A stretch of DNA of 55,466 nucleotides, the filler included, from Basidiobolus ranarum (taxonomy: Eukaryota): the NCBI GenBank assembly GCA_040143965.1. It is 5 parts of 5 records of this genome, joined end to end, with 100 filler letters (N's around TTAATTAATTAA, not from the genome) between each part and the next. Parts side by side here need not be neighbours in the genome. Positions count along the whole stretch, not along the records: positions 44,472 to 55,466 come from JASJQH010007524.1; 4 more parts are not named here. One strand, given 5' to 3'. Under the pieces are notes generated by a model. The model saw only the letters and a list, made by a program, of their open reading frames with translations. It did not search any database and was not told the DNA's origin. Position 1 is the first letter of the stretch. Each line of letters starts with the position of its first letter. Of this stretch, positions 1-55,466 are shown one piece after another. A program made the translations under genes and the position numbers.

Positions 1-521
1 AAGAACTTACGGATATCCTTGTTCTTGACTCTGGTAGATTGCTGGATAGAGGCAGCGGATTGGGACACATTAGGAAGAGAGTTACCGGAAATAATGATCT
101 CATCCTTCTGGGCCTCAGAGTGGGCAATAGTGACACCATCCAACATCTTGACACGACGAATGACCTTCTCACCCAAGAAGTTACGGATCTCGACATCCTT
201 GCTATCATCAGAAATGTTAACGTTGATGGGGAAATGGGCATAGACGAAGCGCATCTTGTATTCGAAACCCTTGGTAACACCAATGATCATGTTTTGGATG
301 AGAGAAGAGATGGTACGAAGGCAAGCGACGTGCTTACGGACTCCGTGCCAGACCACCAAGCGAATTTTGGTGGCACTGATCTTTTTGATCTCCATGTTGA
401 CGTGGTGGAAGTTGTTGGAAAGAGTACCACGGGGACCCTTCACGCGAACAACGCGAGCCTTGATATCAACAGTAACACCTTCGGGGATGGTAAGCTCTTC
501 TTCCTTGTAAATATCCTTCAT
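1..521 (-). CDS. RPL9: 60S ribosomal protein L9 (uL6), 3' end truncated by the window edge
   Basis: Manual minus-strand translation from ATG 521: [34 protein letters not shown]...[20 protein letters not shown]...IRNFLGEK...KNKDIRKFL. Not in the ORF track because there is no stop; the + ORFs over 19-542 are its antisense shadow. Confidence 0.97.
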
Positions 522-538
522 GTTGAGCTCAAATTAAC

Positions 539-660
539 CTAAAAATCCCGACATATTAACACTTGATTGCTCCAGCATATTACTCTCATGAATACGAAAT
601 TGACGGATGAATACTGACCAAATGGATGGAGGTGGATGAGACGAGGGTAAAAGAAAGAAC
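539..660 (-). promoter_or_regulatory. RPL9 5'UTR with pyrimidine-rich (TOP-like) leader and an 80-nt 5'UTR intron (539-618)
   Basis: Minus strand GTTCTTTCTTTTACCCTCGTCTC...CATTTG|GTCAGT...TTTTTAG|GTTAATTTGAGCTCAACATG; canonical GT-AG. Confidence 0.65.
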
Positions 661-1596
661 AGGTGAATGTCTTTGATCATCATTTGTACCCAAAAATGAT
701 TTCACTGAAAAACATCGCAAATTTTTTGACCAACTCAACTCAGGTAACGAATTAGAAAATTTTGATCAGATAATTTTCACTGCATGTCTTTACCAGAGTC
801 TAGGAATTGATTTTTTTAGCACAAGTACTCTGGGCGATAGAGGGATCCTTTCCAATATTTTCCTATGTAAACCTATTTCCCAATGAGTAACATCTGAACG
901 TTAAGCTATCTACCAGGTTACAGCGGTCGCTTGTTAATTTGCTCTTAACAATTCACTTATTGATGTAGGCCATAATCTTTATGTTGTATGAACAGAATGG
1001 GTTTTATTTACAGTCGATGTCTGAACGAAACCCTTTGCAAAATTTAAAGAACTAAACAAATTGACGATTGGATTATGTTAATCAGTGTCAGTTTTATAAC
1101 CACTATTATCAAGTACCACTGGAGCTTGATTCTCACTTAGCGATGAGTATATCCTATTTCACGTTGATAAAGCACTCAACTTGCATTTCGCAAGTCCCTT
1201 TAGTGTGTTTATAGAGTATGGTACTTTTAACGCTTTTCGGGCTGCTGAGGCAAAGCAAGTGGGGTTGTTTAGACACTAAGAGTTATGGTTACTTGTAAGG
1301 GGAGAGCGTAGCGTAAACTAGTTTCATAAGAGTGTCTAATTGGTGTAAAGTAATACAGCGTTAACATATTACCTACTAAATTACAATGTATATGGCTGTA
1401 TATATATACAGTACAGAAACAACATGAATCAAGATTGGAGGGTTGGATCAATAGATTGCTTTACTTTACAAAATGGGTTTGTTCTGAATACGGTATATAC
1501 ATTAGAATGAGGCGGATTAGCGCTGTAGTTGCTTCGGTACATTGTGCAAGTGAAAAAAGATGTCAGAAGCAATAACCAAGTACTAAAGTGGCTACA

Positions 1597-2283
1597 TCAA
1601 GCAGCGCGATGAAGATGCTGAGAGGTGATTTGTAGATTGAACATCCGAAGTTTTTCTAGATAAATATTATGATCTCTGCCATCTGTTGAGGGCTGATTCC
1701 AGCTGCAGCTCAGCCAATTTATCCAGGTCATGAAGTCCTCATAAGATATTCCGAGATCGTACCCGAGTTGTCTGAGAAGCCAACGTTCCATTCCTGATAG
1801 ATCTTTGGCTGTGATCCCGACCTTGCCCGACCACTCGGAATTCCGGATATTGACATCCAGGTGGTACTTGGTCGCCAATAGGACACAGGAAACAAATAAT
1901 TCAGTCAGATGGTTGGGATCTAGAGTGGAAGCGTTCAAGGATGTGCGTAGTCGGTACATGTACTTAAGTGCTAAGACAATGGTGATAGTAGATAATTCAA
2001 GGTTAAGAGTAATTTTCAAGAACATATCCTTCAGAAGGGAGGTGGAATGCATTGGAATGCGCTCCAGGATATGAAGGGTGGAGTCAGGGACGGACCAAAG
2101 AAAAGTCACGACATGAGCAGCAAACTCCGACATTCGAATGGTAGACAGGTTGGGAAAATAGTTGATCAGAAACTGGCGCGAGTTACTAACATTAGGAAGA
2201 GGAAGAAAAGTTTTCTGCTTCTGAAGCGAGCCACATGGTCGAGGGGTGGCGGGTATGAAGATAGTATTGAATGATGTGACCAT
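1597..2283 (-). CDS. Pho85/Pcl-type cyclin (cyclin-N fold)
   Basis: Cyclin box: ITIVLALKYMYRL...LFVSCVLLATKYHLDVNIRNSEWSGKVGITAKDLSGMERWLLRQLGYDL. First in-frame ATG at 2283; TATATAAG ~60 nt upstream. Confidence 0.85.
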   Translation of the reverse strand: MVTSFNTIFIPATPRPCGSLQKQKTFLPLPNVSNSRQFLINYFPNLSTIRMSEFAAHVVTFLWSVPDSTLHILERIPMHSTSLLKDMFLKITLNLELSTITIVLALKYMYRLRTSLNASTLDPNHLTELFVSCVLLATKYHLDVNIRNSEWSGKVGITAKDLSGMERWLLRQLGYDLGISYEDFMTWINWLSCSWNQPSTDGRDHNIYLEKLRMFNLQITSQHLHRAA

Positions 2284-4519
2284 CTTTAGAGCAGCATTAG
2301 TGGAAGTTCGTAAAAATTCATGCACAGCAGGGCTCTTCAGCTTATATATCTGGTTGGTTGGATCACTACCTCATTTGTTTCATCTCTTCCTTTATCATCC
2401 GAGCCCGTGTTCATCTATCATTCGTAGAGATTTCAGATAAGGTTATGAGCATCCAATCAATTTTGTATTCCATCAATGATTTGTCTTACTGTTGACCGTG
2501 CTCTTCAGCTGTCTCCAAAACAGTCATTTTTCTTCTCCGGGTTTTATTCCCTAATTTAGATATACTCTTCGGTTTGCTTCTTAGAGGGGAATCTGGTCAT
2601 CGAAATATCGGAGTCTTATCCTGAGTTTGACTTCCAGATCATTATTTTCGGAGGCTTAAAGGAGGAAAAACACATATGCGGGCCGTATTTATCGAGAAAC
2701 AGCGAAAATGTAGTACTGACCATGGTATAAATGTTACATCGGCACCAGTAGGCAGTATCTGTTTCTCCCGCCCTTGACAAAACTATTGATTACAAAGTTA
2801 GATCACCCCAAGGCAATCGACTTGGACAAGGTACATAAAACATTAGGGAGTGGATGGAAATGCCCTCTGAATGTATATTCCAACACCACCATCCCCAGAA
2901 TAAGGGGGTTCTCAGCAGTGGCGTCGGCATGTTATATGATCCACAGATTTAAGTCCTGATCTTTGCTGGGGATATCTTTCGTTTCTTGATTTCTGTGTGC
3001 ATAAAGATGTAAAATTCCACTGCTCTCTAGGATCTTAACATTAGTGTAACCATTTCTACTACCTATAATGGCCTCATTGGCCAGACTAGGATATTAAGGA
3101 GGTTTGACTAATGCTAATGATAGTTTCAAGTAAATCTTGATCCGCTATTTACTGAAGATGAAATAATCCCGTGGTCCTTTTTCTTCATATACCAAATAGC
3201 CATGAATACTTGCTTTTCTACCGGTTCTTGTTCAAAGATCTCTCAAATGAAGAACAACTGAGAGACGAGTGGTATTTCGCTTTTACTATATACAGCTTTC
3301 GTACTTAATAGTTTATCTGATTTAGATGCGATCCATTTGCCAAGTTCGCCTGCGACATGATACGTACTAAGGCACTACAGACTGGCTTCTTTACTATCAT
3401 TTCAATTTGTGAAAGACCCAAAAAGCGAGGTTTCTATTTATCTTACCGAAGACTGATCAGTGATTTTTGTAATTCAAGCCGCATTGTGTCCACGCTAATC
3501 TTTGGATTTTCTTACTTAAACTGGTGAATATCTATTAATTTGATGATTGCTTTCGTCATGATATTTTACGCATCTGAATCCGTTAATTATTGCATCATAA
3601 CTCTACTACAGTGTTTCTTGAGGATAAGGATGAACCTTACTCCACTAGGTCTAATGAAAGTGGTCAATGTAAAGTATGCATGTCGATATGTGTATGACGA
3701 GAATGGCTAATGGCATATACAATTCCTTACTAGTATTGATTGAGCCTGGTACATATCTGTCTCTATCAATCACCTAACAATTTGAGCGAAATAGGACTAT
3801 AGTTCGATGGAAGAATGATGTGACATTTAGGTCAACAGTGCAGAATGTTGATGGGAAATGACATTATCTTCCGAACAAGGCATGCTTAAGCCTAGCAATA
3901 ACTACATTTGTGTTCATCACTATGTACACAATCCCAATACTCTTTTGCCTACGTCTCATATATCTAAGAGCTGACAATGTCTAATCTCAATATTGCAGAG
4001 AAAATCGGCACATTTCCAGAATTCCTCCGTACTTGTCCATATCTTAACGTATGAATTATGTTTTCGTTGCAACTAATACGTCAATTACATCATTCAACTA
4101 TGCTTCAAAGCACCAGAACACCTCAAAGCTACTCAGTTCACGGAAAATACGTAACTTCTTGTGTAAATCTCTGTCATCAAGTATAGGCTAATACAATGTG
4201 AAAGATAAGTAGAAAAGGATATGAAATTACTTGATAGTCTTAGTAATAAAGCCAGTGACGTAGTATAGTAATATCATCACATCCGTTATGGAGGAATAAG
4301 AGTGTCTTTAAACTCACCTAGAAATGAACACGATTGGCTAGGATGTTGATTAGTAGATCACATTGATGCGTCATTCAAAACCAACCATATCACTGACACC
4401 AAACACAAATTCATGTTCATATTATCATGTAATTATTTAGATATGACTGAATTGCATGCTCTGTGAATGTAATCACCCAAATGAAGCGCTCTTTCTATAC
4501 AACACTTGTGATCCTTCAG

Positions 4520-4880
4520 TTATTCCTATTCTTGTTGAAATAAGCATAGCCTAAACACCTATATAGTCGTAAATAGCTTAGTATTTGGTTATTCCATATT
4601 TCACTAAGATATCACCCACTATTCTCAAGAGGAACTTACTTAGAATATTGACACCAACTTGGAAGTTCTCAGATATATCGATTTTTCAAACTTGTGATAG
4701 AAGCTCCAAACTTGGCACACATGTTTCTGGGACCTTTTTTAACACATTCTACACGTCTGTTTGTTAACTTCTTGACAAAACTGTAGATGTCAACTTTCTA
4801 CTCAATAAATCAATAAGTGAAATCCACCAATTCTTCTAGTTCGAAAACCACTTCTAACAAACTCCCAAAATGCCTTAACA
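4520..4880 (+). repeat. ~360-bp dispersed repeat, copy A (non-autonomous TE-like)
   Basis: Aligns by eye over its full length, as reverse complement, to 22955-23300 (e.g. TTTTTCAAACTTGTG, GAAGTTCTCAGATATAT, CTCAATAAATCAATAA, CACCTATATAGTC). Confidence 0.85.
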
Positions 4881-5099
4881 ATTCTCACCCTTCAAGCAAA
4901 AATACCTCCAATTTGTCTGCGCTTAATATTTGCAAGACATATATTTGAAGTATGGGCTCCGCTTTCAGCTTCGAAATGTAGCGACTCACCCAATATTAGC
5001 GCAATATGTATTGTAAGTATTGGAGTATTCACCTGAGACACTTTGCAATAATATCCATGCAAAAGATTAGTAATGGCTGCCTGCTTCATTCTGGATATA

Positions 5100-5760
5100 C
5101 TTTCATATGTTCCATGTCTGATAATCATATTGCCAGATAGAAATTGATGCCATCCAAATAGCAAATGATTGGAAGCACATCACCAAAGATGGAACAGTGG
5201 CTTTCTGTAGATTTATGTATTGGGAATACAAGAAAGAATAACTGGATTTCATAAGATAAGCTCAGAATCACATTGGTAAAGCCCAATTTACTCATAATTT
5301 GTAGCTTCAAATGCTGTTCAGTTGATGAAAGTGAAAAGATAAGAAACCAGGATGATGCACAGCTGTCAGCAAGTTCGCTCTTGCAGGTATGACATCGACA
5401 TTGCTCACCATACATAATCCAGGTAGAGAGAAAGATGATGTGTTGGCCATCAGCGTTGTATAGAATAAATTAAGAGTTCCGTTTGAAACTGTCTACCGCG
5501 AGATCTCATATTAGGCAATACGACCTTGCTATCATTATGTGGTAGTTATGATGATACAATTTGAAATCATGACCATTCATCAATTCAACAAAACAGTAAT
5601 AAAATTGACATTCAGATAAGCTCCGATACAGCATTTCAAGTGCAATCAAAAACTTAATCAAGAATCTTCATTACATACCACGTGTGGGGAACAATAATAG
5701 CTGCGAAGACTTTAAATACGTTTGTACATATTCTAACAGAGCCTAGATAAAAGGATTGAC
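5100..5760 (+). pseudogene. Possible highly degraded hAT transposase relic
   Basis: Scattered motifs in hAT order with stops and frameshifts: YVPCL..H (CxxH-like, 5106), QRWNSG (5184), LRVPFE (5470), ILTEPR*K (LDPR-like, ~5730). Confidence 0.22.
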
Positions 5761-6299
5761 GGCAGCTAAACTTGGATATGTGTTCCTACCTAAACAGCAA
5801 GTGGCTTAATGCATGGTCACAATGTGATTATGATATTTCAGCCTAAAGCTACAGTTAGAAATCCAAAGAAGCAAAAGTGGAGTGGACAACAATGATGGTT
5901 TACATGAAGGTCCAAAATTAACATGCGTATATCATGCACCAGGCAGCATGGGATATAATTTACCAAACTGTATTCCAAGGCAGTGGAGTTCTAAGCCTAT
6001 GTCACTGGTGTCCTTGATAGTCTCATTGATTTCTTGCCTACAAATCGAATGAATGGTTAGGAATCATGACAGTTATAGGGTTAGGGTGCATACATCATCA
6101 TAACAATCCTCTATTACGATATAGACTCACTTATTAACTCATTTCTAGGCTCCCTCAATTGTTGCCTAGTGATAAATGGAATGCGTTGGGTAACATAGTA
6201 TGACAACAGATCAGTAACAATCTTACTACCTGGCAGTTACCTGATACTGTTCATCTGGACCTCCTATTGGAACTCTAGAGTGTTGATTGTGACACCAAC

Positions 6300-6510
6300 A
6301 TTTGCTTTTTCAATCAACCCATATCAAGATTGTCAGCCAAATCGAATTTCTGCTTAGTAACGGAGAATTTGACCCCATATTTCTATAAACCTACTGTGAC
6401 CAAATTCCATATCGAAGTGGTCAAATGATCAATATTAGAGTATTCTGGTATGGTGGTCTGGTATGGTAGTAGGAAATACAGGCAATGATGGTCGATCTGT
6501 TTGTGAAACA
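6300..6510 (-). pseudogene. Possible Ty1/copia RNase H relic
   Basis: Minus-strand fragments TNRSTI, HHTR and NIDHLTTSIWNLVTVGL*KYGVKFSVTKQKFDLADNL resemble copia DNQSAI...HxRTKHID...ELV..G...LADILTK; frameshifted. Confidence 0.22.
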
Positions 6511-9346
6511 TACATAGAACAACAACTTCAAACTCCTAACTCTGAGGGCATTATAATCGGCAAAAGGGATATCCAGAACCACAGCACTAGAAGCTTAATG
6601 AAATGTATTTTATTACCCAAGATCGTATATAAAAGCAGACCGCTGGTTTTGATTTCTCATTACAAAGCACAGACTGAGTGCAAATCCTGATCTTACACTT
6701 GAAACAATAAACGAAGAGGATGGTCATCCTAGCAAGAGTAGCTGAAGACAGCAGAAATCATGCCATATGGTAGAACTCGCATCTGTAGCTAATGGCATCA
6801 ATAGAATAGGGGTTTCAATTTGGTTGTTATTAAGAGATGATAAAGTTACAATCCATTTCATCACTTTCGAACGGATTTTGGGAATTCCATTTGTGTGCCT
6901 ATATTAAATGATCTCTAGTCAATCCAATCATTCCGGTTGTGGTAAAGAGAGAACAAAGTCGATTCACAGTTTCCGAAAACCTACACAAACAATCATCGAT
7001 CTTTATTGAAAAAGTACATGCCCGCATCAAGTGTCCAATGACCATTTGATTATAGACGAAAGTATTCGCTCAGCGAAAAATCCTGTTGACATTTTGCAAA
7101 TGGAAGCCTACTGAAAATCTGGAGTCTAATTAGTCTCAGCCACATCCGTATTTCTTTAGACTATTTACCCGAATAGCTATCATTCGAAGAATGTCTTTTA
7201 TGGCTATAAATCCATGGCGCTTCAACTAGTTAAGTATCAATGACACAAACGTCGAAAATGCTTTATTAGAAATAAGGTGAATACCATTTCCATTTCGCAG
7301 TATTTAGTATGAACAATGACTTCAGGGAAATAGCCAAAATGGACCACTAAGTGGTGGGCGAGCAGTCTCGATCAGATTACACAGCCCACAGGATTCACGG
7401 ATTTGGGCGCCTGAAACATGAGTAAAACATGCTTACACAGTCTAAACCTTGGTCCTTCGTTGTACTTCTTGGTGCCTACACTGTCAATTAGAAGGCGTAC
7501 CACTTGGCTTTTACAGGCTTGGGACACCTTGTGAATCTTCTCATTCACTAAATAATCCGAGATAGATTCGGCTTCTAGCGGCCTTTTTGTTTCCAACAGA
7601 ATTCTCACCTTGCGTTTGTGGACCGGAGATTAGAGCTTGCAATGGCAGTAATAAATGGTTTAAAACAACGATGACAAAACCCTTCCTTATAGGATAATAA
7701 TTAGCTCAAAATTTCAAACCTTAATAAAGATACATGCTGCTTAACAGTTCGTCACTAACTTCGTGCAAGATACGACGAACTGATACTGGTCAGATTGAGA
7801 CAGCAGCGGTCACTGCGTAAGTGATGACTCTCCTGGTCAGCTGACCTCATAAAGCTTAAATCCCATGAATGTTCCAAATCCCATGAATTTGCCATTTTAC
7901 CTGGTTGTTATGCGGAAATAGGGCTATCCCAGAATTAGGTTGCCAAGCCGTGAACAACATTTACCTGCAAACACAACATTTGCTCTACCGTGAAAACCTT
8001 TGCAGAATGTTATTATTCATGCTGTATTGAAACACAAAGAATAGCATATCCGGACGTATCTGGTTAGAGTTAAAAGCCTATTTAATAAGTTTACTTCATT
8101 AAGAGCCTGATTGCCTTCATATTGGCAAATCAATAGATCCTTATATCCAATATTCACCTAGATCTCATGAAAAGTAATAATTCTCTTTGATCGAATCTTG
8201 TGATTGAGCCTAATTTTGTGTCGCAACATCGTCCAGTTAGAGTAACTTCAAATAATTGTCAATTATATATTGTAGAAATTAGGAAAGCTACAGCATAATT
8301 TCGAAATCTCCGATCCCATGCAAATTCGCAATCTGAACTGAAATGGTAAACCACGGCTATTGCGAAAAAAAGAGAAAGGCATGCATCCCGTGTAACTCGT
8401 GTTTCGTGCCCTTTAGGAGCGATGCCTGCAGGAGCCTCTTGATACGAATATCAACATCGATATCGATACATTTTCATTAATATCGCATGAGTTCGATGCA
8501 GAGGAGAACAACATCGTCGGCATTAATTCGTGGATACGTCAAGTAAAGAAGGCTATTTCGCATAACAAACCGAGATGTAAACACTCCATCATTAGAGATT
8601 ATGTACGGTAGATCTCGCTTTGCCATGGCAAACGAAACAACCAATTCCCTCACAACTCTCGATATTTTCGAGTTACCTGCGCTGGCAGTAGTAGTGACTC
8701 TCAAATACTGCATTCATTTGCGGTTAAATTGTGCTAGGAAGCCTATATGGAGTGTTTATCCTGAGGCCGTTCATTGGCCCAATTCTATGGGCTTTTTAAT
8801 TATTAACCCCAAAAACTGAACCCAGCCATGGATTTTGAGAACGAGCTTTAACATGCAAGAAATCAAATTGAGGATTTAGAATGGCGAATAGTGTACTGTT
8901 TAATATTTAATTTGAAGATGGATTGTCAGCATTGGGGTAACATGAAAAGGATGGATTTCCATATTAAGTACCGCATTTGAATGGCAGTAACTAGTTTAGA
9001 GTTGAAACTTCAAATATATTGGATCACGGTACTTGAGATTTCTTAATAGATATATGGATAGAGGCTGTGGCTACTGGATTATCATAGATCCCGTCAGATT
9101 ACCCTACTTGATCATGACGAAATCTCGATAAACTCCTACTGTTTGCAAAGTATAAATGCGCACCGTGCTGCCTTCATCTAGACACCACTCTTCACTCTAT
9201 TTCTATTGTTTCCATTTATTCTTGGATCTTTACTTTTCTTCACTAGTATTTACCTCTACAAATACTCTTTTTCGGTGTTGATATTGCAACGTATTAGTCA
9301 TATTTTGGCATTTACGAATTGAGTTGGAACTATACACCTCCTTTTA

Positions 9347-10096
9347 ATGATATCCAAAGATTCTCAATTTTCCACTTCCTTGAATATGCCTAGAGAAAAC
9401 CCAAGTTCCATCAAACCTACCATCGTAAAAAACTCGTTGAAGCGCAGGCTTTCTGGTATCTTCTTACCCGACAATGGAGTAAAGTTAGCACCCACGGAAG
9501 TACTGAAATGTGAAAAGCCGCCAGTTGTATCCTCCTTATCTGCTGAGGTCATAGAGAAGCCCAACCGGCGTTTTTTTAGCTTTCCTTCATACTTGAAGAA
9601 GACTAAAGCACCCACTGCCCCTCTTATGGCCCCAGTGAAAGTCATTAGCCCTATTGAACCTGTAATGACAGCGGAAATTGAAATCCAGAAGAAGTCGGTC
9701 TCCAAAACAACCATTTATAAGGATATGAACGAGACTCCTGGTCCTCAGTACACATACAGAATTAGTATCCAAAAATTACAACAGTCCTCACGTCGTCCAC
9801 TGGTGCAGGTGTTACTGATACATCAAACCATCACTAAGGCTACACTAAAGCTCCGGAGTGAGGGTATTCATCCAGCACAGTTGATGCGTGAGCAAAAACT
9901 CGCTGTTGTTAAAAATCCAAATCGTACCGGCCCAGTGGTACGTCGTCGTTCATTTCCTATCCTTCAACGGCAACCTCCTCCACCACCATATTCATCTGTT
10001 GATGGCAAAAAGAAGGATCAAGATGACGATGTTCCTTTGGGATTACTACGTAGAGAGTTTTTGAAGCCCACTTCAGTATCAGTTCTTGTAGCTTGA
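9347..10096 (+). CDS. 249-aa intronless protein with Zds_C-like motif, PPxY and DDDVPL motif
   Basis: Long ORF preceded by TATAAA (~9151) and a pyrimidine-rich leader; YRISIQKLQQSSRRPLVQVLL, PPPPPY, DDDVPLGLL. Confidence 0.75.
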   Translation: MISKDSQFSTSLNMPRENPSSIKPTIVKNSLKRRLSGIFLPDNGVKLAPTEVLKCEKPPVVSSLSAEVIEKPNRRFFSFPSYLKKTKAPTAPLMAPVKVISPIEPVMTAEIEIQKKSVSKTTIYKDMNETPGPQYTYRISIQKLQQSSRRPLVQVLLIHQTITKATLKLRSEGIHPAQLMREQKLAVVKNPNRTGPVVRRRSFPILQRQPPPPPYSSVDGKKKDQDDDVPLGLLRREFLKPTSVSVLVA

Positions 10097-11036
10097 TGCT
10101 AAAGTGAGACTTTCAATCACGCAAAGACATATATTATATCATTCCCTGTCAAAATGTACATTTCTTGACTTTGACGCCCTGCTTAAACGTTTATTGAATG
10201 ACGCCGTCGTTACACTTCACTGGAATACTTACGGGAAATTCCATAACTACATAGTCCACCACATTCATTTTTAATACTATCGATTAACCAAGACTATAAG
10301 GAACCTTTCAAAGGTTTATTCTATACCAAGCACACACTTCCGAAGTTCCATTTCGCATAACCAAATTAACCATCATATCTGGCCGTTTCGGACCTTTTCA
10401 GAGGAGTATTCTTACCTGAAGCATGACTCACCACATCACTTCCCATCCTTTTTTATACTGTAAATATTGTATGAATTCGAAAAAGTAAATCAACGTTTAT
10501 TATTCTGAACAAAACACCTACAAAATTTATTATCATTGGAAATACTGTAGCTACTGACACAAATAAATCAACCCTGTTGAAAGGGATCCAGCTCACGAAA
10601 TATTCCCAAGAAAATCTTGGGAAGGACGGGATTTGCTTTTCACATAGATTGAATTGAAGTTCATTTTAATCTCATATTATCAATATTGATTTGAACTGTT
10701 GTCAAACGTCGAACGCCGCAGATGCTCTTCCTATCATCGTCGTGATCAATCAAATCCTGACCAATGTAGATCCAAGTTAAATAATGGATGCCTAGTGTTG
10801 ATGGTAACAATTCACATGGTTCAACACAGCAAAAAGAAAGGCTTATATCCAAACCAATGAAGTTGGCCAGAACGAGAGAGAGCGACGGTAAGTGGATTTT
10901 AGAGTGAGCCTCATGGAGACGAAACACACCGTTCTGGATATGAAGAGATTTAGGGGGAGGGTTAGGACCATATCCTTGATAGTAAGGCTAAAATCAATAT
11001 TATGAGATGGTTCGTCATGCTATGGGGGGGGGAGAT

Positions 11037-11136
11037 NNNNNNNNNNNNNNNNNNNNNNNNNNNNNNNNNNNNNNNNNNNNTTAATTAATTAANNNNNNNN
11101 NNNNNNNNNNNNNNNNNNNNNNNNNNNNNNNNNNNN
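11037..11136. other. Artificial contig linker N44-TTAATTAATTAA-N44
   Basis: Identical 100-nt spacer with a six-frame stop; occurs four times. Confidence 0.99.
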
Positions 11137-11656
11137 CTCCATGTTAAGAGCCTTGAGAAGCTCCTTAGTTTCAGGATCAACTTCAATGTTGGAGGTGTCC
11201 AAAGCAGAGAATTCAGGAACGTAGTTATCCTTGCGTTCTCTCTCTTCTTCTTGCAACTTGAAGGAGATACCACGAACGGGTCCACGTTGAATACGCTTCA
11301 TCAAGTGATTGGTGAACCCAGCAATCTTGTTACGAAGACGCTTGGCGGCAATAATGGCAACTTCGTCACAAATTTTCTTGTTGGTTTGGAAATCCAAAGT
11401 AAGACGAGGATAGTATTTTTCAATGATGACCCTAGAGGCCTTCTTGACTGTCTTGGTACGAACGCGACCCTACACAAATCAAGTAAATGATAAGTATCGC
11501 TTTGAATCAACGTGGTTGTAGGTGATGACTTGAAGGATATTCTATTCTAGATGATGGATGGATGCATTGATACGTTATATACAATAACGATTATAAGCTT
11601 TTTTTGTGTCCTTCAAGTCGACCAATCGTTTATTTTGTATATATTCTACATACCAT
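11137..11656 (-). CDS. RPS17: 40S ribosomal protein S17 (eS17); exons 11656-11654 (ATG only) and 11469-11137; 3' truncated
   Basis: ATG|GTATGT...TGTGTAG|GGT gives [41 protein letters not shown]...[29 protein letters not shown]. Confidence 0.97.
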
Positions 11657-12376
11657 ATTGCTGTACTAGGTAATTCAGAGCAAAGAAAACAGACTTGCCC
11701 ACCAAAGTGAAGAGAAAGAAGCAACTGGTACACACGAGTTCTTTTTGTTAAAGAAACCAATCTAATTTGTTAGAATATCTATCCCGCGCCAATTTGATTG
11801 AGATCATTTTTGAAGTGACGTGATTAACTTTCAATTAATCGATAAAATTATCGTATTTAAAGATATGCATAATATTGGTCGAATGCAACGTTGTTTGTCG
11901 TTGCAGGGGAAAGTACCGATGATTGTGCAAAAGGAGCAACTAATGTGCAGTTCTCTATTATTGTTGATGTTCTATCTATTTGTTAGATCAGAACACTTAG
12001 GGTAAGAACAACGAATTAAGTTTATGTAGATGTTGAATGCGAAGAAGAGTGAACGAAACAAACAGGTATATTCCCGCAATAGACAAATACGTAACCCCGT
12101 TGGCCCGTACTCAACACGTTCTGACTGACAAAATCAGGATTTAGGGATCAACGTTTTATGTACGTAGTAGCTGCATATACATTTTCTATGTCAACACAAG
12201 GTAGATTGGGCCCGGTTCTAAATTAATATCCGAGTGTCTGCAACGATTTGGAAATTCATTTAAAGTCTATGACCATTTCGTCTTCAGAAGAATTCTTTCT
12301 GTTATCTCGGAAAAGAATGTCATTATAGTCTGATCCAAAACCAAATAATACTTATTTTTGTGTAAATAACTTCTCG

Positions 12377-13631
12377 ATGATGAGAAATTTAGTAAACTCG
12401 ATCGTCTCTACCTTCACTACCAACTTTCCTAACCAATCCAAAAATAATGATAGGCACATGCTAAAGAATTTGTTCTATGTAGTGAGGCTTAAGCCTTGCT
12501 ATCTGAATCCCTCTTCCACCGAAGATGCTATATTACCCGGGAAGGTAATAGAGGTAAGATTAGTAAACGACGTTCTGACTATGTATGGACGTCCAGGGGA
12601 TTCCGTTGGTGTTGTGCTGCGAGGCACAGTGTTAGTCAACCTAAGAAGGCCTATGAAAGCCCGATCAATTAAGTTGATGTTCAAAGGAACATTTACCATG
12701 GATTCTCCAACAGGTAATGTAGGATATATCTTCTTAGCAAACATCCCGCTCACCCATTTTTACAGATTTAATGCGTCGTGAAAGGACTATTATCGAGAAT
12801 CATCTGTGCTTTCTACGTACGCCAGAGGATACTCAAATCTTGAAGGCAAGTAGCTATCAATTTGATTTTGAGATGCCGCTTAATGGCGATCTACCTCCTT
12901 CAATCTATACCGGAGCGGCTAGTATTCATTACCAAGTGACTGCCATGATTGAACGTCCATTCCTTTATAGGAATATCATCGCACAATGTCCAGTTTCTAT
13001 ACAGCGTTCGATATTCCCTGATACGTTTGAAATCGACACCCCCTCAACTACATTCTCGGGGGTCTGGGCATCGTGTCTATACTACGACGTATCTATCCCA
13101 GATTTGAACTTCGTGATTGGAGAGATGATTCCATTGACCTTTAAGCTATACATCATGGCAAAAGCCTTGGAAATTCATTACGTTCATCTAGTGCTAGAGG
13201 AGAAAATTACGTACCAAGATGAAGAGTATCTATTTCCCACCTCTGTCAATGAATCCATTGCATGGCTAAAAGTAAGATGCCCAGATATCCACGACCAATG
13301 CTGGGAGGATACAATCTCCATGGAAATCCCCTCGAAAGCACATGAAGATTGTGGGCCTACGTTTGTGGAGGTTTCTCATAAGTTAATCATAAGGTTTGCC
13401 ATAAACCTACCCGACACAGGAAAGAACATCATATTTGGCCAAATTCCTATTAAACTGATGTCCACCGCCCAAGCAGAAGCATCAGGTTCTTTACCTCTAT
13501 ATGAGCCTCGACAGTTACCTTCCTTACCGCCTCCATTCCCTTCCACCTCACATCAACAGGAGGTGAATAGAGATGTATTGAATTTCGAGCACCCACCACC
13601 TCCTAAGTACTGCACCATTTCAGTTACGTGA
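12377..13631 (+). CDS. Alpha-arrestin (ART family, Rsp5 adaptor); intron 12714-12765; start codon uncertain
   Basis: Arrestin_N (LRGTVLVNLRRPMKARSIKLMFKG; YQFDFEMPLNGDLPPS...IHYQVTAMIERP), Arrestin_C (VSHKLIIRF), and C-terminal LPLY and PPKY motifs. A GT-AG intron joins the two ORFs in frame. Confidence 0.88.
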
Positions 13632-13825
13632 GGTTGATACTAAATATATAAACACATGTGTAATTTAGACAATTTTGCTTCCTCCTCTTTCATAGCTAGT
13701 TGTAATATTTTTGAAGTGTACAAAACTTACAGTATGTAAAATTCCAATAAAAATTCCATTATTTTTAAGATATATATGCACTTTAATTGAGTTAATGTGT
13801 ATGGACAATTAAGATTAATCGCGAT

Positions 13826-15195
13826 CTACATAAAGCGATAAGCAGTGAGGATGGTTACTAAAAGAAAAATAGCTTGTGGATTGTAAGATTGGACAGAACT
13901 ACTCTGGGACCCATCTCCGTCCTTAGCAGCCTACAACCTGGTTAGTAACTGTTCATTATATATCGGAAGAAAATGAGAACTTACCACAGCAAATCCGATC
14001 CGAGGCTTGTCACTCATGTCAAATGCAGTATAGAATTCCCTCAAGAATACATCACCAACAATCCACATCGTCTTCATCGACACAACTATAGTTAGTAACT
14101 GTCCATGCGTATATCTATGCGTGTATCTATATATACTTAACATACCTCTTGTGATCCTGCTGATGCGAACCCTGATATGTAAACTCCATCCCCGTTATCA
14201 ATACAATAATGCTGAGGCGATAGTGAGAGTTGCAAGTCTCCAAGCGTAATTTCTACTTGAGGTAGGCCTAGGCAACTACTTAGTTGATATAACCCTCCAC
14301 CCAAGGGGGCCCCATTGAGAGCCATATTGATAGCGTCAGCATCAGATTCGGGTATCGTTATCAAACTAGTACCCGTATCGATGGCAGCGACTAGGGAAAC
14401 GAGGTTGATCGGCGAGTCGTCAATTGAAACACCAACTAAAGGAACTGACCAATAATTTTGCTCATAAACATCAACCCAAGACAACGGCCCGGTATAATGG
14501 TTAGGGTCAAGGCCACCAAAAGTCACCTGGCCACGACTTGGATAGTTACCCAGCCACACACCAAACGTAGTCGAGTTCACCAAGTTCTCATCAATCATGT
14601 TGTAGAAGGGAGGTTTCACACGCATCCCACTAAGCTCAACAAATGCCATGCCCATAATACCGTCAGCTGTGGTGTTCTCAAAAAAATTTGATTCTTCCAA
14701 AGCTTGACCAAATTTTTGATTAGGGATGGTAATCCCGCCAATGGTACATGTATCCTGCGAAACAAAGCCCCTGATGCTACCAGTACCATACTTGAGAGAA
14801 AAGTTATCACCAATTTGATGGTATGTCGAGGATTTAGCAGCATCGAAATTTTTATGAGAACGACAAGCAAGCGATAGACACTTTGATGATGGTACCCAGA
14901 GATCCGCGCTACCAGTGTCAAAAATTACCTGGAACTTCTGTGGTGGTGTTCCGATAGTGATCTCTCCGAAATAACTCAAGTCATAACTATTGGACAGTTG
15001 GAGGGTTCCGCTTTGTGAATGGGTGCTATTTTCGATATGGTCGTACTTGTGTTGGAGTTGAACAATCGACATCTCCAATTGGTTACGAAGATATTTCGCA
15101 GGTCGATTCGAGCTAAGGTTCATGCGAACCAAGTTGTCACAATTGACTATTCCTACAGCAAGATAGAGTGCGCATAACTTGCGTAAAGACTTCAT
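13826..15195 (-). CDS. Secreted pepsin-family (A1) aspartic protease, probable GPI anchor; introns 14145-14072 and 13984-13931
   Basis: Signal peptide; catalytic VIFDTGSADLWV and AAIDTGTSLI; IVGDVFLREFYTAFD; last exon AAKDGDGSQSSSVQSYNPQAIFLLVTILTAYRFM*. Confidence 0.93.
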
Positions 15196-15668
15196 ACTGC
15201 TTGGGGGATATGTGAGTGACCAAGTGAAGCAGTAGGGACGATGGGTGGATCAATGGGTGGATCAATGGTAGGATGTGATGTTATGATTAGCGAAGGATAA
15301 GAATTGTTGGGCTTATATATTGGATGTTGCTATTCAAATTGGGAAAGTAACCAGGTACTGTTCTGATTGACAATAATAGAATATCCACCGACCAAACCCG
15401 ATAATAAAAACAGATTGGTCACCAAATTAGAAGATAGATTCAAATTTAGTAATTTTGGGTGCCTCTTGATATGTTATCCGATCAGCTAGGAATCATATGT
15501 GACGAATCATGTGACGAATCATTCTATTTACATGGTTCTTGCACTTGTGCTAAATCTCTCGGATATTAAGGCTCAGATCTTCATGGATATAAACAATTCT
15601 AATCAAAATACTGAATCTGTCTTCAAATCCGTCTGAAGATTGAAGCGATGTGCAAACACTTTCGCAAG

Positions 15669-15751
15669 TTAGGGTTGGGGTTAGGGTTAGAATACAAAGT
15701 CACACTCTACCATAATTTCTTGAGGTTATAACAAATCCGGCTAGGGTTAGG
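15669..15751 (+). promoter_or_regulatory. Short TTAGGG telomere-like motif cluster in a divergent promoter
   Basis: TTAGGG TTGGGG TTAGGG TTAG (15669-15690) and CTAGGGTTAGG (15741-15751). Confidence 0.45.
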
Positions 15752-16035
15752 TTCCATTATTTTGCTACAATTTCTGCATTATTTCTGCACTATTTCTCTG
15801 GTGTTACCGTCATAAACAGAAAGAAAACATTCCTATTTGTTCATTACTTGACTAGGATTGTTGTTTGTTAGATATCTGTCTACTTGGCTTTTACTAATTT
15901 TCAAACACCACCACTCCCGTCTTTTATCTTTATACCGACGTGTTTATTCTCTATTCAAGTATTAATTGCCAACTAACCTTAAACCGTCCCAAAATTCCAT
16001 TATTTGTTTATATCTGTAAATAACACCTGATATTT

Positions 16036-18917
16036 ATGGCGACCCCTAAAAATAAGGTTCAACCGTCTTTGCCGCGTAAAGCATCAACGCGTTTAACGCG
16101 AGCTCAAAATCAAAGAAGTATATTAGATTTTACACAGAGAAAATCTGAGTCAAGGTAGGGAAATAGATATATAACAGTTCCCGATCTCTAATAAGTGTTA
16201 ACTTCATTTGCTTTCTCTTATATCTCTTCTTAAATTAGAGAGGTAAATCTTCATGAATTGATTAGCCGATAAATCATGACTTAAGCTTGCATTCCTCTTT
16301 TCTTTTAGAGTTCACAGGAGCACTCTCTGTTAGAAAGAGAAAGAATGCCTCAAAACTCAGGTCCAAAACGTCTAATGCGTTCTCAGTCTAAAAAAATTCA
16401 TTCATCAGGTAAATCACAGCACTCTTCATGTCCTTATTTCTTGAGAATTAACCTGGACACTAGTTGAAGAAGTACCTTCAGATGAAGAGCGGCAAGTTGA
16501 ATTAGCCATTGCTCTGAGTCTCCAAGAGGCAGAGAATCAGGAAAGACAAAACACCCCCGAATCTTCAGGTATCGAGCACATTATTGACATTTCGCCTAGA
16601 AAACAAAACGATCAAGTGTTCTATCGAGAAACAAGTTACGAATCAGGTTTGCGAGTTTATGGTATACCATTACACTGGCTATGGTTTTTCTTATGCTTTG
16701 TTTATATTAGTAAACTGTGATGGTGACATTCTGGAGTTCGATTTAACTGAGCTTGATGATATTCAACCTCAAGTAAAAGATATGTCAGATAATAATGATA
16801 TGGTATCAACTCCAGTAAGACGGGCTTGTTCAGCATCATCGTTGAATACCCAAACATTACGTCGATTCACTAGCAAACTTAACTTGTCTACCCCCACTGT
16901 ACATACTTCTACACTATGCACGCCTCATGAGAATCGTTCTCCAATTCAGTCAACACCATCTGAGGCTCAACCTTACGAGCTACACAACAGTGACTTGAAA
17001 TCTACAACAAGTTCATCCCGAACGGTGTCTATTTTTGCTTCCCCGCCTCTCTCTCCGAATTTAGACGCAGATCTACATTCAAGCCCTAAATACTCACCAG
17101 GGTTAGTGAAACATCGCTGTATGTATCTTATATCGGCATATCTGAAATCCAACATTATATAAAGGTCCAAATCATCCAGAATTATCGCTGACGGAGACGA
17201 GAGGTCCTTCAATCTTCAAAATAATTCACCATCACCTTTATTTAGTCGATCCTCCTCAAGAATGGTTATATGCAGTAGTCCCGAAGAGGATAGCTTAAAC
17301 GATTTTGATGTCTTGCCTGTAAAGTCCACCACTCATTCACCCTACAAAACTAATCAATACACATCATCTCCGAAGTTCACCACTCATACTCCATCTAGTC
17401 GAAGAGATGGAAAAAACTTGCATTTTGCTAGCTCTTTTGCAGTTTCCTCACCAATTAGATCTGGAAACCCCGTTGACTTCCCGAGTTTAAATCCCAAATT
17501 TTCACCCTCTAGTTCCCCTCAAAGCGTTAAGAGGCAATTGTACTTTGATGAGTCCGAGACTCAGTCGCTTACACCAACCAAGAGACGTCCTGAATTTACT
17601 CGCAATCTGAGCTCAAGTGATCTTCTCCCGAAGTCACCTATGTATTCACCAACAAAAACACGTAATAGATCCGAAATTTCTCGTCAAACTACTACCGAAG
17701 TAAGTTGGTTTTTTTCAAATTCAAGGAAACTCTGTATCTATAAGTAGTTTTAATTGCGCTTTTTTAGGAGGACGATTTGGTGGCTTGTCCTATGTGTCAT
17801 AATAAGTTCCTCAAGAATATAATTGAGGTCCATGCTTCTGACTGTAACGGCCCGGTAGCCTCACCAACTGCCGAGTGTCCCGCAACAAGCACGATTACAA
17901 ATGGTCAGGCTGAGAATTGTGAACGGGAGCGTCAAAAATCTGCAGACTTAGCTTCTGCTGAGAAAATATCGAATTCTTTGACAAAGCCTAGAAGATCTTT
18001 AGGAAATCATAGAAAAAGCGCTGCTGATGTGTTTCTAATAAATACAAATAGTCAGGGAGATGATATTACTGGTTTCAGTGACGAAGAAAGTCGAGTTTTT
18101 GCGCCAATATCCACCAAGAGGATCCAAGCTGCTTTTCCTCTTTCACCTAGTGAGTTAAATTCCTTCTTTAAAAAATCATCAAATAGCAGACGTACTAAAA
18201 TATTTTTGTTTCCAAGCTACATTTGGGCTAGATGATCCATTTGGGTCTCATGTTAGCTCAAGTCAACCCAAAGGTAAAGCTAAAGTTATTGTCAAAAACC
18301 CTGTAAGCCCTCCTCGGATGAGATCTCGATCGATTAAAAGTAAAGGAGTGAGTGAAAACCATAACAAAGTGATGGGTGGTGTACCCAACAAACTTCAACC
18401 ATCTCGTCCAGGCTTGATCGCAAATACCGAGCCTATAAATATCTCAGAGACTTCAACATCTCATTTAGCGCCATTATTACAACATCAACCTTTAGATTAT
18501 TCTTTTGATGAGTATGAAAATGGATATGTGTGGGAGGGGGAGTCATCTGACCATGTAAACTCTTCTGGTGGTGGATTTGGTATAAATCGAAACACTCCAG
18601 CTCAAGAAACAAGTGTCAACATAGACAGTGAAGATGACGGTTACTCTTCACCACTAGAAGGCTTTACCAATTTACACGAGCATAAAAATGATCCTGAGCT
18701 TATGAAATACATGAGCCAGTTTGAGCCTTCTGCTCGTAGGCGAGCCGCTAGAATGGCCAAGGAAGCACAAGCAGATGGTCAATTACCATCTCGGACGTCT
18801 GCAACTGATCGTAGAACCTCGTTTCAAGGACGCAAAAATAAATGGTCTGGACGAAAAAGATGGAAGAGTTCCAAAAAGAAAGGAGTGGGAGCTTCCAAAA
18901 CACCCAACCGAAGGTAG
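16036..18917 (+). CDS. RAP80/UIMC1-like ubiquitin/SUMO-binding DNA-damage scaffold (PIP-like, UIM, SIM, UBZ-type zinc finger); 8 predicted exons including a 4-nt micro-exon
   Basis: Exons 16036-16154, 16239-16242, 16309-16408, 16464-16646, 16711-17101, 17165-17699, 17768-~18148 and ~18216/18231-18917 give one open frame. Motifs: QRSILDF; DEERQVELAIALSLQE (UIM); HIIDIS (SIM); CPMCHNKFLKNIIEVHASDCNG; SPLEGFTNL; basic C-tail. Confidence 0.65.
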
Positions 18918-20179
18918 CCCGTTATAGAATTTCATTGGTATTCACTGTTTCCCCACCGTACAATCTTCTTATATACTAATTTTTATTTAATTCTGTCAAT
19001 CTTTCTATTATCATATCGATTTATCTACTCTATACTAAAAATCCCAAATCCTGAAGGCCTAATGCTGGAACTGCTCCATCTTCACTTGCTACCACTCACT
19101 CTGGTAGGATACCACAGCATAATCACTATAATGATGAGCCTGGGTTTGGCTCAGAGGGATTTCGATGGGAAACTCGGGGAGTGGCTGCTTATGCGGGCTG
19201 GAGACTATAGGTATGGCACAGACTTGCATGTAACTTTAATATCACTTTGTCACATAAAATACTGGTCAGCCACTTCTCGTTTGTATCTTATAAACATATA
19301 TTCTGTAACATCCACCCACATTCACTTTATTTGGGGAAGCACATCATGGCTGTTATCTATGTAACTTCTAACTAAGCCTATCTATAGCCTCTGATAGTTT
19401 AGGTTTAAGGTCTATTATCTACATGTGGAACTGATAGGACTTGCGTGGTTTCACAAAGTGCTCTCGCTTTATATCAGTTACATCACCATTAGACATAGCT
19501 CATCCAATAAATAGGGCTTTCCTGGATTTCATTCATTTCGGTTATCTAGCATTTGAAATGTATATCAACAGGTAGTGGGGAACATAGCAGGTTTACACCA
19601 AGAGGAGAAACCTCAAAATTCAGGAACTTCATCCCTCTGTTCTACAACCATCGACTCTGCCGTTGTCACTCGTCATATTTGGTGGCTTGGCTTCAATAAC
19701 TAGAAATATATATATGTATCTAAAATGGGATTCATCGTGAAACAGAACTAGTAAGTTATCGTATACTCGATGATGGCCATCTAAGAATCAAGTACAGCAA
19801 ATCGATACTATCGGGTGACTTCACATGAGTAGATTCGAGCCAATAGTACTCCCTGTAATTTAACCGAGCTTTCCTTGTACCATCTCTCGTTAACACAAAG
19901 AAACCTTGCAGAATCAGCATTATGCTGCTCTTCTTATCTTCTCCTTCATAGATTAAATATGGAAAAACCGCTTTATAGTAGATTGAACATACCATATTTG
20001 GCTACAGATATACTTCAGTTCCATACAACATTATCTATCGCGCCGACCCGTGTGAACCGATTCAGTTCGTATCGAGAAGCCTAATACGTGATAAGATCCA
20101 GGCTGATATTGGCCCAATACCTATAAATATACGTGCTAGCAAGAGCCATCGGTTTCCCTGAGTTTTACTCTACTTCTAA

Positions 20180-21459
20180 ATGGCAGTTGAAGAAGCCAAG
20201 TTTTCTTGTCACTTTGCAAACAAACTTTCACTGTCTCAAAGCTTGCCAACTGGCGGATTTCATTATGGCTATTTTGAGAGCTCGTTGAACTCTTCGAAAT
20301 TTCTGGACTCTACTGCAAATCCATACTCAATCAAGCCAGACCCTAGCTTTGTACGATCATTGACAAACATATCTAAACGCCCTTTGACATATGATACTAT
20401 CAATTCTAACGATGAGACTTGCAATAATGCAGAAAATATTGTTCAAGTATGTGCTCAGACATGGCATTTGGAAGAGAGTGCTGACAGTGAAGATATAGCA
20501 GAATGTTCCCATTCTTTTAACCAGTTTACTTTTCTCCTCGATCACTTTGATGAAAACATTCGCAGCAGCATAGCCAAGCAAATCAAGACTCTATCTGGCG
20601 TAAGATACTTTTCTTTATCGCAAATCATCTCAAACATTTACCTTTGTCAATAGAATATGGCGTACTCTTTGACCGATAAAGTCACCCACATCGTGACCAA
20701 GCGCACGACCCAAGAAGTCCAAAGTCTCTTGGAAGCCTCACAGACCTTCCTCCAAAGATTACAGAAGCAAAGGGTGAAACTTTGGAGCTTGAACAGTAAA
20801 TATAATATGAATAGTAATTTCGGATGTCTACTGGTGCTGATAAATTGTGATATTCCAATGCTTAGAAATGGAAACTATACTGCATGAGCTCAATCGACTC
20901 TCAAAATCTGTTGAACAACCAGATCAATCTGAACGTATTTCGTCACAACAGCATGCTCAACCCGTTTATTTTGAAGAACTTTTTTTGTTAGTGGAAGATA
21001 TTACTGGAGATAATTGTCCAATTATGGCGGATGATATTGTTGTGCCTACCGATTTGGGATCCCGTAGTCCAGTATGGGATTATGTGATCCGAAAAAATCC
21101 TCAATGGACCCATCTACTACCCGAAGAAAATTGCCACGAAAAAAAGAAACCTAAACGACCACGTAGACATAAAAATGGGAAGATAACGCCAGGGAAATTG
21201 AGTAAAGCCAGAAAGAAAACTCCGGTGATCAAGAAAAAGATGCGTGGTTATTGTGAAAATTGTGATGTTTTATTCGAATGTATGGAAGAGGTAGGTTTAA
21301 TCACAAATCGTTTCAAAGTTACTCCCACTCCCACTTACACATGCCTTTCCTCTCTAGCATTTGCAAAATTCTACTCATCATCAACTTTCGACTATCCAAT
21401 CTCGTTTCGACGACCTGGATTCCGTTCTCTCTGCAGTCCAGAGAATTGAAATATCTTAA
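20180..21459 (+). CDS. Dbf4/Dfp1-like Cdc7 regulatory subunit; introns 20600-20653, 20796-20865 and 21291-21357
   Basis: Motif N (IKTLSG...VTHIVTKR...KLWSLNKM), motif M (LLVEDITGDNCPIM) and DBF zinc finger GYCENCDVLFECMEE|HLQNSTH. Confidence 0.85.
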
Positions 21460-21709
21460 ACTTCACCATATCTGTTCTTCTTGTATATACGCCTTGATTG
21501 TAACCATATAAATATTTCCAACCATATTCCCAACGACATAGCTGCTGCTGTCACTATGGATCTGAGGAGTTAATCTTACCTTGCAACCATGTTTTGAGAA
21601 CCAAGAATCCCGAATTCGTCTCTCACTTATTAGTTCACTCTTCTATTGATCGTGACAATGTTGTTGAAATTTTAGTGGACAAAGGGTCTAATGCCAGCAT
21701 TGGTATATA

Positions 21710-21791
21710 GGTGAGATGGCCGAGTGGTCCAAGGCGCTGCGTTCAGGTCGCAGTCTCTTCGGAGGCGTGGGTTCGAACCCCACTCTCATCA
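21710..21791 (+). tRNA. tRNA-Leu(CAG)
   Basis: Acceptor stem GGTGAGA/TCTCATC, A box TGGCCGAGTGG, anticodon arm CTGCG-TTCAGGT-CGCAG, long variable arm, T-loop GGTTCGAACC, followed by TTTT terminator. Confidence 0.96.
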
Positions 21792-22040
21792 TTTTCCTAA
21801 ATTATGTGTTTTGATTTTTGTATCCTTAGTTTGAGAGATGAAATGTAATTTAAAGAATGATGTAATAATAAAATGTATTTGAAATGGTCCAATCGTAGTA
21901 AATCGATCACACTACCAGATCCTAATTTGGAATAGTGTAGTGATGTAATATCTGTATATCTCAATAATCATTAATGGTGTCCCATAAGTTACAGTAGCAG
22001 CATACTTTTGAGCTATATAATCCCTTTTGCTTGCATTAGT

Positions 22041-22073
22041 GTGTCATGTTCCCCGGAACCTCTGACACTTGAA

Positions 22074-22104
<31 letters not shown>

Positions 22105-22156
22105 GGCCCCTGCACAAGCATGACACGTAACTCTTGAGTGGACCCCTCTTCGGAGG
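22041..22156 (+). ncRNA. U6: U6 spliceosomal snRNA (variant; 3' end runs into the contig end)
   Basis: Core AAAATTGGAACGATACAGAGAAGATTAGCATGGCCCCTGCACAAG(C)ATGACAC with ACAGAGA box and AGC triad; TATATAA ~25 nt upstream; 5' stem GTGTCA...TGACAC. Confidence 0.93.
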
Positions 22157-22256
22157 NNNNNNNNNNNNNNNNNNNNNNNNNNNNNNNNNNNNNNNNNNNN
22201 TTAATTAATTAANNNNNNNNNNNNNNNNNNNNNNNNNNNNNNNNNNNNNNNNNNNN
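22157..22256. other. Artificial contig linker
   Basis: N44-TTAATTAATTAA-N44. Confidence 0.99.
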
Positions 22257-22750
22257 AAATTCCTCATGAGAATAATGGGTCAGATCTTAGTGAAATATGG
22301 GATAACTAAATACTAAACTATATATTGTTGAAGTTTATTGTCTTTATCATATTTGTTATCTCTATCTTTATACACCTAATTATTTCATATATCACAAATA
22401 AGTTAGTTAACATTACTTAGTCAAATATCACTTAACTGCAAATTGGAAGATATATTATATATATATGTAAATAATGTGAGAATTAGCAATTCCATATTGG
22501 AAATTTCAAACTTGTCCAAATTGCCCCAAAGATAGCTCATTTTACCTCAACAAATGTTCTGAATACAACCCCAGTGTTAGTTTTCTGTATTCCCACCAAA
22601 ATGTATAAATGCTTTATTTCTGGAAAATAAATAATTATCTCACAAAGCTATTCACAACTCCACTTTTCTAAAGTTCCTCCAAACAACCTATATTTTCCCA
22701 ATATATATATCTATATAGGTGTTTAGACAATATTTATTTGAAAAATGACT
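22257..22750 (-). repeat. Dispersed repeat, copy C (partial), interrupted by a solo LTR
   Basis: 22257-22325 joined to 22709-22750 reconstitutes the sequence at 23200-23300 and, as reverse complement, 4520-4635. Confidence 0.8.
22326..22703 (+). mobile_element. Solo LTR, 378 bp, with 5-bp target-site duplication TATAT
   Basis: Ends TGTTG...CCCAATA (decayed CAACA), flanked by TATAT at 22321-22325 and 22704-22708; internal TATAAA and AATAAA. Removing it restores the host repeat exactly in length. Confidence 0.7.
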
Positions 22751-22954
22751 AACTCAGTAACTTAGCTCTAATCTTTCAACCTATATTAATCCAGATTTAC
22801 TACATTAAAGGCTAACAGTACTTTAGAAGAAATGTCAGGCTAACCAGAAATGAAGTCTGAGATATTCCTACTCTGCAACATGCTCTGATCATTGAGCTAT
22901 CAGTTCTTGTATTCTAGTACTCATCCAAGCTAGCCTTCAACATACATTTGAAGA

Positions 22955-23300
22955 TGTTAAAGTATTTGGAGCCTGTTGGAAGTGGTTTGGAGAATTAGAG
23001 AAATTAGAGGTTTTCATTTATTGATTTATTGAGTTAAAAGTAACAATTATAGTTTTGTCAAGATGTAAACAGACTAACATGTGAAATGTGCTAAGGAAAA
23101 TCCTAGAAACATGTGTGCAAAGTTTGAGGCTTCTAGCACAAGTTTGAAAAATCTATATATCTGAGAACTTCTAAGTTTGTAAAAATATTCCAAGTAAGTT
23201 CCTCATGTGAATCATGGGTAATATCTTAGTGAAATATAATATAACTAAGTACCAAGCTATATATGACTATATAGGTGCTTAGGCAATGCTAATTTCAACA
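22955..23300 (-). repeat. Dispersed repeat, copy B
   Basis: Reverse-complement similarity to 4520-4880. Confidence 0.85.
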
Positions 23301-26300
23301 GCAGATGTATAAGATATTACACCTAGACAAATAAACACCCATATACTTGCTATTTGATAGATGAAGGCAGGCAATTTGTATATCTTAGACTAGATTTGTT
23401 CTTAGTTGAAATAGTCCAAGCATGACCTAATAAATACTTCATGATATGGTCAGAAAATTGCTTCTTGATTATTATACACAGAGTGTGTAAGCTAAAGGAC
23501 AAAGAAAGCTTATTAAGCCTTGTGGCTCTGTGTGTGCCACATCAAAAACTTTCTCTTGCTAGTTTACACATCAAAAACTAGTCCCCTTATACCTTTACCA
23601 CAGCAAATTCAGGCTGGTGTATTTGCTCCGTTTCCTATATTGGAGCATCGTGATTCCCTAGATTCATTCCAGTCAAGATAATTCCTGCTATAATTGCTAC
23701 TACTTGTCTAATTTGTACTACAATCTTATTTGCCTCTTTCTTTACTGCAATAAATTTTAAATTTTCACTTGAAACTCAGCTATCAAATATAATACCCACT
23801 GATATTTAGACAAAAAAGTTTCGATTCCATCCTGTATGAAATTATTGATGGATAGGAAGTAAATAAGGTTGTTCTGATTTCGAGGATAGTTTAAGATGTT
23901 AATATGAATAAAATTGAACAAACCGCGAATGTATTCCTTTTAAAAATATCCGTTACTGTTGACGAACCACGCGCCTGCTACTCCAGAGTCTCCTTCCTAG
24001 CAGGTTCTGTAAAGAGGTATTCTCAGTTTAGTCAACGGTATTCTCTGGTTCTATTCACCAACGTTACCGCAGATATTGATGTAGTCATTGGAGGCTTAGA
24101 GATATGTGATTATAATACTATCCCAAGAAATCTTCCGTGAGTGGGAAGTGAATGCGCAAAGAAGAAACAAGCACTTTGTGGCTGGAGGCAGCTGACACTG
24201 TACGTGATTCTATGACTCTTCAATCCATGTAACATCCAATTAGAAGTAACATTTTCAGTAGAATTGGATCAGATAGTCCAGAGTTACTCATGCGTCGGAG
24301 GCTCCATGAGGCATATAGAGCGACTTGCGAGCCTCGTTCCATCACCATGTCATTGAAGCTTCACGATTAAACTATCATTAAAGATCAGATTCCACAGAGA
24401 GTCAGCTGAACATACTCCATCCGAATCAAAGTCTATTGGCTACCATATATGGGCTATATACCTATGGTAGCGCAATGCATTGCAGCACATCCTAATAGCT
24501 TCACCAGAAGCGGCAATGTAGCATCTATATGGCGCTCATGCATCCAGTGGTATATGAATAGCTCAGAGATATATAGTTGGTGACCGCCCCAGAGTAATAT
24601 TGGCAGATATGGTTGGGAATTGGCAGAGTGTGTATGACCATTATTCCAATTTCAGGACATTTAATCGTATACGAGTCCGAACTTGTTCCATTCTTCGTTA
24701 CTAATTGGTACCATGTGGGATCCTGTAGCCATCCGTATTTAATATACTTGAAATAGCTCGCCAAATGAGCCAATAATTCAATATCCTGTACCTGGCCGAC
24801 ATTTCCAAATCAGTATCGGATACAAGAGCTGGCTCCTGCCCCTGCCTCTGTATATTTTTATTGCCTTGGTATATGTATCTCAGCAGACTGGAAATGTAAT
24901 GTTGAACGGCTGATTACGAAGCAATACCACTCATTCAGGTATGCCTGTGACCTTGAAGGCCCATTTCTTGGCGTCCATTATGTGAGATATCTCGGTGGAG
25001 ATATACTGAAAGCCCTATTTTGAAGAGCAGTACTCCTTGACCATCCATTGTGTACTAAACGTCACTGTTTAGCCTCTTCTCTAGACTGGTGTTGGCGGGC
25101 TTTCAAAGACACTTCTCGGATCATCAGCATTGTAGCTGTGGATATGTAGTATTCTAGCTAGGGAATAGTTGCATCTATTATTGGAAGGAGAGGTAATCCA
25201 GATATAGATACATTTCACGCCTGATATGGTATATTATCACAGTAGCGACTCCTTGTCCTTGATGGAACCCAAATTAATAAAAAGTGATGAATTCCAAAAT
25301 ATATGCATCCATATTTGATACTGAGCGTCAATACGTCCCTATTTGAACCCAGTTACTCCCGAAATACCTGTGCTGAGCAGTCTCAAACCTGTAGAGATGT
25401 AACGACTGAATCTGAACGGTTAGCTTAGCTTACAAATCTAAGCTACTGGAATCGCTAGACAAGCTCCGCCGCTGCATATTTCACAGAGTCGGTGTCTCGT
25501 TACAAACTATACTGAGAGTAGCTAGAAGTGTCTATACCATAGAGAGGGTATTCCATGCTAACTCTGAATTGCTCGATACCTGTATTGCGAAAGTGGCTTT
25601 GGTGATGTTCATCTCACCCTAGACCAAGTTCAGATTTCTTCAAGGAAGTTCTTGTCCGCAGTAGAGTCTGGCATGGCTGTTCCTGAATATAAGAGATTCA
25701 AAATCGTAATAGCACTCTAATGATTACTAACACAAGAGCGCAGTAATTGGCTCATTGGGCAATAATGTATGTTGGTTCTCATAATAGTGATATTCGAGAT
25801 TTGACTGTTAAACTGTCGCAGCAATACAGTAACACATAATATTCACTCGAGATAAGCTTATAATCAATGGTAGAAACTACATGGTAGTTCCCTCGAGTTG
25901 ACGTGGTTCACATGAATTGTACACTCGATTGAGCAATCGGTCATCGTGCATTTGACACGGAACATACAATACAAGGTTAAATCGGATAATGAGTCTGTTA
26001 CGGATAGCACTCAAACAATACCCATTTGCATATGCACCTATACACCTATACACTAAATCGTTCGTACGTCGTTGGTGAGTCGTGTACTATTTGGTCCACA
26101 TTGATAAGAATACTCTTGACAATACTGTGCACTTTGGAAATATCCCAGAAACATGTTTGAATCCGGTATTTTACGTTATACAGTGTTGCTAAAACCAGTC
26201 AAGATAAAAATATACACTAGGTTTCCATATGTAGCATGTGCAACATTATGCGCCCAGTCTCCTTGAAGCTCTCGTTGCCTCCTAGTGTAGTATTTTTCCT

Positions 26301-26514
26301 GTACTAAATCTGGGGGTAGGGGGATTTAAAAGGTAAGCCTTGCTCAGATCCTGATGAAAATCGCTCTCTAAGATTTCTTTTAGAGTTTACCTACACATCC
26401 TATATATTTGTCAAGTAACAAGAATCCCCATATTTGTTACTTTGTTATCTTTATTCTATCATTATCTTGCCGTTTTTGCGAAATAATATTCTTCTGTTGG
26501 GTCTGCCTACATAA

Positions 26515-27789
<1,275 letters not shown>

Positions 27790-29847
27790 ACCTTTTCATC
27801 ATCTTCAATCCACTTTAATTCTTCTCTAATTCACATAAGCTCATGGCGTTTCCTCGCTATTTGTTAACACTTTTAGCTACCCTTGGATAGTTTTCACCAT
27901 GGATTCACTTTTGTATTGTATATGTACTATTTATAATATCTTGAGCTCGCTTTAATATTGATCAGCTAATTGGGCTTGCATTCATTCTTCACTTTCTTTA
28001 ATTTTTACTGTTGTTCGCTTTCATTCTCTTATTTTTTTTAAGGTGTCATGTAGCATGCCTCTTCGTTTTCAATTGATATCTAGTTTGACTTTTCCTTTTA
28101 CGTTTGTTAATTCGATAATACCCGTTTTATCCCATGCCAGTCGGTATCAAAATCATAGTAGCGCAAGGATACTTTTCTTCATACTTATTCTATCTTACAT
28201 GGCCCATCTTACAAAAGCTCACCGTTGACTTCCATTTTCACTTGCTCACTCTCACGCAGGCTAGAACTTCAGTAGACATAATGAACTCCTGTAACTTGAA
28301 GGCCATCTCTGATGTCAGAGCATCACCATTTTCATACGAATCTAGTAGGGGAATACATGTTGTAGTGCACAAGAAGAGATCAAAATAAAATCCAATTCTA
28401 CAACTACGGAAGCCAAGGAAATGGTAATTGATATTGAGAGTACTGTTCATCACCCCAGTTCACTCAGTATTAATATGTGTAACATTGTATTAATGTAATA
28501 TATGTGGAGCATGATTCTCCAAAACACCCTGATTTCTATATTAGTAGATGATTTTGAATTTCCACCAATACTCCTAAAATCACGTACTTCAACACGAGTT
28601 TGCTTTCACAGGGTTTGTAATGTGTAAAAGGTTAATTAGGAACTGAATTTAGAATCTAGCAAATCCCAATCATCTCAGTAACTTAATAGTAGAATGCTGT
28701 GCATTAATCAGACCGATGACCTCTTTAAATGTGGGGGGTTAGCTTTCTTTACAGCAAATTACCAACATACATATGACTACTCACAATGGTAAGAGGAGGC
28801 TAACATCAATATAATTCGAACCGGGATAGTACTTGATTGAAGTTCCAGCAGAGCATGTTGAGTCCAATCTATGTTGTTATGACAGTCTCTTTTGGAGCGA
28901 ACCCACCAATTCTGATTGTTGGGACTGTTGGCTCAAAGCATGAGCAGAGTGTAGTATACCTAATTAATCAGCATGACTCTAGCACGAATGGATTTCCAGC
29001 AATATTAGTATCAGGGGACAATCGACATAATCCGCTGCGTCATACACAAAGCAGTTTCAACTTATCGAAGTTCGTGAAGTGTGGAGCAGCTGATTGCAAT
29101 TAATATGATATAGATTTTATCTAAAGCCATGTGGTATTGATATTTATTAAATATACACTGGAGTAGGATTACAAATTGCAACATATATTACAGCATATCC
29201 CAACACCTATTTTCGAATTCGTAGATAATTTTTCAACCATTCGTTAATTTCTTCAATGGCGCCATTTCCTGAATAAATGAGCATCTGTCACTGGTGAATG
29301 ATGTGATATGGCTGTGCTGGTAATCGAAACATTGACCACCTTTTTACGCTTCATTACAGTCAAGTAAACATCGGTTTGTCAGCTACGGATATTGAAAAAA
29401 TATCCTGAATTCCGACTAATCTATCGTAATTCAAAAAGCCTATTCAGCCGCACTGATCCGTTATTCAGATCAAGCGCTTCGGAATTAGGTTTATACTTCA
29501 TTTCCTAATATGGTAGGGTAGACGATGAACAGATGAGAATTGACTAAGATTTCATCAGATGGTGCAATTCTCTTGTTTGCTGAGGTTTATTCAATCTTGA
29601 ATAGTCTTGGAATTTCTTGTCTCTCATTGGGCCATCTACAGCCATCTCTTGGACTGTTTACTCTTAATCTAGGTGTAGCCTGTGGGCCATGGTGCAATAT
29701 AAATACTCACTGGAGTAACCTGCTGATTTCTCCAGATATTTCTTTATTCGATTCTTTTTGCATAGCTTTACCACTTCAATAGTTGTGTCATCGTGAAGAG
29801 TCTTTTTTTGTTTCTCAACTATCATTCACATCTTTACATCGTTCAAA

Positions 29848-31407
29848 ATGGATTCCACAGGAATACAAAATATACCCACACCTCGTGGAGGTGCTTCCCT
29901 CATAGTAGCCTGGAGATGCCAAAAGCGCCAGATATTAGTGATTGGAAACGGTTCAGTCGCGGCCAGTCGAGTCTACTCTTCTCTAGATGCTGATGCAGAA
30001 GTTACTTTGATCTCACCAAAGGTAGGGATGAATCATGAATTATCAGTCCGTATCGAACGGTCAGAGATTACTTGGTTCGATCGAGAGTTTGAAGAGTCCG
30101 ACTTGGTAGGCAAGGACATGGTGTTGGTAACCTTGGAGGACCGAGTTAAATGTGAACAAATCGCCAGTTTATCTAAGGAACATAAAATCCCCATCAATGT
30201 TGCTGATATGAATGATCTTTGTGATTTCTGGTTTATGTCTACTTATCGGGATCAATCTTTACAATTGGCGGTTTCTACTAATGCTCAAGCACCCAAACTA
30301 GCTAATCGTCTTCGTAGGCATTTGGTTAGCTCGTTGCCGGATGGTATAGCTGATGCCGTTCAGAAGGTGGGTATACTACGCCAAAAAATTCGGGATTCTG
30401 ATCCCTCGATCTTATCTAGATCAAGACGTATGCATTGGTTGGCACAGCTTTGTGAGTATTGGCCACTTGAGCGCCTATGTCAGCTATCCGAAGAAGAAAT
30501 CGAGAGTCTGCTTGAGAGCTACAAAGTAGATGAAGGCTACAAAAGTGGTAGCGGTGATGAGTGTGACTTATTAACCGATGTCAAGACTCTAGCCCACCTT
30601 CCTGCAAGGCCCGATAAGAAAGGTCGAATTAGATTGGTTGGCGCTGGCCCTGGTAATCCCGACTTTTTGACTCGTGCCGCTTACGAAGCCATTACCACAG
30701 CTGATGTTGTTCTGGCAGATAAATTAGTTCCAGAAGATATTATTAAACTCATTCCCAGTGAAGTGAAGATCGCCCGCAAGTTTCCTGGAAATGCTGACCA
30801 AGCGCAAACCGAGATGAATTTGGCCGGAGTGGAACTTTTAAAGAAAGGGAAGAACGTAGTTAGATTGAAGTGTGGTGATCCATTCCTTTTCGGACGTGGA
30901 GGTGAAGAGGTTTTATTCTTCCGTAAATATGGTTTCGAGGCGGAAGTTATCCCTGGTATTTCTAGTTGTATGGCTGCTCCACTTCTCGGCGGTATTCCGG
31001 TTACTCATCGTGGTGTTGCCAATCAATTCATGGTTGCCACCGGAACTGGAAAGAACTGTACACTACCAGACATTCCGCCTTATTCATCCATTCGTACAAC
31101 TGTCTTCCTAATGGCTATTCACCGTTTACCTTTAATCATCGAAGACTTGATCACACACGGTTACCCAGCTGATTGTCCGGTTGCTATTGTTGAGCGAGCA
31201 AGCTGTCCAGATCAAAGGGTTCTTCGTGGCACTATCAACACTATTTGTGAAATTGTGAAGCGCGTAGGCACTACACCCCCCGGTACTTTAATTGTTGGCC
31301 AAGCAGTTAACGCTCTAGTTAATAACGTTGATGAGATTGTTACAGAAACCAAATCTAGCTACCCACTTCTTGGACTACATGAGCCCGAGTCTATTGGATG
31401 TAATTAA
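29848..31407 (+). CDS. MET1: Uroporphyrinogen-III C-methyltransferase / siroheme synthase (Met8/CysG-B-like N-terminus plus SUMT C-terminus)
   Basis: ILVIGNGSVA NAD-binding motif, INVAD..LCDF, LAVSTN; LVGAGPGNPDFLT, VVRLKCGDPFLFGRGGEE, IPGISS, GIPVTHRGVA. Confidence 0.93.
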   Translation: MDSTGIQNIPTPRGGASLIVAWRCQKRQILVIGNGSVAASRVYSSLDADAEVTLISPKVGMNHELSVRIERSEITWFDREFEESDLVGKDMVLVTLEDRVKCEQIASLSKEHKIPINVADMNDLCDFWFMSTYRDQSLQLAVSTNAQAPKLANRLRRHLVSSLPDGIADAVQKVGILRQKIRDSDPSILSRSRRMHWLAQLCEYWPLERLCQLSEEEIESLLESYKVDEGYKSGSGDECDLLTDVKTLAHLPARPDKKGRIRLVGAGPGNPDFLTRAAYEAITTADVVLADKLVPEDIIKLIPSEVKIARKFPGNADQAQTEMNLAGVELLKKGKNVVRLKCGDPFLFGRGGEEVLFFRKYGFEAEVIPGISSCMAAPLLGGIPVTHRGVANQFMVATGTGKNCTLPDIPPYSSIRTTVFLMAIHRLPLIIEDLITHGYPADCPVAIVERASCPDQRVLRGTINTICEIVKRVGTTPPGTLIVGQAVNALVNNVDEIVTETKSSYPLLGLHEPESIGCN

Positions 31408-32446
31408 TTCACCTCTTCCCCCTGATTTCACCTGAAATTTAGATTCCGTTTTCATTGTATATTAATTCCCTTTTCTCACTTGGCATTATTATTCTTTAAG
31501 ACTACAGAGACACTTTTTATTAATTAGCATTACCGAACAATCTATACGAACAATTTTCACTTCACTTCATTTCAATTCAATTCAATGTTTGTTGATAAAT
31601 AATGAAACATTCATATTAAATTATTTTTACTATTCACTATTATGAAATTGATGCCCTTTGTATGGTTGATTGTTAAGTAGCTTTGGAAGCAAGCAGGTAG
31701 TTATTGGACATAATAATAGACTACAAATGATTTAGGGACTTGAGATACGATTTATCGGGGATTTTTTAAACCATAAAATGAGCTGATCATTCTTTTTCTT
31801 TACTGCTCAACGTAGAAGAATTGACAATAGATATTCTAATCAGGTATTATTCTGAATTTTAACCGGATCAATTTTCAAGGAAATATTAGAGAATTCTTTT
31901 AATTTATGGATAAACAAGGTTTTGAGGGTAAAACTTGTAATATATTTCAATATTTAATAAAAGCCAGAGAGATTGAAAGGGTAATTGAATGAATTTCTCT
32001 ACGTTAACAGTTGTCCACTCTTCTGTCCTATGAGGAGTTAAATCTCTCCAGTTATCATATGTAAAAATTTAGTATTTGATTTTCTATGTGGAATAGAAAG
32101 TAGAGGATAAAGGAATATGTAAGAGTAGGGCAATGCGTGTTTAAACAAAGAAAGTGACGAAGTACAAATGGAAGGTATGTTCAAGAAATAAACAAAAATA
32201 TCGAATGAGAAGGGAGTAGAGCAAGTTTCAGTCAAGTTAATGATTTCAGCAAATGATACCTAACAATATTGAAAGAAAAGAGAATAAAGCAATTCACACA
32301 ACTCAGGAAACTAGTTACAAAATACTAATAATATATATGCCGCTTAAATGGGTGGAGATATTGTACAGAGCTTAAATGGGCATCGTCGACTACCACAAAC
32401 TGTTTGTTGATACGAAGAAGGGAGCCTAAAATATCCCTAGTAATGT

Positions 32447-33270
32447 TCACATTACAGTTGAGATATTTTCCATGGTGCTCTCTTCTCCCGAAGATTTAGC
32501 CTTTGACTTGGTTTCAACACCCGTACCTCTACATATAGGGCAATTGTTCGCTCCTTCGACCAACCATTTATCTATACAATTCTGATGATAGGCATGGTGG
32601 CAATTTAAAATTCTTAATCTGTCTTGGTCTTCATATTCACATAAGCATACTTGACAACTCTCCGGATTCAAAATTTGGAACCCTTGTACACCAGATATGC
32701 TAGAATCATAAGTACCGAGTGGCAAGTTAGCCTCGATCTCAGATTGGGTGGTGGTGGGTGGACGAGCAGGGCCGATAAATGAAGAGAGGAGAAGTAAGTC
32801 TTCATATGTAGGGTTATCTGACAGAGCAGTTGTCAGTAGTGGGTGGTTTGAGGGATAAGTGCCACCTATGACGTAGATGATGTAACTTCGTGATTGAGTA
32901 GGGCTTGGATTGGGTTGATTCTCGCCCTCTCCTTCATGCTCAGTACTTGAATGATCCAAGTGGTGATCTGGTTCGTTGGTTGATTCAGGTGACTCATCTT
33001 CACTGCTTTCTGTGTTTGCCATAGGGAAATTAGAGCCAAAGAGATTCTGTGCGGTCTCTGAAGGTGTATGCTCCGGACTGATCTCAGTTCGAGAGTTGGC
33101 CGCATTAACACCACGAATTCCTACTATTATTACTGGTACCATTTGGGCATTTCCTCCTGAATCCATATTTATCTGAGGTACATGGTTCTCACTAGAGTTG
33201 AGTCTTTCCCCATCCATTTGGGTCTGGCCGTTGTTTCCCAGGCGAAAAAGACGATAGAAGGACGGGGATG
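32447..33270 (-). CDS. RING-H2 E3 ubiquitin ligase, 5' truncated
   Basis: CQVCLCEYEDQDRLRILNCHHAYHQNCIDKWLVEGANNCPICR; fungal family motifs FYRLFR, MVPVIIVGIR, YIIYVIGGTYP, TYEDLLLLS. The frame stays open to the contig end. Confidence 0.9.
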
Positions 33271-33370
33271 NNNNNNNNNNNNNNNNNNNNNNNNNNNNNN
33301 NNNNNNNNNNNNNNTTAATTAATTAANNNNNNNNNNNNNNNNNNNNNNNNNNNNNNNNNNNNNNNNNNNN
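33271..33370. other. Artificial contig linker
   Basis: N44-TTAATTAATTAA-N44. Confidence 0.99.
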
Positions 33371-34259
33371 CTAAGCAGTCTTCTGTCTCCAGGAATGGTG
33401 GAGTGGTAGAGCACAATACACGGATGCTTTCGGGGGTGAAAGCACCACCGCTTTTTTTGTTTTAATAATTGGCCAACATGCCAGCGTTGCGCATAAAAAG
33501 ACGAATAAAAAGGTATCGCGTGGCAACTATATAAAAGTGAATTATGATTAGCCCATACTGTTCACCATGATTCCGATATGCATAGATTGATCTTTGGTTA
33601 CCATCCATGTTACGATAGTTGTCAACTATATGGATTTCTTCTGAAGTGAATAAACATCGTTCGTTCCCCATCACTACATTTAAAATATTATCAAAAGATT
33701 CTGCATAGTATTCCTTTCTTCCACTATCGCTAATCTTGAATTCCTCTAGGTTGTCCTGACCTGAAGCTGTAGCACTTATATCTATGTGGATATTGGAGTT
33801 GTATATAGAGGTAGGAGTCGGTTGACTTTCCGAGTTCACCGTGGACTGACTGTCTTCCGTTGCAGTAACAAAAGAATTAGGTGTTTCAACTAAGCTAACT
33901 GAATCAGTCAAACTAACTTCAGTGTCTTGTGTATCTATATAGACTTCACTCAACCCGTTACTCTCCTCATGAATTTCCACTTTCTGGTCGAATTCAACCA
34001 TACAAATGTCGGGAGAGTCGTGACCATTGGAAGTAGGGCTTGATGTCTCCTTAGATTTGGAAAGTTTCCCAGTCAGGAAGAAATCCCGAATATTATAACT
34101 TGGGGAGCTCTTATTCGGTGTAGGAGTACGCTTTAAATTGGAGGGGGAACTTCGCTGACTTTGACTTCCTCGTTTTGGAGTTGTAGTTTTGGATTTTTTC
34201 TCTTTTTCAGAGTCTACACCTTCTTTCAATATATCTGGACGAGTGGTACGTTTGGGCAT
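33371..34259 (-). CDS. FAN1: Fanconi-associated nuclease 1, N-terminal part (3' truncated); intron 33601-33527
   Basis: YYAESFDNILNVVMGNERCLFTSEE...|VATRYLFIRLFMR matches the start of the FAN1 winged helix (YY.SF...V..NE..LF..EE...LYVRLF.RK). PIP-like NIRDFF in the disordered N-terminus. Confidence 0.8.
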
Positions 34260-34575
34260 ACTCAACTTCTCTTCATAAAACCCAAAATTATTGAAAGATA
34301 ATATGCGGTTATTTGTTAGTGTGAAAAGATATGAATTAGGAAGTTAGGAAATGTCAAGTGAACTTGTTTTCATTTAGTATCTCCTTATCGCCGCAGCTAC
34401 ATATGGGTGAATTAGAATTTCGATGGATTTTAATTAGTTGAAATCCCCGTCATTAACTGAGATCTACAATACATAATTTACCTGGAGAAATCGATGGATT
34501 TAATCTTTCAAGAGAACTCATAGTAGCAGCTTAAGGACTTTTGACGTAAGAGTTAAAAGTATACCACTCGTATTC

Positions 34576-35920
34576 ATGGAGAATATCGATAGAGCCAGGA
34601 TGAGCAAAAATGTGTTACTCTATCTTCCTCTGGAGAAGTTAACCTCTATTACGGTATCGTCTTTGAACTTGATTCATTCTACAGTTCAACATAGTACCAG
34701 AAGTTTAACAATACTGGTGGATTGCCCGGATATACTTACACATGAGAAGCTTCCGATAGTTGTTTGGGAAGAAGTACAAGAACTTCTTAGTACTATTTAT
34801 GTAAAAGCTACCAAAGCTGCACAGGAGGCAAAACGACCCTTGTTGGACGTGGATGTTTTATTCAAAGATTGGTGTGGTTATAATTTCGCTCTGGACAAAG
34901 AAAGAGAATACACTTGCTGGGTTAGTTTGAGTAAACGTAAGTGACACTAATGGAGAGAGTTTATTTTTTACATTTTCAGTTTTTAACTTTCTTCTCAGAC
35001 GAACAAAGCTTAGCTTCCTTTAACTCTCAACGAGAAAACGCTGGACTAAACCCAATTCCGGTATACATTATTCCCGAAGAGAAAGTGGGTGTGGAGAAAC
35101 TGCCCGTCGGTGAAAACCTGCAAGAGAATATTGTTGGCACCACTCGTATCTCAAACACAGATAAATACTACCCTAACGTTGCAGTGGGTGGTACTTTTGA
35201 CCATTTACACGCTGGCCATAAAATACTCTTAACCATGAGTGCGTGGCTAACCGGAGTACGTCTAATATGCGGGGTGACAGGTAGGTTATGTCAAATCGCA
35301 TCAGTTAATACTAAAGACATATATCTCTCTTTCCTTTCTTGTAAAACCTGATATTCACTTCTTTCTACCCCATTAGGAGCTGAAATGTTGACAAAAAAGA
35401 AGTACGCTCATTTGGTACAACCCTTGGAGACTCGTATCAAAGAAACCCAGAGATTCTTAAATCGAATCAGACTTGGCTTGGTGTATGAGGCATGCTTCTA
35501 TTTTCTCTTAGATATCCTATTGACCTCTGTATAACTAAGGTATATATGCCTTTTTCTATGACCATAAACAACAGGTAGTTCCAATTCATGACACTTGCGG
35601 TCCCACCAGCGAAGACCCAGACATTCAAGCAATTGTTGTGTCGAAAGAAACGCTTCCTGGAGCATACGAAAGTACGTTAGTTTCATCAACATTAGATTCA
35701 TATACCATGGCAACCTTTCTAATGATTCATGGCAGTCAACAAGCAGCGTAGCAGCCGAAGCTACGAAGAATTGGACATCAAAGTCATCGAAGTGATCTCC
35801 AACTCTTCTAAAGCATTGGCTGAGGATGAGTTGAAACACTTAAAACTCAGCTCTACCCAAATTCGAGAATACCTGGAGCTACATCCGGACATTAAAGAAT
35901 CGTTGTATTCTGATCTTTAA
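34576..35920 (+). CDS. CAB4: Phosphopantetheine adenylyltransferase (CoA biosynthesis); introns 34937-34998, 35281-35376, 35490-35574 (GC-AG) and 35672-35735
   Basis: VAVGGTFDHLHAGHKILLT, LICGVTG, MLTKKKY, PIHDTCGPT, AIVVSKET, INKQR, KLSSTQIRE. Confidence 0.92.
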
Positions 35921-36601
35921 GAACCCCATAGGCCCCCCTGCAACTCTACACGGTGGAGTTCAATAAAAGCCGGATTTTAATTTGTCTACAATAAAATCCA
36001 AAGTTTACTACTACGCTTATTTACCGCCATGGTTTACATGATCTCTTCTTAATATGGTGAAGCTTTGCTTATTTATTACAACCCAGGCTGGGCATATTCA
36101 ACATGCCGCACGTGACCAAACAGTAAAGCTGAATTAGTGTTATATATCAACAAGTGTCTGTCATGGTCTCTAATTCCTATTCCAACCAACAAAGAGCTAT
36201 TCGGATGTTCAGTGCAAGCCAAAACCCCGAGCAACAGTGCAGCCACAAGCGGTTAACTTATTCAAGAGATAAAATATAATCACTAGGAATTCCCAAAGAA
36301 TGCAAATGATCATGGTCAGAATACACGATCAATGTTCTGATTTTGCGATTATTATTATTAGTGAATGTTAAATGATGTTCCCGAAAGATGTCCACTGGCC
36401 TTGGAGGGATGGAAAAGAGCGAAAGCTGCCAGCCAAGAGAATTGAACATCTTCGCTCGAAGTAGGCAAGTATGGAGAATCTGGTTGGTATATGTTTGGGT
36501 GTGTGTATATACGTATAGCAAAATAGAATAATATATAAGATTGAAAAATGAGAGAATAGATGGAGGGCTCTGTTTTGCTGATTGGGATATCCAATGGATG
36601 A

Positions 36602-39600
36602 TCAGGAAACTTTAAACTGTCCCAGCTCTCCGCTGTCTAGCTTGAAGTCGACATCATAGCCTCTTAAACGATGCAGGGGATTGTTCTGAAAACTGTTGTT
36701 CATATTGCCATTCCAATTTCTAGAGGGCATCATGTCCGAATAATCAACAGAATTAGGAGGTGAAGTGGCGTGGGAAGTCCTGATAGCTGAATCTTTGAAA
36801 GCAACATGTAAGTGATTTGATGGTTTCTCAAGGCCAAAAGAATTTTAAATCTTCTCACCTCTAAAATAACCGTTTTCTCTGATGCTGCTAGTGGTGCTTC
36901 GTTTCTCCGCGATGGGCCTATGAAGATTGCCGAAGAAATGTGATTGTTCAGACGCAAGTTGAGAATCAAATTGTCCTAAACCAGGTGGTTGTGAATCTGG
37001 GAATCGGCGAAGGTTATGGTCAAACATGTCCATAGTGGAGCGTGATTGTGGCTCTTGCCACAGCGGCTGGTTGGGGTTCCGATACGACAGATGTGTTGGA
37101 GAGAGCTGGTGACCAGAGGCATTTTCAGTGTATGGATGGAAATTGACATCAGATCTATCCTCAAAATGATGTCCATTCATGAGATTGCTCATCCTTTCGT
37201 TATATCCAGAAGAGTAACCAGGGGGAGGTGCCATGCCTGGTGGCATATTCCTGGCAGGCAATCGGTTGGAAAATGACATTGGGGTTTGTGTGGTAAATGG
37301 CAAGGGATGTTGACTGTTTTCGGTATGAGGCAAATCTCCTCTCCACTCCTGACTCACCATTGGTAAGCCCATTCTATCAACTCTACGAAGTCCAGCTCTT
37401 TGAGATATCTCTTCCGATTGTAGACCCAAACTATTACCCACTGGGTACATTCCACGCAAGTTATTCTGGTCAGGGGTATAATTGGGAGAACTCCGTTGGA
37501 ATGGATCAATAAGGCCGCTAGGTTGTAGACTACGAGTGGTGACTGAGGGTATTCTTGATTGGGTCGAGTCAAAGTCGTCTTCTTCATTAAGTGCAAAGCC
37601 AAATCTTGAATATAACTTCGGTCTTGAATTATGTACAGGCTGAACATCGTTGCCACTATACTTTCGATTCTGTGACTGAGAGATCTGAGAGAATTCCTCC
37701 GCATCAAAAGTATTGAATACACTATGAGAATCTGGGCCAGACTGATTCCCACGGATATGCATATTTTGCAAAGAAGAGAGTAAAGTTTCGGAGTTTCCTC
37801 TTTCATTTGGATTAACGCTGCCAAAAGGATCGAAATCACCTTTATAAACGCTAGCGGAATTAGGCATCGAGCTGAAATTGAATACATCCAGCAGGCTAGT
37901 CTGGAGGGATTAATTCCTTCGAGATTTTTGCTGATCGAATGCGGCTCGTTCTCTTTCGAGCTCCGCCATCACTTCTTGATGAAGACGCTCTTCATTAACC
38001 AAGTTATGACGAGCTTGGGGTACTGTGTTCGATATCTTTTGAGCTTGTTCCTTGAGGTTTGCTTCTTTGTCAGCTTCTTCAAAGAGGTTGGAGACAGAGT
38101 TTGAAATCTTTGAGGTTTCCTTTTGAGCGACAATTTGACCGTTGCCATTGCTTTGATGCTTTTCAGCACCTTGATGGTTATCCTCCAATGAGTTAGAGGG
38201 GGCTAAGGTGGCATGACTAATAGCAATCTTTGGTTCAGCATCAGCATCAGCAACTCCACTAACCATCTTGGTTACTTCAATTCTCTTTTTGTCGTTCTCA
38301 TCTTCTTCCTCAGAACTTGTTCTTGGTTTTAATTCTGATTTACCACTCTTAGAAAGCGAAATGACTTTGGCTTTTGGTCTCCCAGCAGCAGGAGGTGGTG
38401 GGAATTGGTTTAAGCTTAATGGTGGAGATTTGGCGGTGGAAAGTGCGGATTTTTTAGTAGAAACCTTGGCCCAAGAAGCTGTTGGGGGAAGCGCTGATCC
38501 TTTAAGTGAAGTTTAGATAAAATTGAAGCAGTCAAACCGACTATTATATCAATTAGGGTACCTTCAGTATCCCCGTCGCTCGATTTGCTCTCAGATCTAT
38601 AAACAACTACCGGAGTCTCAAGTTTGTGCGATGGAGAGTCACCTTGTTCACTTGGAGATAACAAAAGTGATGTACTATGAGTTCCAAGAGTTTGGGGTTT
38701 TGGAGACAAGTGCTCCAGTTGCGCGTGATGGTCTTTGATGTTGTGCTTCCTATGTTACATAAAAAACGGTAAGAATGTGTGTAATGGCTTATCTATTTCT
38801 TGCATCAACTATGAAGCTTCTGTCGAAACTGAGGAAATAAAGATACCTACCCACTAGCCAAATCCTCTCGGGTGAACGTGTCAGCTTCCTCGCCCGGCTC
38901 ATGTAAATACATACAATTCGGATTTTGACAAGGCATATTACGAAGATAGTAAGTACAGTACTTGGTAGTACCATATGTTGCTCTGTTGGGATACGAGACT
39001 TAGTACCGGTCAGACTCAAACTAGATACTGTAGGTTACTACCTGAGAATTCTACCATCCGACATACTTCCATCTACAGCGGCTATAGCCTTAGCAGCATC
39101 CTCGCGCCGGGCATATGTAACATAAACCCCAATAGTGGGAGTTTGCCCCGGATGGGTACTCGTGGAGTTTTGAGCATGACGACGATTTATCACAATCTTG
39201 GTGATCTTTCCATATTGTCCAAAATAATCAGAGGAACGCAGTACCTTAAAATAGATTGAGATTTAACGAAGTTTGAATGGAGATTACAACCATGGTTACG
39301 ATTGTGATATAGAAGTATGATGCTTTCAAATAATCCTTACCTCTTCCGTTACTCTGGCAGTTAATCCGATAACATAAATCAAATTCTTTTGTACAACTCT
39401 AACATTGGTCAAGTGTTTTCGACTCGTAGACTCAATTTCTTTCTTTTCACGCTCCTTGCATTTTTTCTCCGTTTTGATTCGAGAGAATCTACGGTTAAGA
39501 ACAGAGTTAACCGATTAAATAGGGTAACAGTGGATTAAGATTGCCTCCATGAACTTACTCCGTGGAGGTAATGGGGGTAAATTGGACGTTCTCATCTGAG

Positions 39601-39839
39601 TAAGACCTACGACAAGCGGGACATTTTCCATTTAACTCCTCTTTGATGTGGTGCCAACAAAACCGGCAAATCTGTAAAGTAAAGGTATAAGCCAAGAGAT
39701 TGAGAAAGATGATGGTTTTGCACTGTTGCTGTATTTCTTTTCTTACTTGATAGCCACAAGGACAAGGCTTAAAATTGCGTTCAGAGATGTCAAGCTCCTC
39801 CATGCATAGTGGACAATCATAGTCTTCTAGGTCTGACAT
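36602..39839 (-). CDS. NOT4: CCR4-NOT E3 ligase Not4/CNOT4 (C4C4 RING, RRM, C3H1 finger, long disordered tail); multi-exon
   Basis: CPLCMEELDISERNFKPCPCGYQ|ICRFCWHHIKEELNGKCPACRR; RVVQKNLIYVIG; YFGQYGKI; YGTTKYC; GSALPPTASWAK; YKGDFDPF; FR|DSAI. Last exon 36792-36602. In-frame TAA at 37912-37910 is unresolved. Confidence 0.93.
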
Positions 39840-41447
39840 GATGGCTTAAAAAATGCCTGGAATTGAGGTTCGTATTGTACAACGTTTTGTAAGTAAACAA
39901 CCGTTTCTTGGGTAGCTCTACTTGACTGTTGAGCAAAATCTTATATTAGAATACAAATAAATGAGCTCAGAATGAGATGCACACATATTGTTTATACTTT
40001 GTAATTTTGTGTGCTTTCAAATAAGCTTACCGTGGCGAAGGCTCTGAATCTCTTAATAAGAAAGAACGATAAACCACTTGTAGGGCTGTATGGGCAAAGG
40101 AGAAAAAAAGGATGTGAACACTAATATATTACAATGGCTCAGTACGATGCAAATCCGAAACCAGATCTTTTTGAACAGAAATAGGGTATTGCTGAATAAC
40201 CCTCAGTATGGTCCAACCATGTACAATGGTTTTTAAACTTTGCATAAATGCTTACAGATAGCATAATTAGAGGAGCATACTAAATTACTAATATCATTTC
40301 AATCAATGAAACGAATATTGTTAAGGTTGGGTAGTGGGATTGCGCCTGGTCAGCTCTTTCTCAGTTGGCTCCCTCACATATACTAGAGATTGAGTGGATT
40401 TCGATTTAAATGTCTCTGTGACTCTGCTGATAATTGTATATATCATTGTTGTTGACTAATTAAACTTCGAGCTATACTTTGTCTCTGATACCAACTTTCT
40501 CAAGCACCCCTGGGCAATAAAACTGAAAAGGAGTTGAAAGAAAGTAAACGGTGATAAAACAGCAATTAGAATGTAAGAACGCTTGACGCTAGTATGTTTA
40601 TTTCTTGAAGATTGGGACTTGGGGATGCAAAGGAACATATGAGGTCAGAATTCAGTTTCTACTTGAGCTTTGATAGTGTCTTGTTAGTCTTGTGCTAGTT
40701 GTGATGTCCTTAATAGTTTTTACTGGGTATTTCCTCTTACTCTTGAAAACCTTAGTAGCTATCTGTTACAAAACCTTTACGCTCTTAGAGATCCACACGC
40801 ACTAGAGTATACTAGAGCCAAAGTATAACCTGTCAAAATGCTTTGGGTTACTTCTGTACATTGGCCTGATGTGACAGAAAAACGATTGGGTTTTGTAAGA
40901 AAACGGATTAATATGTTAAGAACAAATTCTATGGTAAGTTTGCTGTACGACTACAAATACGCTACAGTAAACGCAAAATATCGAAGCAAAATGCTCTGAT
41001 AATCGAGCTTGTTTACGGTTGTTTATCGTTAAGCAGTTTGAAGACACTAGAAAAGATTCGTATCTCAGTTCACATGTTAAGATTATGTCGGGACAACGTC
41101 ACTTCTGGAGAGTACAGCCGATTGTGTGGCTTATTAGAGACCAGCAGCGGGTACTGGTGGGTCAGCATATTTAGTACGTAATGTTTGTATTATGGTTTCA
41201 GAAACAAAATCACATTTAATTGATTTAGGGTTTCAATTGAATGAAGATTGGACGATTCAAATACAGTCAAGATAAAATAAATTTGGGATTTCATGAAGTA
41301 AAACTTAAAGCTGTTAATGAGTGTGTTTTGCAACAATGAAAACGTGGGAATGATGGATCTGTCTGAACAGCAACTTAATGACAACGAACCAGGAAGATTC
41401 GGAATATGAAGATAGCGAGTTAAGGTACGAGGATAGTCCTCATACTT

Positions 41448-42313
41448 TTATAAAATGATACAGTCTTTCTTATCTTCAGGAGTAGGGTTATTGGACTTTT
41501 CAACTTCAGCAATCATCAAATCAAATATACGGCCTACAGGTGCACATTATTCAATTAGTTTTGGAAGAAAAGGTGCAAATGCTTAGTATTCCTTACCGAT
41601 ATTCTCATTGTGCTTGGCAGAGGCTTCGGTTCCCTGGCAATGCCATTGAGCAGCGAGTTCTTTGCCCTCATCAGTCGATACTTGTCTGGAATAAGATGTT
41701 AGGTGATGACAACATGAGAGCATCAAGAGGTTCACAAATACCTTTGCATATGCAAATCACTCTTATTTCCAACTACAACGATGGGAACCCATTCAGTGCC
41801 TGTATAGTTGAGGATTTTGTCACGAATAATCTTGATCATCTCAAAGCTTGATCTTGAAGTAATTGAGTACACCAAGATATATCCGTGGATTCCGATAGCA
41901 TGTTTGGAGTTGAGAATGGAGTATTCATCCTAAGCCAGGCGTGGAGATGATGTTAGCATCAAGCCTAGAAAATACTACTGTTGATTTAACATACCTGACC
42001 CGCAGTGTCAATAACCTCAATAGTGAATTCTTGACCGCGATACTTCAATACTTTACTAAAAGTATTCTCAATTGTAGGATAATAGGAATCTACGAAGTGG
42101 TTTTCAACAAACTGGATTGTCAAAGAGGATTTGCCTGTGATGATGGAATAATTGAAGAAAAGGATGGTGGCTTTAGAAAACTTGTTTAAAAGGTGTAGAC
42201 CGCAGTTATCAAAATAATAAAAGTCAGGTCATATTCAATCTGCATTATAGTTCATTACCGACTGCTCGAAAGCCCAATACAGCGATTCTTCTAACTTTCG
42301 ATGGACTACTCAT
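41448..42313 (-). CDS. RHEB: Rheb small GTPase; exons 42313-42259, 42134-41995, 41929-41742, 41685-41597 and 41533-41448
   Basis: MSSPSKVRRIAVLGFRAVG|KSSLTIQFVENHFVDSYYPTIENTF...DTAGQ|DEYSILNSKH...VGNKSDL...EASAK...KKDCIIL*. Has the Rheb-specific Arg in the P-loop. Missed by the ORF track. Confidence 0.96.
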
Positions 42314-43842
42314 GTTGGAGATCAGAAGAAGGATACGATTTTTTGATTTATCGAAATTAACTTTCTAATGGCTTCTTCATCGACCCTTTACTCAATCACA
42401 TGATTCCAAATTCAATAATCAGCAATTTTATTTCTAATATAAAAGACGGTATTAAAGAAGGTTGAATTTAGATGACATTGTGGCACCAAATAAGTCAACA
42501 TGAAGTATCGACATCAGATCTGAAGGAGGATTAAATGGAATCAATAAGTTGGATTGGATCTGGCAGCAGAAGCTTATTCACTGCATGTATGAATCAGCTC
42601 CATCCACTCACCCACTCCAATCGTCTGGTGGCCAGTAGTTGATTGCAATCTTGGTGAGACTCGAAAGCATCGTAATCTGTTAAATATCCGAGAACAGATG
42701 AGGTGCAACATATGCAGCAGGATCAAACAGTCATTGTATTAGTACCCAGAACACACTTCTAAAGGCACTAGAGCGGCGTCATAGGTCTTTGAAGCAGGCT
42801 TGGGTCAGCGTCTCTATGACAAGAGCGAAGGCCATTTAGTACCATAGAGGAATCTAAAGTGTGTCACTATGATCAGAGATAGCTTAGGTTTCTATCTGAA
42901 TCGTCAAAACAGGTAAGCCTTGAATCATACGAACAAAGCCAAGATAGTTTGCAGCAATGCTGTTGGGCTGCCTCTCACTATACAGGGCAGCCTTCTTATG
43001 CAGATCTCATTTGTACGAGGTTGGCCTCAACCCAAAAGAACCTATATTCCTGGGGGACATGGCAATGCCATATAATAGATTGGCACAGCTTTAGCCATGC
43101 CCCTTCTGTCAAAGGCATAGATGTGGTAAAATGGAAGGAGGTCTTTGCTCACTACAGACACATATATTCCCCGCGATACACTAGGATTAGCGATAAAATG
43201 GGCCTTGACAACCTCTTCGGAGAGTGTGCGAGAATCTGTGTATGAATTGGCTATTCCATTTGTAGCATTCGCACTCGTTGGTGATACGCTCCATACTATT
43301 CATGATGAACTGTCAATAATTAATATATGACTGCCTTTAACTGCTGCAATACGAATTCAGACTGAGCACATGCCCAAAGTAACATCGATTATGATATGTC
43401 CACACAAGCTACTTCAATATTAATTCACTCACGCAGGGGCTGTCACGAGGATCTTAGCCTGGCCTTCCAATCAATATGTAGTTGCTGAATGTATATTCTT
43501 CTATCGTAAACCCCTGGATTGATTACAGTGTTTCTTCGCATATAGTGATGCTGATCCTGCCTTCTTTTCGATGCGCTCGTTATCTCATATATTTTGAATG
43601 CGCTTGGGGTCAATTGAGACCATGCTCTGAGGAGTTATAAAGGTCCACTTGGCTATAATAACTCTCAACGTTTTCCAGTAGCCAGAGCGTCGTCATTCTC
43701 GTCCCATTGTTCTATATTTTTTACGTGATTAGGACGTTGCCTTCCTACCGTACTAAATCACCTACATCCATTTACATGCTGTAAGAAGGCATTTTGTCAT
43801 TATATTATTATAGAAGCACTTCACACCGTACCTCTCTTTGAC

Positions 43843-44371
43843 ATGAATTATTACCCGATACTTTTCCTGTATATCCTCTATATGTCACTTACTCAGCTCA
43901 TCTTGACTTCGTGTGCAAGGCCACTGAAGGGCACCTCAATGAATGAACCCCAGTTGAGTAGTATCATTGGTGGTATCCCAGCCTTTCCAAAAGAGTTCCC
44001 TTCAATGGCACTAATTTTAATGAATGGCCTCACCCGTTGTGGATCTGCAATCGTGGCTGATAGGTGGTTAGTCACGGCAGCTCATTGTTTTATTCAGAGT
44101 CAATCCACAGGTAAAAACCAACGAGTTTCGCTTAAAAAAGTACCCTCAAATCAGTTCACAGTGTCAGTCGGAAGTGTGGAGAACGTTCAGACACAGCCTC
44201 TGTCGATTCAACGATACATTATTCATCCTGGTTTTGATATAGCTTCGTCCAAAGTTAGTAGCTTTTCTTGACTAGAGAAAGCTCCATACTCATGATTTTA
44301 TTTTTTTCTAGAATGATATGGCTGTGGTTGAGCTCAAAGAACCCCAAAAATTTGACGACAACGTGCGGCCG
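43843..44371 (+). CDS. Secreted trypsin-family (S1A) serine protease, 3' truncated; intron 44254-44311
   Basis: Signal peptide, IIGG, CGSAIVADRWLVTAAHC (catalytic His), IIHPGF...|NDMAVVEL (catalytic Asp). Confidence 0.92.
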
Positions 44372-44471
44372 NNNNNNNNNNNNNNNNNNNNNNNNNNNNN
44401 NNNNNNNNNNNNNNNTTAATTAATTAANNNNNNNNNNNNNNNNNNNNNNNNNNNNNNNNNNNNNNNNNNNN
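44372..44471. other. Artificial contig linker
   Basis: N44-TTAATTAATTAA-N44. Confidence 0.99.
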
Positions 44472-47400
44472 GAATGACTGTCAAATAGCTTGCGGCCATC
44501 ATTTCAACAGACTCAAAGGATGCAGATGTACCCAGAGTTGGGTCGCTAATCGAATAAAGGGTGTGGTGCATATATTTACGTAGTAATTCAAAGTAGCTTG
44601 ATAATCCGGTGACACAATGCATGATAAACATAGGCACACTTGAAGATTTGCATACTAGCGATACGCACTCATCCAGAGCGGATGATGGTAATGTTGTAAC
44701 GTTTGATGAGTGCTTTTCTTCAGATTCATCAGAGCCTATCAGGCCTCTTGCAGGTGGGGGCAGGGTTGAATACGAATCGTTGCTAGGAATAATTACTTCC
44801 TCTTTACATATGGATACAATCGCATCTATCATTGTCGCTTCCCAGGAATCCAGTAAAGTTTGCACCTGTAGTTCAGAGTGCAACTCATGACTATAAACTA
44901 CAGTAGTCTCAAGCTGCTCATCTACGTGTTTCGACACGCAGTTGAAAATCTGCTGACGTATCCATTCTGGTGTGACACTTTCCAAGTCAAAGTTGTATTT
45001 TGAGTCAGATGAGATTGGCTGCAATAAGTTGTTGTTCTCTAACTTCAACGATTTTGGCATGTATGCTAAGGAAATTTGAAGAGGGTCATGATCAAACTCA
45101 CCATTGGTATTGCTCACGTATCGCAGAAGACCATATGCTACTTCATTTCCTTGAATTTGATGCCTTTTTGCCACAGTTTGTCGAATTACATCAAGAATGG
45201 TATCTTGTGATGAGATTGAAACAGATACAGGATAGATATTGGTGAACCAGCCTACAGTTCTGGAAATATCAATACTGTTATCCCAAGCTTGGCGACCGTG
45301 AGATTCTAAAGCTACGGAAAATACTTTTTTTCCAAACACAGAGCAAAAAGAGTATGCTAAAGACGCAAGAAGTAGGTCCTGGATAGTCACAGTGGTTGAG
45401 TGATCACAATAACTGGAAGCTAGTTTGGAGAAATACGAGTCTAGTTTGAAGGAAAGGGAGCAAGAGGTGCCAACCGTATTTTTGGCGAGTAAAGTAGGAT
45501 CAGAGCATAATGGCTCACTAACGGGTTGCTTTGGCCAAGAGTTACTATTGAGATTATGGCCATAAGCAGCAAGCATTTTACTCCATTTCATGAATGACAT
45601 TGATCTATAGTTGCATTCTCTTCCCTGGAGCAGCTGTTCAAGATCATCCCAAATAATTCGCCAGGACAACAAATCAATAATGTAGTGATGAGCAGTCATG
45701 AAGATCAACTGTTCTCCATCATCAAAGTCGTATAAAGCGAACTGGAACAAGGGTCCAGCTACAATATCAAGGCTATGTTGAAGTTGGTGAATATGCGCTT
45801 GAACCTCGTGAGCTGCTTTTACGTGGCTATGATGTACCTCATACACCAACCCGGTTGAAGGATACACTTTCAATTCCCAATTCTCATTCGTATATGAGAA
45901 ACGGGCACGAAGTATATCATGCTTTTTGACTAGTCGATGTATAGATTTAGCCAAATTACTCTTGCTAATTCGTTCACGAACTTGAAGAAGCCAAGCCTGA
46001 TTGAAGTGATTTACATTGGTTTGCTTCATTCCCAAAAACATACGCTGATTAGGGGTAAGAAGAACTGGTCCTTCGACATCATCATCCATCAAATCCTCGG
46101 TAATGTTGGGTTGTACGAGCTCCGCAAGCTTTCCAATAGTCTGATGCTGCAAGATGGTTTGTACAGAGATATACATGTCTAATTTGCGACAAAGGGAGGA
46201 AACTTGAATCGCAAGAATGGAATCTCCTCCAAGACTACGGAAACTTTCATTGATGCCGATATTCTCCTGAGGACAGTTAAGGACTTCCGACCAGATCTTC
46301 TGAATATGACTTTCGACTGTAGTGCGAGGTAGAATCCGATTAGTATTGCGCGAAAGTCCTAAATTCGCTAACGTTTCGAAACTAAGTCTCTCAAACAATA
46401 CACCGAGCAACTTCCGATCGACTTTCTCGCTAGAGTTAGTTGGCATTCTATTTAAAGGTAGCCATACGGTGGGTACCATGTAATGCGGTAATCTAGTCTC
46501 AACAAGGATTCGAATTTCTTCAATATAAGTCGAAAGACGGCTGTCGCGCAATATTTCTACGTCCAGGCATTGTTCAGTCATCTCTTTGAAAGAAACAAAG
46601 GCCACCAGCGCCTTACGATTGGAGCTTTTATCGACTACTAAGGGTAGAGTACACGCTCGGGAGACTTTAGGATGCTCATGTAGAACATGATCGATCTCGT
46701 CTAACTCAATACGCAAGCCATTTAGCTTGATCTGGTTGTCTTTTCTTCCGATCAGCTCGACCGAGCCATCCGCATTGAAGTGTGCCATATCACCTGTACG
46801 ATACATGCGCCCACCGTTACCAAATGGATTTTTGACAAATGCTGCTTCAGTAAGGTCAGGTCTGTTTAAGTACCCACGAGCAAGCTGTGGGCCAGATACA
46901 CATAGCTCCCCTGCAACACCCATTGGCACCTGTCGTAATTCAGAGTCAACAATATGAAACATATTGAAGCCTATTGGTTTCCCAACATTGCTACAAGAAG
47001 TATTCTTATCAAGTGAGTGTTGAATTGCCACTGCAACAGCAGCTTCAGTGGGCCCATAACCATTACTTAATTGGATGTACGGAGCCCAAGTATCTCGTAT
47101 TGCCACAGTCATCATCTCACCACCAAGTTGCAGATTTTTAAGACTTGGAAGAGCAGCTGGGTGAATTTTACTAGCAATAGTAGAGGTAAGATTTGCACAA
47201 GTTACATTCATAGACTGCATGACACTTTCTAAGGTTGTGAGAAGTTCATTTTTGGACGCCATACAAACGCGAGCACCTGAAAATAGAGGAAGATATATAT
47301 CCAATACTGAAGCGTCAAAAGTATAACTCGCAAATTGCAGAAGGGAATCTTCTTCAGTCAAACTCCACACCTCTTGCTGCGCTTGAATGAAGCGGAGTAC

Positions 47401-50400
47401 TGCGGAATGCTCCAACATCACACCTTTTGGATTACCAGTAGAGCCAGATGTGTAAATAATATAGCACAAGTTCTCCGGGGTTAGATCGCTGACTACAGGA
47501 TTTTTCGATGAACGAGTTTCAATGAGCTCATGATCATTATCCAGCAATACCAGAGTATGCCCTTCGAATTTTTCTTGATGGTCACTAGTAGTCACGATTA
47601 CTGCAGCATTAGTTTCCTCCACAATGAATTTAATGCGTTCTGTAGGATTCTCAGGATCAATCGGCACATAGGCACCGCCCGCCTTTAAGACTGCTAGTAT
47701 CGTTACCATCATGCCGACTGATTTGTCAAAGCATATAGGCACCATAGATTCAGGTCTTACTCCGATGTCGATAAGATAGTTGGCCAGGCAATTAGCACGT
47801 TCATTGAGCTCTGAATACGTGATAAATTCTGTGGTACCGAACTGTACTGCTACATTATTTGGAGTACACGCTACTTGGCGCTCGAACTCGTGATGAAGAC
47901 AGGCTTCATGCAGCGGACTCCTCGATATATCGTCGGTTGAGAGAAGGTCGTCTTGCAATACGTACCTTAGATCCCCAAGTAGTGTATTGGGTTTAGCATG
48001 AACCAAATTTGTAAAAAGATTAGAGTACTCATTGGCAATAATTTTGGCATATGAACTGTTTGCGATCTTGCCACTAACATCCAAGCGATATGCTAACTTT
48101 GAGCCGTGAGGGCCAATCGATAACGCCAATGGGTACTAAAAGTGATATGTACGGATTAGCCTTCTAGGTATTAAGATTATGGAGTAAAAAAAGGTACCTC
48201 AGTAGTTTCCTCATCTTGGCAGGGAACAAGTGTTAGTCCCTTGGCATTATCCAATAGTTCGGTATCAGACGGGAGCGTTTCATTCGAGTTAGCTGGTAGA
48301 TAGTTGATGGAGGTATCAATGAGTGGGGACATCTCAGCCCAATTCTCAATGTTGCGAAGACTACTTTGCTGGTATGTGAATGTTGAGGCATAGTCTTTCT
48401 GTATCGCTTGGAGCCAGTCACGTATCGTCAAATGTTTATCATATTGAATGCGACATGGTAGCATGTTAATGCAAGGGCCTACCATCTTGTCAATACCTTG
48501 AATCTCACTATTTCTCCCATCCACCACATAACCGAAAACCATGTCCCCTGCCTGAGTGTACAATCTCAATAGAATAGCCCAAGATGCCTGAATTAAAGTG
48601 AATAGTGTCACACTAGACTGTCTAGCAAATTGCAATATCTCAGACATTGGTGTTTCAATATAACCGAAGATCCGTGAAATTTCGGAGTCCATGTGATGGT
48701 CACCTATCTTAGGAAATGGTAGACTGTCGACGAGTGCAAATTTGTCGCTCCAGAAATGTTTCTCTCTTGCAATATTTTCTGCCGTTTGATTGACCATGGT
48801 GGAAACGAAGTTTTTGAAAGGATATGTCGTTGGACGTGGTGCCATGTGGTATACGGCGTCAAAATCAGCGAGAACTATGCTCCAAGATGTTGCATCTAAG
48901 ATGGCGTGATGCCAGCTTATAATCATCTCACGGGTACCAGTGGTTGTTTCTAAGAGAGCAAATCGCATCGTTGGCTGCCCGGGAAGGAAACTATTTATCT
49001 TGTCTCTGGCCAGATAGGCTGCTCGTTCACTTAAAAGGCTGTCTTCGTCACATACGACATGGAACCAATGACGAGTATAATCTTTGATAACTATTTGAAG
49101 GAAAATCGGACAGTTCTTACGAATAATAGGATTTTCCACAAATATGGTTCGCAGGATGGGATGTTCCCTAAGAACTACTTCCCAGGCACTTTTTAGTTGA
49201 GCAATATTTGAATGGCCCAGAAGCTTGTATGTCTGCTGTACATGATAATACTCCGGGTCCTTCAACATTCCTGCGATGAGGCCTACTTGTAGATGGGTGC
49301 ATGGTAAAATGTCTTCGATCGCATTAGCATCAATATTAGCCTCAGGAAGTGTTTTATGATAAAGTAGATGGAAATCTGACTCGGATAGAGAAAGCAAAGG
49401 AAAATCACTACGAGTATGTTCATTGTGTGTGATACGCGCACAATTATCAATCAGTTTAGTCAGGTTCTCCTGCCATTTGTTGATCCACCGAGAGACAATC
49501 TCGTGGGAATGTAATGCTGTGCTAAAAACAATAGCCACCTCCAAACGGTTTCGATTTACGCCGACTGATATCTCAAACACGTGATCACGTTTCCATTCTG
49601 GCGAGATTTGGCAGGTGTCGAAGTTGAATGGATCATCCGGTTGTTGAAAGAAAGCATCTCCCTTTTCGAGTTGCTGGAAACGACCAACGTAATTAAATCC
49701 TATTTGTATTTTATCGTCCATAAGTCTATTATTTTGAGTCAAGTGGCGCAGAACTCCATAAGTAAATCCATTATTTGGAATTAGCTTTCGTAGGTCTTTA
49801 ACACTCTTGAGAGTATCAAGTGCATTATTTGTTTGCATTGGCTCTATAGTTATGGGGTAGATCGACGTGAACCAACCAACTGTTCGAGATATATCGATGC
49901 TTTCACACCAGGTTTCTCTACCATGGCCTTCCATACCGATCGTTATGGAGCTACTGTCGAACACCTGACAGTATGCTAAGGCCAGGGAGGATATCATTAA
50001 ATCTAGGGGTTCAGTTTGGAATGGACGGTTGCATAATCCAAATAGGTTGTCCGTTTTATCACGACTCAAGGAGAAAGAAAGTGCTTTTGTGGTGGACAGA
50101 AGATTTCTTTCAAGAAGAGAGCAGTCGTCAATGATCGGCTTGACCACAGGATATCTTGTCCAGGTACTCAAATCTAACGTCTGACTATAATCAGTTAGCA
50201 TTTTGCTCCACTTCATGAAGGACAGCGATTTGTAGTTGCATTCTCTGCCCTGGAGTAACTGCTCAAGATCATCCCAGATAATTCGCCAGGATACCAGATC
50301 GATAATGGAGTGATGAATAGTCATGAAGATTAACTGCTTCCCATCAGCAATGTCGTATAAAGCGAACTGGAACAGCTGCCCATCTGAGATATTAAGACCA

Positions 50401-53400
50401 CGTTTAAGTTGATGAAAATCGGAGTGAACTTCATCAGCAGACTTCATGTGATGTTGTTGTACCTCAAAGAATACTTCAGCAGGTGGTAGCACTCTAAGCT
50501 CTTGTTTCCCGCTAGCATCTAGGAAACGGGCACGAAGGATGTCATGATTCTTAATCATTTCACCTACTGCATTTTTTAGTACTTCCGAACTAGTGGGTTT
50601 TTGTAGACGAAGCAACCAAGATTGATTGAAATGATGAATATTTGTTTGCTTTTGTTCAAGGAAGTATCTCAAAATCGGTGTAAGAGGTACAGGTCCTTCA
50701 ACGTATTCCTCAAGTACATCCAACTTTGTTGTTAGTGGCGATGACACTGCAGCTAGTTCACGAATAGTAGTATTTTGCATGATTTGCTGAACACTCAAGG
50801 AAATTCCTTTTTGTCGACTTATTGAGGACACTCGAATAGCTGAAATGGAGTCACCACCCAAGTGATAAAATGGATCGTCAAGGCCTATGTTAGCAGGATC
50901 TATGTTAAGGGTTTCTGCCCAAATCTCCTGTATAGCCCTCTGAAGTTCAGTAGAGCATTCGGAAGTTTTTCTAATTGATGACCTAGATAGCGTGAGCACA
51001 CTTTCTGTACTTAACCCGGCGAAAAATACTGAGAGGCTTTTGCGGTCAATTTTGCCACTGTTGTTGCAAGGCATCCTATTTAGTGGTACCCATAAGCTCT
51101 GGATCATATATGGCGGAAGTTTCTTTGTCGCTAGACTTCTGATTTCATTTACATAAGTAGCGAGCATTGCGGAATCATTGTCTGTGACCATTCTTACAGC
51201 TTCTTCGTTGTTACTGACTCCATGGAATACCAAAAATGCCACCAACACTTTGCTCCCCGGATTAGCTTCAGTATTTAAAGGAATGATGCAAGCTCGATTG
51301 ACTTCCGAGTGCTCGTGCAATGTATGTTCAATCTCATCTAGTTCTATTCTTAGGCCACGCAGTTTGATCTGGTTATCTTTCCTACCAATTACTTCAACCG
51401 ATCCATCAATATTAAATCGAGCAAGATCACCAGTTCGATACAAACGTTCCCCAGGTTCAAACGGATTCGGTACAAAGGCTGCTGTGGTTTGTTCTGGTCG
51501 GCCAAGGTAACCACGAGCGATCTGTACTCCTGCAACACACAGTTCACCAACCACTCCAAGTGGAACTAAGCGTAGTTTTGAGTCCATGATGAAAATCTTA
51601 TTGTTACCGAGAGGTTTACCAACATTGCTACATGAAGTATCTTGGTCCAATGATTCAGTAATTAAAAATGCAACCGCAGCCTCAGTTGGTCCGTACGCGT
51701 TGCTTAGCTGAACGAGTTGTGTCCAATTATCGCGAATAGCAGCTGTCATCATCTCACCCCCAACACACAACTTACGTAAATGAGATAGGCTACCAGGGAT
51801 CAATAAACTGGCTACTGTGGGCGTAAACATTGCTGTAGTAACATTCATTTCAGAGATGGCTTCATTTAGACTCGAATGAAGAGCTGCCTTATTCGCAATA
51901 GAAGTCCGGGCGCCAAATAGCAATGGTACGTAAACTTCAATTACGAATAAATCAAAGGTGTAGCTTGCAAATTGAAGTACCGAATCATCCGGAGACAATT
52001 TCCATACCGTTTGCATACCTTCAATAAAATTAGCTACCGATCCATGCTCCAATAACACACCTTTTGGAAGTCCCGTTGATCCGGATGTATAAAGCACATA
52101 ACAAAGGTTGGACGCTGTCAGGTTGGTAATTACAGGATTTAAATCCGAGTAGTGTGCAATATCCCAATCTTCGATGATTACCAATGTCGGAATGACTCCT
52201 TCGAACTTTTGTTTGTAATGGCTATGGGTCACCACAACCTCTGCTTTAGTCTCCTTGATGATAAAGTGATTCCGATCATCTGGGTTATTAGGATCCATCG
52301 GGACGTATGCGCCACCCGCTTTGAGAATGGCTAACAGAATGACAATCATGTTGACAGATCTATCTAGACACACAGGCACCATTGTCTCGATACCTACCCC
52401 GATATCAATGAGATGGTGAGCCAGGCGATTGGCGCGGCTGTTCAACTCAGAGTAAGTCACAAATTCCTCATTCTCATACTGAACTGCGATATTGTTTGGT
52501 GTGCTTAATACTTGCTCCTCGAATAGAGTATGAAGATAACTTTCAGGGGAGCCACTGGTGACTGAACCACTCCACTGTTGTAACTGCTCATATTCAGTGC
52601 TAGAAATGATATCAAAATCATCCACGCGGGTGTCAGCATTGTCAACAATGGATGCTAAAGCAGTCTTCAGATGCTCAAATATCCATCTAGCTTCATCATT
52701 ATGCAAAACTTCCTGGTCATAAAGAATTGAAAGTTCGTGCTCATCTGACCCAGTTGCAAATTCCACCACTACAGCATAGTTGCTTGGCATATTAGCTTCT
52801 ATTATATCCAGTCCAAGTGAACTTATTTTAGGGTTCAAATCATCCAATCCAAGATTCTGTACAGCGAGGAGCGAGTCAAATAGCGTATTACCAAGCTCAC
52901 CAACACATAGTTTTTGAATATCCTGTAATCCTATGTTTTGGTAGCGGTACTGCTCCACTTGTATCTTGTACATACGAGTCATGGCTTCGAGAAGTGTAGG
53001 GTTATCTTCGAGGTCGACTCGAACAGGTAACGTGGAGATACAAGGTCCACAGATTCGATCGATTTCAGCTATAGGTACACTGCGGCCTGAATTAACAGCA
53101 CCAAATACAACATCGGAGTTTCCTGTATGGAACTTGACTACCAAAGCCCAAGCCAAATTAACTATTGTAGCTATGGTGAGGTTGTGAGTCCCCGTTAGTG
53201 ATGAGAAGTCAATCTGAATCCGTTCCTTGATGGTAGTACGAGTCAGTAACTCGTTTGAATGCGTATTTTGCTTAGATATATGTGTGGCAGAAGCTTGGTT
53301 CAGTATTTGTGACCAGTATGCTATAGATTCATCCTTATCCTGACTTATTGTATACTCGATAAAGCGTGAGTACGTGGGTCTCTTCGCCACCTGTTGCCCA

Positions 53401-55466
53401 TTATAAGCTGCAACAAGATCCTCCAAAATAAGACCCATTGACCAACCATCATAGAGTGTATGGTGAATGGTCCAAATAAAGTACGATGTAGATTCCTCGC
53501 TACGCAACACTGTGAAGCGAGTGAGAAGCTTCCCTGTCTCGATTCCACGATCCCGATCAATCTTGAGCACATTTTGTAACTCTGTATCCATATCAGCGTT
53601 AGATCGACACTCGACTTCACTCCAATCAATACTTTCACCTCCACGAACTATCTGCAATCCACTCAGATGAGAATGTCCAGAGTTAGTGAAGACAATGGTG
53701 GTACGAAGGATTGGGTTAGCTTCAATGATAGTGGCCCATGCGGCTTTGAGACAAACCGGATCAAGGCTGCTGCTACAGCGGAACACTTGCTGAGTGAGAT
53801 AATCCGAGTTTGAGCGCAACCCTAAGGCAAAGAGACCTTCTTGAAGCGGAGAACACGGGTAGATATCCTCCACATCGTCGGGTGAAATACCGTTTTGCTT
53901 AACATCCACATCCATTAGCCTCTCTAAATCTGTTTCATTTAGCTTAAGCAGTGAGTATCGCTCGATACTTGCTGCTTCAGCTATCTCACTCTCTGAGGAT
54001 TTCGCTTGTAAGGCCAATGTAGCGATAGTAGGATACTCAAATACCTGCTGAACAGTGATATTGTAGCCAAATCGACGAGCTAACGATACCAGTTTGATTG
54101 ATAGAATCGAGTCACCACCCAAGCTGAAGAATGAGTCATGGATCCCGATACTGTCCTCAGGAATATTTAGAACTGGTGACCATATCTTCACCCATCTAGC
54201 TTCTTCATCCGTCACGGGTACAGAGTCTGGACTTTTACCGATTCGACTGAATGCATAAAGACTCTCAGTGTTTGTAGTTCGCACAATGGTTTCCAGTTGT
54301 TTGCGATCTATCTTTCCACTAGTATTGGTAGGCATCTGACTGATTGGCAGGAATATATGTGGCATCATATATGGTGGTAGTCTCAGTGAAATCAAACTAC
54401 GTATTTCCGCAATCCATACAGTTCCTAACTCCAAATCCTCGATGTTGAGTATGGACACATTTGGCTTACCCGCTACCTTCTGATGGAAGTTTAGGAATGC
54501 AATCAACACCTTACGAGTGTCAGATTCATCAATATTGATTGGCAGGACACAAGCTCTGACCACTTCGGGATGCTGGTGAAGTGTATGTTCTATCTCATCC
54601 AACTCAATGCGCAGGCCATTCAACTTAATTTGACTATCGATTCTTCCCAATATTTCTACGGTGCCGTCCATGTTGAAGCGTCCCAAATCACCTGTGCGAT
54701 ACATGCGCTCTCCAGACCTGAAAGGGTTAGCCACGAATGCTCTCTCTGTAAGATCAGGTCGATTTAAGTAGCCGCGAGCTAACTGGCAACCAGTCACGCA
54801 TAGCTCACCCACTACACCAACTGGAGCTAGTCGAAGATCGGTGTCAAGGATGTAAATTTCATTACCCTTGACTGGGCGGCCAATGTTACTGCAAGATGTA
54901 TTTGAGCCAAGCTGTGAATTGACCATAAATACAACTGCTGCTTCAGTCGGTCCATACATATTACTCAAGTGTACCTTTGAAATCCATTGATTCTTGATTT
55001 CTGTAGTCATCATTTCGCCACCAACATTCAATTTGCGTAACTGAGTCGTACTTTTGGTGTCAAGTAGACTGGCCACACTTGGAGTCAACCATGCAACAGT
55101 AACATTGGTATCCAATATGACTTTGTTCAAATTGGAATGGATTGATGTCTTACTTGCCAATACAGTTCGGGCCCCAGATGATAAAGGATTGTACACCTCC
55201 ATCACAAACATATCAAAAGTATAAGTAGAAAATTGGAGAGCGCAATCATTAGGAGCTAACTGCCAAGATTCCTGTGAGGAAACAACGAAGGCAACTACTG
55301 ATTTATGCTCCAATAGCACACCTTTAGGAAGTCCAGTCGATCCAGATGTGTAAAGCACATAGCAAAGGTTGGACGCTGTCAGGTTGGTAATTACAGGATT
55401 TAAATCCGAGTAGTGTGCAATATCCCAATCTTCGATGATTACCAATGTCGGAATGACTCCTTCGAA
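44472..55466 (-). CDS. Multimodular non-ribosomal peptide synthetase fragment, (A)-T-C-A-T-E-C-A-T-E-TE; intron 48197-48136; truncated at both ends
   Basis: 3 A domains (YTSGSTGxPKG, YGPTE, YRTGD, GLRIEL); 3 T domains (LGGDSI); C domains HHTLYDG and HHAILDA; E domains HHSIID/EGHGRE/RTVGWFT and HHYIID/ESHGRQ/RTVGWFT; TE start PMFIMHCVTGLSSY...SVEMMAASY. GAG|GTACCT...TTTTAG|TAC joins the two long ORFs in frame. Confidence 0.97.
52102..52205 (-). repeat. 104-bp perfect intragenic duplicate of 55363-55466
   Basis: Base-for-base identical CAAAGGTTGGACGCTG...GACTCCTTCGAA at both loci. Confidence 0.95.

Follow-up and report, generated by a model that had tools for sequence, protein, structure and literature searches.

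What kind of nonribosomal peptide synthetase (NRPS) in an early-diverging fungus would end in two epimerising modules and a thioesterase (TE), and from which lineage does it descend? The window analysed here, 55,466 nucleotides of Basidiobolus ranarum DNA, consists of five contigs (11036, 11020, 11014, 11001 and 10995 nt), with a 100-nt spacer of N44 + TTAATTAATTAA + N44 at each of the four joins. Positions 44472-55466 are exactly the fifth contig, entire (10,995 nt), and a minus-strand NRPS gene, truncated at both ends, takes up all of it. The gene runs through two minus-strand open frames, one of 2423 codons (48198-55466) that is open at the contig end, and one of 1221 codons (44473-48135) that runs into the spacer, giving 3,644 NRPS codons after intron removal. 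On the other four contigs there are eukaryotic genes (for an aspartyl protease, an arrestin, a RING finger protein and a cyclin), and the GC content there is 0.31-0.43, that of the NRPS contig being 0.42-0.44. The NRPS fragment is already deposited as an unnamed NCBI/UniRef protein (P0002, 3500 aa) whose model omits the TE, and no upstream or downstream continuation of it was found among the retrieved homologous proteins.

An earlier note, made from the DNA alone, had read the region as an NRPS of the order (A)-T-C-A-T-E-C-A-T-E-TE spanning 44472-55466, with two long open reading frames joined by one 62-nt intron. Both points hold. The intron has GT-AG borders and a CTAAT branch-like site, and its retention would bring a stop after 6 codons. 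Splicing restores the (T/S)E(Y/F)P (TEYPL-like) motif of the C domain. Of the 40 top-ranking BLASTP rows that were inspected, 29 span the junction, and all of these, intron-free bacterial proteins among them, cross it without a gap; P0002 has the identical splice. The domain order is (A1)-T1-C-A2-T2-E1-C-A3-T3-E2-TE, the TE being represented by its first 54 residues (Table 1). The Pfam calls comprise one partial and two complete A domains, three PP-binding domains and four Condensation-family domains (exon 1 total E=7e-154; E=4e-44 for the exon-1 portion of the last-module C domain), the second and fourth of the condensation-like domains being epimerization (E) domains. The core motifs SGSTGxPKG, YGPTE, GRxDxQxK and [GE]K[IV]DR occur three times each, GGDSI three times and HHxxxD four times, together with EGHGRE/ESHGRQ, and the first C domain contains both strings that the note had quoted, DIYPCSPLQEGL and HHTLYDGWS. 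Collinear A domains, T domains with their serine and C domains with HHxxxD, all with Pfam scores far over the cut-offs, identify a type I multimodular NRPS, and A1 (partial), A2 and A3 account for the minimum of three modules that had been claimed.

Table 1. Features of the NRPS contig and its adjoining spacer, in order along the window.
Feature	Position	Strand	Evidence and remarks
Artificial contig spacer (N44 + TTAATTAATTAA + N44)	44372..44471	.	N runs, linker positions; gene 3' end cut here
TE N-terminus, 54 residues, type I thioesterase	44473..44634	-	Paralog alignment and TE profile; GxSxG serine onward missing
E-to-TE linker, 61 residues, low complexity	44635..44817	-	Aligns with P0123 linker too
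E2, last-module epimerization domain	44818..46071	-	Pfam Condensation E=1.5e-41; motifs HHYIID, ESHGRQ
Carrier T3	46114..46305	-	GGDSI serine
A3, complete	46390..47886	-	Pfam AMP-binding E=9.5e-82; TIGR01733 4.7e-126; A10 motif EKVDR
Last-module C domain, post-E type, HHAILD, intron-interrupted	47965..49349	-	Pfam; C tree
62-nt GT-AG intron	48136..48197	-	Inside last-module C domain; splice restores conserved motif
E1, penultimate-module epimerization domain	49422..50699	-	Pfam E=6e-52; motifs HHSIID, EGHGRE
Carrier T2	50748..50936	-	Pfam and motif
A2, complete	51027..52523	-	Pfam
Penultimate-module C domain, post-T type, HHTLYDG	52581..53873	-	Pfam 532-962; C tree
Carrier T1	53997..54212	-	Pfam PP-binding E=5.6e-16
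A1, C-terminal ~60%	54282..55466	-	Pfam profile positions 155-384 of 384, E=3e-47; cut by contig end
Terminal 104 nt of contig	55363..55466	-	100% identical to 52102-52205 in A2

The release domain is the least complete part of the gene. The earlier note had let its reading stand or fall with 44472-44640 scoring as a thioesterase, and by that test it fails: PF00975 searches with the last 116 or 62 residues return no Pfam match at E<=10. However, with only 54 of ~225 TE residues present, PF00975 is a poor test of this tail. A B. ranarum paralog, P0123 (hypothetical protein K7432_000290, uncharacterised; 1087 aa, (A)-T-E-TE), aligns to residues 2-532 of a 533-residue query and itself has a PF00975 match over residues 864-1068 (98.2 bits, the cut-off being 26.4; E=1.1e-27) with a GYSFG serine motif. 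The tail shares 43% identity with P0123 across 143 aa (E=3e-36), right up to the final residue of the tail, and the stub aligns to P0123 residues 864-917, the start of the PF00975 match. On a TE profile built from 11 non-Basidiobolus TEs, the stub scores 22.8 bits at positions 3-61, with a maximum of 3.2 among 2000 shuffles and 176 other windows. ESM Atlas links the tail to thioesterase clusters at 0.79-0.85, which we take as a lead only. When the tail is compared by BLASTP with two bacterial E-TE proteins, P0094 gives a weak match in the correct place (E=0.22) and P0115 none; with the 115 residues of the tail as query, a word-indexed homolog search finds nothing at E<=10, and the same search missed the known paralog too. 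As judged from the paralog alignments and profile scores, the tail represents the beginning of a TE domain. When the paralog TE is used as query, the word-indexed search gives 19 matches, of which the long ones are only bacterial, at ~30% identity (best E=5.7e-15). In ESM Atlas, thioesterase clusters of Ascomycota and of bacteria both come up at 0.96.

The assignment of the two E domains comes from solved structures and motifs. The best solved matches of E2 are all E domains (PvdL 1.3e-39, BacC 2.3e-37, TycA 6.6e-32, TycB 1e-27 and GrsA 2.3e-24), whereas true C domains match it at 3.5e-5 or weaker, and E1 aligns with the structures of TycA A-T-E, GrsA T-E, TycA E and BacC. Both are E domains, being nearer to solved E domains than to C domains, carrying HHxxxD and the Glu of EGHGRE, and sitting directly after a T domain. 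The E domains of TycA and GrsA (PDB 2XHG, 5ISW/5ISX) align over their full length to E1 and E2 and have HHxxxD and the EGHGRE Glu in common with both, yet in E1 and E2 the usual Gly after the Asp is replaced by Leu (HHSIIDL and HHYIIDL), E2 reads ESHGRQ in place of EGHGRE, and the two domains sit in elongation and termination modules, not in an initiation module. Because of the Leu and the ESHGRQ of E2, E-domain activity is assumed here.

Best matches and trees place the fragment within its genus. Each domain finds its best match in a Basidiobolus protein (47-67% identity, against 26-56% for other fungi and bacteria), and the nearest relatives are all B. ranarum or B. meristosporus proteins, in agreement with the early-diverging fungal origin proposed beforehand. 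In the E tree (74 rows), the fragment and Basidiobolus E domains form a clade (support 99) that is sister to Ascomycota (98) and split from bacteria (99). The C tree (75 rows) puts both fragment C domains on the fungal side of a split from bacterial C domains (98), bearing out the fungal look that the note had ascribed to them. The first C domain belongs to a Basidiobolus clade (97) whose members all follow a T domain and which has the post-T C domains of Ascomycota as its sister group (99); the second lies in a Basidiobolus clade (100) in which 11 of the 13 other members are preceded by an E domain. In a best-match test across all retrieved proteins, the counts after E are 145 of 199 for C domains resembling the second C and 338 of 543 for those resembling the first, figures that do not tell the two types apart. 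With its nearest relatives in Basidiobolus and with repeated A-T-E-C units, the fragment belongs to an E-rich, fungal-type NRPS expansion of the genus, in which consecutive epimerising modules, singled out earlier as a peculiarity, are the norm; many of the paralogs lie on short contigs (3-22 kb). A genus-wide NRPS expansion in Basidiobolus was described in 2020, according to the available text of PMC7466969. E2 falls in a small "terminal E" clade with three paralogs in the genome, at least two of which have E followed by TE. P0123 ends in (A)-T-E-TE like the fragment, is 47% identical to it across E and tail, and its E domain groups with E2 (100). Unlike the fragment, P0123 has a complete TE; it is a distinct gene, with paralog-level identity, and upstream modules are absent from its deposited model.

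How far does the terminal T-E-TE point to a known enzyme? The usual release domain of a fungal NRPS is a terminal C(T), and ACV synthetase (PcbAB) is A-T-C-A-T-C-A-T-E-TE, with three modules and a single terminal E. To our knowledge, T-E-TE release in fungi is otherwise associated with ACV synthetase. The earlier note had called E-TE its hallmark, but the arrangement is not specific to that enzyme: T-E-TE is present in the B. ranarum paralog, and E lies right before TE in 6 of the 16 TE-bearing proteins among 251 retrieved proteins. The order A-T-E-C-A-T-E-TE was met with in five further retrieved proteins, one of them a Pseudoalteromonas NRPS, so that the architecture is rare in fungi but not unique. 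Pseudoalteromonas aurantia P0109 (C-A-T-E-C-A-T-E-TE) has its last two modules and release domain in the same order as the fragment; however, the trees group the E and C domains of such bacterial NRPSs with those of bacteria, at ~25-30% identity.

An ACV-synthetase-like enzyme related to PcbAB is extremely improbable. The fragment does share with ACV synthetase a terminal E directly followed by TE, presumably so that the last residue is epimerised before the chain is released, and its tail is a TE. Against this, the penultimate module has an E domain of its own followed by a post-E C domain, the fragment has at least three modules with an incomplete N-terminus, and its E domains form part of a clade specific to Basidiobolus, next to multi-E NRPSs of Ascomycota. 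The name ACV synthetase appears on none of the 120 homolog matches listed, nor on the 19 TE matches or those of the E-plus-tail query, and the available text of PMC7466969 states that no Mucoromycota or Zoopagomycota A domain fell in the ACV clade. A bacterial-like NRPS, whether through bacterial contamination or through recent horizontal transfer as for Mortierella MpcA/MpbA, is also highly improbable, even though Basidiobolus NRPSs are enriched in bacterial transfers by the same available text (PMC7466969), the bit scores of the A domains are much the same for bacterial (246-332) and non-Basidiobolus fungal proteins (241-315), and the long relatives nearest to the paralog TE are bacterial. 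The reading frame needs a spliceosomal intron, the GC content is near that of the other contigs, and the splits described above group both the E and the C domains with those of fungi. The Mortierella alpina malpicyclin and malpibaldin synthetases MpcA and MpbA likewise end in a TE, come from an early-diverging fungus and make D/L peptides, but the accessible part of bioRxiv 10.1101/2020.08.21.262279 describes them with bacterial-type dual E/C domains and nine introns, whereas the fragment has stand-alone E domains, each separate from the C domain, C domains of fungal type and a single intron across 10.9 kb. As the E and C trees place the fragment on the fungal side, next to Ascomycota, it is neither a bacterial-like nor an ACV-synthetase-type enzyme.

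A different objection is that the fragment yields no product, being either a pseudogene or an artefact of assembling a repeated gene family. Both ends of the contig are cut, the 104 nt at its 5' end exactly repeat a stretch further inside, many paralogs lie on short contigs, and the E motifs deviate slightly from canonical. But once the intron is removed, all 3,644 codons form an open frame, every A, T, C and E core motif is present, and beyond the 104 nt, A1 and A2 differ by scattered single bases and later diverge fully, so that we regard a dead or chimeric copy as quite unlikely. The A1 and A2 proteins are identical across the first 54 residues and 62% identical overall, and A1 is on the latter ground a distinct copy. 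The intragenic 104-nt repeat is probably what caused the assembly to break, and 5' sequence is indeed missing at this break, as had been supposed, with A1 cut by the contig end. Given the exact internal duplicate, a chimeric contig end is possible where A1 joins upstream sequence.

Most probably, then, the locus is a fragment of one multimodular fungal-type NRPS gene of the genus-specific, E-rich expansion, with the domain order given above and the following mode of action. A1, A2 and A3 would each load an alpha-amino acid onto their own carrier domain; the first C domain (post-T, L-donor kind) would join residue n-2 to residue n-1, which E1 would epimerise; the second C domain (post-E, D-donor kind) would hand the chain to residue n; E2 would epimerise this C-terminal residue, and the TE would release the peptide by hydrolysis or macrocyclisation. 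With an L-donor C, E1, a D-donor C and E2 in succession, the peptide should end in ...-L-D-D, and the intact E motifs suggest that two D amino acids probably form its end. We infer E-domain activity, stereochemistry, release mode, substrates and total module number alike. The ten specificity positions, hand-placed relative to the FD, GGE, YGPTE and GK[IV]DR motifs, read DMMWNGMVVK (A1), DLIMCGAVAK (A2) and DALNQGGVAK (A3), which match no specificity code known to us; as Asp235 and Lys517 are present, the substrates can be called alpha-amino acids at most. A more specific proposal would make the fragment the 3' half of a ~five-module synthetase for a Basidiobolus D/L cyclic pentapeptide of the basidiosin or meristosporin type, with the "terminal E" clade as a fungal-lineage NRPS family in which a bacterial-type TE has replaced the usual C(T), and with the last residue epimerised before the chain is macrocyclised; this we consider improbable.

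A gene-to-product link for the fragment was not found in the literature. The earlier suggestion of an undescribed pathway stands in that no characterised product was found, but the gene was already deposited, and the genus-wide expansion had been described before (PMC7466969). The fragment discloses no new mechanism, and a truncated contig says nothing on the product: the enzyme is unusual for a fungus, is one among many similar Basidiobolus copies, and represents a kind of system already known. By the available text of PMC10964425 and PMC7466969, no early-diverging fungi are known to be richer in NRPSs than Basidiobolus, and its sole characterised metabolites are cyclic D/L pentapeptides without proven genes. 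The fragment is a sensible target for tying genes to these known peptides. Together with its paralog, it shows that part of the Basidiobolus NRPS expansion descends from fungi, not bacteria, and has stand-alone E domains in consecutive modules and a T-E-TE end.

The NRPS gene, on the minus strand, reads (A1)-T1-C-A2-T2-E1-C-A3-T3-E2 followed by the first 54 residues of a thioesterase (TE), where A, T, C and E are adenylation, carrier, condensation and epimerization domains, and E1 and E2 belong to the penultimate and last modules. Within the window the contigs measure 11036, 11020, 11014, 11001 and 10995 nt, and the gene spans the entire fifth one, so it is truncated by contig ends at both sides. 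Since the window consists of joined contigs, the other four have no demonstrated neighbourhood to the gene, and gene order is unreadable across the spacers. Their ORFs are ordinary eukaryotic ones (aspartyl protease, arrestin-domain, RING-finger and cyclin proteins). One further ORF there encodes a CysG-type siroheme synthase fusion, with a Met8-like NAD-binding/Sirohm_synth N-terminus and a uroporphyrinogen-III methyltransferase C-terminus; it scores 299 bits over positions 4–449 of the 450 in the bacterial CysG model, short of the equivalog cut-off of 400, and may be horizontally acquired or a fusion unusual for a fungus.

Features of the NRPS gene and of the other contigs
Feature	Position	Strand	Remark
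NRPS gene	44472–55466	minus	entire fifth contig
Open frame	48198–55466	minus	2423 codons, open at contig end
Second open frame	44473–48135	minus	1221 codons, continues into spacer
A3	46390–47886	minus	A10 motif at spliced residue 2993
TE start	44473–44634	minus	54 residues
Parts mis-modelled in P0002, the deposited protein model	44473–44700 and 55212–55466	minus	homology to P0123, a B. ranarum paralog, supports the omitted TE start
Exact repeat, 104 nt	55363–55466 (A1; contig's last 104 nt) = 52102–52205 (in A2)	minus-strand gene
Siroheme synthase fusion	29848–31407	plus	519 codons, unbroken
Contig spacers, 100 nt each	11037–11136, 22157–22256, 33271–33370, 44372–44471		44 N + TTAATTAATTAA + 44 N

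The two open frames are separated by 62 nt bounded by GT and AG, with CTAAT about 22 nt upstream of the latter; read unspliced, the gene meets a stop six codons into this stretch. When 480 residues around the junction were compared with 119 other retrieved proteins, 29 of the best 40 of 118 matches spanned the junction, and none of the 29 had a gap there. Splicing restores a conserved (T/S)E(Y/F)P-L motif, which is found in bacterial proteins too. The same splice is used in P0002 (3500 aa, in NCBI and UniRef). At its C-terminus, this model reads '...ECVSLLL' owing to a spurious predicted splice directly before the TE stub; its N-terminus is an internal Met, and the first 85 codons of the open frame are absent.

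Pfam finds a partial AMP-binding domain (profile positions 155–384 of 384), AMP-binding_C, two complete A domains, three PP-binding domains and four Condensation-family domains. The core motifs SGSTGxPKG, YGPTE, GRxDxQxK and [GE]K[IV]DR each occur three times, as does the T motif GGDSI; HHxxxD occurs four times, and EGHGRE and ESHGRQ once each. Profile calls and core motifs thus agree with the order (A)-T-C-A-T-E-C-A-T-E as first written down in the earlier note. The A10 motif of A3 reads EKVDR rather than the GK[IV]DR of A1 and A2, with the lysine retained. Sequence comparison identifies the second and fourth of the condensation-like domains as epimerization domains. The best solved-structure matches of E2 are all E domains (PvdL, 1.3e-39; bacitracin synthase 3, 2.3e-37; TycA, 6.6e-32; TycB, 1e-27; GrsA, 2.3e-24), whereas true C domains (LgrA, TycC and VibH) reach just 3.5e-5 to 2e-4. 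E1 can be aligned with the TycA A-T-E tridomain, GrsA T-E, the TycA E domain and BacC. In both E domains, leucine replaces the usual glycine after HHxxxD, and E2 carries the ESHGRQ variant. Both retain the catalytic His and Glu positions, and the kept motifs suggest that E1 and E2 are active.

At its 5′ end, the gene runs into the contig break within A1, which lacks about 154 Pfam profile positions. The last 104 nt of the contig are repeated exactly in A2; past the repeat, the two copies show scattered single-base differences, the encoded protein being identical over the first 54 residues, and then diverge fully. Because of this divergence beyond the repeat (62% protein identity overall), A1 is a copy separate from A2. 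The exact intragenic repeat most likely caused the assembly break, and it suggests gene conversion or recent duplication among modules.

After E2, the gene continues with a 61-residue linker and then 54 residues before the spacer. The earlier note had called a terminal TE here and had proposed PF00975 as the test that could overturn it. By that test the call fails, as neither the last 116 nor the last 62 residues gave a Pfam match, even with the limit relaxed to E≤10; however, with only 54 of about 225 residues present, the test has too little power. We therefore relied on relatives. With E2 and the tail (533 residues) as the query, an exhaustive HMMER search over 1.84 billion representatives listed 150 matches, among which P0123 ('hypothetical protein K7432_000290 [Basidiobolus ranarum]', 1087 aa) alone aligns over query residues 2–532, at 47% identity. 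This paralog has the architecture (A)-T-E-TE, and its PF00975 domain (residues 864–1068) scores 98.2 bits against a cut-off of 26.4 (E=1.1e-27) and carries a GYSFG serine motif. The last 143 residues of the NRPS match P0123 at 43% identity (E=3e-36), and the final 54 align to its residues 864–917, the first quarter of its PF00975 match. A TE profile made from 11 TE domains, all from NRPSs outside Basidiobolus, gave 22.8 bits on the last 62 residues (profile positions 3–61), with all controls, comprising 2000 shuffles and 176 further 62-residue windows taken from this protein, at or below 3.2 bits. In the ESM Atlas, thioesterase clusters ranked 2–4 for the tail (0.85–0.79), which we regard as a lead only. 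Since these three lines concur, we take the tail to be the start of a TE, and the call of a terminal TE survives; the available sequence stops before the catalytic triad. Among retrieved proteins, the 115-residue tail matches P0123 only. Long relatives of the P0123 TE, as returned by a word-limited search, are bacterial (19 matches, about 30% identity, best 5.7e-15). Thioesterase clusters in the ESM Atlas include Ascomycota as well as bacterial ones.

Each domain has its best match among the retrieved proteins in B. ranarum or B. meristosporus (47–67% identity), against 26–56% for other fungi or bacteria. Maximum-likelihood trees were built for the E and the C domains; both were 'quick' IQ-TREE runs (LG+G4) on samples biased to proteins resembling the E domain of this gene. 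The E tree holds 74 rows: 2 from the window, 14 from Basidiobolus, 22 from other fungi, 23 from bacteria and 13 classed as 'other'. Each named non-Basidiobolus protein contributed one E domain, each Basidiobolus protein at most three and each 'other' protein at most four; of the unnamed representatives from the HMMER search, the tree includes just the retrieved proteins P0170 and P0195. It separates bacterial from fungal domains at 99*. All Basidiobolus E domains, including those of the window, form a single 99* clade whose sister (98*) is an Ascomycota clade, and E2 clusters with its counterparts in P0123 and P0126 at 100*. In the C tree (75 rows, similarly selected), a split with 98* support leaves both window C domains among the fungal ones, which supports their description as fungal-looking in the earlier note. 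The first lies in a 97* Basidiobolus clade of exclusively post-T members, whose sister group (99*) consists of Ascomycota post-T C domains. The second belongs to a 100* Basidiobolus clade with 13 other members, 11 of them post-E and two standing at truncated N-termini. This placement fits a putative L-donor C domain followed by a putative D-donor one.

The closest relative of E2 is the E domain of P0126 (53–54% identity), a B. ranarum protein of 901 aa from a contig of 3,004 nt. P0126 is a contig-limited (A)-T-E fragment and possibly a third T-E-TE gene of the same genome. Elsewhere in the trees, five Dimargaritales proteins (P0030, P0032, P0075, P0082 and P0084, from Dispira, Tieghemiomyces and Dimargaris) have E domains on the fungal side and C domains on the bacterial side, a discordance that could reflect mosaic domain origins or a tree artefact.

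To see how unusual this architecture is, we computed the domain strings of 19 proteins. A-T-E-C repeats are the rule in B. ranarum paralogs (P0003, A-T-E-C-A-T-E-C-A; P0004 and P0144, A-T-E-C-A-T-E), and five retrieved proteins end in ...A-T-E-C-A-T-E-TE: P0109 from Pseudoalteromonas aurantia; the unnamed P0094, P0115 and P0195, whose E domains are of the bacterial type; and P0079 (4556 aa) from a eukaryotic transcriptome, a complete three-module A-T-E-C-A-T-E-C-A-T-E-TE protein in which all modules epimerise and whose E and C domains both come out as bacterial-type in the respective trees. A TE match is present in 16 of the 251 retrieved proteins, directly preceded by an E domain in 6 of them; in this small and biased sample, none of the named non-Basidiobolus fungal proteins has a TE match. 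This is in line with fungi rarely using a TE for release. Given these architectures, consecutive E modules are normal for the Basidiobolus family, and E-TE, which the earlier note took as the hallmark of ACV synthetase (ACVS, PcbAB), is not peculiar to ACVS, occurring in P0123 and in the five proteins just named. The T-E-TE ending is uncommon for fungi, yet it recurs in the same genome and occurs in bacteria. Moreover, because its penultimate module epimerises, the NRPS gene lacks a defining feature of ACVS. The accessible part of PMC7466969 places no A domain of Mucoromycota or Zoopagomycota in the ACV clade. The gene also differs from Mortierella MpcA and MpbA, which, in the accessible part of bioRxiv 10.1101/2020.08.21.262279, have bacterial-type dual E/C domains and nine introns.

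In the assembly line that we propose, A1–A3 would load three amino acids; all three have what we take, from hand mapping, to be the Asp235-like and Lys517-like positions. The first C domain would join residue n-2 to n-1, E1 would epimerise the last residue of the chain, the post-E C domain would pass the chain on to residue n, and E2 would epimerise that residue before the TE releases the peptide by hydrolysis or cyclisation. The expected C-terminus would be L-D-D.

NRPS expansion has been described in B. meristosporus and B. heterosporus, much of it put down to bacterial transfer, and expansion of the fungal SIDE clade is also noted (PMC7466969, accessible part). According to the accessible part of PMC10964425, basidiosins A–L and meristosporins A–C, cyclic pentapeptides with D and L residues, are the sole characterised Basidiobolus metabolites. 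The link suggested between them and gene model 387529 requires genetic proof (PMC7466969, accessible part), and a literature search on basidiosin found, in the portions of the sources available, no gene-to-product tie. We consider it unlikely that the terminal-E/TE clade makes these D/L cyclic pentapeptides. The observation that opened this analysis is sound, and the NRPS gene is one truncated, uncharacterised and already deposited (P0002) member of the known Basidiobolus NRPS expansion.
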